This document shows positions 1 through 35,224 of a DNA stretch of 35,224 nucleotides, in pieces. The stretch covers positions 1 to 35,224 of the forward strand of contig JBKJPI010000236.1 of the NCBI GenBank assembly GCA_046595235.1. Reading direction: 5' to 3'. Every line of letters begins with the position of its first letter. The stretch's first letter is position 1. The position numbers and the translations under genes were made by a program. The notes under the pieces are model-generated. The model had not been told where the DNA came from. It did not search any database and was given only the letters and a program-made list of their open reading frames with translations. The stretch comes from Burkholderiales bacterium (GTDB taxonomy: Bacteria; Pseudomonadota; Gammaproteobacteria; Burkholderiales; SG8-41).

Positions 1-119
1 TTGAGGTTGTGCGTACGCGCGCCGCGGATGCGAATCAGTTCGCCCGTTGCAGGCGCGCGTTCTTCCGGCGCTTGAGCGCTACCGACGGGAACGAGATAGG
101 GTGAAGTTCGGGCGGCCAT
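1..119 (-). CDS. uvrA: Excinuclease ABC subunit UvrA, N-terminal fragment (gene continues beyond the left edge)
   Basis: Hand translation of the minus strand from ATG at 119-117 gives MAARTSPYLVPVGSAQAPEERAPATGELIRIRGARTHNL. IRIRGARTHNL matches the conserved UvrA N-terminal signature. The divergent uvrA/ssb arrangement is classical. Confidence 0.6.
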   Translation of the reverse strand, partial: MAARTSPYLVPVGSAQAPEERAPATGELIRIRGARTHNL

Positions 120-367
120 AGGGGCAACCCGCTAATATACCGAAACGCCCGTTCCATTCCCAACGCTGTAGGTCCCGCAAGTGTTGTCATCGCCGAGCCG
201 GGTATGCTCGTTATCTGAATCATGGCCGCGTCCGGCATGCAAAAGGCGCGCGGCAAGAGCGCTGGCGATACGCTGTCGAAAGCGCGCGGACTGCTCATCC
301 CAAGTGGACAGTCCCGGCTTTGACGAAGACAATGTGCTCCACATAATCGCAGGGCAAGGAGAGCTGC

Positions 368-844
368 ATGGCCTCAGTCAACAAGGTAATTCTGATTGGA
401 AATCTGGGTAAAGATCCGGAAACGCGGTATCTGCCGAGCGGCGATGCGGTCACCAACATCAACGTCGCAACGACCGATACGTGGAAAGACAAAGGTGGTG
501 AGAAGCAGGAGCATACCGAATGGCACCGCGTTGCCTTCTTCGGAAAAACAGCCGAAATTGCGGGCGAATACCTGAAGAAAGGCTCTCCGGTCTACGTAGA
601 AGGACGCATACGGACACGCAAGTGGCAGGATAAGGAAGGCCAGGATCGTTACACGACCGAGATTGTCGGAGATCGCATGCAGCTGCTCGGTGCGCGCGGA
701 GGCGGCGGAGGCGGCGGCGAGTCGGCGCCGCGTGAGTCCTCGCGCGAGCCCGCTGCAGCCGGTGCTTCGGCCGGTGGCAGTGCGAAGGCACCTGCGCGCA
801 AAGGCGGCGCATTCGACGAGATGGACGACGACATTCCTTTCTAG
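368..844 (+). CDS. ssb: Single-stranded DNA-binding protein
   Basis: 158 aa with an OB-fold N-terminus ([24 protein letters not shown]), a Gly-rich linker and the acidic C-terminal tip DDDIPF. AGGAGAG RBS upstream. Confidence 0.95.
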
Positions 845-862
845 CGAGCCCGGCTGGCTCGC
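844..862 (+). terminator. Hairpin directly after the ssb stop (GCGAGCC-CGGCT-GGCTCGC); weak terminator candidate
   Basis: 7-bp perfect stem at 844-850/856-862. Only a loose T-rich stretch (cgcttttct) follows about 10 nt later. Confidence 0.3.
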
Positions 863-927
863 GACCCCTTCGCTTTTCTGGCTGAAGCAGCTTGACGCGT
901 GGAGGGTCGCATGGACAATCGCTCTTC

Positions 928-1827
928 ATGGATGTCCTTGAAGCGTGTCGAGCCCAGATCCGCGGTCGCGGTCTGCGTGTTGTTTTTCCGGAAGCGTCTG
1001 ACGATCGAATCGTCGCCGCGGCGTGCCGCCTTCGTGAGGAAGGGCTTGCCGAGCCGATTCTCTTAAACAATCCCGAGGGCGGCGCGCTCGACGCGTATGC
1101 GGCGCTTTACCGGGAAGGGCGTCCCGGAACGAACTCGGCCATCGCGCGACGGTTTGCCGCCAAGCCGCTATTTCACGCGGGGCTCATGGTTAGAGCCGGC
1201 GATGCCGAAGCAATGGTTGCCGGCGTCATGAACCCCACTGCGCGTGTCATCGAAGCAGGGCGAATGACCGTGGGGCTCGCGCCTGGCATCGATACGCCGT
1301 CGAGCTTTTTCCTGATGGTGCTGGGCGAGCGGCAGCTCATTTACGCCGACTGTGCCGTCAACGCTGATCCCACTGCCGAACAACTGGCGGATATCGCGAT
1401 AGCTTCGGCTGAGAGCTGCCGCCGCCTGTTACGGGAAGAGCCGCGCGTGGCGCTTCTTTCGTTCTCGACGAAGGGCAGCGCAAGGCACCCATGCGTCGAC
1501 AAGGTCGTGCGAGCACTCGATATCGCACGTCAGCGCGCGCCGAACCTTGCAATCGACGGCGAGTTGCAGGCAGATACGGCACTCTCTCGCGCGGTCGCGG
1601 CAAAAAAGCTGACGGAGATCGGTTCTGTCGCTGGCCGGGCAAACGTGCTCGTTTTTCCAAATCTCGATTCAGGAAATATCGGATACAAGCTTACGCAGCA
1701 CCTCGGCGGCGCCCAGGCGATCGGACCCGTGCTGCAGGGTTTTGCGCGGCCTTTGAGCGATTTGTCCCGCGGTGCGAGCATCGACGACATCGTGGATACC
1801 GCGGTTTTAGTGCTCGCGCTTGCGTGA
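928..1827 (+). CDS. Phosphate acetyl/butyryl-transferase family protein (PTA_PTB domain only)
   Basis: Motifs LSFSTKGSA and [13 protein letters not shown] are typical of phosphotransacetylases. The ORF opens at TTG 892, but ATG 928 (MDVLEA..) is the more likely start. Confidence 0.85.
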
Positions 1828-1864
1828 CCCCCGTGACAGCAATCGCGCGCCGCTGCGCGACGGC

Positions 1865-1894
1865 TTCGTCGCTGCTAAGGGGTTAAGGTATAAT
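1865..1894 (+). promoter_or_regulatory. Candidate sigma70 promoter for the FmdB-DUF502-aspS operon
   Basis: Perfect TATAAT at 1889-1894, 24 nt before ATG 1918. Weak -35 (TTCGTC) 18 nt upstream. Confidence 0.3.
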
Positions 1895-1917
1895 GATTTT
1901 TTCCCTGTGGGGCGATC

Positions 1918-2298
1918 ATGCCGATCTACGAATATCGCTGCACCACGTGCGGTTTCGAGAAAGATTTCTTGCAGAAAGTAAGCGATCCCATCCTGACGGA
2001 CTGTCCGGAATGCGGCAAAGCGACATTCGAGAAGCAACTTACCGCCGCCGGGTTCCAGCTCAAAGGCAACGGATGGTATGCCACGGACTTCAAAAACAAC
2101 GGGACGAAGCCTGCGGTAGACAAGAGCAAACCCGCGGCGTCCTCCGACAAAGGCACGGCTGAGTCTGACAAGTCCGGATCCACATCCGAAAAATCGGAGT
2201 CGACATCGGAGAAATCCCAGGCTTCATCGGACAAGAGCACGAGCGAGAAGGACAAGCCTGCGGAAACCAAGAAGCCCGAGAAGTCAGCGTCGACCTGA
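1918..2298 (+). CDS. FmdB-family zinc-ribbon protein with a Ser/Lys/Glu low-complexity tail
   Basis: MPIYEYRCTTCG...CPECG gives two CxxC pairs, the FmdB/CxxC_CxxC_SSSS signature. The C-terminal half is repetitive (STSEKSESTSEKS). Confidence 0.85.
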   Translation: MPIYEYRCTTCGFEKDFLQKVSDPILTDCPECGKATFEKQLTAAGFQLKGNGWYATDFKNNGTKPAVDKSKPAASSDKGTAESDKSGSTSEKSESTSEKSQASSDKSTSEKDKPAETKKPEKSAST

Positions 2299-2427
2299 AG
2301 ACGGCGCCGAAAGTCCTACCTCCTACCCTCGCTGAAGCATCCGTTTTGGATGCCGCGCGATGGAGCCGATCCGGCGCCTGACGACAGTCCCGAAGTTCCT
2401 CCGCCCGCCACCTAACCGACGCCCGCA

Positions 2428-3108
2428 ATGCCTCCGAAGAATCCGATCAGGCGCTACTTCATCACGGGTCTTCTCGTGTGGGTGCCGATCGTGATCACTG
2501 TATGGGTCTTGAGCGTGCTCGTCGGAACGATGGACCAGACGCTGCTCCTGCTGCCTCCTGCGCTACGCACGGAGAACTGGCTTGGTGTTTACGTGCCGGG
2601 GATGGGCGCGGTGCTCACGCTTCTTGTCATCTTCTTGACGGGCCTCTTCGCTGCAAACATTCTCGGGCAGCGGCTCGTGCGCTACTGGGAGCGAGCGATG
2701 GCGCGCATTCCGGTCGTGAACTCGATCTACAACGGCGTCAAGCAGGTAAGCGATACGCTGTTCTCGCCAACCGGCCAGGCTTTCCGGAAAGTGCTACTGG
2801 TGCAGTGGCCGAGTCCCGGTACGTGGACGATAGCGTTTCAGACCGGTAAGCCTGGCGGGGACGTAGCGAATCACCTGCAGGGCGATTATCTAAGTATTTA
2901 CGTACCGACGACGCCAAATCCAACCGGCGGTTACTTCGTCATGGTGGCGCGGAGTTCGGTCGTCGAGCTGGACATGTCCGTCGATGAAGCGCTGAAGTAT
3001 GTGATCTCGATGGGTGTCATATCTCCGGGTGCGGGAAAGCGAGGCACACGACTGCCTCCGCAGCCCGCGCCTGCGCCCGAGCAGCCGGTGCAGGCCATCA
3101 ACCAATAG
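2428..3108 (+). CDS. DUF502-domain membrane protein
   Basis: Two N-terminal TM helices plus conserved IPVVNSIY..VKQV and TTPNPTGGY segments typical of DUF502. Conserved position upstream of aspS in betaproteobacteria. Confidence 0.85.
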   Translation: MPPKNPIRRYFITGLLVWVPIVITVWVLSVLVGTMDQTLLLLPPALRTENWLGVYVPGMGAVLTLLVIFLTGLFAANILGQRLVRYWERAMARIPVVNSIYNGVKQVSDTLFSPTGQAFRKVLLVQWPSPGTWTIAFQTGKPGGDVANHLQGDYLSIYVPTTPNPTGGYFVMVARSSVVELDMSVDEALKYVISMGVISPGAGKRGTRLPPQPAPAPEQPVQAINQ

Positions 3109-3153
3109 TCGATCGGTGCCCGAGGCGCCGTTCGCTTGAAGACTTCAAAAAAT

Positions 3154-4935
<1,782 letters not shown>

Positions 4936-4945
4936 GCAGACGGCC

Positions 4946-5344
4946 GTGCAGCAGTTGAGCGCACGCGTCGTGCGCGCCGTCACAATCGGACTCGTTCTCA
5001 CGCTCACAGCGTGTGCATTGGCGGTGCCCGCGTTTGCGAGGACGAGCCCGGGTCAGGAGTTACCCCATGCAGCCGGCATTGCGTTTTCGGCCTTGCCCGT
5101 GGAAGCGCAGCGCACTGCGCGTCTCGTTCGCGAGGGTGGCCCCTTCCCTTACGAGCGGGACGGCGTCGTCTTTGGTAACTTCGAGCGACTGCTGCCCAGG
5201 CGCGAGCGCGGCTACTACCGCGAGTACACGGTTCCGACTCCGGGGGTGAAGCACCGCGGCGCGCGCCGGCTGGTGGCAGGTCGCGGGGGCGAGCTCTATT
5301 ACACCAGCGATCATTACGCGAGCTTCAGCCGAGTCAGAGAATGA
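4946..5344 (+). CDS. Secreted guanyl-specific ribonuclease (RNase Sa/N1/T1-barnase superfamily)
   Basis: GYYREYTVPTPGVKHRGARRLVAG...LYYTSDHYASFSRV closely mirrors the RNase Sa catalytic core. N-terminal signal peptide (VRAVTIGLVLTLTACALAVPAFA). GTG 4946 lies just after the aspS stop. The upstream part of the 184-aa ORF overlaps aspS and is rejected. Confidence 0.85.
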   Translation: MQQLSARVVRAVTIGLVLTLTACALAVPAFARTSPGQELPHAAGIAFSALPVEAQRTARLVREGGPFPYERDGVVFGNFERLLPRRERGYYREYTVPTPGVKHRGARRLVAGRGGELYYTSDHYASFSRVRE

Positions 5345-5754
5345 GCGCACGATCAAGCCTGCCTCCCGAACGTTCCGGCGTCTACCGCAGCCCACCCGAT
5401 GTTGGCGCTGTAGAGGCTCGGGCGGCCGCTGCGGGCGTCTTCGCGCTTTCGGCGGATCTTGGAACGATCGAAAGCAAGCGCGAGCTTCTGGAGGCGTTGG
5501 CCGGCGCGCTGGCGCTTCCGAAATCCTTCGGCGGAAACTGGGATGCGCTCGCAGACAGCCTCCAGGACCTGCCGCTTCCCGAACAGGGGTGCGTGCTTCG
5601 TCTAAAGCGCACGACAGGCTTGCGGCCGGCGCTGGGAAGCGAATGGTTCATCCTTCTTGAAATCCTGGCCGACACCGCCACTTTCTGGAAAGACCGAGGC
5701 CGCGCCTTCGTCGTTTTCATGGATGACGCCACCGAGCTGCCTGTCTGGCGATGA
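5341..5754 (+). CDS. Barstar-family ribonuclease inhibitor
   Basis: FGGNWDALADSLQDL matches the barstar signature (F/YGxNxDALxDxL). Start overlaps the RNase stop (ATGA at 5341-5344). Confidence 0.85.
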   Translation: MSARSSLPPERSGVYRSPPDVGAVEARAAAAGVFALSADLGTIESKRELLEALAGALALPKSFGGNWDALADSLQDLPLPEQGCVLRLKRTTGLRPALGSEWFILLEILADTATFWKDRGRAFVVFMDDATELPVWR

Positions 5755-6239
5755 CCGCGCCGCTGTACAAAGTCCCCATATCGGTGCTGGTCCTGGTGCA
5801 TACGAGCGACCTGCACGTGCTGCTGATGGAACGCGCCGATCGTCCCGGTTTCTGGCAGTCCGTCACCGGAAGCCAGAACGCCGGTGAAACACTCGGGCAG
5901 ACGGCGACACGTGAGCTCTACGAAGAGACCGGTCTGGATGCTGCGCGTTACGGCCTTGTCGACTGGCAGAAGCAGAACATTTTCGAGATCTATCCGCACT
6001 GGCGCTACCGCTATGCGCCTGGAGTCACGCACAACACCGAAAACGTCTTTGCCGTGGAGCTTCCGGAGCGCGTCTCAATCACGCTTGCGCCGCGCGAGCA
6101 CCTGGCGTACGAGTGGCTGCCGTGGCAAGCGGCTGCCGGGAAGGCCTTCTCGTGGACCAACGCTGAAGTCATTCGCGAGCTCCCTTCGAGGGCGCGATCA
6201 TCGTCGAGCGCTGCGCCTGCGGCGGCCGGGGGAACTTAA
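5751..6239 (+). CDS. nudB: NUDIX hydrolase, dihydroneopterin triphosphate diphosphatase-like
   Basis: Nudix box GETLGQTATRELYEETGL and an N-terminus (KVPISVLVLVHT) typical of NudB. ATGA overlap with the barstar stop. The aspS...nudB synteny is common in betaproteobacteria. Confidence 0.8.
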   Translation: MTAPLYKVPISVLVLVHTSDLHVLLMERADRPGFWQSVTGSQNAGETLGQTATRELYEETGLDAARYGLVDWQKQNIFEIYPHWRYRYAPGVTHNTENVFAVELPERVSITLAPREHLAYEWLPWQAAAGKAFSWTNAEVIRELPSRARSSSSAAPAAAGGT

Positions 6240-6396
6240 GGGTATTTGCGGGGGTCGCATTGCGTGCGAAAGCGCTCGCACGAGGCGTCCCTGACATGCG
6301 TCGTGACACGGCCTTTTGGCGGTGGGCCGCACGGTGGATTTTTTGCAGCATTATGGTAGTGTTGGGCGTTAGCTTGCTTCGGTATCGGGGACGAGA

Positions 6397-7494
6397 ATGG
6401 AAGTCAGCACGATCACCTTTGACCGTTTCAAACCGCTCGCGGACGACGCGTGCGAAGCCCGTATCGTCGAAGCAAAGCGTGCGCTCGGCGGGCGCGCGGT
6501 CATTCTCGGGCATCACTACCAGCGCGCCGATGTGTACAGGCACGCCGACCTCACGGGCGACTCGCTGAGACTCGCGAAGCTCGCCTCCCAGACAGATGCC
6601 GAGTACATCGTGTTCTGCGGCGTGCATTTCATGGCGGAAGTCGCGGACATTCTTTCGAAGCCACACCAGAAAGCAATTCTTCCGGATCTGTCGGCGGGGT
6701 GCTCGATGGCCGACATGGCGAATCTTGCGAAAGTGGACCGGGCGTGGCGCGAGCTCGGCGAAGTTCTTGATCCGGACGAGAAGGTCACTCCAGTCACCTA
6801 CATCAACTCGGCCGCCGACCTGAAGGCTTTCTGCGGCGAGCATGGCGGCATCGTGTGCACGTCGACGAACGCACGCGAAATCCTTCAATGGTCGCTTGCA
6901 CGTCGTGAAAAGGTCCTGTTCTTCCCCGACCAGCACCTTGGACGCTGGACCGGCTATCTCATGGACATCCCGCTTTGCGAAATGCTCGTGTGGGACCCCG
7001 ATGAGCCTATGGGAGGCCTCACCGCACAGCAGATCAAGATGGCGAAAGTCCTGCTGTGGAAAGGCCACTGCTCGGTTCACCAGATGTTTCAGGCGCAGCA
7101 CGTGCTCCGCTGGCGCCAGCAGAATCCGAGCGGCATGGTCATCAGCCACCCTGAGTGCAACTTCGAGGTGTGCAAGCTCTCCGATTACGTCGGATCGACC
7201 GACTTCATCATCAAAACCATTGCCAACAGCGCGCCGGGCACGCGCTGGCTCGTCGGAACCGAGCTCAATCTCGTCAATCGCATTGCTGAGGAATACAGGC
7301 CGCAAGGCAAGGTCGTCCAGTTCATGGCGCCGACCGTGTGCATGTGCTCGACCATGGCGCGAATTGATCCGCAGCATCTCGCCTGGAGCCTGGAAAACCT
7401 CGTTGACGGCAATGTGGTGAACCAGATCAAGGTTCCGGAACAAGAAGCCGGGCTCGCACGCATCGCGCTCGATCGGATGCTCGCTGTCTCCTGA
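6397..7494 (+). CDS. nadA: Quinolinate synthase NadA
   Basis: 365 aa. GHHYQ, FCGVHFMAE and conserved Cys residues (CSMA, CSVH, CxC) fit NadA. Confidence 0.9.
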   Translation: MEVSTITFDRFKPLADDACEARIVEAKRALGGRAVILGHHYQRADVYRHADLTGDSLRLAKLASQTDAEYIVFCGVHFMAEVADILSKPHQKAILPDLSAGCSMADMANLAKVDRAWRELGEVLDPDEKVTPVTYINSAADLKAFCGEHGGIVCTSTNAREILQWSLARREKVLFFPDQHLGRWTGYLMDIPLCEMLVWDPDEPMGGLTAQQIKMAKVLLWKGHCSVHQMFQAQHVLRWRQQNPSGMVISHPECNFEVCKLSDYVGSTDFIIKTIANSAPGTRWLVGTELNLVNRIAEEYRPQGKVVQFMAPTVCMCSTMARIDPQHLAWSLENLVDGNVVNQIKVPEQEAGLARIALDRMLAVS

Positions 7495-7557
7495 AGCGGC
7501 GGGGTGTGCGGATGCGCACGTCCTGGCGCCCCTCCGAGTTCCTGACGTGCAGCCATC

Positions 7558-8319
7558 GTGACGCGCCGCCTGCACGTCGTCACCTACAACATCCACAAGG
7601 GGCTGTCGCTCTTCAACCGGCGGCTCGTGATCCACGAGTTACGCGACAGGCTGCGGCAGCTCGGCGCCGACATCGTCTTCCTTCAGGAAGTGCAGGGCAC
7701 ACACGACGGCAACGCCGCCCTGCACGGCGAGGACTGGCCGATCGAGCCGCAGTACGAGTTTCTCGCGGACGAAGTGTGGGGCGACTTCGCGTATGGACGT
7801 AACGCAGTCTACGACCATGGGCACCACGGCAACGCGATCCTCTCGCGTTTTCCCATTCAGTATTGGGACAACCAGGACGTTTCTGCGCATCGGTTCGAAA
7901 AGCGCGGGCTGCTTCACTGCGAAGTCGCCATACCGGGCTGGGACGTGCCGCTGCACTGCGTGTGCGTCCACCTTGCGTTGACCTCACGAGGGCGAAGCCG
8001 CCAGATTGAACGCCTGCGTCAAAGGATCGAGCGCGTGGTGCCGGCCAATGCCCCGCTCATCGTCGCCGGCGATTTCAACGACTGGCACTGGCGGCACAAG
8101 GCGACTCAGGAGCTGGCGCATCCGCTCAACATGCAGGAGGTCTTCGAGCTGATCCGCGGCCTCCCTGCGCGCAGCTTTCCCGCCATGCTCCCGGTATTCA
8201 GGCTCGATCGCATATACGTGCGCGGGTTTCGGGTGAGCCGCGCTCACGTGCACCACGGGCCCGTCTGGGGCCGCATCTCCGACCACGCCGCACTGGCGAC
8301 TACGATCGAGCGCTTGTAA
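7558..8319 (+). CDS. Endonuclease/exonuclease/phosphatase (EEP) family protein
   Basis: TYNIHKG, FLQEV, GDFND and SDH motifs of the EEP fold. GTG start. Confidence 0.85.
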   Translation: MTRRLHVVTYNIHKGLSLFNRRLVIHELRDRLRQLGADIVFLQEVQGTHDGNAALHGEDWPIEPQYEFLADEVWGDFAYGRNAVYDHGHHGNAILSRFPIQYWDNQDVSAHRFEKRGLLHCEVAIPGWDVPLHCVCVHLALTSRGRSRQIERLRQRIERVVPANAPLIVAGDFNDWHWRHKATQELAHPLNMQEVFELIRGLPARSFPAMLPVFRLDRIYVRGFRVSRAHVHHGPVWGRISDHAALATTIERL

Positions 8320-8455
8320 GACGCTCGCCCCCATACTGCGCATGTCGCCCTCCGGCGCCACCGCTTCGGGCTTCCGGCATCCTGATTGCTTGGGTCACGG
8401 GAAGTGAAGGCGCCAGAGCGCCGACGCTTTTATCCTCCTCCTTTGGTACGTCTTG

Positions 8456-8482
8456 GGGCGCGATTCTGGCGCCCTCTTTTTT
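8456..8482 (+). terminator. Rho-independent terminator after the EEP gene
   Basis: GGGCGC (8456-8461), 7-nt loop, GCGCCC (8469-8474), then TCTTTTTT. It lies inside the 5' extension of the ABC ORF, which argues for the ATG 8550 start. Confidence 0.6.
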
Positions 8483-8549
8483 GGGCGGACCGCAAGCGCC
8501 GTCGTCCAGCGGCAGGCGCTCGCCGCGCCGCTTCTGGAATCGCCGCGCC

Positions 8550-10364
8550 ATGAGATCTCTCGCGACCGACTTGCCCTCGAATCACCGCGTCCGCGAATGG
8601 CGGGTCGTGCCAATGCTCGTGCCGTATCTCATGGAGTACAAGGCCCGGGTCGCCGTCGCACTCGTCTTTCTCGTGACCGCCAAGCTCGCCAACGTTTCGG
8701 TGCCGCTTATCCTGAAGGAAATCGTCGACCGGCTGACCCCGACGCAGGCGATCCTTGCCCTGCCGCTCGCGTTCCTGGTGGCATACGGTGCGCTGCGGCT
8801 GTCCACGACCCTTTTTGCGGAACTTCGCGACCTCGTGTTCGTCCGGGTCACGCAGCGTGCGATACGGCGTATAGCGTTGAATGTTTTCCGCCATTTGCAC
8901 GCACTGTCGCTGCGCTTCCACCTTGAACGGCAAACCGGCGGCGTGTCGCGGGACATCGAGCGCGGTACGCGCGGGATCTCGACGATGTTGTCCTACATGC
9001 TGTTCTCGATCATTCCGGTCGTGCTCGAGTTCACGCTTGTCGCCATCGTTCTCTGGGCCAAGTTCGACTGGCGTTTCATGGCGGTCACTTTTTCAGCCGT
9101 CATCGTCTATATCGGTTTTACGATCTGGGTCACCGAGTGGCGCATGGACATCAGACGCCGCGCGAACGAGCTCGACTCGCGTGCGAACACGCGAGCAATC
9201 GACAGCTTGCTGAACTACGAAACCGTCAAATACTTCAACAACGAGGAATACGAGGCCCGTCGTTACGACGACAACCTCCGCCAGTACGAAAATGCCGCGG
9301 TCAAGACCGAAGCATCGCTGGGCCTTCTGAATATCGGGCAGAGCCTCATCATTGCTATCGCGGTAACGCTGCTCATGATTCTTGCTGCAGACGGCGTGGT
9401 GAAGGCGACCCTGACGCTCGGCGATCTCGTGCTCATCAACGGCCTGCTCATCCAGCTTTATATTCCACTCAACTTTCTGGGTATGGTATATCGCGAGATC
9501 AAGCAGGCCCTCACTGACATGGATCGCATGTTCAGGCTGCTCGAGGAACATCGGGAGGTCGAAGACAGTGCTGACGCAGTGATGCTGCCGTCAGGACCGG
9601 CATCGATTCAGTTCGACCGCGTGAATTTCAATTACGACTCCAACCGTCAGATTCTTCATGAGGTAAGTTTCGAGCTTCCTGCCGGCAGGAAGCTCGCGGT
9701 TGTGGGCCACAGTGGCTCGGGCAAATCAACGCTCGCGCGGTTGCTATATCGCTTCTACGACGTGAGCTCGGGCGCGGTGAAAGTGAACGGCGTCGATCTG
9801 AAGAAGATTCGGCAGTCCAGTCTTCGCGGGGCGATCGGCATCGTTCCGCAGGACACTGTGCTTTTCAACGATACGATTTACTACAACATTCAGTATGGCC
9901 GCCCGGATGCATCACGGGAAGAAGTTATCGATGCCGCGAAAGCCGCGCACATTCATGACTTCATCGTAAGCCTGCCGGACGGTTACGAGGCGCGGGTCGG
10001 CGAGCGTGGATTGAAGCTGTCGGGCGGCGAGAAGCAGCGTGTCGCGATTGCACGCGCGATATTAAAAGACCCGCGTATTCTCATTTTCGACGAAGCGACT
10101 TCGGCGCTCGATTCCAAATCTGAAAAAGCGATCCAGTCCGAGCTCGACCGCATCGCACATGGCCATACCACGCTCGTGATTGCGCATCGGCTCTCTACGA
10201 TCATGGACGCAGACGAAATCCTCGTGATGGACCACGGGCGCATCGTCGAGCGTGGCACTCACCGTGAGCTCCTCGCGCTGGACGGCGCTTACGCGCAGAT
10301 GTGGGCCCTTCAGCAGCAGGAGGAGCAGGTGGTGCGAGCGCGCGAAGTTGCAGTCGCGCGCTGA
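8550..10364 (+). CDS. ABC transporter permease/ATPase, ATM1/HMT1-type exporter
   Basis: Six-TM domain followed by an NBD (Walker A GHSGSGKST, LSGGEKQR, Walker B ILIFDEATSALD). LNYETVKYFNNEEYE is typical of the ATM1/ABCB7 clade. Confidence 0.9.
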   Translation: MRSLATDLPSNHRVREWRVVPMLVPYLMEYKARVAVALVFLVTAKLANVSVPLILKEIVDRLTPTQAILALPLAFLVAYGALRLSTTLFAELRDLVFVRVTQRAIRRIALNVFRHLHALSLRFHLERQTGGVSRDIERGTRGISTMLSYMLFSIIPVVLEFTLVAIVLWAKFDWRFMAVTFSAVIVYIGFTIWVTEWRMDIRRRANELDSRANTRAIDSLLNYETVKYFNNEEYEARRYDDNLRQYENAAVKTEASLGLLNIGQSLIIAIAVTLLMILAADGVVKATLTLGDLVLINGLLIQLYIPLNFLGMVYREIKQALTDMDRMFRLLEEHREVEDSADAVMLPSGPASIQFDRVNFNYDSNRQILHEVSFELPAGRKLAVVGHSGSGKSTLARLLYRFYDVSSGAVKVNGVDLKKIRQSSLRGAIGIVPQDTVLFNDTIYYNIQYGRPDASREEVIDAAKAAHIHDFIVSLPDGYEARVGERGLKLSGGEKQRVAIARAILKDPRILIFDEATSALDSKSEKAIQSELDRIAHGHTTLVIAHRLSTIMDADEILVMDHGRIVERGTHRELLALDGAYAQMWALQQQEEQVVRAREVAVAR

Positions 10365-10379
10365 CTGAAAAACGCGACG

Positions 10380-11789
10380 TCAGCGCTCCGGTCTCGGCGG
10401 ATACTCGTCACCTGCAGGGAACACGACGCTTACCATCGTGCCCGTATCGGCGGCGGCCGGGGTCAGCTTCACGGTCGCGCTATGACTCTGGGCAATCTCC
10501 GTCACGATAGCGAGGCCCAGCCCACAGCCTTCGGCGCCGGTCCCGAGCACCCGATAGAATCGCTCGAAGACGCGCTCGCGTTCAGCTTGCGGTATACCGG
10601 GGCCGTTGTCTTCGACTGAAAGTCGCGGTTTTCCGGCCTCGCGGTTCACCCGCACCGTGACATGGCCGCCGCCCTGCGTGTAACGCACACCGTTGTCGAT
10701 CAGGTTGTTCAGCATTTCCCGAACGAGGAAAGGATCTCCGGTGACAGCAGCGGTGTCGGCGTCGCTGTCAAAACCCAGATCGACGTTGCGCTCGATCGCT
10801 CGCGGCACCCATTCCGCCGTGACCTCGCGGGCGAGTTGCACCAGATCAATCGGCTCAACGGTGTGCGCGCGTCCGGTGGCAGGCTCCGCGCGCGCAAGCG
10901 AAAGAAGCTGGTTTACAAGACGGGTCGCCTGCTGAGCAGCACTGTGAAGTTGCGTCAACGTTGCGTGCGCTTCACCGGCGGGCGCCTGCCTCAGCGCCAG
11001 CTCTGTCTGGGTCTTGAGTCCCGCGATCGGTGTACGAAGCTGGTGAGCCGCGTCAGCGATGAAGCGCTGCTCAGCAGCGAGCGCCAGGCTCAGGCGTTGG
11101 AGTAGCTCGTTCATTGCGCTGATGAGCGGTCGCACTTCCTGGGGTGTCTGCTCGAGCGGCAGCGCCGACAGATCGCGGTGTGACCGACTCTCGATTTCGC
11201 GGCGCAGCGCACCAAGCGGCGCGAGGCCGCGTCCGACGGCGTACCACAACATCAGCCCGGCGATAATGATGAGTAACGCCTGCGGCAGCACCATGCGCAA
11301 CAGGATCTGGCGTGCAAATTCGTTTCGTGAGGCGCGGTTCTCTGCGACTTGAACCATCACCATGCTTCCGGCCTTACCGGTTTCGAGCGGTAGACGCAGC
11401 GTGACGATCCGCACGGGCCGCCCCTGATACTGCTCGTCGTAATAATTTACGCGTTCTGAGAATGGGTCCGGGGGCGGAGGGAGGTCGGGCTCGCCTGTAA
11501 TGTATTCGTGAGTGGGGCCTGTCACGAGATAGTAGAGACGTCCCGACTCACGCGATTGCAGCATCTGTACGGCGACTTCGGGCAGGTCGACATAGATGCG
11601 ATCCTGCAGAACCTTCACCTGTCGGCCGATGTCGAGCGCGGATTCGAGCAGCACCCGGTCATACGCCAAGTTCACGAAGCGGTTGGCGATGTCATAATCG
11701 ATCACGCTGCTGACCGACCACAACGTGAGCAGCGGCCAGACTAGCCAGCGGAGCACCTGCCTGCGGAGCGTTTTCTGCCTGCGCGGCAT
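10380..11789 (-). CDS. Two-component sensor histidine kinase (TctE/QseC-like)
   Basis: Two TM segments, H-box FIADAAHQLRTPIAGL, and N, G1 and G2 boxes (NLIDNGVRYT, DNGPGIP, GLGLAIV). ATG 11789 is preceded by an AGGA RBS. The ORF opens at TTG 11804. Confidence 0.9.
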   Translation of the reverse strand: MPRRQKTLRRQVLRWLVWPLLTLWSVSSVIDYDIANRFVNLAYDRVLLESALDIGRQVKVLQDRIYVDLPEVAVQMLQSRESGRLYYLVTGPTHEYITGEPDLPPPPDPFSERVNYYDEQYQGRPVRIVTLRLPLETGKAGSMVMVQVAENRASRNEFARQILLRMVLPQALLIIIAGLMLWYAVGRGLAPLGALRREIESRSHRDLSALPLEQTPQEVRPLISAMNELLQRLSLALAAEQRFIADAAHQLRTPIAGLKTQTELALRQAPAGEAHATLTQLHSAAQQATRLVNQLLSLARAEPATGRAHTVEPIDLVQLAREVTAEWVPRAIERNVDLGFDSDADTAAVTGDPFLVREMLNNLIDNGVRYTQGGGHVTVRVNREAGKPRLSVEDNGPGIPQAERERVFERFYRVLGTGAEGCGLGLAIVTEIAQSHSATVKLTPAAADTGTMVSVVFPAGDEYPPRPER

Positions 11790-11800
11790 GTTAGTCCTGC

Positions 11801-12475
11801 TCAACCATTCGGATCTTTTTCGAGCAGATAACCAAGGCCACGAATCGTTCGGATGTTGACGCCCGCAGGCTCGAGCTTGCGCCGCAGACGATGCACGTAA
11901 ACCTCGATCGCATTCGGTCCCACTTCCTCGTCCCAGCCGTAGAGCTGCTCCGCGAGTTGCTCCTTGTTTACGACGCGGCCGGTTCTCATCATCAATACTT
12001 CGAGAACGCCGAGCTCGCGCGCTGAAAGCTCGAGGTTTTCCCCCGCTAAGGTCGCGCGCCGCCCTGCGGTGTCGACAACCAGCGCGCCGTGTGTGAGTGC
12101 GGAGGCACCGCCTGATTGGCCGCGCCTGATGAGAGCCCGGGCCCGCGCTTCGAGCTCGCGCAGATCGAAAGGCTTCACCATGTAATCGTCGGCACCGATG
12201 TCGAGACCTTTCACGCGATCGGTCAGCGAGTCGCGCGCCGTGAGCATCAGAACGGGCACCGCGGCCCCACGTCTGCGCAGTCTTCGCAACACTTCGAGCC
12301 CGTCCAGACCGGGCAGGCCGATGTCGAGTATCACGAGGTCATAGGGCTGCGCAGCAAGCACATGATCTGCTTCGGCGCCGCTGTTCACGCAGTCCACGGC
12401 GTAGTCCGCGCCGCGCAGCGATCGCGTCAGGCCGTCTGCGATAACAGGATCGTCTTCGACGATGAGAATGCGCAT
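11801..12475 (-). CDS. OmpR-family response regulator (TctD-like)
   Basis: MRILIVEDD receiver domain with phospho-acceptor Asp (LVILDIGLP) and a winged-helix C-terminus (IEVYVHRLRRK..RGLGY). Start ATG 12475 rather than the ORF-track 12520. Confidence 0.9.
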   Translation of the reverse strand: MRILIVEDDPVIADGLTRSLRGADYAVDCVNSGAEADHVLAAQPYDLVILDIGLPGLDGLEVLRRLRRRGAAVPVLMLTARDSLTDRVKGLDIGADDYMVKPFDLRELEARARALIRRGQSGGASALTHGALVVDTAGRRATLAGENLELSARELGVLEVLMMRTGRVVNKEQLAEQLYGWDEEVGPNAIEVYVHRLRRKLEPAGVNIRTIRGLGYLLEKDPNG

Positions 12476-12681
12476 TTGAAAGCCTGCCGTAGGCGGGGTA
12501 CGGCGCGAGTGTACACGCAAGGCTTATTGCGTAAGTTTCATGTAAGGCAGCGTTGATAACGTAGTCCATCAGTTCGGCACCAGCAGCGTTTGCCGACGTA
12601 GCACGTTCCGCTTTTCCTCCTCGGAGGCCGGGCAGTTGCAACCACCTGTGCTGAGCGGGTGGCTGTATGGCCTCTTTCAAT

Positions 12682-12723
12682 CCCGCCGGGACACCCCAAA
12701 GTGGCCCGAGCGGGGTTTTTTTT
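12682..12723 (+). terminator. Strong intrinsic terminator or attenuator with no upstream plus-strand CDS, about 80 nt upstream of pbpG
   Basis: CCCGCCGGG-A-CAC-CCCAAA-GTG-G-CCCG(A)GCGGG hairpin followed by eight T (12716-12723). Confidence 0.6.
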
Positions 12724-12803
12724 GTTTACAGCACGAGCTGCGTCCATCTGCTTACAAGTGAAAAACTGCTTGAAAAGACGGCTGTAACCCTGTATTTTTT
12801 CAT

Positions 12804-13805
12804 TTGAATTTGTCAATCGCGTCTGGCGGAGTTCTGTTGAAAAAGTTCCTTTTTGCCCTGATCGTGTGCTCATTCGCGGCCCCTGTCGCGGAAGCGGCCA
12901 AGGCACCGCGTAAAGGGAAGTCCGAGATTTCGAAGGCTTTACGCTCCAAGGCCACGGTGAACCCCCGTCGCGCGGCCAGGCCGCTCGTCCACCGGGAGAA
13001 AATCACCCGCATCGTGGCGGCCTCCCGCGCGTCGGACGATCCCACGCAGCTAGATGTGAAATCCACCGCGGCGCTGGTGATCGAACAGGGCGAAGGCCGG
13101 ATACTTTTCGCCAAGAATGTGGACACAATTCAGCCGATTGCATCGATTACAAAGCTGATGACCGCCATGGTCGTCCTCGATGCGGGGCTCGAGCTGCGCC
13201 AGGGCGTTGCCATCGCCGAGGACGACGTAGACCTTCTGAAGCACACTCGCTCCCGGCTCAAGGTGGGCACAGTGCTCGAGCGCACCGAGCTCCTGCGCCT
13301 TGCGCTCATGGCCTCGGAAAATCGCGCCGCGGCAGCGTTGGGCCGTGCGTATCCCGGAGGCATCCACGCTTTCGTCGCCGCGATGAACAAGAAGGCGATG
13401 GATCTCGGAATGATGCGCACGCGGTTTGTCGACAGCAGCGGTCTTTCGAGCGACAACGTCTCCACGGCGCAGGATCTGGCAAAAATGGTGGTCGCTGCGC
13501 ACCGCTACCCATTGATTCAGGAGTACACGACGCTTCCTGAGCATGTCGTGCGGACGAGCGAAGGCAGCGCGATGGCATTCCGGAACACGAACGGCCTCGT
13601 TAAGGACATCGCGTGGCACATCGACCTTTCAAAGACCGGTTACATCTCGGAAGCCGGGCGCTGTCTCGTCATGCAGGCACGTATCGGCACGAAGCCCGTG
13701 ATCATCGTCCTTCTCGACTCGTGGGGTCGGTACACCCGTATCGGGGATGCCAATCGCATCAAGAAATGGGTGGAAAGCGCGCACACACGCGTCGCGCCGG
13801 GCTGA
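12804..13805 (+). CDS. pbpG: D-alanyl-D-alanine endopeptidase / peptidase S11 (PBP7-like)
   Basis: Signal peptide, SxxK (SITK), SxN (SEN) and KTG (SKTGY) motifs. TTG 12804 or TTG 12837 are possible starts. Confidence 0.85.
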   Translation: MNLSIASGGVLLKKFLFALIVCSFAAPVAEAAKAPRKGKSEISKALRSKATVNPRRAARPLVHREKITRIVAASRASDDPTQLDVKSTAALVIEQGEGRILFAKNVDTIQPIASITKLMTAMVVLDAGLELRQGVAIAEDDVDLLKHTRSRLKVGTVLERTELLRLALMASENRAAAALGRAYPGGIHAFVAAMNKKAMDLGMMRTRFVDSSGLSSDNVSTAQDLAKMVVAAHRYPLIQEYTTLPEHVVRTSEGSAMAFRNTNGLVKDIAWHIDLSKTGYISEAGRCLVMQARIGTKPVIIVLLDSWGRYTRIGDANRIKKWVESAHTRVAPG

Positions 13806-13874
13806 AAAGCCGCGTTCTTGCGAATTTGTCGGCGCCGAACCGAGCGAATCAGCAGGGAGCCTTCCGGAAATGAA

Positions 13875-14849
13875 ATGTCACCGAGTGCGCCTTTCGAATA
13901 TTACGACCTGAAGCCGGCCGCCGCCTCGTTCCTCGAGGACGTGACTGCCGGATTTTCCGCGCCCCGGAAGGCGCTGCCGCCGAAGTACTTCTACGACGAT
14001 CGCGGGTCGGCCTTGTTCGAGGCGATCTGCAACCTGCCGGAGTACTACCCGACGCGAACCGAGCTCGCGATGCTGGAGACACACGCTTCGGAGATTGCTG
14101 CGCGCATCGGGGCATCCGCTTCAGTCGTCGAGTACGGCAGCGGATCGGGGCGCAAAACCGCAGTGCTCCTGCGCGCGGTGACGCCCGTCGCTTACGTGGC
14201 GATCGATATTTCGGGCGAGCAACTGCGAGCGTCGATCGCGAGCCTGGCCGCAGCGTTTCCCGGCGTGCGGATGATCGCGCTATGCGCCGACTACACGCGC
14301 CCTTTGCCGCTGGCGCGGCTCGAAAACATCGGAGCGCGGCGCCGCGTCATTTATTTCCCGGGCTCTACCATCGGTAATTTCACGGTGCCCGAAGCGCTCG
14401 CCTTCCTTCGCGGTGCACGCACCGTCGCAGGAGAGGAGGGCGCCATGCTCGTCGGCGTCGATTTGAAGAAAGACGTAGCCACCCTGCACGCCGCGTACAA
14501 CGATGCGGCGGGTATTACGGCCGCCTTCAACCTGAATGTGCTTGAACGGATCAATCGCGAGCTCGCAGCGGACATCGATATCGAATCGTTCAGGCATCGC
14601 GCACATTACGACGAGGCTGCCGGCCGCATCGAGATGCATCTCGAGAGCTTGCATGACCAAACGGTCACCGTGGGCGGGCGCGCTTTCGAGTTCCGGGCGG
14701 GTGAGAGCATACACACTGAAAGCTCGTACAAATACTCGGTTGCCGGGTTCCAGGAACTTGCGCGCGAAGCGGGCTTCGACGCCCGGCATTGCTGGGTGGA
14801 TGAAAACAACTTGTTTTCGATCCACTACCTGAAGGTCGCCGCGCCATGA
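13875..14849 (+). CDS. egtD: L-histidine N-alpha-methyltransferase (EgtD-like, Methyltransf_33)
   Basis: KYFYDDRGSALFEAICNLPEYYPTRTE, VEYGSGSGRKT and FFPGSTIGNF are hallmark EgtD segments. ATG 13875 is preferred over the ORF-track 13818. Confidence 0.85.
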   Translation: MSPSAPFEYYDLKPAAASFLEDVTAGFSAPRKALPPKYFYDDRGSALFEAICNLPEYYPTRTELAMLETHASEIAARIGASASVVEYGSGSGRKTAVLLRAVTPVAYVAIDISGEQLRASIASLAAAFPGVRMIALCADYTRPLPLARLENIGARRRVIYFPGSTIGNFTVPEALAFLRGARTVAGEEGAMLVGVDLKKDVATLHAAYNDAAGITAAFNLNVLERINRELAADIDIESFRHRAHYDEAAGRIEMHLESLHDQTVTVGGRAFEFRAGESIHTESSYKYSVAGFQELAREAGFDARHCWVDENNLFSIHYLKVAAP

Positions 14850-14859
14850 GAGGAGCCGA

Positions 14860-16032
14860 TTGACGGCTGTGTCGCCGCGAACGCGCATCTATCTCATTGT
14901 TCTGATGTGCACGCTCAGCCATTCAGGATTCGGCGGCAGCCGCATCGCAGTCTCGCTCTATGCGCTCAATCAGGGCGCAAGCCAGTTCACGATCGGCATT
15001 CTGATGGCGCTGTACGCGATCGTGCCGCTTTTCATGGCCGTTCACGTGGGGCGTATGGCGGACCGGATGGGGCCGCGTGTGCCGATGCTGATCGGCACAG
15101 GGGGTGTCGTCGTCGGGCTGCTCCTGCCAGCGCTCTTTCCCGGGATGCTTTCGCTCTATCTCGCGGCGCTCGTCCTCGGATCAACGTTTCACTTTTTCTT
15201 CATCACGGTACAGGGGATCGCCGGCGGTATCGGTGGCTCGGAAAACCGCGCACAGAACTTCGCACTCGTCGGTATGGGGTTCTCGGCCGCTGGCTTCATC
15301 GGGCCGTTCCTCGCCGGGGTCGCTATCGATCACCTTGGCCATACCGCGGCCTTTTTCGTCTTGTCCGCGTTTCCGGTTGTACCTTTTCTGATGCTTATGC
15401 TGAAGCCCGGCTTTCTCCCAAAGCCCAGGCAACATGCCACTGGCGGCGGCGCTCACACCGCGTTCGACCTCTGGCGGATACCCGGTCTTCGCAGAACCTT
15501 TATCGCAAGCGGCATCATCTCGTCCGCGTGGGATCTTTTTCAGTTCTACTTTCCCATCTATGGGCACTCGGTTGGAATGTCTGCGTCGGCGATAGGCGCG
15601 GTGCTCGGTGTCTTTGCACTGGCCACTTTCACGATCCGCATCGTGCTATCACCGCTCGCAAGGCGCTACAGTGAAGCGCAGATACTCACCTTTGGGATCT
15701 TCGTAGCGGCGGTGGCATTCGTGCTCTTCCCATTCTTCAAGGACGCGTACGTACTCGCTGCGATTGCATTCCTGCTCGGCTTGGGCGTTGGCTGCGGGCA
15801 GCCCATGTCGATGTCACTCATCTACGCACTGGCGCCCGTGGGTCGCGCCGCGGAATGTGCGGGTCTGCGCGTCACAGTGAATAATTTCATGCACCTGCTT
15901 ATTCCGCTTTTTTTCGGGAGCCTCGGCACAGCCTTCGGGTACATGCCCGTCTTCCTGTCCAACAGCGGGATGCTTGTTGCGGCGGGAGTGCTCATGCGAA
16001 AAGCCCGCATCTCGGGATCGGCCCGAACCTGA
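14860..16032 (+). CDS. MFS transporter
   Basis: About 12 predicted TM helices and a GRMADRMGPR loop motif. TTG start 5 nt after a GAGAGGAG RBS. Confidence 0.85.
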   Translation: MTAVSPRTRIYLIVLMCTLSHSGFGGSRIAVSLYALNQGASQFTIGILMALYAIVPLFMAVHVGRMADRMGPRVPMLIGTGGVVVGLLLPALFPGMLSLYLAALVLGSTFHFFFITVQGIAGGIGGSENRAQNFALVGMGFSAAGFIGPFLAGVAIDHLGHTAAFFVLSAFPVVPFLMLMLKPGFLPKPRQHATGGGAHTAFDLWRIPGLRRTFIASGIISSAWDLFQFYFPIYGHSVGMSASAIGAVLGVFALATFTIRIVLSPLARRYSEAQILTFGIFVAAVAFVLFPFFKDAYVLAAIAFLLGLGVGCGQPMSMSLIYALAPVGRAAECAGLRVTVNNFMHLLIPLFFGSLGTAFGYMPVFLSNSGMLVAAGVLMRKARISGSART

Positions 16033-16052
16033 AGCGACGCTAACTAAGTTCG

Positions 16053-16084
16053 AAAAAAAAGCGCCCACTAGGGGCGCTTTTTTA
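16053..16084. terminator. Bidirectional rho-independent terminator between the convergent MFS and lipoprotein genes
   Basis: A8, then GCGCCC-ACTAG-GGGCGC, then T7. Confidence 0.7.
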
Positions 16085-16117
16085 CATCGCGAAACGCTTG
16101 CGATGAAGAGGACGTGC

Positions 16118-16348
16118 CTAGTAGCGCTGCTCCTGTCGCTTACCAACCTCCGAGCCGATCACTCCACCCGCTACGGCTCCGCCCACAGTAGCGGCCGTGC
16201 TGCGACCGCTGATTGCGCTGCCTGCTACACCGCCGACAACAGCGCCAAGTCCAGCGCCCTGCGTTTGATTGGACAGCGGAATACTGTCACATGCAGAAAG
16301 AGTCGTGACCGCGCTCATCGCCAACACCATCACCATCAGCTTTTTCAT
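16118..16348 (-). CDS. Glycine-zipper (OsmB/Rick_17kDa-like) small lipoprotein
   Basis: Lipobox LSAC after the signal peptide. GxxxG-rich core GAGLGAVVGGVAGSAISG...GGAVAGGVIG. Confidence 0.8.
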   Translation of the reverse strand: MKKLMVMVLAMSAVTTLSACDSIPLSNQTQGAGLGAVVGGVAGSAISGRSTAATVGGAVAGGVIGSEVGKRQEQRY

Positions 16349-16459
16349 AACTCTTATCTCCTAGTTACAGTTGACGGAGCCTACCGCTACTCCGATGCTG
16401 CGCTGTTTCCAGCCTGAGGCGCCACCACCCGGCGGCGCCTCAGCCTTGCGAACGACTAG

Positions 16460-16912
16460 TTAGGCGTCTTTCTTCGCTTTACGTTCCTTCTTCGGCTCTG
16501 CTGACTCGCGCTCGGCCTTAGCCTGCTTCTTGGCCGTGTTGCGCGCGTTCTTCGCTTCTTTCTGGCAGCCTTCTTTTTCCTTGCCCTTCATCTCGTCGCA
16601 TTTCTCGCGCGCGACATTGTGTTCCATGTCGGCTTTGGCTGCTGCTACGTCGTAGCGGTTCTTGGGCGTGTCGTTCTGCTTGGCGGCGAGTTCAGCCTTG
16701 GCGACCTTCTCCTGACCCTTGGCTTCGGCCATGCAGATGTCTTTCGCATTGCTCTTCAGGTCTTTACATTTTTCGCGGGCGGCCTTCGATTCCTGATCGA
16801 TGCGCTGTTTTTCAGCCTTCACCTCGTCTTTCGCCATTCCATCTGCCGCGTAAAGCGGGGTCGCGAATGCCACTCCAAGCAGTACGGTCATAGCTGTCTT
16901 TGTTAATGTCAT
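16460..16912 (-). CDS. Secreted Lys/Glu-rich protein with two CX10C repeats (unknown function)
   Basis: Signal peptide (..ATPLYA/ADG). Repeats AREKCKDLKSNAKDICMAEAKG and AREKCDEMKGKEKEGCQKEAKN. GGGAGA RBS 7 nt upstream. Confidence 0.7.
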   Translation of the reverse strand: MTLTKTAMTVLLGVAFATPLYAADGMAKDEVKAEKQRIDQESKAAREKCKDLKSNAKDICMAEAKGQEKVAKAELAAKQNDTPKNRYDVAAAKADMEHNVAREKCDEMKGKEKEGCQKEAKNARNTAKKQAKAERESAEPKKERKAKKDA

Positions 16913-17078
16913 ATTTCATCTCCCATGAGTATTAAAGGTGTTCGCGGCACCTGCCGCAGCCGACACAATCTCGCAAATAGCAACTGCTGTACCTGCCAGC
17001 GCGGATTTCGCGGTGCCCCAGCAGCGTTATGCCGCTGAATCAACAACGTATGAAGGAAAGTGTGGTTGACCGCGGTTT

Positions 17079-18417
17079 CTAGCGAATGGTCAGTGTGAGG
17101 TTGAAATCGCCCCGCACCAGCGCCACGGTGTAACCCCGCTCGGCAGCGCGCAAAGCTCCGAAAAATTCGGCCATCGTGCGCACCCGGGTCCGGTTCACGG
17201 CATAAATGATATCGGCGGGCCGGAGCCCCGCCTGCCAGGCGCGGCTCCCTTCGTCGACCGTCGAGACGATGATGCCCTGGATGCGCTGATACAGTGGGCT
17301 CCCACGCTCGATTTCGACGACGCGCATGCCGGGAAGCTGCGGCACGTTCTGGCCATCGGTCCCGACCTGCGATTCTGACCTTGATCGTGCGGGACTCACC
17401 GCCGCGGGCGACACGTAACTCCACCTCCTCGCCGATAGCGGTGAGACCCAGCCTTGCGCGGAGCTCAGCAGCGCTCTGCACGGGTCGTCCGTTCATGGCG
17501 AGGACGATGTCGCGCTCCCGAAGGCCCGCCTTATCGGCGGCCGAGCCCGGCTGAACCGCCGTGATCACCACGCCATCGAGCGATGCGACACCGAGTTTCT
17601 TGGCGATCTGTGAGTTGAGGTCGAGCATCTCGATACCGAGGCGGCCCCGGCGGACTTCACCGAACTTCACGATCTGCGTGAGAATCGATCGTGCCATGTT
17701 GCCGGGCACGGCGAACCCGATGCCGACGTTCCCGCCCGCCGGACCAATGATCGCGGTGTTGATCCCGATGAGCTCGCCGCGCAGATTCACGAGCGCGCCG
17801 CCGGAGTTTCCCGGGTTGATCGAGGCGTCGGTCTGGATGAAGTCCTCATAGCCTTCCGGGGACAGGCCGCTGCGACCGAGCGCGCTGACGATACCGGATG
17901 TGACCGTCTGTCCGATGCCGAAAGGGTTTCCAATGGCAATCACATAGTCGCCGACACTGAGCTGGTCTGAGTCCCCGAAGCGCAACGCCGGTAGATCCTT
18001 GATGTCGACCTGCAGCACGGCGATGTCGGTGCCGGCGTCCGCGCCGACCACTTTCGCCGGGAATGAGCGACGGTCCTTCAGCGTAACAGTCACCTGCTCT
18101 GCGTCGCGAATGACATGGTGATTGGTCAGCACATACCCGCGCGCCGAATCGATGATGACACCGGAGCCGGCGGCCTGCTCGCGGCGTTGCGGCCGGTCGG
18201 GCACGTTGAAGAATCGCCGGAAGAACGGGTCGCGGAAAAGAGGGTTGTCTTCCATCGGTGAGCGCGTCACCACCGATATGTTCACGACCGCGGGGGTGAC
18301 CTGCGCCACGACGGGCGCGAGGCTCGGTAAGCCGCGGTTGTCCACCGGAACTGCGGCAGTTGCGGGCGCCGCGTAAACCGAGATGATTAAAACAAGCAGT
18401 CTTGCCAGCATGCGCAT
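17079..18417 (-). pseudogene. DegP/DegQ/MucD-type periplasmic serine protease with two PDZ domains, interrupted by a frameshift near 17355-17385
   Basis: Protease domain plus PDZ1 (catalytic HHV, D, GNSGGAL) is read in the frame starting at 18417 up to ..ESRTIKVRIA. PDZ2 and the C-terminus (VGTDGQNVPQLPGMRVVEIE...FNLTLTIR*) are in the frame ending at 17079. The total span is 1339 nt, not a multiple of 3. The 502-aa ORF tail after the junction is Arg/His-rich nonsense. Confidence 0.8.
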
Positions 18418-18429
18418 CGTCGCCTTCTC

Positions 18430-20445
18430 CTACTTCAGAATGCGGAAAAGATTGTTGTAGTCATCTGTCCATACAGTGAGCCGCGGAATGGGCGCGATCT
18501 CCTGCGTCATTGCGGCTATGTCCTTCCGCTCAAGAAGTGCTGCGTTTCGTGTGACAAGGACCCAATCGGTTTTGGCAAGCTCGCTCTTCTCGGCTTCGTC
18601 GACGACCAGCGCAGTCTTGAGACCGTATTCGTCCGCTATTGCCTTCACCACCGGTGAAAGCCTCAGGAACCGGTTCGTGACGTGAAATGCGATAACACCG
18701 TCGGGTTTCAGGTGTCTTAAGTAAACCGCCATCGCTTCGCGTGTCACGAGGTGAACGGGTATCGAATCGCTCGAGAAGGCGTCGATCGCGATCACGTCGT
18801 AGTTCTGCGCGGCTTCACGTTCCATGGTGAGTCGGGCGTCGCCGAGCACCGTTTCGACGCGCGCCGCGCTTTTCCCCAGAAAGCTGAACTGGCTGCGAGC
18901 GACATCGACCACGGCAGGGTTGATTTCATAAAAGCGAAAGACATCGCCTGGCTTTCCATAAGCTGCCAGCGTGCCCGTGCCCAGTCCAACAACCGCCACG
19001 CGCTTGGCCTGCGCGCCGAGTGCATTGAGCGTAAGGCCGATACCCGAGGTTCCCCCGTAGTACGTAGTCGGCTCGAGCCTGCGTTTTTCGTCGAGGTACT
19101 GCTCTCCGTGCATGATGACGCCGTGCATGAGCCGGCGCACCGCTTCTTCACCCGTGCCCGTATCGCGCACCCTCAGCGTCCCATAAAAGTTTCGCGACAT
19201 GACCAACGCGTTGTTTTCCGCGAGCGACTCCATGTAGTGGTAGACGTGATAGCTCGAGAAACCGAGTGCACCGACGACCAGCAGCGGCACGAACAAGGGC
19301 ATGCGCCTGACTACGTAGAGCGCGAGGGCGAGCGTCACTATGAGCCCTACACCAAACTCATAATAGGTCGTGAACACGCGCGGCGCGACGAATCCCACCA
19401 GCACGCCGCCTACAGCGCCGCCTAGCGATACCATCAGGTAGAAGCTCGTGAGGTAACGCGGAGTCGGCTTCATGTTGGCGAGCTCGCCGTGGAAGAACAT
19501 GCAGCAGACGAAGAGGCCCGCCGAAAACAGCGCGACTGATTCCTTGATATCGTGAATGCTGCGGTCCGCGTGGAGCGACCAAGCCATTGCGCCGATTGCA
19601 ACAAGGAGCGGGCCGAGAAAGACAGGCCGCCGATACCAGCCGCGGCCTTCGAAGCAGACGATGAAGGTAATCAGATAGATCGTCAGCGGAAGAATCCATA
19701 GAAACGGTACGGACGCCACGTCATGCGTGATGTGATTCGTGACCGCGAGCAGCATGAATGAGCCCATCGCGGAGAATGCGAGCCACAGCGCAAAGTCTCC
19801 GACCGTGGGTTTGACTCCGTCATAGACGGCCTCGGTTGCCGGCGTGTGGGCAGGTGCCGCCGGTTGCGCCCGTACGCTGTAAATTGCGCACGCAATGCAA
19901 AGCGCTACGAAGAGGGCATAACCTCCGCTCCACCCATATGACTGAATGACGGCGCTCACCCACGGCTCGAGCACGAAGGGATAGCAGACAAGCGCGAGCA
20001 GCGACGCAAGATTGGAGAGTGCGAACAGGCGGTATACGGTGCCGGCAGGGAAGCTTCGCGCGAACCATGCCTGCACTAGCGGGCCGGTGGTCGACAGAAG
20101 AAAGTACGGGAGCCCGATCGTCGCGCCGAGGAGACCGAGGATTCGAAGCGTCGGGTCTTCATCTCCGACAGGTTTCCACGCGGCGTCAGCGAGTATCGGC
20201 AGTGAGAATAGACTCGCGACCAGTAGGGCGATGTGCAATGCGCCCTGATGACGCGGCTTCATGTGGCGCGTCGTCCAGTCGGAATACGCATATCCGAAGA
20301 GGAGGAGGAACTGGAAGAACACGAGGCAGGTCGTCCACACCGCCGCGGAGCCGCCGAACCATGGGAGGATCTGCTTCGCCATGATCGGCTGAACCAGAAA
20401 AAGCAGGAACGCGCTCGTGAAAATCGTTAGCGCGTAGAGGATCAT
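18430..20445 (-). CDS. Fused polytopic membrane domain / spermidine-synthase-like (class I SAM-MTase fold) protein
   Basis: About 12 N-terminal TM helices, then VAVVGLGTGTLAAY...VIAIDAFSSDSIPVHL, typical of the SpeE-like domain. Confidence 0.85.
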   Translation of the reverse strand: MILYALTIFTSAFLLFLVQPIMAKQILPWFGGSAAVWTTCLVFFQFLLLFGYAYSDWTTRHMKPRHQGALHIALLVASLFSLPILADAAWKPVGDEDPTLRILGLLGATIGLPYFLLSTTGPLVQAWFARSFPAGTVYRLFALSNLASLLALVCYPFVLEPWVSAVIQSYGWSGGYALFVALCIACAIYSVRAQPAAPAHTPATEAVYDGVKPTVGDFALWLAFSAMGSFMLLAVTNHITHDVASVPFLWILPLTIYLITFIVCFEGRGWYRRPVFLGPLLVAIGAMAWSLHADRSIHDIKESVALFSAGLFVCCMFFHGELANMKPTPRYLTSFYLMVSLGGAVGGVLVGFVAPRVFTTYYEFGVGLIVTLALALYVVRRMPLFVPLLVVGALGFSSYHVYHYMESLAENNALVMSRNFYGTLRVRDTGTGEEAVRRLMHGVIMHGEQYLDEKRRLEPTTYYGGTSGIGLTLNALGAQAKRVAVVGLGTGTLAAYGKPGDVFRFYEINPAVVDVARSQFSFLGKSAARVETVLGDARLTMEREAAQNYDVIAIDAFSSDSIPVHLVTREAMAVYLRHLKPDGVIAFHVTNRFLRLSPVVKAIADEYGLKTALVVDEAEKSELAKTDWVLVTRNAALLERKDIAAMTQEIAPIPRLTVWTDDYNNLFRILK

Positions 20446-20692
20446 GAATTCATCGCAGAGGTTGTTTTCGAGGACGGCGCATTATACAGACGGCCTTGGT
20501 GCGTCCGCCCGCGCCAATGCGGTCAAAAGCGGGTGCGTGCGACGCGCCCCCGCTTTGAAGCTTCAAGTGCGCCTGAGAAGCTGAGCGACCGTGGTCGCGT
20601 CCGAGAGCTTGTCCAGACCGAGCAATGCATCGCGCAGCGCTTCAACCTGGGGCCGCAACCGCCTTCGAGGAGGTGTGCGAAAAGCTGATGCG

Positions 20693-22087
20693 CTACGCTT
20701 TTATCGTGCTTGCTTCGCGCCGTTGTGCACCAGCCTCTGTCATTGCGTTATTCACCACGCGCACGTCGGCGATGTTCTCGAGATTCCGGATCGAGCTTAA
20801 GACAGCCATCGTTGCTGCTGCGGGAATGGCGCGGTTTGCGCAGTTCTCAAATTTATCCTGCAGTCTTTCCTGCGGCAGTGGGTTCGCCGAAGTCCGGCCT
20901 GCCGCCTGATCGACTTTTGAACCCAGTACGGTGCCGCCACGCAAGGTGACCTTCACCTCGGCGCCGAAATGATTGTCCTCCGGGAATTGCTCGGTCGAGT
21001 ACGGCGCCGCTTGCACGAGCGCCATCACACGCTGCACGTCCTCGTCGCGGTAGGCGTTCCCTTCGAAGTGCTCGATCGCAACCTTGCGGTCGATGACCGC
21101 TCGCGCGAGGCAGTACTGGACGCTGAATTTAGCGTCCTTCGTGCTCTGCGGATCGGGTCTGTTGGTGTGCTCGAGGCGGCGCTTGTGTGTCCAGCTTTGA
21201 ATGCGCTCGACTGCATCTGGCTTGAGATCGTTCGAACGCACGAGATCCAGCATGGCATCGATCGCGGGATGCGTGCTGCCGCAGCAGGGATACTGCTTGA
21301 TAGCGATGCCCGGCTTGACAATATCGAACGGCTGCCCCCATGCGGGCAGAATCTTTCCCGCGTCGTAATTGCCGGCGCCGTTATACACCTCGAAGTAACC
21401 TTGCTTGTGCTCAAACGCGACGGGGCTTGCCGTGTAGTCGTTACGAGCGAGCAGTGCGGCGAAAAGACCGTTACGCGCGCAGTGTCCGATGTGAAGCGGT
21501 TTCACGTAAGTACCGAAGTTCGATTTGATTCCGGACGCTAACGAAGCGGCGATTGCCAGCGCCGTTGCCGTGCGCTCGTCGTCGAGTCGAAGCAACCGCG
21601 CGCACGCCGCGGCCGCGCCGAATACACCGATCGTGGTGCTCGGGTGCCAGCCGCGGGTGTACTGATAGAGGTTCACGCCCAGCGAAATCTTGCACTCCGT
21701 TTCGAACCCAGCGACATACGCTGTGATGAAATCACGTCCGCTTGCGCCGATCTCATCGGCGAGGGCGAAGAGTGCGGGAAGGATCGGGGCGGATGGATGC
21801 CCGCCGAGCGTGTTGTTGCAGTCATCGAAATCGAGCGCATGCGAGGCGGTGCCGTTTATGAGCGCAGCATCGAGCGCACTCGTGCGTTTGCCGCTTCCCA
21901 GGACGAGACTCGGGCCGGCTGACGAGAGCACATCGGCCAGGAGGGTTGCCGAGGGATCAGAGCTTCCCGCAAGCGTCACGCCGACGGTATCGAGTATGCC
22001 CACCTTGGCCCAGTGAATGGCTTCCGGCGGGAGGTCCTCGTAGTGGAGCGCCGTAACCCGCTTGGCAAGCTCTAGTGCGAATCCCAT
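20693..22087 (-). CDS. MmgE/PrpD-family protein (2-methylcitrate dehydratase-like)
   Basis: MGFALELAKRV..LHYEDLP.., ASHALDFDD and GWHP motifs. ATG 22087 has a GGAG RBS. The upstream 92 codons of the ORF overlap the Bug gene and are rejected. Confidence 0.9.
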   Translation of the reverse strand: MGFALELAKRVTALHYEDLPPEAIHWAKVGILDTVGVTLAGSSDPSATLLADVLSSAGPSLVLGSGKRTSALDAALINGTASHALDFDDCNNTLGGHPSAPILPALFALADEIGASGRDFITAYVAGFETECKISLGVNLYQYTRGWHPSTTIGVFGAAAACARLLRLDDERTATALAIAASLASGIKSNFGTYVKPLHIGHCARNGLFAALLARNDYTASPVAFEHKQGYFEVYNGAGNYDAGKILPAWGQPFDIVKPGIAIKQYPCCGSTHPAIDAMLDLVRSNDLKPDAVERIQSWTHKRRLEHTNRPDPQSTKDAKFSVQYCLARAVIDRKVAIEHFEGNAYRDEDVQRVMALVQAAPYSTEQFPEDNHFGAEVKVTLRGGTVLGSKVDQAAGRTSANPLPQERLQDKFENCANRAIPAAATMAVLSSIRNLENIADVRVVNNAMTEAGAQRREASTIKA

Positions 22088-22140
22088 GGTGTGCGACTCC
22101 TTAAAACCTTGGCTTGATGTTGACTCAGGCGGGTGTCCGC

Positions 22141-23136
22141 CTAGTCCATGCGGATGTTCATCTGCCGGGTGAGCTTCGCCCACTTCGAGACTTCGGCGCG
22201 AATGTGTTCTTCGAACTGCTGCGGCGTGCTGCCCACAGGCTCTGACCCGTCGGCTGCGAGCCGGGTCGCGAGCTCCGGCAGGCGCAGAATCTCCACGATT
22301 TCCTTGTTGAGCCGCGAGATGATGGATGAGGGCGTCTTTAGTGGTGCGATGACCCCGTACCATCCTGCAACTTCGTAGCCCTTGACGCCAGCTTCCTGCA
22401 TCGTCGGAAGATCAGGCGCGGCACGCGAACGCTTCGCCGTGGTGACGGCGAGCGGGCGCAGCTTTCCGGCCTTGATGTGAGGCTGCGACTGCAGAATTGT
22501 GGAGTAGAGCATCTGTATCTGGCCCGCAATGACGTCGATCATCGCGGGGTTGCCGCCTTTGTAGGGCACATGCACGATATCGAGTTGCGCAACGTAACTG
22601 AAGAGTGCACCCGAGAGGTGGCTGAGACCGCCCGTGCCGGACGAGCCGTAATTCAGTTGACCAGGTTTGGCCTTTGCCAGTGCAATCAGGTCTTTCACTG
22701 ATTTTGCCTGCACCGAAGGATGCACGACCAGCGCATAAGGCTGTGTGGTCGCCTGCGTGATGGGCATCAGATCGCGCGTGAGGTCGTAAGGCAGACCTTT
22801 GATGAGCGATGCGTTCACCGAGTGGCTCGATGAAATCATGCTGAGCGTATATCCATCCGGCAGGGCTTTAGTGAGGATGTCCACGGCGATGGTGCCGTTC
22901 GCACCTGGCCGGTTGTCGGCGACGAACTGTTGTCCGAGACGCTCCGTCAGGCCCTGCGCGATCGAGCGCGCGGTGATGTCAGTACCCCCGCCGGGCGCGA
23001 AAGGAACGAGGAGGCGCACAGGCTTCGTTGGATAAGGCGCGGTGGTGCTGCTTTGCGCCGCGTGCGCGGTACCGCACGCGAGTGCGATCGTGACTGCAGC
23101 CGTGTCAATGATGAATTTGCGGCGAATGGCCCGCAT
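22141..23136 (-). CDS. Bug-family (TctC-like) tripartite tricarboxylate transporter substrate-binding protein
   Basis: Signal peptide, then YPTKPVRLLVPFAPGGGTD..ARS and VPYKGG motifs characteristic of Bug/TctC. Confidence 0.9.
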   Translation of the reverse strand: MRAIRRKFIIDTAAVTIALACGTAHAAQSSTTAPYPTKPVRLLVPFAPGGGTDITARSIAQGLTERLGQQFVADNRPGANGTIAVDILTKALPDGYTLSMISSSHSVNASLIKGLPYDLTRDLMPITQATTQPYALVVHPSVQAKSVKDLIALAKAKPGQLNYGSSGTGGLSHLSGALFSYVAQLDIVHVPYKGGNPAMIDVIAGQIQMLYSTILQSQPHIKAGKLRPLAVTTAKRSRAAPDLPTMQEAGVKGYEVAGWYGVIAPLKTPSSIISRLNKEIVEILRLPELATRLAADGSEPVGSTPQQFEEHIRAEVSKWAKLTRQMNIRMD

Positions 23137-23151
23137 GCTGCTGCGCCTTGT

Positions 23152-23246
23152 TGGCGGAAGAGAGTGGGAGTCGAACCCACGCAGGACCGCCTGCGGCCCC
23201 TACCGGGTTTGAAGTCCGGCCGCCCCACCGGGAGCGATTCCCTTCC
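23152..23246 (-). tRNA. selC: tRNA-Sec (anticodon UCA), genomically encoded CCA
   Basis: The minus strand reads GGAAGGGAATCGCTCCCGGTGGGGCGGCCGGACTTCAAACCCGGTAGGGGCCGCAGGCGGTCCTGCGTGGGTTCGACTCCCACTCTCTTCCGCCA. It has an 8-bp acceptor stem, a 6-bp D stem with a 4-nt loop, anticodon loop CUUCAAA, a long variable arm and a 5-bp T stem (GTGGG/CCCAC, loop TTCGACT). This 8/5 architecture is the hallmark of bacterial tRNA-Sec. It is adjacent to selA and selB. Confidence 0.9.
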
Positions 23247-23356
23247 AGGAGGTAACACTATTTATTACGAACAGATCTGCTGCGCACTTCCGATCCTGGC
23301 TTCAGACCGGAAGCATTCTCATTCTAATCGCCGCTACGCGATTCGTGGCGCAGATT

Positions 23357-24271
23357 TCATTTTTTGAGCCGGGCAACGACGGCGGCAGCTGCTGCACGGG
23401 CTTCGTTCATCGCCTCGGTCAGCGTTCCACCGTACCCGCTGCGCACTGCGCCGATGGCTGAAACATTGGGCATGGCTGTTTGGAACGAATCATCGGTTCG
23501 GACGAACCCGGCAGCGTCACGATCGATGGTGGATGGCAGGAATGCCGTGTTTGGTTCCAGCCCGATGTAGGCGAAGACCCCTGCGCAGGGAAGCTCTTCG
23601 GTACGGCCGTCTGCGTGGCGCACGCGCGCTTTCTCGACCATTTTGGAGCCGAGGATCGATTCGAGGGTTGCATTAAGCACGAGGGATATCTTGTCGTTTA
23701 CCCTGACCCGTTCCACCCAGTGATCTACAGCGCGGAACGTTTCGCTGCGATGCACGAGATGCACGCCGCTGCAGTATTGAGCGAGCACGAGGGCTTCCTG
23801 GAAAGCCGAGTCGCCACCGCCGATGACAATCACTTCTTCGTTCTGGAACATGGGGCCGTCGCAATCCGCGCATTGCGATACGCCGCGACCTTCGAACTCG
23901 GATTCCCCAGGGATGCCAAGCTTTCTCAGGCTGCCGCCGGAGGCGACCACGATATGCCGCGCGCTATAAGCCGCTGAAGCCGCGACTGCCTCGACGAGCA
24001 GGCCGCTTTGACGCACCGCTGTTACCGGTTCCTGAATACTCTCGACGCCGTGTTCGGCATTAGCCTGCATCATTTCAGCTGCGAGCTCCGCACCGGACGC
24101 TGGCAAACCCGCCGGCGCAGGTTCGAGCTCGTTCACGTTGATAACGAGCCCGCCGAAAAGTTGCGCCTCCATCGTGGTGACCTTGAGCCCGGCCTGCGCC
24201 AGCGCGCCCGCAGCAGTGAGACCGCTCACCCCTTCGCCAATCACGATTACGTCGTACGTCGGTTGCGACAC
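23357..24271 (-). CDS. Thioredoxin-reductase-like NAD(P)/FAD-dependent oxidoreductase (redox-active CADC)
   Basis: FAD GxGxxG (VIGEGVSG), redox motif SQCADCDG (versus CATCDG in TrxB), NAD(P)H site VIGGGDSAFQEA and HRSETFRA. GTG start 12 nt after the selB stop, with GGGGAA as RBS. Confidence 0.85.
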   Translation of the reverse strand: MSQPTYDVIVIGEGVSGLTAAGALAQAGLKVTTMEAQLFGGLVINVNELEPAPAGLPASGAELAAEMMQANAEHGVESIQEPVTAVRQSGLLVEAVAASAAYSARHIVVASGGSLRKLGIPGESEFEGRGVSQCADCDGPMFQNEEVIVIGGGDSAFQEALVLAQYCSGVHLVHRSETFRAVDHWVERVRVNDKISLVLNATLESILGSKMVEKARVRHADGRTEELPCAGVFAYIGLEPNTAFLPSTIDRDAAGFVRTDDSFQTAMPNVSAIGAVRSGYGGTLTEAMNEARAAAAAVVARLKK

Positions 24272-24283
24272 GTCCGTGTTCCC

Positions 24284-26290
24284 CTATCTTCTGTAGTTGT
24301 GCACCGGCCGACGCTGTGTGGCGGGTTTAGGCGCCGGCTGCGGCGCCGCTGCTCTCGGCGGCGGGGGCGGTGCAGTTGCGGGCCCGAGGATGGGAACGAA
24401 GTCTTTGCGCATCTTCCGTGCATCGCCGACGCGTTGTGTAATACCGAGGCCATCAAGAAATTCGAGAATTTCGATGGCCAGGCTGCGGCCGACGCCTGTC
24501 GCGTCACGATATTGCGCTGCTGTGAACTGGCCATTCACCTGCGCCTGGGCCGTGGCCTGTGCGATCGCAGCAAGAATGGCGAGCGTCGTACGCGCGTAAA
24601 AACGGTCAGGCGTGACGCGCATGACTTCGCCGGTCTTGGCTTTTCGATAGAGGAAGTCCTTGAGCACGGCCTCCTTCAACTTCACCTGAAGAGCGAGATC
24701 ACGCACCGGCGGGGGGTTGAAAGCCAGCGCTTCGAGGACAGGCCGTACTGCTTGCCAGAGACGCTCGTCAGCGTCATTCGCAGTCGCGTTGTGACCGGGC
24801 AGACGTGCTGTCGACCCCCCGGTTTCAATTCTGCGAGCATCCGTGAGTCGCCTCAGCACGCTTGCGAATGCATCGCCGCCGAGATCCGAAGCGACAGCGG
24901 CGCGCAGCGTCTCCACCTCTTCTCCCGCCGCTTGCGGTTGACGTCGATGAAAATCAGCGAGCTGTTCGAGAACTGCCGTCTCAATGCCCTGATGGCGAGT
25001 GTGCGTGATCGCAACGCTCGCGTCCTTGCCAAGCTGCACGAGGTTCAGCGCTTCATAGAGTTTTACTGCGGTTCCGCCCTCGAGGTTGTATGCCAGCTCG
25101 AAGTGCTTCAGATCTATTGGACGTCCGGTCGCCTCGAGAGCCGCGAGGGCATCTGCGGGTGAGTCGAGCTCGAGCGCTGCCAGCTCGCCCAGGCGCGCAG
25201 GCGTGCTGCGGCGCGTTGCCGGCGCCAACGGATCGAGAACGAATCCCCCGCCCAGGGTCCGCGTGGCTGATTGATCACGGACGATGAAACGATCGCCGCG
25301 CAGGGCGCCGATGGGCTGATCGAGAACGATCTGAACGACTGCGCTCGCGCCCGGAGCCACTGAGTCGCCCCTGCGCGTCGCGATCCGTCCCGTTACGTCG
25401 CTCGTTGCAAGGTGCAGGTGGATCGGGGTCCAATGCTCGAGCGCCTGCGGTTCGGTGTTTAGAACCTTGATGCGCGCGTCGAAGCGCCGCGTCGGCCGGT
25501 GGATCGCTTCGGCGACCACCCAGTCCCCGCGCCGCATCGACTCGAGCCCGCTGCCCGTGAGATTGAGTGCGCAACGCTCGCCGGCTGCAGCGCGATCAGC
25601 GGGCTTCCCCTGAATTTGAAGCCCTCGCACGCGAACGGGCGTTCCCGCCGGAGAGAGCACGAGCTTGTCGCCGGTCGCAACGGCGCCGTTGAAGACGGTG
25701 CCGGTTACAACGGTACCGCTGCCGGACATGCTGAAGGTGCGGTCTACTGCGTACCGAAAGTGTTGCCCAGTCGAGCGCCGGGCCGCTTGACCAGCCGCTT
25801 CCGAAAAGAGCAACGTCCGCAGTCGATCAATTCCTGCCCCAGTGATCGCAGACACCGGCATGACCGGGGCGCCTGCAAGGCTCGTCCCCTCGAGCAGCGC
25901 TGCGACGCTTCGCTCCACCTCACGCATGCGGATCTCGTCGACGCGATCGATCTTCGTGATCACCGCGGCGGCGCGGGAGACGTGCAGGAGATCGAGAATG
26001 TGCAGATGTTCGATCGTCTGCGGCATTACCCCGTCATCGGCCGCGACGACGAGGAGGGCGAAGTCTATTCCGCAGACGCCGGCCAGCATGTTGCGGATGA
26101 ATCGTTCGTGTCCCGGCACATCCACAAAACCGAGAAGGCCGCCGGCAGGGAGCGGGAGGTATGCGAATCCGAGGTCGATCGAAATGCCGCGGGCTTTCTC
26201 TTCGGGAAGACGGTCTGTATCAACGCCGGTCAGCGTTTTCACGAGGAGCGTCTTGCCGTGATCGATGTGGCCTGCGGTTGCGACGATCAT
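24284..26290 (-). CDS. selB: Selenocysteine-specific translation elongation factor SelB
   Basis: GTPase motifs (ATAGHIDHGKT, DVPGHERF, TKID), EF-Tu-like domains II/III and winged-helix C-terminal domains. Pro/Ala-rich tail. ATGA overlap with selA. Confidence 0.92.
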   Translation of the reverse strand: MIVATAGHIDHGKTLLVKTLTGVDTDRLPEEKARGISIDLGFAYLPLPAGGLLGFVDVPGHERFIRNMLAGVCGIDFALLVVAADDGVMPQTIEHLHILDLLHVSRAAAVITKIDRVDEIRMREVERSVAALLEGTSLAGAPVMPVSAITGAGIDRLRTLLFSEAAGQAARRSTGQHFRYAVDRTFSMSGSGTVVTGTVFNGAVATGDKLVLSPAGTPVRVRGLQIQGKPADRAAAGERCALNLTGSGLESMRRGDWVVAEAIHRPTRRFDARIKVLNTEPQALEHWTPIHLHLATSDVTGRIATRRGDSVAPGASAVVQIVLDQPIGALRGDRFIVRDQSATRTLGGGFVLDPLAPATRRSTPARLGELAALELDSPADALAALEATGRPIDLKHFELAYNLEGGTAVKLYEALNLVQLGKDASVAITHTRHQGIETAVLEQLADFHRRQPQAAGEEVETLRAAVASDLGGDAFASVLRRLTDARRIETGGSTARLPGHNATANDADERLWQAVRPVLEALAFNPPPVRDLALQVKLKEAVLKDFLYRKAKTGEVMRVTPDRFYARTTLAILAAIAQATAQAQVNGQFTAAQYRDATGVGRSLAIEILEFLDGLGITQRVGDARKMRKDFVPILGPATAPPPPPRAAAPQPAPKPATQRRPVHNYRR

Positions 26291-27735
26291 GAGATCAACT
26301 TGAGCTGCGCGAGCTGTCCGACAAAAGCCATTTCGTCGTCTAGACAGCGCAAGTCCAACAAGAAGGCATCAGCCTTGATGCGTCCGATCACCGGAACCGG
26401 CAGCGCGCGAAAAGCCTCGGCGATGCGTCGGGCGGCAGAGCCTTTACTCTTTCCAGTGCCTTCCACCGCGATCGCCGCGCTGGGCAGAGAGTCCACCGGT
26501 AAGGAGCCGCTTCCGATCTGGCTCGCGCACGCCTCCACGCGCGCATGAGCCCTCTCACCCACTGCTGCGGAAACATGACCCAGGAGACGCTGCGCCTGCT
26601 GTTCGATCTCGTCGACCGGCCGCGTGAGAAAGCGCAATGTCGGCAACTCTTGTCTGAGGCGTGCAGGGTTCAGGTACAACTGCAGAACCGCGTCGAGTGC
26701 GGCGAGCGTCATCTTGTCGACCCGCAGCGCACGCTTCATCGGATTTTTTCGAATGCGTGTAACGAGCTCTTTACGGCCAACGATCAGACCCGCCTGTGGC
26801 CCACCGAGAAGCTTGTCTCCGCTGAAGGTCACGATGTCGGCGCCACTTGTGAGCGTCTGCGCAGGGGTGGGCTCGTGCGGAAGGCCGTATTCCTCGAGAT
26901 CTACAAGCATGCCGCTTCCGAGATCCACGATGAGCGGAAGGTGATGCTCGTGAGCAAGTCGGGCGAGATCAGCTTCGGCCACGGCGGCGGTGAAGCCGTG
27001 AATAGCATAATTGCTTGTGTGCACCTTCATGATCGCCGCCGTGCGTGGACCGATGGCTGCTGCGTAATCGTCGAGGTGCGTGCGATTCGTCGTGCCGACT
27101 TCGCGCAGCTTGCAGCCGGCGCGCGCCATGATGTCAGGAATACGGAACGCGCCGCCGATTTCGATCAGCTCTCCGCGCGAAACGACGACCTCCTTGCGCA
27201 CGGCAAGCGTGTTCAGTGCGAGGTAAACGGCGGCCGCGTTGTTATTGACGACGGCTGCTGCCTCGCCACCGGTCAAACGCGTGAGCCAGCGCTCGATGTG
27301 CGAATCGCGCTCTCCGCGTGCAGCGCCTTCGAGATCGAATTCAAGGTTCACAGGCCGCGTCATTGCCTGCATCACCGCTTCTGCCGCGCATTGCGGCATC
27401 AGTGCGCGGCCGAGATTCGTGTGAAGGACGGTACCAGTAAGGTTGTAGACCGATTTGAGTGAAGGCCGCGTGTCGTGTGCGAGCTGTGCCGCGCACATGT
27501 CGAGGAAAACTTCGAGGTCGAACACGTTTGACCCCGTTGCGTCTGCCAATACGCTGCGCCGGGCATCCAGTTGCGCCCGCAGGATCTGAATCACGTGCGG
27601 CCTTCCGTATTGGCCGATCAGTGCGTCAACGCGTGAGTCGTTGAGGAGCTTGTCGATCGAAGGGAGCGCGCGACGCGCGGCAGAGCTGGTGCTCAGCACG
27701 GCGGTGCGGGAAGAGCAGTGAGGACGAATGCGCAT
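26287..27735 (-). CDS. selA: L-seryl-tRNA(Sec) selenium transferase SelA
   Basis: LPSIDKLL.. N-terminus and a PLP-enzyme core with FSGDKLLGGPQAG (PLP lysine), typical of SelA. Confidence 0.92.
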   Translation of the reverse strand: MRIRPHCSSRTAVLSTSSAARRALPSIDKLLNDSRVDALIGQYGRPHVIQILRAQLDARRSVLADATGSNVFDLEVFLDMCAAQLAHDTRPSLKSVYNLTGTVLHTNLGRALMPQCAAEAVMQAMTRPVNLEFDLEGAARGERDSHIERWLTRLTGGEAAAVVNNNAAAVYLALNTLAVRKEVVVSRGELIEIGGAFRIPDIMARAGCKLREVGTTNRTHLDDYAAAIGPRTAAIMKVHTSNYAIHGFTAAVAEADLARLAHEHHLPLIVDLGSGMLVDLEEYGLPHEPTPAQTLTSGADIVTFSGDKLLGGPQAGLIVGRKELVTRIRKNPMKRALRVDKMTLAALDAVLQLYLNPARLRQELPTLRFLTRPVDEIEQQAQRLLGHVSAAVGERAHARVEACASQIGSGSLPVDSLPSAAIAVEGTGKSKGSAARRIAEAFRALPVPVIGRIKADAFLLDLRCLDDEMAFVGQLAQLKLIS

Positions 27736-27860
27736 GCCGAGAAGGCGCGCGATTGAACCGGCATAAACGGATTCGCAAGGCCGAGCGTAAGGCCGGCTAG
27801 TTTAGCCTAAACTGTCTGCGCGACGCATCGCGCTTGCCATCGCCCCACGGCGAACGCGAC

Positions 27861-27890
27861 AAAAAAGCCGCGCGTTGCGCGGCCTTTTTT
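27861..27890. terminator. Rho-independent, bidirectional-looking terminator between the selenoprotein gene and selA
   Basis: A6, then GCCGCGC-GTT-GCGCGGC, then C T6. On the minus strand it follows the stop at 27902 by about 12 nt. Confidence 0.65.
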
Positions 27891-27901
27891 ACGAGCTCGG
27901 G

Positions 27902-28675
27902 TTACTCGAAAAGTCGCTCCGGCAGTGGCAGTCCGGCGATTTCCTCGGCCGTGAGGCGTCGCTTCGGCTCCACGCCATAGCGCTCCAGCACGTGCGCGAG
28001 CTGACGTGCGTGCTGAGCCGAATGCCACGTCGAACGTTCGAGTACAGCGTGCATCGGCTGGGGCCCGTAGAACGTCGGAAGTGCTCGCGTACACGACTTG
28101 TCGTCGAGCCCCGCCCACCATTTTTCCAAACGGGCGGTGACCTCATCCCCGTAACGCGCGATGTCCGTGCCCGTCATGAACGTGCCGTCCTTCGGCGGCA
28201 CATTCGCAAGCTGGATCGCATATTCCACGCCGTCGGTCACGGTTTCGAGAAACGCTTCGCCGATGCGGAACACATGGTGCGCGAGAAGGCGAATCGCGCG
28301 ATCGCGATTTGGGATTACGCGTTCGTTGATTTTGTCGTCGGGTATCTGGCGGACGAGTCCTTGCGCAACACGCAGGACGTTGATCCACTTTACGATGAGC
28401 TCATCAGGTGGAAGCGGCGTGTGGCCCGTGCCCTGAAGACCGACAAACTCTGCAACGTCTTCGAGATTCTGGCCGAAGACGTAGCTCTCGCCTTTTGAAA
28501 CCACGGGGACGTTGCGCACGCCGAGCTTGAGCAGACGCTCGCGGCCGCCAGCGTCGTTGAGCACGTCGACGATATCGTAGTCGATGCCTTTACGCGAAAG
28601 AAACTCTTTCGCCCGGAGACAGCTGCTTCAGCCAGGCTGCGTGAAAAGCGTGAATCTGTCGGTGATCGCGTTCAT
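27902..28675 (-). CDS. Candidate selenoprotein: glutaredoxin-like (U-S-S-C) domain fused to a DinB/YfiT-like domain. In-frame TGA (28630-28628) read as Sec at codon 16
   Basis: Hand translation from ATG 28675 (AGGA RBS 7 nt upstream) gives MNAITDRFTLFTQPG-TGA-SSCLRAKEFLSRKGIDYDIVDV, which runs in frame into the ORF-track ORF 27902..28564 (LNDAGGRERLLKLGVRNVPVVSKGESYVFG...). This is a Grx fold pattern: beta1, CxxC position, helix, beta2, cis-Pro VP, GxxxxG. The C-terminal about 170 aa carry DinB-like His motifs (LLAHHVFR.., ERSTWHSAQHARQL). Total 257 codons plus stop. Confidence 0.75.
28594..28612 (-). promoter_or_regulatory. Candidate bacterial SECIS hairpin downstream of the in-frame UGA
   Basis: The mRNA reads GCGAAAGA-GUU-UCUUUCGC: an 8-bp perfect stem with a G/U-containing apical loop, starting 15 nt after the UGA. 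Confidence 0.55.
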
Positions 28676-28749
28676 AAATTCATCCTGCGGGTGAGGTGAG
28701 CTCGGAGGCTACTCCTCGCTTTGTTCGGGCGTCAAGGCAACGCACCCGA

Positions 28750-29946
28750 TCAGATCGAACCGGGCGTTACCGAACCGGGTGGGCATGCAGCAGGCGCCGC
28801 GCTCGGCACTTCGGACCGCGCGGATTCGATGATGCCGCCGCCCAGGCACACGCGGCTTTCGTACACCACCACGGACTGCCCAGGGGTCACGGCCCACTGC
28901 GCTTCCGCGAACTCGACGGTGCAGCCGTCAGCATCGACCGACACGAGTGTGCACGGCGCATCTTTCTGTCTGTAGCGCGTCTTCGCGCCATACACCCAGT
29001 GGCATGGCGGCCGGGTGCCGCTGACCCAGCTCAACTTCATTGCAGTCAGCCGGCTCGAGTAAAGCGCGCGATTCTCGCGCCCCTGCACGACGAGGAGGCG
29101 GTTGCGTTTCAGATCCTTGTCGACGACATACCATGCATCGCCATCGCCATTGACCTGCCCGCCGATCCGTAAGCCCTGGCGCTGTCCCAGCGTGTAGAAC
29201 ATGAGTCCCATGTGTTCCCCGACGAGTCGGCCGTCGAGCGAATAGATATGCCCCGGGTCGGCGGGGAGGTAACGGTTCAGAAACTCGCGGAACGGGCGCT
29301 CGCCGATGAAACAGATCCCCGTCGAGTCCTTCTTGTCGTGATTGGGGAGCGCTGCGCGCCTGGCGATTTCCCGCACCTCGCGCTTATATAAAGCACCGAT
29401 GGGAAAGATCGTTTTTGCAAGCTGTTGCTGATCGAGTCTGTAGAGGAAATAGCTTTGATCTTTCGAGCCGTCTTCCGCTTTGAGTAGCTGATGCAGGCCG
29501 TCGACTTCGCGCAACTGCGCATAGTGACCGGTTGCAATGTAGTCAGCACCGAGCGTTAGCGCATGATCGAGAAAGGCGCGAAACTTGATCTCTGCATTGC
29601 AGAGGACATCGGGGTTCGGAGTGCGGCCCGCCTGATATTCGGCGAGGAACTCGGTGAATACCCTGTCTTTGTACTCCGCGGAGAAATTTACCGCCTCGAT
29701 TTCTATATCGAGGGCAGTGGCGGCGGCGACAGCGTCAATGAGATCCGTGCGGGAGCTGCAGTAATCATCAGTGTCATCGTCCTCCCAATTCTTCATGAAG
29801 AGCCCGATGACATCATGTCCCGCTTCCTTGAGCAGGAGAGCGGCCACCGATGAGTCGACGCCCCCGGACATACCGACGACGATGCGTTTGCGTGGTTTTA
29901 TGGCGATGACGAGTGGGGATCTACAGTCGGCGGTGGGGAGCCCCAC
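28750..29946 (-). CDS. mnmA: tRNA 2-thiouridine(34) synthase MnmA
   Basis: PP-loop [11 protein letters not shown], the DYCS Cys, KDQSYFL and C-terminal GGGII. GTG start, exact position uncertain. Confidence 0.9.
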
Positions 29947-29996
29947 CTGCTGACGCCGGTTATTCTAGCTCGCGCGACCGAGCAAGAGATTCAGAC

Positions 29997-30605
29997 TCAT
30001 CGGCGGCGCCGCACGCGGAGCACGTGAGGCTGCGCCAGATTGCCGGTGTCCGCCTCCCGCCACTCGCCAGGTGCGAGGCCGCCGAGATTCCACACACCGA
30101 CGGCGTATCGTATAAGCCGCAACGTCGGCAATCCGACCGCGGCCGTCATGTGCCGGACCTGCCGGTTCTTACCTTCTGACAAGTGAAGTTCGATCCAGGC
30201 GGTAGGAATTTCGCGCCGGACTCGAATGGGAGGCGTTCGCGGCCAGAGCCACGACGGCTCTTCAACGGCGCAGGCCTGTGCAGGCCGCGATGTATAGCCG
30301 GCCAGTGCAACGCCTCTGCCAAGCAGTGCGAGCGCATGCTCCGTCACGTGACCCTCGACCTGCGCGTAATACGTTTTAACGAGCTTGTCGCGCGGATCGC
30401 TGATTATCTTTTGCAGCCTGCCGTCAGCCGTCAGCACGACCAATCCCTCGCTGTCTGCGTCGAGCCGCCCTGCCGGGTAGACATCGCGTTGAGGCAGGAA
30501 ATCGCGCAGCGTTGCACGACCGCCGTCAGCGCTGAATTGGCAGATGACGCCGAAGGGCTTGTTCAGGAGAACGACGGTCGCTGGCCCGGCCGATGGATCA
30601 CTCAC
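29997..30605 (-). CDS. rluE: 23S rRNA pseudouridine synthase RluE
   Basis: Near-collinear with E. coli RluE: LNKPFGV..QF, AGRLDADSEGL, YYAQVEG, EGKNRQVRHMTAAVG.PTLRLIRYA. GTG start. Confidence 0.88.
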   Translation of the reverse strand: MSDPSAGPATVVLLNKPFGVICQFSADGGRATLRDFLPQRDVYPAGRLDADSEGLVVLTADGRLQKIISDPRDKLVKTYYAQVEGHVTEHALALLGRGVALAGYTSRPAQACAVEEPSWLWPRTPPIRVRREIPTAWIELHLSEGKNRQVRHMTAAVGLPTLRLIRYAVGVWNLGGLAPGEWREADTGNLAQPHVLRVRRRR

Positions 30606-30851
30606 AGTTGTATCTCCACATCCCGCTCAGGAAGGTCGGCGCGCGTATCTGACGCACCTGCCGACCGGCAGCAAGGCGCGGTCCCGACCAGCCAATTTAA
30701 AATCTAGAGGTCAAACGGTATAATTTGCGCTTTCCGCGGCCTTCCTCTCTGCTCGCGGCCCGCGCCGAAGTTTCGGTGCTGCGTCAGAGCGCCCGTTAGA
30801 CCGCCCCGACCGGCACACCGCCCCAACACCCTCGAACGGACAAGGACAATC

Positions 30852-32228
30852 ATGACTGAACGACTCGATCTTCTGAAGATCGCGCAGGAAGAACAGAGCG
30901 GTGACCTCTTCAAGCTGCTTGACACCATATACAAGCGGTCGAAAGTGCAACCCAGCGGGATTTCCGACGCGGTCATCTGGGAAGGCGGAAGCGCCTCGGG
31001 CAACGTGAAGCCCGTAGCTCACGCATTTACCGACATGTTCGCGCTGAACGGCACCATCATGGCGCTCGACGTTCTGGGTCTGCCTTTCCTCGCGGTGCCG
31101 ATGATGGCGCAGTACCGCCACGATACGAAGCTTGCTTCGCTGGACTGGTTCGGCAAGCTCGACGCGACCGCGATCAAGTGGTCGACCGCCGGTGACGCAA
31201 TGGTCAACGACAACGGCAAGAAAGTCGTCGTGATGGGTAAGTCGGCAAACGCGCCGCTGCGCACCGCCGCCGGCGTCTACTGCAACGTGAGGCCGTACGG
31301 CGGCATCACGAACGTGCGCTTCATGCCCGGTCTTCCTTATTCTCAGGACAACAAGAAATTCAAGGTCGAGCGCGAGACCGGAAACATCCACTCCGAGATG
31401 AACACGCCCGGCATTCGCATGGCCTATGCCGCGCGGTTGTTCCTGAAGCTGGTGAACGATACGGGGCACATCGGGCGCATTGCGACAAAGCCTACGCAGG
31501 CAAAGGAAGATGCGGTAAACGCTGGCATCATGCGCTGGCTGCTCCAGGGCACGAAGTTCAAGCTAGGACGCAAGTATGTGGTCGACGCCTACCAAGAGCA
31601 CCGTGAAAACGTCGACGCGATCGTCTCGTTGCTGCCGAAAGACTTCAAAGCGGGCATGGAAAGCTGGGGCGGCGAAGTTCACGAGCACATCTCGGATACG
31701 AACTTCGGTCTGCTGCTGCACGACATGATCAACCAGCGTCCGGCAATCATCTATGCGACCGACCTTGATGGCGATCGCCTGACCGACCTCATGGCGGATG
31801 CGCCCGACGTGCTGCGCGCGTGGGGGCAGCTCGTGCTTGACCACGTCAAGGCCGGCACCGATATGAAGAAGGTGTGGAAGGACATGGGCTTCACCATGAC
31901 CAATGGCAAGGACATGACAAGCGTCATGTACCGTATTCATGGCGCGCCTATTTTCGAGCAGACGCTCGGTTCTGCTGATGCGATGCTGCTTCGCCTGCTG
32001 GACGGCGACGAGACGGTTGGCGGTGAGAAGCAGCCGTACGACCCGCGCATTCACTTCGTGCTGATCAACGAAGCTTACAAGGCCGCGAATCCGGGGAACA
32101 CTCAGCTTGCCGGCTGGCTCGATGCGCAGCTTCAGACGTTCGACAAGATTTACAGCAGTCAGCGCCCGCGCTACCTCGACGGCTACAGCAAACTGAAGGA
32201 CGCGATCAAACCGTGGGGCATGAAATAA
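30852..32228 (+). CDS. Hypothetical soluble protein, 458 aa, family not recognised
   Basis: Long ORF with protein-like, Lys/Asp-rich balanced composition. The antisense 252-aa ORF is Arg/His-rich junk. A strong terminator follows. No motifs I can assign. Confidence 0.75.
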   Translation: MTERLDLLKIAQEEQSGDLFKLLDTIYKRSKVQPSGISDAVIWEGGSASGNVKPVAHAFTDMFALNGTIMALDVLGLPFLAVPMMAQYRHDTKLASLDWFGKLDATAIKWSTAGDAMVNDNGKKVVVMGKSANAPLRTAAGVYCNVRPYGGITNVRFMPGLPYSQDNKKFKVERETGNIHSEMNTPGIRMAYAARLFLKLVNDTGHIGRIATKPTQAKEDAVNAGIMRWLLQGTKFKLGRKYVVDAYQEHRENVDAIVSLLPKDFKAGMESWGGEVHEHISDTNFGLLLHDMINQRPAIIYATDLDGDRLTDLMADAPDVLRAWGQLVLDHVKAGTDMKKVWKDMGFTMTNGKDMTSVMYRIHGAPIFEQTLGSADAMLLRLLDGDETVGGEKQPYDPRIHFVLINEAYKAANPGNTQLAGWLDAQLQTFDKIYSSQRPRYLDGYSKLKDAIKPWGMK

Positions 32229-32364
32229 CGTCAGGCGCGCAGCGCGGCGAGCGTACAGGAAAAGAGATTACGGAGAGAAACCTGGGTTTCCTTCTCTTCG
32301 TCTGACACCGAGGCCCGGGCGCAGAGCCCGAGCGCTGCGATCGAATCCTCCTCCCCAAAGCAAA

Positions 32365-32397
32365 GCCCACTCGGACGTAAGGCCAGTGGGCTTTTTT
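32365..32397 (+). terminator. Rho-independent terminator after the 458-aa gene
   Basis: GCCCACT, 13-nt loop, AGTGGGC, then TTTTTT. Confidence 0.65.
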
Positions 32398-32438
32398 AGT
32401 CTGTGCTCAAGGCCGGGGGGCTCCGGCGTGGCGGTCTG

Positions 32439-32642
32439 CTAGACGGCCTGAATATTTGACGCTTGCTTACCCTTCGGGCCTTGCGTCACCTCGAAGGATA
32501 CTTTTTGGCCTTCCTTCAGCGTTTTGAAACCGCCCATCTGGATGGCCGAGAAGTGTGCGAAGAGGTCTTCACTACCGTCATCCGGGGTGATGAAGCCATA
32601 GCCTTTCGCATCGTTGAACCATTTCACAGTACCGGTTGCCAT
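32439..32642 (-). CDS. cspD: Cold-shock domain protein (CspA/CspD family)
   Basis: [34 protein letters not shown] carries the RNP1/RNP2 motifs. The symbol rests on the conserved divergent position next to clpS-clpA. The ORF-track 5' extension to 32759 is rejected. Confidence 0.9.
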
Positions 32643-32891
32643 ACACGTTCCTTTGCTGCGAAAAAACGGGCCGCCAAGCCCGCCATTTGTCTGGATTTCA
32701 AGCGTCGCATCCAACGTTGAATTCAACGTCTTCCACTGCGAAAACCTGAAGCCAAACACCCGATTGCTTTCTAGGCTATCTCAAAGTGGAAGTCAAGTAT
32801 ACTCAGGTGAGGTAGGTGGCAAATCTACTTGATTTCTCCGCGATAACGTCCAAAATAGTCAGCGAAGGTCGGGATTAAACGTTCTACGGGT

Positions 32892-33200
32892 ATGGCGACG
32901 AGGCAACGTGAAGATACCGTCCTGGAGGCAAAGAAAAGCCGTACCAAGCCTCCGTCGATGTTCAAGGTTCTGATACTGAACGACGACTACACGCCGATGG
33001 ACTTCGTAGTACTGGTTCTGCAGAAGATCTTCGCGCTCAGCCGCGAGCAGGCAACTCAGGTCATGCTTAAGGTGCACCGGGAAGGAATGGGGGTGTGCGG
33101 GGTTTACCCCAAAGACGTGGCTGCAACCAAAGTAGAGCAGGTACGGTCTTATGCAAAGCAGCACCAGCATCCGTTACAGTGTGTAATGGAAGAAAACTGA
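32892..33200 (+). CDS. clpS: ATP-dependent Clp protease adaptor ClpS
   Basis: [23 protein letters not shown]......A...ML.VH..G...CG is the canonical ClpS core. Confidence 0.93.
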
Positions 33201-33215
33201 AGGCACGCCAGACAC

Positions 33216-35224
33216 ATGATCGCTCAGGAACTGGAAGTCAGCCTGCACATGGCATTCATGGAAGCCCGCCAGAAGCGCCATGAATTCATTACGGTTGAGC
33301 ATCTCCTGCTTGCACTGCTCGATAATCCCTCCGCGTCGGAAGTGCTGCGCGCATGCGCGGCGGACATAGACGACCTGCGGAAGCTTCTCTCCGACTTTGT
33401 TACCGAGCACACCCCGATACTGGCGGGGGATGATGTCGACACGCAGCCCACGCTCGGCTTCCAGCGCGTGATTCAGCGCGCCATCCTGCACGTACAGTCA
33501 TCGGGCAAGAAAGAGGTCACCGGGGCAAATGTCCTCGTTGCGATCTTCGGCGAGAAGGATTCGCACGCCGTCTATTTCCTGCATCAGAAAGGCGTGACCC
33601 GCCTCGACGTGGTCAATTTTATTTCGCACGGCATCAGCAAGGTGCCTCAGGCGCAGCAGGCGAAGACAGAGAGTGATTCCGAAACGGAGCACGAAGCTCA
33701 GCCGGGCGGGGCACTCGAGAACTACACGCTGAACCTGAACGCGCTCGCGCTTTCCGGCAAAATCGATCCGCTCATTGGCCGCGACAAAGAGCTCGAACGC
33801 GTGGTGCAGACGCTGTGCCGCCGCCGCAAGAATAATCCGCTGCTCGTGGGCGAAGCCGGTGTTGGCAAAACCGCCATTGCGGAAGGTCTTGCCCGCCGCA
33901 TCGTCGAAGGCGACGTCCCGGATATCCTCAAGAAGAGCAACGTCTACTCGCTCGATATGGGCGCGCTGCTCGCCGGCACGAAATATCGCGGTGATTTTGA
34001 GCAGCGCCTGAAGTCAGTGCTCAAGCAACTGCTCGACAATCCGCATGCGATCCTTTTTATCGACGAGATTCACACGCTCATCGGCGCGGGCGCTGCTTCG
34101 GGCGGAACTCTGGACGCTTCGAACCTGCTAAAGCCGGCCCTCTCCACGGGCCAGCTGAAGTGCATCGGCGCAACGACTTATCAGGAATATCGCGGCGTCT
34201 TCGAGAAAGATCACGCGCTGTCGCGGCGGTTCCAGAAAGTCGACGTGATCGAGCCCACTGTCGCCGAGACGGTGCTCATTCTCAAAGGCCTCAAGTCACG
34301 CTTCGAGTCCCACCATGGCGTCAAGTACCAGCCCTCAGCGCTAACTGCGGCGGCCGAGCTTTCGGCCCGCTTTATCAACGACCGTCACTTGCCGGATAAG
34401 GCGATCGACGTCATCGACGAGGCCGGAGCGGCACAGAAAATCCTGCCAAAGTCGAAGCAGAAGCGTGTGATCAGCAAACACGAGATCGAAGAGATCATCG
34501 CGAAGATCACGCGTATTCCAGCACAAACCGTCTCGTCCGACGACCGCAGCGCATTGAAAAACCTCGACCGTGATCTGAAGACCACCGTCTTCGGTCAGGA
34601 CAAGGCGATCGACGCTCTTGCCGCCGCCATCAAGATGGCGCGCAGCGGCCTCGGTAACCCGCAAAAGCCGATCGGGTCTTTCCTCTTCAGCGGCCCCACA
34701 GGCGTCGGAAAAACAGAGGTCGCACGCCAGCTCGCTTACACCATGGGTGTGGAGCTGATCCGTTTCGATATGTCGGAGTATATGGAGCGTCACGCGGTGT
34801 CGCGGCTTATCGGCGCGCCTCCAGGATATGTCGGCTTCGATCAGGGCGGATTACTCACCGAGCAGGTCACCAAGCATCCGTATTCTGTCCTTCTCCTCGA
34901 CGAGATCGAGAAAGCGCATCCCGACGTCTTCAACATCATGCTGCAGGTGATGGATCACGGCACACTCACGGACAACAACGGGCGCAAAGCTGATTTTCGC
35001 AATGTTGCGATCATCATGACAACCAACGCCGGTGCGTCGGAACTTTCGAAAACGTCGATGGGCTTTACCCAAAGCAAGCAGTCGGGCGACGAGATGGGCG
35101 AAATCAAGCGCCTGTTTACTCCGGAATTCCGCAACCGGCTCGATGCGATCATCTCCTTTCAGGCATTGGATCGGGAGATCATCCTGCGCGTGGTCGACAA
35201 ATTTCTCATGCAGCTCGAAGATCA
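33216..35224 (+). CDS. clpA: ATP-dependent Clp protease ATP-binding subunit ClpA (3'-truncated at the window edge)
   Basis: Not in the ORF track because it has no stop in the window. ATG 33216 gives [38 protein letters not shown]. Downstream are Walker [10 protein letters not shown] and the second AAA+ module GPTGVGKTE. Confidence 0.93.

What the first reader, a model, noticed from the sequence alone, without database searches (positions are those of the whole stretch)
23152..28675. Compact, co-directional selenium module: selenoprotein, selA, selB, TrxR-like reductase, tRNA-Sec, with no classical selenoprotein gene nearby
All five elements lie on the minus strand within 5.5 kb. selA and selB overlap by ATGA. 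The TrxR-like gene starts 12 nt after the selB stop, with its RBS in that gap. selC follows 110 nt later. Sec-decoding genes in proteobacteria usually accompany formate dehydrogenase, but nothing of that kind is in this 35-kb window. Placing a pyridine-nucleotide disulfide reductase inside the sel operon, next to a UxxC Grx-like protein, suggests a dedicated two-component redox relay: NAD(P)H to flavoprotein CADC to the Sec-Grx domain to DinB-domain chemistry. That would be a functional system rather than chance adjacency, and possibly a main reason this genome keeps the Sec trait.
Basis: inference. Interest (0 to 1): 0.85.

Follow-up and report, generated by a model that had tools for sequence, protein, structure and literature searches.

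The report
Selenium gene island with extra reductase
The genes for inserting selenocysteine into proteins sit here beside an apparently undescribed selenium-containing enzyme and carry an extra thioredoxin-reductase-like gene; the arrangement is real and conserved in one group of uncultured soil and water bacteria, but it is not shown that the reductase serves that enzyme.

Summary
On the minus strand lie tRNA-Sec, a TrxR-like flavoprotein, selB, selA and a 257-aa Grx-DinB selenoprotein with an in-frame UGA. All spacing claims hold, and the 35-kb window has no fdh or selD.

The selenoprotein is solid:
- UGA is present in 80/80 related genomes, and distant homologues have Cys at that position.
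- Six codons forming a hairpin 15 nt after the UGA show no synonymous change in 81 sequences. The K-E-F-L codons among them vary freely in 51 Cys-form genes.

The order Grx-DinB, selA, selB, TrxR-like, tRNA-Sec recurs in 37 species-level MAGs of uncultured Burkholderiales, so the adjacency is not chance.

The proposed NAD(P)H to flavoprotein to Sec-Grx relay is only partly supported:
- The flavoprotein is welded to selB (48/48 loci, median gap 37 nt), not to Grx-DinB.
- Grx-DinB usually has its own terminator and lies 0–8.3 kb from selA.
- No orthologous TrxR-like gene accompanies Grx-DinB in 80 Cys-form loci or in four independent Sec-form lineages.
- Classical fdh-selAB clusters also lack it.

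In favour of the relay, the Grx domain is NrdH/BC3987-like, a class reduced by low-Mr TrxR, and it is the only Trx-fold protein found in the island.

Verdict: a new variant of a sel gene cluster with an apparently undescribed selenoprotein family.

The parts
23152..23246 (-). selC, the tRNA-Sec gene (anticodon TCA, encoded CCA end)
   Evidence: ARAGORN; Rfam RF01852 75.8 bits, full-length 1-91/91; sequence read
23357..24271 (-). TrxR-like FAD/NAD(P)H disulfide reductase, 304 aa. CADC redox pair at residues 134-137. The NADPH motif is degenerate (HRSETFR) and the FAD 'GD' motif reads 'GA'.
   Evidence: Pfam Pyr_redox_2 E = 2.9e-37. TIGR01292 scores 232.7 bits, below the 343.45 cutoff. Best PDB matches are low-Mr TrxRs, E = 1.7e-49. 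Motif conservation across 120 homologues.
24284..26290 (-). selB, the Sec-specific elongation factor, 668 aa, with a Pro/Ala-rich C-terminal tail
   Evidence: TIGR00475 443 bits against a cutoff of 242; SelB winged-helix Pfam domains. Its stop codon is 12 nt before the flavoprotein GTG.
26287..27735 (-). selA, selenocysteine synthase, 482 aa. Its stop overlaps the selB start as ATGA.
   Evidence: TIGR00474 596 bits against a cutoff of 268; overlap read
27861..27890 (-). Intrinsic-terminator-like hairpin (GCCGCGC-AAC-GCGCGGC) flanked by an A-run and a T-run, directly after the selenoprotein stop codon
   Evidence: Sequence; scan. An equivalent hairpin plus T-run, with different stem sequences, is present in 19 of 24 related loci where selA follows within 400 nt.
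27902..28675 (-). Grx-DinB fusion selenoprotein, 257 aa: an N-terminal NrdH/Grx-like Trx fold with U16-S-S-C19, and a C-terminal DinB/YfiT four-helix bundle with the His triad H134/H218/H222
   Evidence: Translation; Pfam. Homologues are truncated at the TGA in databases. Cys-forms have the motif QPGC[ST]SC. Invariant His residues. Structure model and Foldseek search.
28628..28630 (-). UGA selenocysteine codon (codon 16)
   Evidence: TGA in 80/80 related loci and in four independent lineages; Cys codon in distant homologues
28586..28620 (-). SECIS hairpin. The core, 28595-28612, is GCG AAA GAG TTT CTT TCG with an apical GUU loop, and the stem starts 15 nt after the UGA.
   Evidence: Fold of -21.6 kcal/mol. 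No synonymous variation in codons +6 to +11 in 81 distinct sequences, while all 57 other codons vary. The K-E-F-L codons among them vary freely in 51 Cys-form genes.

Best explanation
This is a clade-specific selenocysteine island made of three transcription units.

1. A stand-alone gene for a Sec-containing Grx-DinB enzyme.
2. An operon, selA-selB-trxR-like.
3. selC.

Shown: SelA, SelB and tRNA-Sec are the machinery that would read the UGA at codon 16 of the Grx-DinB mRNA, guided by a SECIS hairpin that starts 15 nt downstream.

Inferred:
- The enzyme uses Sec16 as nucleophile and Cys19 as resolving residue, in an NrdH-like domain packed against a His3 metal site of a DinB/YfiT-fold domain. 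That fold is used by mycothiol- and bacillithiol-dependent S-transferases and by maleylpyruvate isomerase.
- The protein therefore carries its own built-in thiol or selenol in place of a small-molecule thiol cofactor. It acts on a small electrophilic or organic-acid substrate.
- Each turnover that ends in a Se-S bond must be recycled. The most likely recycler is the co-inherited TrxR-like flavoprotein: NAD(P)H to FAD to Cys134/Cys137 to the Sec-Cys pair, as low-Mr TrxR does for NrdH.
- The reductase is a clade-specific add-on expressed together with the Sec machinery. It is not a universal partner of the Grx-DinB family.
For: Island and operon:
- All five elements recur in the same order in 37 species-level genomes.
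- selA is present in 60/67, selB in 51/53 and TrxR-like in 42/45 loci that have enough flanking DNA.
- TrxR-like follows every full-length selB (48/48, median gap 37 nt).
- Reciprocal look-ups starting from the flavoprotein give the same synteny.

Selenoprotein:
- UGA in 80/80 loci, Cys in distant homologues, and a SECIS frozen at synonymous sites only in the Sec-forms.

Fold:
- The model of a 51%-identical Cys-form homologue has pLDDT 92.9 and pTM 0.89.
- Its C-terminal domain matches YfiT, DR0053, maleylpyruvate isomerase and mycothiol S-transferase.
- Its N-terminal domain matches BC3987 and NrdH, TMt 0.83-0.89.
- The His triad and C/U-x-x-C motif are invariant.

Relay plausibility:
- NrdH and BC3987 are reduced by low-Mr TrxR (PMC8564101).
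- CADC is invariant in 120/120 flavoprotein homologues.
- No thioredoxin, selD or YedE/YedF gene lies in the island, so the Grx domain is the only Trx-fold partner encoded nearby.
- Classical fdh-linked selAB clusters lack the flavoprotein. It appears only where selAB sits next to this selenoprotein.
Against: - The flavoprotein is physically coupled to selB, not to Grx-DinB.
- Grx-DinB has its own terminator-like hairpin in 19/24 loci. It lies 0-8.3 kb from selA (median about 1.2 kb), often with an inserted convergent TctC gene.
- One locus (L044) has no selA within 10 kb of Grx-DinB.
- Of 80 Cys-form Grx-DinB loci, none has an orthologous TrxR-like gene.
- Four independent Sec-form lineages have none either. 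The family evidently works without a dedicated reductase elsewhere.
- All positive synteny comes from one clade (69-81% identity), so shared descent contributes.
- There is no biochemical or expression data.
- The substrate and chemistry of the DinB domain are unknown.
- The structural model is of a homologue, and I could not measure the distance from the Sec site to the metal site.
Confidence: 0.45

Rival explanations
1. The TrxR-like flavoprotein is an accessory of selenocysteine biosynthesis, not of the selenoprotein. It would help reduce selenite or selenotrisulfides to selenide, or a protein-bound equivalent, for selenophosphate synthetase. That would explain why it is translationally coupled to selA-selB.
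For: - It is tightly coupled to selB in 48/48 loci (median gap 37 nt), while Grx-DinB drifts.
- A terminator separates Grx-DinB from the operon.
- The flavoprotein is absent next to Cys-form and independent Sec-form Grx-DinB genes.
- The bacterial thioredoxin system is needed for selenite assimilation into selenoproteins (PMC8538045, citing Takahata 2008).
Against: - Classical selAB clusters in Paracoccus and Caballeronia have no such gene, so it is not a general part of the machinery.
- In the cited work, selenite reduction by the bacterial system needed thioredoxin as well as the reductase (PMC8538045). No thioredoxin, selD or Se-transport gene lies in any of the islands.
Confidence: 0.25
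2. The flavoprotein is a diverged TrxR paralogue with an unrelated or general redox role, for example another disulfide substrate or another selenoprotein encoded elsewhere. It entered the selAB operon in the ancestor of this clade and persists there by descent.
For: - All synteny evidence comes from a single clade.
- It fails the TrxR equivalog cutoff, and its NADPH and FAD motifs are altered, so its substrate is open.
- Flanking housekeeping genes (rluE, mnmA, clpA) are equally syntenic.
Against: - Gene order around the operon has been reshuffled repeatedly: insertions between Grx-DinB and selA, and 18-2400 nt plus extra genes before tRNA-Sec. The selB-flavoprotein junction stays tight while the flavoprotein itself diverges to 50% identity. 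This argues for selection on co-expression.
Confidence: 0.2
3. The 257-aa reading frame is not a selenoprotein. On this view the TGA is a true stop or a sequencing error, and the real gene is the 220-aa DinB protein that databases annotate.
For: Public gene calls for nearly all relatives are 220-238 aa, named 'DinB family protein' or 'hypothetical protein'.
Against: - TGA is conserved in 80/80 genomes, with a conserved reading frame on both sides.
- Cys aligns at that position in full-length homologues.
- The SECIS is frozen at synonymous sites only in the TGA-containing genes.
- The truncated form would lack strand beta-1 and the catalytic residue of the Trx fold.
- The Sec machinery is adjacent.
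Confidence: 0.02

Closest known systems
Classical proteobacterial fdh-linked sel cluster (fdnGHI-fdhE-selA-selB ... selC)
   Same: selA and selB overlap and are co-directional. selC lies a short distance downstream. The Sec machinery sits beside a client selenoprotein gene.
   Different: Here the client is a Grx-DinB enzyme rather than formate dehydrogenase. An extra TrxR-like gene is fused onto the end of the selAB operon. No fdh or fdhE is present in 35 kb.
NrdH / BC3987 redoxin with low-Mr thioredoxin reductase
   Same: The N-terminal domain has the NrdH/BC3987 fold (TMt 0.83-0.89, 30-34% identity) with a redox pair at the same place. A low-Mr TrxR-family flavoprotein with a CxxC motif is encoded nearby. 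TrxR reduces NrdH directly (PMC8564101).
   Different: The redoxin here carries Sec in place of the first Cys and is fused to a DinB domain. It is not linked to ribonucleotide reductase. The reductase fails the TrxR equivalog cutoff and has altered cofactor motifs.
DinB/YfiT-fold (S-transferase-like) thiol-dependent metalloenzymes: bacillithiol and mycothiol S-transferases, and mycothiol-dependent maleylpyruvate isomerase
   Same: Four-helix-bundle fold and a conserved three-His metal site. The chemistry depends on a thiol nucleophile.
   Different: Those enzymes use a diffusible small thiol. This family has a covalently fused Grx-like domain that supplies a Cys or Sec pair. Sequence identity is only 14-17%, and Pfam DinB_2 scores just under its cutoff.
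Glycine reductase (grd) gene clusters of Clostridia, which contain trxB-trxA next to selenoprotein genes grdA/grdB (from my own knowledge; not checked here)
   Same: A thioredoxin-reductase gene is embedded in a selenoprotein gene cluster, with electrons flowing from NADPH through the Trx system to a Sec/Cys redox pair.
   Different: That system uses a separate thioredoxin. The sel genes are not part of the operon, the organisms are anaerobic Firmicutes, and the selenoproteins are unrelated to DinB.
Sec-containing glutaredoxin (PF00462, UxxC) of Clostridium oremlandii
   Same: A Grx-family domain with a UxxC motif, listed as a known selenoprotein family (PMC13188914). cGrx structures appear among the fold matches.
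   Different: Those are single-domain, GSH-linked glutaredoxins. This protein is a two-domain fusion, and its Grx part is nearer to NrdH-type redoxins.

Membership tests
Bacterial selenoprotein (UGA/SECIS-decoded) | In-frame UGA conserved among orthologues, with the coding frame conserved on both sides | tested here: met
   TGA in 80/80 related loci and in 4 independent lineages; flanking codons are conserved as protein
Bacterial selenoprotein (UGA/SECIS-decoded) | Cys-containing homologues align at the Sec position | tested here: met
   Full-length homologues carry QPGC[ST]SC
Bacterial selenoprotein (UGA/SECIS-decoded) | SECIS stem-loop shortly downstream of the UGA | tested here: met
   The hairpin starts 15 nt after the UGA and has a GUU apical loop. 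Six codons are frozen at synonymous sites in 81 Sec-forms. The K-E-F-L codons among them are variable in 51 Cys-forms. No compensatory double changes were available, because the stem is invariant.
Bacterial selenoprotein (UGA/SECIS-decoded) | Complete Sec machinery in the genome (selA, selB, selC, selD) | tested here: inconclusive
   selA, selB and selC are adjacent. selD was not found in the window or in any fetched locus. The whole genome is not available.
Bacterial selenoprotein (UGA/SECIS-decoded) | Selenium incorporation demonstrated (75Se labelling or mass spectrometry) | not testable with these tools
   Needs an experiment
Glutaredoxin / NrdH-like thioredoxin fold | Passes the family profile and has a CxxC-type motif at the N-terminus of helix 1 | tested here: met
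   PF00462 scores 49.1 bits against a cutoff of 22.9. U-S-S-C precedes helix 14-25 in the model of the homologue. Fold matches to NrdH and BC3987. It fails all NCBIfam equivalog cutoffs for NrdH, YruB, Grx3 and the Uxx-star families.
DinB/YfiT (S-transferase-like) superfamily | Passes the Pfam DinB_2 profile | tested here: inconclusive
   24.1 bits against a gathering score of 24.8. Many homologues carry a precomputed PF12867 hit.
DinB/YfiT (S-transferase-like) superfamily | Four-helix-bundle fold with a conserved three-His metal site | tested here: met
   Foldseek probability 1.00 to 1rxq, 6iz2, 2nsf and 8f5v, TMt up to 0.84. H134, H218 and H222 are invariant in 38 sequences. The model is of a 51%-identical homologue, not of the window protein itself.
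Low-Mr thioredoxin reductase (TrxB) | Passes the equivalog model TIGR01292 | tested here: not met
   232.7 bits against a cutoff of 343.45
Low-Mr thioredoxin reductase (TrxB) | Redox-active CxxC in the NADPH domain, plus FAD and NAD(P)H Rossmann motifs | tested here: met
   CADC, GEGVSG and GGGDSA are invariant or nearly so in 120 homologues. The protein aligns end to end with solved TrxRs.
Low-Mr thioredoxin reductase (TrxB) | NADPH 2'-phosphate motif HRRxxxR and the FAD 'GD' motif (motif definitions from my own knowledge) | tested here: not met
   The window has HRSETFR. The second position is G, R or S across the family. 'GD' is replaced by 'GA' in 117/120 homologues.
Low-Mr thioredoxin reductase (TrxB) | Reduces a thioredoxin-fold substrate with NADPH | not testable with these tools
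   Needs an enzyme assay
selA / selB / tRNA-Sec | Pass the curated equivalog or covariance models | tested here: met
   TIGR00474 596 bits; TIGR00475 443 bits; RF01852 75.8 bits
Dedicated two-component relay (flavoprotein plus Grx-DinB as a conserved gene pair) | The two genes co-localise across independent lineages | tested here: not met
   They co-localise only in one Burkholderiales clade. Among 80 Cys-form loci there is no orthologue; the single TrxR-like hit is 29% identical and on the opposite strand. None is present in 4 independent Sec-form lineages.

The most novel reading that the evidence does not exclude
The Grx-DinB protein is the first selenoprotein of the DinB/S-transferase-like superfamily. 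It would be a self-contained enzyme in which a fused Sec-Cys redoxin replaces the small-molecule thiol cofactor. In an abundant lineage of uncultured aerobic Burkholderiales it has captured the whole Sec-decoding apparatus together with a private TrxR-like recycling enzyme. That would make it the principal reason these bacteria retain selenocysteine in the absence of a linked formate dehydrogenase.
Probability: 0.3. Interest if true: 0.7.

Novelty: new variant of a known kind. Interest (0 to 1): 0.55.

Why it matters
- Selenocysteine use in Proteobacteria is usually explained by formate dehydrogenase. Here the Sec machinery is instead parked next to a different client: a Grx-DinB fusion enzyme. 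Public databases mis-annotate that enzyme as a truncated 'DinB family protein' in thousands of metagenomic entries.
- Recognising it adds an apparently undescribed selenoprotein family. It corrects those gene calls and gives a concrete, testable case of a sel operon that has recruited its own pyridine-nucleotide disulfide reductase.
- If the reductase recycles the selenoprotein, this is a compact three-part system (machinery, client, recycler) that could be moved into a host for study.
- If instead the reductase feeds selenium to SelD, it identifies a missing step of selenium assimilation.
- Either result is reachable with simple enzyme assays.

Tried and rejected
1. MFE of the 46 nt after the UGA does not separate Sec-forms (-12.9 ± 2.8) from Cys-forms (-11.3 ± 3.4) in this GC-rich coding sequence. 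I used synonymous-site analysis instead.
2. Covariation in the SECIS stem could not be shown. The stem is invariant within the clade, and in other lineages its apical part encodes the conserved K-E-F-L.
I modelled a 51%-identical Cys-form homologue instead.
4. I looked for selD, thioredoxin or Se-transporter genes between the flavoprotein and tRNA-Sec, and anywhere else in 169 loci. None was found.
5. The plasmid collection, used as an independent source of selB contexts, gave only classical fdh-linked clusters.
6. Literature searches for a DinB-domain selenoprotein or a TrxR-like gene in sel operons found nothing. That means absence from the library searched, not proof of novelty.
7. The sigma-70 promoter scan found no sites in the region, so it was uninformative.
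8. The idea that the Grx-DinB family is generally tied to mnmA was rejected. The adjacency holds in 77/80 loci of the clade but in 0/80 Cys-form loci.
Full report
**1. What is there**

ARAGORN and Rfam both find a full-length tRNA-Sec at 23152-23246 on the minus strand. Upstream of it, on the same strand, lie four genes:

- A 304-aa pyridine-nucleotide disulfide oxidoreductase at 23357-24271.
- selB at 24284-26290. It passes its NCBIfam equivalog cutoff (443 bits against 242).
- selA at 26287-27735. It also passes its cutoff (596 bits against 268).
- A reading frame from the ATG at 28675 to the stop at 27902, which passes through one TGA at 28628-28630.

Read through, that last frame gives a 257-aa protein with the motif PG-U-SSC. 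It has a Glutaredoxin domain (49 bits) and a DinB_2 match just under the Pfam cutoff (24.1 against 24.8).

- selA and selB overlap as ATGA.
- There are 12 nt between the selB stop and the flavoprotein GTG, with an AGGGGA stretch that overlaps the stop codon.
- There are 110 nt from the flavoprotein stop to tRNA-Sec.

The rest of the window encodes:
- ssb, pta, aspS, an ABC exporter and a two-component system;
- a D-Ala-D-Ala carboxypeptidase, an EgtD-type methyltransferase, an MFS transporter and a DegP-like protease;
- a spermidine-synthase-like protein, MmgE/PrpD, TctC, mnmA, rluE and clpA.

There is no formate dehydrogenase, no selD and no other recognisable selenoprotein gene.

**2. The selenoprotein is real**

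A scan of one genome per species found 293 genomes encoding a relative. The 80 best loci (69-81% identity) are all MAGs of uncultured Betaproteobacteria/Burkholderiales, and all 80 have TGA at the same codon. Public gene calls for these proteins are 220-238 aa, meaning they start after the TGA.

Distant family members are called full length and carry Cys there, in the motif QPGC[ST]SC. The representative search found 829 clusters at 50% identity.

A hairpin starts 15 nt after the UGA. It has a 7-8 bp stem and a GUU loop. Its six codons, GCG AAA GAG TTT CTT TCG, show no synonymous change in 81 distinct sequences, whereas every one of the 57 other codons examined varies.

As a control, in 51 distinct Cys-form genes the same K-E-F-L codons wobble freely: AAG 44/AAA 7, GAG 37/GAA 14, TTC 33/TTT 18, CTC 30/CTG 16/CTT 2. 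The RNA-level constraint is therefore specific to the UGA-containing genes, as expected of a SECIS. Folding energy alone does not discriminate, and no compensatory changes were available because the stem is invariant.

**3. The island is conserved but is not one operon**

Across the 80 loci the order is rluE, mnmA, Grx-DinB, selA, selB, TrxR-like, tRNA-Sec, all co-directional. Where enough flanking DNA exists:

| Element | Present in |
|---|---|
| selA | 60/67 loci |
| selB | 51/53 loci |
| TrxR-like | 42/45 loci |
| tRNA-Sec | 29/38 loci |

All five elements are seen together in 37 loci. Two look-ups that started from the flavoprotein, on contigs of 249 and 417 kb, show the same order.

The spacing is informative:
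- selA to selB has a median gap of 21 nt.
- selB to the flavoprotein has a median gap of 37 nt. The flavoprotein follows every full-length selB (48/48), with one exception in spacing, at 3.8 kb.
- Grx-DinB to selA ranges from overlap to 8.3 kb (median about 1.2 kb), often with a convergent TctC gene inserted. One locus has no selA within 10 kb.

In the window, a GC hairpin with a T-run follows the selenoprotein stop codon (27861-27890). An equivalent feature, with different stem sequences, is present in 19 of 24 loci where selA follows closely.

The best reading is therefore three units: the selenoprotein gene, the operon selA-selB-flavoprotein, and selC.

**4. Does the flavoprotein travel with the Grx-DinB protein?**

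- I scanned metagenomes with a profile of Cys-form family members. Of 80 loci, none had selA, selB, tRNA-Sec or mnmA. Only one had any TrxR-like gene, and it was 29% identical and on the opposite strand.
- I then found four independent lineages in which the gene has TGA (YWQPG-TGA-TSC), at 37-45% identity to the window protein. None has a TrxR-like gene, selAB or tRNA-Sec within 10 kb. Their neighbours are catabolic enzymes.
- Conversely, classical selAB clusters in Paracoccus and in Caballeronia (Burkholderiaceae) are fdnGHI-fdhE-selA-selB ... tRNA-Sec with no flavoprotein.

So the flavoprotein is neither a general partner of Grx-DinB nor a general part of the Sec machinery. It occurs where selAB lies beside the Sec-form Grx-DinB, in one clade.

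**5. What the proteins look like**

The flavoprotein:
- It aligns end to end with solved low-Mr thioredoxin reductases, best E = 1.7e-49. It scores better against the top-ranked TrxR entries (5mh4, 5uwy, 2a87) than against the 1tde entry.
- It fails the TrxB equivalog cutoff.
- In 120 homologues CADC is invariant, as are the FAD and NAD(P)H glycine motifs.
- The HRRxxxR motif is degenerate, and the FAD 'GD' motif reads 'GA' in 117/120.

The Grx-DinB protein:
- A model of a 51%-identical Cys-form homologue is confident (pLDDT 92.9, pTM 0.89).
- The C-terminal domain matches YfiT, DinB DR0053, mycothiol-dependent maleylpyruvate isomerase and mycothiol S-transferase.
- The N-terminal domain matches BC3987 and NrdH redoxins (TMt 0.83-0.89) and the clostridial glutaredoxins.
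- Three histidines (H134, H218, H222 in the window protein) are invariant. From my own knowledge, this pattern matches the metal site of YfiT-type proteins.
- NrdH/BC3987 are known substrates of low-Mr TrxR (PMC8564101).

**6. Mechanism**

Shown:
- A Sec-decoding apparatus lies next to a UGA/SECIS gene.
- There is a tight selA-selB-flavoprotein operon.
- The enzyme has two domains, a Sec/Cys redox pair and a His3 site.

Inferred:
- The enzyme uses its own selenol in place of a small-molecule thiol, at a DinB-type metal centre.
- It ends its cycle as a Se-S bond, which is reduced by the flavoprotein with NAD(P)H.

I rate this relay at about 0.45. It is favoured by the NrdH-like fold, by the absence of any other Trx-fold gene in the island, and by the fact that the flavoprotein appears only where this selenoprotein is the neighbour.

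The main rival, at about 0.25, is a role in supplying reduced selenium to SelD. That would fit the coupling to selB and the known need for the thioredoxin system in selenite assimilation (PMC8538045). It suffers from the lack of a thioredoxin or selD nearby and from the gene's absence in classical sel clusters.

A hitch-hiking paralogue with another role remains possible, at about 0.2.

**7. Novelty**

- sel clusters, UxxC Trx-fold selenoproteins and TrxR-redoxin pairs are all known.
- A 2026 review that tabulates prokaryotic selenoprotein families does not mention DinB, YfiT or PF12867.
- Full-text searches for 'selenoprotein' together with 'DinB' return nothing relevant.
- A comparative-genomics study of selenium-linked genes does not mention a TrxR-like candidate.
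- NCBIfam has no model that the protein passes.

I therefore class this as a new variant of a known kind: an apparently undescribed selenoprotein family, plus a sel operon that has recruited a reductase. Interest is moderate. It is useful and testable, but it does not overturn anything.

Noticed in passing
window 20693-22363 (-); protein P0330; loci L081-L160: One distant Cys-form family member (P0330, 721 aa) is a fusion of an MmgE/PrpD domain with Grx-DinB. An MmgE/PrpD gene lies two genes downstream of tRNA-Sec in this window. MmgE/PrpD homologues occur in 24/80 Sec-clade loci and 9/80 Cys-form loci, 4 of them directly adjacent. This hints that the Grx-DinB enzyme acts in di- or tricarboxylate catabolism.
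   Followed up: partly
window 28676-28749 (gap between mnmA and the selenoprotein gene); L001-L080: In 61 of 80 related genomes a glutathione S-transferase gene lies on the opposite strand within 700 nt upstream of Grx-DinB (a divergent pair). This window lacks it and has only a 74-nt gap.
   Followed up: partly
window 22141-23136 (-); L081-L160: TctC/Bug-family solute receptors are frequent neighbours of Grx-DinB genes: 32/80 Cys-form loci, several immediately downstream on the same strand, and convergent insertions between Grx-DinB and selA in the Sec clade. Such genes are very abundant in Burkholderiales, so the background rate is unknown.
   Followed up: partly
window 13818-14849 (+) and 14860-16032 (+); L168 19886-20859: An EgtD-type SAM-dependent histidine methyltransferase (Methyltransf_33, E = 3e-114) sits next to an MFS transporter, with no EgtB seen. 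The same gene type is syntenic on a related 249-kb contig. A link to ergothioneine- or selenoneine-type chemistry is not examined.
   Followed up: no
window 28750-29946 (-): mnmA (tRNA 2-thiouridine synthase) sits directly upstream of the selenoprotein gene and is present upstream in 77/80 related loci, but in 0/80 Cys-form loci. From my own knowledge, the product of this enzyme is the substrate for 2-selenouridine synthesis. The adjacency looks like clade synteny rather than a functional link.
   Followed up: partly
window 24284-24380 (-), SelB residues about 637-668: SelB ends in a Pro/Ala-rich low-complexity tail (…GPATAPPPPPRAAAPQPAPKPATQRRPVHNYRR). About half of the related SelB proteins align only to residue about 636.
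   Followed up: no
window 23357-24271 (-), residues 174-180 and 273-277: The TrxR-like protein family has a degenerate NADPH 2'-phosphate motif (HR[G/R/S]xxF[R/K]). It has 'GA' where solved TrxRs have the FAD-binding 'GD', in 117/120 homologues. Two further conserved cysteines, C167 and C229, are present.
   Followed up: partly
L013, L043, L047 and others, between the TrxR-like gene and tRNA-Sec: In at least 12 related loci a gene of about 210 aa occupies the gap between the flavoprotein gene and tRNA-Sec. By eye it resembles the YaeQ family; I did not run it against a profile library. The window has only 110 nt there.
   Followed up: no
window 20693-22363 (-) versus 22141-23136 (-): The mechanical 556-aa ORF for MmgE/PrpD overlaps the TctC gene by about 220 nt. 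The Pfam match starts at residue 98, so the true start is probably the internal ATG (…MGFALELAK…) near 22090.
   Followed up: no
public protein databases: Thousands of database entries for this family are truncated at the UGA and named 'DinB family protein', 'glutaredoxin domain-containing protein' or 'hypothetical protein'. Sec-forms occur in several unrelated lineages, implying repeated Cys/Sec exchange.
   Followed up: partly

What the first reader, a model, noticed from the sequence alone, without database searches (positions are those of the whole stretch)
27902..28675. ORF-track-truncated gene is a probable selenoprotein: in-frame TGA at the first Cys position of a glutaredoxin CxxC motif, fused to a DinB-like domain
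The six-frame track starts this gene at GTG 28564. The same frame stays coding-like for another 37 codons upstream, back to ATG 28675 with an AGGA RBS, and is interrupted only by TGA at 28630-28628. The recovered N-terminus FTLFTQPG-[TGA]-SSC-LRAKEFLSRKGIDYDIVDV is a textbook Grx/NrdH beta1-CxxC-alpha1-beta2 segment. Further on come the cis-Pro (NVPVV) and GxxxxG elements. The TGA occupies the nucleophilic Cys slot, so the motif reads UxxC. That is where Sec replaces Cys in known thiol-oxidoreductase selenoproteins. The gene lies immediately upstream of selA-selB-selC on the same strand. The C-terminal two thirds look like a DinB/YfiT four-helix bundle, a superfamily that includes metal-dependent thiol S-transferases, with LLAHH and WHSAQHARQL His motifs. 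I do not recognise a Sec-Grx::DinB fusion as a described selenoprotein family, but I cannot search databases to confirm that.
Basis: partly seen in the sequence, partly recalled or inferred. Interest (0 to 1): 0.9.

Follow-up and report, generated by a model that had tools for sequence, protein, structure and literature searches.

The report
Unannotated glutaredoxin–DinB selenoprotein gene
A gene that public databases cut short at an in-frame TGA most likely encodes a 257-residue selenocysteine protein, a glutaredoxin-like redox domain fused to a DinB metal-binding domain, which lies beside the selenocysteine-insertion genes in many uncultured Burkholderiales and is absent from current lists of selenoprotein families.

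Summary
On the minus strand, ATG 28675 to TAA 27902 is one 257-codon frame broken only by TGA 28630-28628, giving QPG-U-SSC.

All 80 species-representative relatives fetched, plus the window, carry TGA at that codon. The peptide upstream of it is conserved with synonymous changes. More distant full-length homologues have an invariant Cys there (QPGC[ST]SC).

A 17-nt hairpin, CGAAAGA-GUU-UCUUUCG (28611-28595), starts 16 nt after the UGA. It covers the only six of 159 conserved degenerate codons with no synonymous variation, so it looks like a bacterial SECIS.

selA, selB, a TrxR-like flavoprotein and tRNA-Sec follow on the same strand, and this order is conserved in most relatives.

An AlphaFold model of a 53%-identical Cys homologue (pLDDT 93.6, pTM 0.89) matches NrdH/Grx at the N-terminus and DinB/YfiT thiol S-transferases at the C-terminus. 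The His triad H134/H218/H222 is conserved.

Databases hold only truncated "DinB family" or "glutaredoxin" ORFs. No NCBIfam model covers the protein. A 2026 inventory of 119 prokaryotic selenoprotein families lists no DinB protein.

Verdict: a real, unrecognised selenoprotein family, a new architectural variant of the UxxC redox kind. Its biochemical function is inferred, not shown.

The parts
27902..28675 (-). Full coding sequence of the selenoprotein: 257 codons plus TAA, with Sec at codon 16.
   Evidence: Translation. 80 of 80 related loci keep the same frame with TGA at the same codon. tblastn aligns residues 1-257 or 5-257 across the TGA.
28683..28686 (-). AGGA Shine-Dalgarno-like motif, 7 nt upstream of ATG 28675-28673.
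   Evidence: Read directly from the sequence. An ATG lies 14-17 codons upstream of the TGA in the related loci, except L077 and L078, where none is visible.
28628..28630 (-). UGA codon 16, read as selenocysteine. It is the first position of the U-S-S-C redox motif; Cys19 is at 28621-28619.
   Evidence: TGA in 81 of 81 sequences. Cys is invariant at this column in 42 full-length homologues. The column aligns with the first Cys of the CxxC in Grx/NrdH structures.
28595..28611 (-). SECIS-like hairpin CGAAAGA-GUU-UCUUUCG: a 7-bp stem and a GUU loop. The stem starts 16 nt after the UGA, and the loop G is 23 nt after the UGA.
   Evidence: All 17 nt are invariant in 77 distinct sequences. These are the only six of 159 conserved degenerate codons with zero synonymous variation, and they are consecutive. 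Local fold -10.3 kcal/mol, z -2.46.
28421..28660 (-). Glutaredoxin/NrdH-like thioredoxin-fold domain (about residues 6-85), with cis-Pro P57 in NVPVV.
   Evidence: Pfam PF00462, E 6.6e-13. PDB Grx/NrdH hits down to E 3e-9. The model matches NrdH 1h75 with TM 0.83. P57 is invariant.
27905..28408 (-). DinB/YfiT-type four-helix-bundle domain (about residues 90-257). The His triad is H134 (28276-28274), H218 (28024-28022) and H222 (28012-28010). The C-terminus carries a conserved GLPxP motif.
   Evidence: Pfam DinB_2, E 5e-5. Homologues carry precomputed PF12867 and PF05163 hits. Foldseek matches 6iz2, 1rxq, 2nsf and 8f5v. H218 and H222 are invariant and H134 is at least 90% conserved.
27858..27883 (-). 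Terminator-like GC hairpin (GCCGCGC-AAC-GCGCGGC) followed by a T run, 19 nt after the stop codon. An A run precedes it, so it reads as a terminator on both strands.
   Evidence: Sequence. The scan reports the plus-strand reading at 27867-27883. No function has been shown.
26287..27735 (-). selA (selenocysteine synthase).
   Evidence: Pfam SelA, E 4e-162. It lies downstream on the same strand in 56 of 66 related loci with at least 2.5 kb of downstream sequence.
24284..26290 (-). selB (Sec-specific elongation factor). Its start overlaps the selA stop.
   Evidence: Pfam GTP_EFTU, the SelB beta-barrel and SelB winged-helix domains. Present in 47 of 54 loci with at least 5.5 kb of downstream sequence.
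23357..24271 (-). Low-Mr thioredoxin-reductase-like flavoprotein with a CADC active-site motif. It is a candidate reductant of the U-x-x-C centre; this is an inference.
   Evidence: Pfam Pyr_redox_2, E 3e-37. TIGR01292 scores 233 bits against a cut-off of 343, so it is a paralogue rather than the equivalog. CADC is seen in the translation. It lies directly after selB in 26 of 28 loci.
23152..23246 (-). selC (tRNA-Sec, anticodon UCA).
   Evidence: ARAGORN. Rfam RF01852, 75.8 bits. Found after the TrxR-like gene in 16 of 27 related loci scanned.
28750..29946 (-). mnmA (tRNA 2-thiouridylase), the conserved upstream neighbour. A functional link is not established.
   Evidence: Pfam tRNA_Me_trans, E 1e-77. 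It lies upstream on the same strand in 63 of 67 loci.

Best explanation
The gene encodes a genuine 257-residue selenoprotein.

**Decoding.**
- UGA at codon 16 is decoded as selenocysteine.
- SelB carrying Sec-tRNA(Sec), both encoded just downstream, is recruited by a 17-nt hairpin that starts 16 nt after the UGA.
- The hairpin lies inside the coding sequence and is frozen at the nucleotide level. This step is shown by comparative evidence; direct SelB binding is inferred.

**Architecture.**
- The product has two domains that the model packs into one body.
- The N-terminal domain is Grx/NrdH-like, with Sec replacing the nucleophilic Cys of the CxxC (U16-S-S-C19).
- The C-terminal domain is a DinB/YfiT four-helix bundle with the canonical metal-binding His triad H134/H218/H222. 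The architecture is shown by profile, alignment and fold evidence.

**Most likely function (inferred).** It is a metal-assisted selenol/thiol oxidoreductase or S-transferase-type detoxification enzyme.
- The DinB site binds a metal and positions an electrophilic or oxidised substrate, or a low-molecular-weight thiol, as in bacillithiol and mycothiol S-transferases.
- The U-x-x-C centre supplies the nucleophile and resolves to a selenenylsulfide.
- That selenenylsulfide is then re-reduced, plausibly by the TrxR-like flavoprotein encoded after selB. NrdH-type redoxins are TrxR substrates.

**Evolutionary setting.**
- Cys versions of the same protein are common and are not linked to sel genes.
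- The Sec version is therefore a catalytically upgraded form that travels with its own decoding machinery.
For: - **Frame and motif:**
- **TGA conservation:** 81 of 81 at the same codon, across sequences with median 72% pairwise nucleotide identity.
- **Coding signature on both sides of the TGA:** amino acids are conserved while synonymous sites vary.
- **Sec/Cys pairing:** C16 and C19 are invariant in 42 full-length homologues. Thousands of profile hits, and the 120 best listed are all full-length forms of 249-305 aa.
- **A second, distant Sec lineage:** it has its own hairpin after the TGA.
- **Hairpin:** 17 invariant nt, and the only six zero-variation codons of 159, using the codons TTT and CTT, which are the minority choice at the other Phe and Leu columns of the same alignment. 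Local stability z -2.46.
- **Decoding machinery:** selA, selB and tRNA-Sec are adjacent, and the block is conserved.
- **Grx assignment:**
- **DinB fold and His triad:**
- **Chemistry of the DinB/STL superfamily:** metal held by conserved His residues, with the thiol bound at the metal (PMC10950700).
- **TrxR-like gene:** it has a CADC motif and is conserved after selB.
Against: - No experimental evidence of Se incorporation exists.
- selD was not found among the window ORFs scanned and could not be sought genome-wide.
- The hairpin never varies, so base-pair covariation cannot be demonstrated. The structure is supported only by conservation and thermodynamics, and the 81-nt context fold is unremarkable (z -0.62).
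- The three Cys-form gene contexts examined contain no TrxR-like gene and share no common neighbour. The proposed reductant and the substrate class therefore lack context support.
- Canonical glutathione-binding and NrdH signature motifs are not evident, and NrdH and Grx equivalog models score far below their cut-offs.
- The tools return no coordinates, so the proximity of Sec16 to the metal site was not measured.
Confidence: 0.85

Rival explanations
1. The protein is a real selenoprotein, but its job is selenium handling. It would act as an accessory of the Sec pathway, for example by binding or reducing selenium species together with the TrxR-like flavoprotein to feed SelD. It would not be a general detoxification or redox enzyme.
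For: - In the Sec clade the gene is physically coupled to selA, selB, the TrxR-like gene and selC.
- The TrxR-like gene sits inside the sel block and is absent from the three Cys-form contexts examined.
- Reviews note that thioredoxin and glutathione systems are proposed selenium donors to SelD (PMC13188914).
Against: - Cys forms of the same family are abundant and occur in variable contexts without any sel genes.
- The distant Sec form L086/L087 has no selA or selB match in the 3 kb fetched on each side.
- Both points argue that the family's function does not depend on selenium metabolism.
Confidence: 0.12
2. The UGA is a true stop. A 15-residue leader peptide and a separate 220-residue DinB protein starting at GTG 28564 are made. 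The conserved hairpin would be a regulatory or attenuator element, perhaps selenium-responsive, for downstream expression.
For: - Gene callers and NCBI annotate 220- to 238-residue products.
- A terminator-like hairpin follows the gene.
Against: - The 21 codons between the TGA and the GTG (SSCLRAKEFLSRKGIDYDIVD) are conserved as protein while their synonymous sites vary, and they complete a Grx fold.
- Different gene callers pick different false starts, giving products of 220, 222, 223, 227 and 238 aa.
- Cys homologues are translated straight through this region.
- A DinB protein starting at the GTG would begin in the middle of the Grx domain.
Confidence: 0.02
3. The TGA is an assembly or sequencing error of TGC/TGT, or the gene is a pseudogene.
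For: None beyond the a priori possibility for a single sequence.
Against: - The same TGA occurs in 80 independently assembled species-level genomes and in a distant metagenomic lineage.
- The rest of the gene is under clear purifying selection.
Confidence: 0.01

Closest known systems
Sec-containing glutaredoxin (PF00462, UxxC; for example Clostridium oremlandii Grx, or Geobacter WP_010943784.1 as listed in PMC13188914)
   Same: - Thioredoxin fold.
- Sec replaces the N-terminal nucleophilic Cys of the CxxC at the start of helix 1.
- A bacterial SECIS hairpin lies in the coding sequence just after the UGA.
- Cys orthologues exist.
   Different: - Known Sec-Grx proteins are stand-alone proteins of about 80-100 residues.
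- This protein has a 170-residue DinB domain fused to the redoxin domain.
- Its motif is U-S-S-C.
- It scores far below every Grx, NrdH or YruB equivalog cut-off.
- It occurs in Burkholderiales MAGs from soil, groundwater and lake samples.
DinB/YfiT (S-transferase-like) superfamily thiol transferases: B. subtilis YfiT/BstA, M. tuberculosis mycothiol S-transferase (8f5v), D. radiodurans DR0053 (6iz2), and mycothiol-dependent maleylpyruvate isomerase (2nsf)
   Same: - Four-helix bundle; the model matches with TM up to 0.82 normalised to the target.
- A conserved His triad in the H...HxxxH arrangement.
- This is the superfamily in which a metal activates or binds a thiol (PMC10950700).
   Different: - Sequence identity is only 13-20%.
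- No known member carries a fused redoxin domain or a Sec.
- The known enzymes use free bacillithiol, mycothiol or glutathione.
- Activity of this family is untested.
NrdH-redoxin
   Same: - Grx-like sequence and fold; 1h75 matches with TM 0.83 and 4fiw with E 6e-9.
- NrdH is reduced by thioredoxin reductase, and a TrxR-like gene lies in the same gene block here.
   Different: - TIGR02194 scores 37 bits against a cut-off of 85.75.
- No CVQC motif is seen in the sequence.
- No link to ribonucleotide reductase genes is seen in the window.
UXX-star and HUGP/GUXX-star glutaredoxin-like selenoproteins (NF041212, NF041114, NF041211, NF047338, NF045501)
   Same: They are Grx-like selenoproteins recognised by NCBIfam, and the N-terminal domain gives weak matches to them (E 1e-9 to 3e-4).
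   Different: - All scores are below the cut-offs: 38 against 66, 21 against 72, and 20 against 325.
- By their family names, those families carry Sec three residues from the C-terminus.
- Here Sec is at residue 16 of 257.
Canonical GSTs and Grx2 (thioredoxin-fold domain plus helical domain)
   Same: The overall logic is analogous: an N-terminal thioredoxin-fold thiol domain packed on an all-helical substrate domain.
   Different: - The helical domain has a different fold and origin.
- The structural matches are poor, with TM 0.23-0.35 and rmsd 10-17 A.
- The resemblance is by analogy only, not homology.

Membership tests
Bacterial selenoprotein (SelB/SECIS-dependent UGA recoding) | An in-frame UGA conserved among orthologues, with coding conservation on both sides. 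| tested here: met
   81 of 81 sequences have TGA. Flanking codons are conserved as protein with synonymous variation.
Bacterial selenoprotein (SelB/SECIS-dependent UGA recoding) | Homologues with Cys aligned to the UGA. | tested here: met
   C16 is invariant in 42 full-length homologues, and the 120 best listed hits of the profile search are all full-length forms of 249-305 aa.
Bacterial selenoprotein (SelB/SECIS-dependent UGA recoding) | A stem-loop immediately downstream of the UGA with G/U in the apical loop (bacterial SECIS). | tested here: met
   A 7-bp stem with a GUU loop at 28611-28595, with the loop G 23 nt after the UGA. It is invariant in 77 distinct sequences and holds the only zero-variation codons in the gene. 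That this spacing fits the bacterial SECIS consensus comes from my own knowledge. SelB binding itself was not tested.
Bacterial selenoprotein (SelB/SECIS-dependent UGA recoding) | The genome encodes selA, selB, selC and selD. | tested here: inconclusive
   selA, selB and tRNA-Sec are adjacent.
Bacterial selenoprotein (SelB/SECIS-dependent UGA recoding) | Selenium demonstrated in the protein. | not testable with these tools
   Requires 75Se labelling or mass spectrometry.
Glutaredoxin family (Pfam PF00462) | A profile match above the gathering threshold, a CxxC/UxxC at the start of helix 1, and a cis-Pro loop. | tested here: met
   49.1 bits against a cut-off of 22.9. U16/C19 align to the CxxC of 7c10 and 4fiw. 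P57 is invariant.
Glutaredoxin family (Pfam PF00462) | Glutathione-dependent activity and glutathione-binding residues. | not tested
The Grx3 equivalog models score 23-26 bits against cut-offs of 90-129.
NrdH-redoxin (TIGR02194) | A profile score above the curated cut-off. | tested here: not met
   37 bits against 85.75, and NF007657 scores 22 against 131.
DinB/YfiT (S-transferase-like) superfamily | A four-helix-bundle DinB fold. | tested here: met
   The AlphaFold model of a 53%-identical homologue has pLDDT 93.6. Foldseek probability is 1.00 to 6iz2, 1rxq, 2nsf, 2p1a, 3di5 and 8f5v, with TM 0.44-0.82 normalised to the target. Pfam DinB_2 scores 24.1 bits against 24.8 for the window sequence, which is marginal. 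PF12867 and PF05163 hits are on record for homologues.
DinB/YfiT (S-transferase-like) superfamily | Conserved metal-binding His triad. | tested here: met
   H218 and H222 are invariant and H134 is at least 90% conserved in 43 sequences. Metal binding itself was not tested.
DinB/YfiT (S-transferase-like) superfamily | Metal-dependent thiol S-transferase activity. | not testable with these tools
   Requires biochemistry.
NCBIfam selenoprotein families (UXX-star, HUGP/GUXX-star and all others in release 20.0) | A score above the family cut-off. | tested here: not met
   The best selenoprotein-family hit is NF041212 at 38.4 bits against 66. No other selenoprotein model matched at E up to 0.01.

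The most novel reading that the evidence does not exclude
This would be the founding member of an unrecognised selenoprotein family, and the first with a DinB domain.

- The genetically encoded selenolate of Sec16 would sit at the DinB metal site. There it would act as a protein-tethered substitute for the free thiol cofactor (bacillithiol, mycothiol or glutathione) used by other DinB transferases.
- The enzyme would be recycled by a dedicated TrxR-like flavoprotein.
- The gene, selA, selB, the TrxR-like gene and selC would form a self-contained Sec cassette. This protein, rather than formate dehydrogenase, would be the client that maintains the selenocysteine trait in a large uncultured Burkholderiales clade.
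Probability: 0.2. Interest if true: 0.8.

Novelty: new variant of a known kind. Interest (0 to 1): 0.6.

Why it matters
**Annotation.**
- Public databases hold hundreds of truncated entries, annotated as "DinB family protein", "glutaredoxin" or "hypothetical protein".
- These entries lack the active site of the protein.
- A family model with the Sec position would correct annotation in at least 80 species-level genomes.

**Selenoprotein catalogue.**
- It would add a domain architecture, redoxin plus DinB, that is absent from the 119 families and subfamilies in the 2026 inventory.
- It would extend Sec use in Burkholderiales MAGs from soil, groundwater and lakes beyond formate dehydrogenase.

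**Biology.**
- The tight linkage of one client gene to selA, selB, selC and a TrxR-like gene gives a compact, testable system for asking what keeps the Sec trait in a lineage.
- The fusion gives a handle on the largely unknown function of DinB proteins in glutathione-using Gram-negative bacteria.
- The 17-nt invariant SECIS is a ready-made element for Sec-insertion engineering with the cognate SelB.

Tried and rejected
- **Rfam.** No bacterial SECIS family matched. The only matches were chance miRNA hits with E above 1, and the gathering-threshold scan found only tRNA-Sec.
- **Covariation in the hairpin.** This is impossible because all 17 nt are invariant. I used a synonymous-site test instead.
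- **Fold of the 81-nt context.** It is not distinguishable from shuffles (z -0.62). Only the local 31-nt fold stands out.
- **Handing in the U-to-C full-length sequence.** I used the 241-residue post-UGA fragment and a Cys homologue for structure prediction.
- **Gene context of Cys forms.** Three lookups showed no shared neighbours, so they give no functional clue.
- **Metagenome scan for distant truncated forms.**
  - A 14-sequence alignment was too divergent.
  - A 5-sequence subset returned only two loci, both with TGA.
- **Link to the EgtD gene in the window.** I considered an ergothioneine or selenoneine connection, because EgtB carries a DinB_2 domain. I rejected it: EgtD is 13 kb away and absent from the flanks of all 80 loci.
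- **PDB sequence search for the DinB half.** It found nothing. Only fold comparison did.
- **Sequencing-error and pseudogene readings.** Rejected.
- **Not possible with these tools.**
  - Genome-wide presence of selD, fdhA or other selenoproteins.
  - Coordinates of the model, and hence the Sec16 to His-triad distance.
Full report
**1. The observation**

On the minus strand, the frame that begins at ATG 28675-28673 runs for 257 codons to TAA 27904-27902. AGGA lies 7 nt upstream of the ATG. The frame is interrupted once, by TGA at 28630-28628. The mechanical ORF list starts the gene at GTG 28564, giving 220 aa.

With U replaced by C, the domain matches are:
- Pfam Glutaredoxin over residues 9-62 (E 6.6e-13, above the gathering score).
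- Pfam DinB_2 over residues 103-226 (E 5e-5, 24.1 bits against a gathering score of 24.8).

The downstream genes on the same strand are:
- selA (26287-27735)
- selB (24284-26290, overlapping the selA stop)
- tRNA-Sec (23152-23246)

mnmA (28750-29946) lies immediately upstream.

**2. Is the TGA real and translated?**

A scan of one genome per GTDB species returned 159 stretches encoding relatives. The best 80 were fetched. By their record titles they are nearly all MAGs labelled Burkholderiales or Betaproteobacteria, many from groundwater and lake samples. The evidence is as follows.

- All 80 have TGA at the homologous codon (63, the other 17).
- An ATG lies 14-17 codons upstream of it, except in L077 and L078, where none is visible.
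- The 79 equal-length sequences of this set are all distinct and have a median pairwise nucleotide identity of 72%. The TGA is therefore not an error or a recent lesion.
- Codons on both sides of the TGA (F-x-L-F-x-Q-P-G before it, S-S-C-L-R after it) keep their amino acids while synonymous sites vary. That is the signature of translation through the stop.
- Gene callers in public databases pick various false starts after the TGA, giving products of 220, 222, 223, 227 or 238 aa.
- None of the 120 best database hits is a full-length Sec-annotated product.

**3. Sec/Cys pairing**

An exhaustive search of 1.84 billion representatives with the 241 residues after the TGA found 829 relatives.

- Many are full-length proteins of 248-276 residues with QPGC[ST]SC at the N-terminus.
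- In an alignment of 42 of these with the window protein, C16 (the TGA column), C19, P57, H218 and H222 are invariant, and H134 is at least 90% conserved.
- A profile search found thousands more hits. The 120 best listed are all full-length forms of 249-305 aa. Some carry Burkholderiales or Betaproteobacteria labels, and they are named only "glutaredoxin", "NrdH-redoxin" or "DinB family protein".
- About fifteen distant 50%-identity clusters are ORFs that start exactly after the CxxC position (MKEFLS..., MRTKEFL...).
- A metagenome scan seeded with five of these truncated forms returned two loci, each 47% identical to the first sequence of the query alignment. Both read VFWQPG-TGA-TSCLRLKEYL, with a different hairpin (CUCC-GUUUGAA-GGAG) after the TGA. 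No selA or selB match lies in the 3 kb fetched on each side.

Sec therefore occupies this column in at least two deep lineages.

**4. The recoding signal**

Sixteen nucleotides after the UGA lies CGAAAGA-GUU-UCUUUCG (28611-28595), a 7-bp stem with a GUU loop.

- All 17 nt are invariant in 77 distinct sequences, whereas the flanks vary freely.
- Over the whole gene there are 159 codon columns with a conserved, degenerate amino acid. Exactly six have no synonymous variation, and they are consecutive: GCG AAA GAG TTT CTT TCG (codons +6 to +11). These six codons cover the hairpin.
- The fixed TTT and CTT codons are the minority choice at the other Phe and Leu columns of the same alignment.
- The local fold is -10.3 kcal/mol with z -2.46. 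The longer 81-nt context is unremarkable.
- Three Cys-form genes encode a similar peptide ([AT]KEFL) with different codons and no equivalent hairpin.
- Rfam has no model that matches.
- From my own knowledge of the bacterial SECIS, a stem-loop with G and U in the apical loop about 16-37 nt after the UGA fits what SelB recognises. SelB binding itself is inferred.

**5. Gene neighbourhood**

- selA follows on the same strand in 56 of 66 loci with at least 2.5 kb of downstream sequence. It is within 600 nt in 22 of them. Elsewhere a TctC-type gene or other genes are inserted.
- selB is present in 47 of 54 loci with at least 5.5 kb of downstream sequence.
- The TrxR-like gene directly follows selB in 26 of 28 loci.
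- mnmA precedes the gene in 63 of 67 loci.
- tRNA-Sec follows the TrxR-like gene in 16 of 27 loci scanned.
- The TrxR-like protein has a CADC redox motif. It scores 233 bits against TIGR01292, whose cut-off is 343, so it is a paralogue of TrxB.
- A GC-rich hairpin with a T run lies 19 nt after the selenoprotein stop. The gene may therefore be its own transcription unit.
- No selD is among the window ORFs scanned.

**6. What the protein is**

- By sequence, PDB matches are confined to Grx and NrdH proteins, with the first Cys of their CxxC aligned to U16.
- An AlphaFold2 model of the closest Cys homologue that the tool accepted (P0371, 53% identical) is confident: pLDDT 93.6 and pTM 0.89. This implies a fixed two-domain body.
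- Foldseek matches the C-terminal domain to DinB/YfiT proteins:
  - DR0053 (6iz2, TM 0.82 normalised to the target)
  - YfiT (1rxq)
  - mycothiol-dependent maleylpyruvate isomerase (2nsf)
  - BCE_2162 (2p1a)
  - M. tuberculosis mycothiol S-transferase with Zn and mycothiol (8f5v)
- Foldseek matches the N-terminal domain to NrdH (1h75, TM 0.83).
- Matches to canonical GSTs are poor (rmsd above 10 A). They reflect only the analogous layout of a thioredoxin fold plus a helical domain.
- In the DinB/S-transferase-like superfamily, a metal is held by conserved His residues and, in MST, binds the thiol of the cofactor (PMC10950700). The H134/H218/H222 triad here fits that pattern.

**7. How it most likely works**

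What is shown by comparative evidence:
- The UGA is recoded.
- The product is a Grx-like domain with U-x-x-C fused to a DinB domain with a His triad.

What is inferred:
- The DinB site binds a metal and a substrate or thiol.
- Sec16 is the attacking nucleophile and Cys19 the resolving residue, giving a selenenylsulfide.
- The TrxR-like flavoprotein, or glutathione, re-reduces it.

Cys forms occur widely in variable contexts without sel genes. The family's function is therefore probably general redox or detoxification chemistry rather than selenium metabolism. The Sec form would be a higher-reactivity version kept next to its decoding genes.

The main rival is a selenium-trafficking role, suggested by the linkage to the sel genes. 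I rate it at about 0.12. The leader-peptide and attenuator readings and the sequencing-error reading are essentially excluded.

**8. Comparison with what is known**

- NCBIfam release 20.0 has no model that reaches its cut-off. The best hits are generic:
  - YruB: 43 bits against a cut-off of 88.5
  - Uxx_star: 38 against 66
  - NrdH: 37 against 85.75
- The 2026 inventory of 119 prokaryotic selenoprotein families and subfamilies (PMC13188914) and the 2022 review (PMC9312934) contain no DinB entry.
- Full-text searches for selenoprotein or selenocysteine together with DinB found nothing relevant.
- The generic family "Glutaredoxin (PF00462, UxxC)" is known. Surveys based on single domains could have counted this N-terminus under it.

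I therefore rate the finding as a new variant of a known kind: a UxxC thiol-oxidoreductase selenoprotein with a new domain architecture and family. It is not categorically new.

**9. Limits**

- There is no experimental evidence.
- selD and the rest of the selenoproteome could not be examined.
- The tools return no model coordinates, so the Sec-to-metal geometry is unknown.
- The substrate is unknown.

Noticed in passing
window 13818-14849 (+), with 14860-16032 (+): A stand-alone EgtD equivalog (L-histidine N-alpha-methyltransferase, the hercynine-forming step; TIGR03438 scores 401 bits against a cut-off of 291) is followed by an MFS transporter. No EgtB lies next to it. It is not within 6 kb of the selenoprotein gene in any of the 80 related loci.
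   Followed up: partly
window 30852-32228 (+): A 458-residue ORF is 81-90% identical across related loci yet has no Pfam or NCBIfam match. It overlaps a weaker ORF on the opposite strand (30711-31469). It is a conserved protein of unknown family.
   Followed up: partly
window 23357-24271 (-): A thioredoxin-reductase-like flavoprotein with a CADC motif is embedded between selB and tRNA-Sec. This placement is conserved in 26 of 28 related loci. It is not the TrxB equivalog (233 bits against a cut-off of 343).
   Followed up: partly
window 4790-5344 and 5341-5754 (+): An adjacent gene pair resembles barnase (Pfam Ribonuclease) and barstar (its inhibitor), with overlapping stop and start.
   Followed up: no
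window 18430-20445 (-): A 671-residue ORF has no Pfam hit but matches the NCBIfam model for a fused MFS/spermidine synthase (NF037959, 60.5 bits against a cut-off of 40).
   Followed up: no
L005 5159-5968 (+) and the equivalent ~0.8-kb gap in most related loci: In most relatives a gap of roughly 0.8 kb lies between mnmA and the selenoprotein gene; in L005 it holds a 269-residue ORF without a Pfam or NCBIfam match. In the window the two genes are only 74 nt apart.
   Followed up: partly
L086 2983-3705 and L087 (metagenome contigs Ga0114999_10004636 and Ga0302135_10001011): A distant homologue, about 37% identical to the window protein, also has TGA at the CxxC position. It has a different downstream hairpin, and no selA or selB match lies in the 3 kb fetched on each side. 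This is a second Sec lineage of the family.
   Followed up: partly
window 27858-27883: A GC hairpin is flanked by an A run and a T run, so it reads as an intrinsic terminator on both strands. It lies between the selenoprotein gene and selA.
   Followed up: no

What the first reader, a model, noticed from the sequence alone, without database searches (positions are those of the whole stretch)
28575..28630. SECIS-like hairpin 15 nt downstream of the candidate Sec codon
The mRNA after the UGA reads AGCAGCUGUCUCCGG, then GCGAAAGA-GUU-UCUUUCGC. That is an 8-bp perfect stem (28612-28605 pairing with 28601-28594) capped by a small G/U-containing loop. The loop G is about 27 nt from the U of UGA. Bacterial SECIS elements are coding-region stem-loops shortly after the UGA with an exposed G(U) in the apical loop that SelB binds. 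The spacing here is a few nt longer than in E. coli fdhF but within the range used by bacterial SECIS models. The hairpin is built from codons A-K-E-F-L-S-R, so codon choice appears to serve both the protein and the RNA structure.
Basis: seen in the sequence. Interest (0 to 1): 0.7.

Follow-up and report, generated by a model that had tools for sequence, protein, structure and literature searches.

The report
Selenocysteine insertion hairpin in glutaredoxin-DinB gene
The small RNA hairpin just after an in-frame UGA codon is almost certainly the signal that makes the ribosome insert selenocysteine there; it is an ordinary kind of bacterial signal, but it sits in a widespread glutaredoxin-DinB fusion gene that databases annotate as a truncated protein.

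Summary
On the minus strand, UGA lies at 28630-28628. A 15-nt spacer follows, then GCGAAAGA-GUU-UCUUUCGC at 28612-28594.

The SECIS reading is well supported.
- All 80 genome orthologues keep the TGA. They also keep an identical 17-nt core, CGAAAGAGUUUCUUUCG.
- Of 142 conserved degenerate codon columns, only six use a single codon in every sequence. Those six are the consecutive hairpin codons.
- Across unique sequences of the wider family, 104 of 121 Sec forms can form all seven core pairs. None of 42 Cys forms can, although they encode the same K-E-F-L.
- Fifteen Sec forms lack this hairpin. They carry a second 6-7 bp hairpin with a GUG loop 14 nt further downstream, and it shows compensatory changes.
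- The element meets every criterion of the published bacterial SECIS model.
- selA, selB, a thioredoxin-reductase-like gene and tRNA-Sec lie directly downstream.

Three corrections apply. The conserved stem is 7 bp, not 8. No lower stem is conserved. Covariation cannot be scored in this hairpin because it barely varies.

This is a new member of a known kind of element. The host glutaredoxin-DinB selenoprotein is absent from a 2026 catalogue of 119 families, and no NCBIfam model reaches its cut-off.

The parts
28628..28630 (-). In-frame UGA, codon 16 of the gene. It is the candidate selenocysteine codon in the motif FTQPG-U-SSC (a glutaredoxin-type UxxC).
   Evidence: TGA is present at this position in all 80 genome loci. 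It aligns with Cys in QPGCSSC homologues.
28613..28627 (-). 15-nt spacer AGCAGCUGUCUCCGG between the UGA and the 8-bp stem. It is 16 nt to the conserved 7-bp stem. Its length is fixed but its synonymous sites vary freely.
28595..28611 (-). Conserved 17-nt SECIS core CGAAAGA-GUU-UCUUUCG: a 7-bp stem with a G-U-U apical loop.
   Evidence: Identical in the window and all 80 genome loci and in divergent Sec forms of 43-53% identity. The RNAalifold consensus is exactly this hairpin.
28602..28604 (-). Apical loop G27 U28 U29, the presumed SelB contact. If the closing A-U pair opens, the loop is the pentaloop A-GUU-U.
   Evidence: Loop GTT in 81 of 81. Variants L093 and L159 have UUU->UUC, which gives the pentaloop AGUUC. 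Requirement for a loop G followed by G or U: PMC13188914.
28594..28612 (-). The full 8-bp hairpin as it stands in this window. The outer G19-C37 pair is not universally conserved.
   Evidence: -8.6 kcal/mol. Outer pair present in 56 of 81.
27902..28675 (-). Host gene of 257 codons: an N-terminal glutaredoxin domain with UxxC fused to a DinB_2 domain.
   Evidence: PF00462 E=6.6e-13; PF12867 E=5.3e-5, 24.1 bits, just under the 24.8 gathering score. Database homologues are truncated at the TGA.
26287..27735 (-). selA, L-seryl-tRNA(Sec) selenium transferase.
   Evidence: TIGR00474, 596 bits.
24284..26290 (-). selB, the Sec-specific elongation factor, with C-terminal winged-helix mRNA-binding domains.
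   Evidence: TIGR00475, 443 bits. (SelB-wing_3 at residues 584-626; SelB_WH_2nd_bact at 506-565).
23357..24271 (-). Thioredoxin-reductase-like flavoprotein with a CADC motif, conserved downstream of selB.
   Evidence: Synteny.
23152..23246 (-). tRNA-Sec (selC), anticodon UCA.
   Evidence: ARAGORN. (Rfam RF01852, 75.8 bits).

Best explanation
The hairpin is the bacterial SECIS element of a glutaredoxin-DinB selenoprotein gene.

Proposed mechanism: as the ribosome approaches UGA (28630-28628), the mRNA 16-32 nt downstream folds into a 7-8 bp stem capped by G-U-U. The C-terminal winged-helix domain of the SelB encoded 2 kb downstream binds the exposed G-U of that loop. SelB carries GTP and Sec-tRNA(Sec), which is made by the adjacent selA and selC. 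Binding tethers this complex at the A site, so UGA is read as selenocysteine rather than stop. The product has a U-S-S-C redox centre.

Shown here:
- The UGA and the hairpin are conserved.
- Selection acts at the nucleotide level and is confined to the hairpin.
- The hairpin is absent from Cys homologues.
- It fits the SECIS model.
- The Sec machinery is present next to the gene.

Inferred, not shown: SelB binding, actual Sec insertion, and which loop nucleotides are contacted.
For: 1. TGA plus an identical 17-nt core occurs in the window and all 80 genome loci, at a fixed distance. These genes are 66-98% identical pairwise at the nucleotide level, and third positions average 56% identity.

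2. Of 142 conserved degenerate codon columns, only six use a single codon in every sequence. They are the consecutive codons 22-27 (GCG AAA GAG TTT CTT TCG). Mean codon entropy elsewhere is 1.11 bits. TTT and CTT are minority codons in these genes, at 17% and 7.5%.

3. Sec versus Cys contrast among unique sequences: 104 of 121 Sec forms form all seven core pairs, against 0 of 42 Cys forms (Fisher 1.6e-25, not corrected for phylogeny). Mean local MFE is -8.8 versus -2.4 kcal/mol. Cys forms encode K-E-F-L mostly as AAG GAA TTC CTG, and residue 27 is never Ser.

4. The only substitutions seen inside the hairpin are structure-tolerant. One is A24G, which gives a G.U pair. Two are U30C, which opens the loop-closing pair to give AGUUC.

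5. The 15 Sec forms without this hairpin have another one at nt 34-50. It has a G-U-G loop, G.U pairs and two compensatory double changes. It is absent from Cys forms and from forms that carry the window's hairpin.

6. All criteria of the consensus bacterial SECIS model are met: loop of 3 nt (allowed 3-9), stem of 7-8 bp (4-16), G then U at the start of the loop, spacing of 23 nt (16-37), MFE -8.6 to -10.3 kcal/mol (limit -7.5).

7. selA, selB with SelB-wing domains, and tRNA-Sec lie directly downstream. The order mnmA, this gene, selA, selB, TrxR-like is conserved in the loci.
Against: - There is no direct evidence of SelB binding or Sec incorporation.
- The hairpin is nearly invariant, so compensatory covariation, the usual proof of RNA structure, is absent for it (0 pairs with changes on both sides).
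- Taken alone, a perfect 8-bp hairpin is not rare in this GC-rich window, and the 56-nt span has z -1.4.
- In 25 of 81 orthologues the eighth pair is missing. Several metagenome Sec forms with only the 7-bp core fold locally at about -6.3 to -6.6 kcal/mol, weaker than the model's -7.5 cut-off.
- It differs from the E. coli fdhF archetype. It has no bulged U, and the 17-nt stem-loop starts 16 nt after UGA rather than 11 nt.
- No Rfam family matches.
- The Sec and Cys sequences are phylogenetically clustered, so the Fisher test overstates independence.
Confidence: 0.88

Rival explanations
1. The hairpin is a functional RNA structure with a role other than SelB recruitment. It might be a generic read-through or pausing stimulator, an mRNA-stability or RNase element, or a SelB-binding site that mainly regulates expression of the downstream selA-selB genes.
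For: Nucleotide-level selection proves function but not which function. The gene sits directly upstream of selA-selB. The AAA->AAG change would keep pairing as G.U, yet it appears once in 106 unique hairpin-bearing sequences. That hints at constraint beyond simple pairing.
Against: The hairpin occurs only in UGA forms and never in Cys forms of the same protein. Its loop, spacing and size match the SECIS model. A second clade replaced it with another GU-loop hairpin that is also downstream of the UGA. In several loci other genes, such as TctC, separate this gene from selA, yet the hairpin is unchanged.
Confidence: 0.06
2. The inverted repeat acts at the DNA level, as an operator or other protein-binding palindrome that happens to lie inside the coding region.
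For: The window's hairpin uses only Watson-Crick pairs, so it is equally a DNA palindrome. Sequence invariance rather than covariation is typical of protein-binding sites.
Against: It is tied to the TGA codon, being present in Sec forms and absent in Cys forms. Variant L093 keeps the stem through a G.U pair, which works only as sense-strand RNA. The substitute hairpin in the other clade has a G.U pair in 14 of 15 sequences, so it is not a DNA palindrome. There is only one copy per locus and no second half-site or promoter context.
Confidence: 0.02
3. The hairpin is a by-product of a conserved amino-acid motif (A-K-E-F-L-S) and chance codon choice. The TGA is a real stop or an assembly or pseudogene artefact.
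For: K-E-F-L is conserved across the whole family, Cys forms included. Perfect 8-bp hairpins occur about 8 times per 35 kb by chance.
Against: Given the amino acids and the genes' own codon usage, this codon series has probability about 5e-4 in one sequence. It recurs, intact or nearly so, in 106 of 121 unique Sec sequences. Cys forms with the same residues never form it. The reading frame and residues upstream of the TGA (F-x-L-F-T-Q-P-G) are conserved and preceded by a start codon in independent assemblies.
Confidence: 0.01

Closest known systems
Consensus bacterial SECIS (the bSECISearch model of Zhang and Gladyshev, as summarised in PMC13188914)
   Same: It is a coding-region stem-loop just downstream of the Sec-UGA. 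It has a small apical loop (3 nt), a 7-8 bp upper stem, and G followed by U at the start of the loop. With the closing A-U pair it fits the pattern N1-G-[G|U]-N-N2. Spacing is 23 nt and MFE is below -7.5 kcal/mol in the window.
   Different: It is unusually invariant in sequence. The same 17 nt persist from about 40% to 92% protein identity. No lower stem is conserved. Some metagenome Sec forms with only the 7-bp core fold at about -6.3 kcal/mol, weaker than the model's energy cut-off.
E. coli fdhF SECIS (17-nt minimal upper stem-loop, nt 15-31, with U17 bulge and G23/U24 loop)
   Same: The functional core is also 17 nt. A G-U dinucleotide is exposed in the apical loop. It lies within the reading frame shortly after the UGA (for the E. 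coli description).
   Different: The core starts 16 nt after the UGA instead of 11 nt, so the loop G is nt 27 instead of nt 23. It has no bulged U. Its loop is a triloop GUU (or a pentaloop) rather than the loop of the fdhF element. The stem is A/U-rich.
Sec-containing glutaredoxin (PF00462, UxxC), listed among verified selenoprotein families
   Same: The host protein's N-terminal domain is a glutaredoxin with U-x-x-C at the usual CxxC position.
   Different: Here the Grx domain is fused to a roughly 170-residue DinB_2 domain. The gene is syntenic with selA, selB and tRNA-Sec. No NCBIfam selenoprotein model reaches its cut-off; the best are TIGR02196 at 43 bits against 88.6, and Uxx_star at 38 against 66. 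The fusion is not among the 119 families in PMC13188914.

Membership tests
Bacterial SECIS (consensus model, PMC13188914) | Lies in the coding sequence directly downstream of an in-frame UGA that aligns with Cys in homologues | tested here: met
   UGA at codon 16. Homologues have QPGCSSC at this position.
Bacterial SECIS (consensus model, PMC13188914) | Apical loop of 3-9 nt on an upper stem of 4-16 bp | tested here: met
   Loop of 3 nt (GUU). Stem of 8 bp in the window and 7 bp conserved.
Bacterial SECIS (consensus model, PMC13188914) | G in one of the first two loop positions, usually followed by G or U | tested here: met
   Loop G27-U28-U29 is invariant in 81 of 81.
Bacterial SECIS (consensus model, PMC13188914) | 16-37 nt between the UGA and the apical loop | tested here: met
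   23 nt (nt 4-26), constant in all orthologues.
Bacterial SECIS (consensus model, PMC13188914) | MFE of -7.5 kcal/mol or lower | tested here: met
   -8.6 kcal/mol for 19 nt and -10.3 for 25 nt in the window. Some metagenome Sec forms with only the 7-bp core give about -6.3 to -6.6, so the criterion is met here but is borderline for part of the family.
Bacterial SECIS (functional definition) | Conserved in Sec-containing orthologues and absent from Cys-containing homologues | tested here: met
   All seven core pairs form in 104 of 121 Sec forms against 0 of 42 Cys forms. The remaining Sec forms have a 6-pair variant or the alternative hairpin.
Bacterial SECIS (functional definition) | Base pairing maintained through compensatory changes | tested here: inconclusive
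   The window's hairpin is nearly invariant. It shows 0 double changes, 1 G.U change and 2 loop-opening changes. Every pair involves at least one non-synonymous codon position, so double changes would alter the protein (my reading of the codons). The alternative hairpin in the other clade does show 2 compensatory pairs.
Bacterial SECIS (functional definition) | Sec-decoding machinery (selA, selB, selC) present in the same genome | tested here: met
   All three lie within 5.5 kb downstream. SelB has its winged-helix RNA-binding domains. selD was not seen in the window.
Bacterial SECIS (functional definition) | Binds SelB and directs Sec insertion at the UGA | not testable with these tools
   Needs a gel shift or ITC, 75Se labelling, a reporter assay or mass spectrometry.
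E. coli fdhF-type SECIS | Bulged U on the 5' side of the upper stem, and a stem-loop that starts 11 nt after the UGA | tested here: not met
   The stem is perfect with no bulge, and the core starts 16 nt after the UGA. E. coli description from PMC8659212.
Rfam RNA families | Match to a curated covariance model | tested here: not met
   Only tRNA-Sec reaches a gathering score in the window. Around the hairpin, only chance miRNA hits appear at E of 1.7 or above.

The most novel reading that the evidence does not exclude
The glutaredoxin-DinB fusion may be an uncatalogued selenoprotein family. It may be the main, or only, client of the adjacent selA-selB-selC cluster in a large group of uncultured Burkholderiales. 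Its SECIS would then be a lineage-specific class: a bulge-free 7-bp stem with a G-U-N triloop, and a 17-nt sequence frozen across about 40-92% protein identity. That degree of freezing implies sequence-specific SelB recognition, or a second role such as control of the sel genes, beyond the generic requirement for a GU loop. The element has also moved 14 nt downstream in one clade of the same family.
Probability: 0.3. Interest if true: 0.65.

Novelty: new member of a known kind. Interest (0 to 1): 0.45.

Why it matters
The hairpin confirms that the UGA is a selenocysteine codon. Thousands of database entries called 'DinB family protein' or 'hypothetical protein' of 220-238 residues are therefore truncated versions of a roughly 257-residue selenoprotein with a U-x-x-C glutaredoxin domain.

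The family offers a clean natural experiment on how a SECIS constrains a coding sequence:
- The same K-E-F-L residues occur with and without the structure.
- One residue, Ser27, is imposed by the RNA.
- Two alternative SECIS positions exist within one protein family.

It also shows that part of the family falls below the energy cut-off of the standard SECIS search model. That may explain why the family is missing from current catalogues. The SECIS mechanism itself is textbook.

Tried and rejected
- Rfam search at gathering thresholds over the whole window, and at E up to 10 around the hairpin. Nothing but tRNA-Sec and chance miRNA hits.
- Covariation analysis of the window's hairpin. It is uninformative because the core is nearly invariant.
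- The longer structure RNAfold draws in the window (GUCU/AGGC lower stem and a G-U pair). I rejected it because those pairs form in 0-78% of orthologues with no pattern, apart from two trivially conserved U-A/U-G columns.
- A possible pairing between the third base of codon 21 and codon 28. The bases are G-G or A-A, so they do not pair. The apparent correlation is clade structure.
- Other copies of the 17-mer. There are none in the window with up to 2 mismatches, and exactly one per locus.
- Literature searches for a DinB-containing selenoprotein returned nothing relevant. The BSepDB family table is not held as text. I could not tell whether the 'Grx-like' GOS family of PMC2398784 includes this protein. 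One matching contig has an AACY accession prefix, which I believe marks GOS/Sargasso Sea data.
The part after the UGA was used instead.
- Single-sequence statistics show the hairpin alone is not compelling.

Full report
**1. What is in the sequence**

The feature lies on the minus strand. An ORF starts at ATG 28675-28673 and runs to the stop at 27902, 257 codons in all. It has one in-frame TGA, at codon 16 (28630-28628). Around that codon the protein reads FTQPG-U-SSCLRAKEFLSRKG.

Pfam finds a glutaredoxin domain at residues 9-62 (E=6.6e-13). It also finds a DinB_2 domain at residues 103-226 (E=5.3e-5, 24.1 bits, just below the 24.8 gathering score).

After the UGA come 15 nt, AGCAGCUGUCUCCGG. 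The hairpin follows: GCGAAAGA (28612-28605), GUU (28604-28602), UCUUUCGC (28601-28594). With the U of UGA as nt 1, the loop G is nt 27.

**2. Is it more than chance in this one sequence?**

Only marginally.
- RNAfold gives -8.6 kcal/mol for the 19-nt hairpin (z -3.3) and -10.3 for 25 nt (z -3.5).
- The 56-nt span of the finding has z -1.4, and a 71-nt span has z -0.7.
- The window holds 13 loop/stem solutions with perfect stems of at least 8 bp and loops of 3-9 nt. Markov simulations give 8.1 +/- 3.4.

The case therefore rests on comparative evidence.

**3. Orthologues**

A protein search found 3148 homologues. The 120 best are almost all 220-238 residues long and begin after the TGA, so gene callers truncated them.

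A scan of one genome per species returned 80 loci, nearly all labelled as uncultured Betaproteobacteria or Burkholderiales MAGs.
- All 80 have TGA at the same codon, preceded by a conserved in-frame F-x-L-F-T-[QK]-P-G and a start codon.
- All 80 carry the identical 17-mer CGAAAGAGTTTCTTTCG at the same distance.
- The genes are 66-98% identical pairwise at the nucleotide level (mean 75%). Mean third-position identity is 56%.

In a codon alignment, 142 columns have a conserved amino acid with degenerate codons.
- Exactly six of them use a single codon in every sequence.
- These are the six consecutive codons 22-27, GCG AAA GAG TTT CTT TCG.
- Elsewhere the mean codon entropy is 1.11 bits.
- TTT and CTT are minority codons in these genes, at 17% and 7.5%.

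The conserved structure is a 7-bp stem (nt 20-26 with 30-36) and the loop G27-U28-U29.
- The eighth pair, G19-C37, which the window has, is present in 56 of 81 sequences.
- None of the lower-stem pairs that RNAfold draws for the window is conserved.
- RNAalifold on 28 diverse sequences returns only this 7-bp hairpin.

**4. Cys homologues as the control**

An exhaustive search of 50%-identity representatives found many full-length homologues of 248-276 residues. They have Cys at the Sec position, for example QPGCSSCLRTKEFL. Their DNA, and that of more distant Sec forms, came from look-ups and one metagenome scan.

Among unique sequences:
- 104 of 121 Sec forms can form all seven core pairs, against 0 of 42 Cys forms. 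Cys forms mostly form 2-3 pairs.
- Mean local MFE is -8.8 versus -2.4 kcal/mol.
- Fisher's test gives 1.6e-25, not corrected for relatedness.

The Cys forms encode the same K-E-F-L but mostly as AAG GAA TTC CTG. Sec forms with this hairpin use AAA (105/106), GAG (106/106), TTT (104/106) and CTT (106/106). Residue 27 is always Ser-UCG in these Sec forms and never Ser in Cys forms. Codon 22 is always xCG. The RNA therefore dictates both codon choice and some residues.

Sec forms as distant as 43-53% identity keep the identical 17-mer.

**5. Variation that does occur**

Within the hairpin I saw only three substitutions.
- A24G in L093 turns an A-U pair into G.U.
- U30C in L093 and L159 opens the loop-closing pair and gives the pentaloop AGUUC.

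Both changes are compatible with a hairpin that presents G-U. My reading of the codons is that every stem pair involves at least one non-synonymous codon position. Compensatory double changes would therefore alter the protein, which explains the lack of covariation.

**6. A second SECIS position in the same family**

Fifteen Sec forms lack the window's hairpin. Their motif is FWQPG-U-TSCLRLKEFLSVRGI. They have another hairpin at nt 34-40 and 44-50, with loop G41-U42-G43: UCGGUCC-GUG-GGAUCGA.
- It has a G.U pair in 14 of 15 sequences.
- It shows one-sided changes and, in L123, two compensatory double changes (U-A to G-C, and U-A to C-G).
- In four sequences the innermost pair is open, giving a pentaloop.
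- It is absent from Cys forms and from forms that carry the window's hairpin.

A rough NJ tree places this clade beside a small clade that has the window-type hairpin. That suggests relocation of the element, but the tree is not robust.

Both hairpins share one architecture, a 6-7 bp stem with a G-U-N loop. This is what a common SelB would be expected to recognise.

**7. Context**

Directly downstream on the same strand lie:
- selA (TIGR00474, 596 bits);
- selB (TIGR00475, 443 bits, with SelB-wing_3 and SelB_WH_2nd_bact domains);
- a thioredoxin-reductase-like gene with a CADC motif;
- tRNA-Sec.

mnmA lies upstream. The order mnmA, this gene, selA, selB, TrxR-like recurs in the loci, sometimes with a TctC-family gene or other DNA inserted.

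**8. Comparison with known SECIS elements**

The consensus bacterial model quoted in PMC13188914 requires four things:
- a loop of 3-9 nt on a stem of 4-16 bp;
- a G in the first two loop positions, usually followed by G or U;
- 16-37 nt between the UGA and the loop;
- an MFE of -7.5 kcal/mol or lower.

The window's element has a 3-nt loop, a 7-8 bp stem, G-U at the start of the loop, a 23-nt spacing and an MFE of -8.6 to -10.3 kcal/mol. It meets every criterion. Some metagenome Sec forms with only the 7-bp core fold at about -6.3 kcal/mol and would miss the energy cut-off.

The E. coli fdhF archetype has a 17-nt upper stem-loop at nt 15-31, 11 nt from the UGA, with a U17 bulge and G23/U24 in the loop (PMC8659212). 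The element here is also 17 nt, but it starts 16 nt from the UGA and has no bulge. It works like a bacterial SECIS and fits the general model, but it is not of the fdhF subtype. No Rfam model matches.

**9. Mechanism**

The part below rests on established SelB biology and is inferred for this locus. SelB, bound to GTP and Sec-tRNA(Sec), binds the exposed G-U of the apical loop through its C-terminal winged-helix domain. The complex is then positioned at the ribosomal A site when UGA arrives. Sec is inserted to give a U-S-S-C redox centre.

Shown here: conservation, nucleotide-level selection confined to the hairpin, its exclusive association with UGA forms, model fit, and presence of the machinery. 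Not shown: binding and incorporation.

**10. Rivals**

- A different RNA function. This cannot be fully excluded, but the tie to the UGA and the replacement hairpin argue for SECIS.
- A DNA palindrome. The G.U pairs in L093 and in the alternative hairpin, and the tie to the UGA, argue against it.
- Chance or amino-acid-driven codons. Searches exclude this.

**11. Novelty and score**

A bacterial SECIS is a known kind of element, and this is a new, well-supported member. The host protein deserves attention.
- No NCBIfam model reaches its cut-off.
- The fusion is not among the 119 families tabulated in PMC13188914.
- Searches for 'DinB' with 'selenoprotein' found nothing relevant.
- It may be hidden within the 'Grx-like' group of the GOS study. 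One matching contig has an AACY accession prefix, which I believe marks GOS/Sargasso Sea data.

Interest is moderate, at 0.45. The mechanism is textbook. The evidence is unusually clean, and the family appears to be systematically mis-annotated.

Noticed in passing
window 27902-28675 (-); proteins P0001-P0120: The host gene encodes a glutaredoxin(UxxC)-DinB_2 fusion. The search found 3148 homologues, and almost all of the 120 best listed are called as 220-238 aa fragments that start after the TGA. They are named 'DinB family protein', 'glutaredoxin' or 'hypothetical protein'. No NCBIfam model reaches its cut-off, and the fusion is not in the 2026 table of 119 selenoprotein families.
   Followed up: partly
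L092, L103, L106, L109, L110, L121-L123, L129, L131, L141, L143, L154, L158, L162 (nt 34-50 after the TGA): One clade of Sec forms lacks the window-type hairpin. It carries a different 6-7 bp hairpin with a G-U-G loop 14 nt further downstream, with G.U pairs and two compensatory changes in L123. The SECIS seems to have relocated within one protein family.
   Followed up: partly
window codons 22 and 27 of the gene (28610-28612 and 28595-28597, minus strand): Ser27 (UCG) and an xCG codon at position 22 occur in all Sec forms with this hairpin. Cys forms have Leu, Ile or Ala at 27 and mostly ACC at 22. The RNA structure appears to dictate amino-acid identity, not only codon choice.
   Followed up: yes
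window 23152-29946 (-) and loci L001-L080: The gene order mnmA, Grx-DinB selenoprotein, selA, selB, TrxR-like flavoprotein (CADC motif), tRNA-Sec is conserved. In many loci a TctC-family gene or other DNA lies between the selenoprotein gene and selA. The TrxR-like gene scores below the TrxR equivalog cut-off (233 against 343 bits) and might be the reductase partner of the selenoprotein.
   Followed up: partly
L086 3775-5502 (-), TGA at about 5183-5185: The contig carrying a divergent Grx-DinB Sec form also has a UGSC-family gene. It is split into two called ORFs by an in-frame TGA (GVGA-U-GAC). An 8-bp hairpin, ACGCCUGC-CGUGCU-GCGGGCGU, starts 9 nt after that TGA, with G-U at loop positions 2-3. 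This is probably a second selenoprotein read by the same SelB at a shorter spacing.
   Followed up: partly
L006, L010, L052, L060, L071, L073 (record titles): Several MAGs carrying near-identical Burkholderiales-type loci (69-76% protein identity, same synteny) are labelled Streptomycetaceae, Rhodospirillaceae or Chitinophaga pinensis. These look like mis-binned contigs or wrong taxonomic labels.
   Followed up: no
window 16055-16083: A perfect 12-bp G+C-rich palindrome is flanked by A6 and T6 (AAAAAAGCGCCCACTAGGGGCGCTTTTTT). It looks like a bidirectional intrinsic terminator between convergent genes.
   Followed up: no
window 30852-32228 (+) and 6169-7635 (-): Two long ORFs of 458 and 488 aa have no Pfam hit at E up to 1e-5. 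The 6169-7635 ORF overlaps long ORFs on the opposite strand and may not be a real gene.
   Followed up: no
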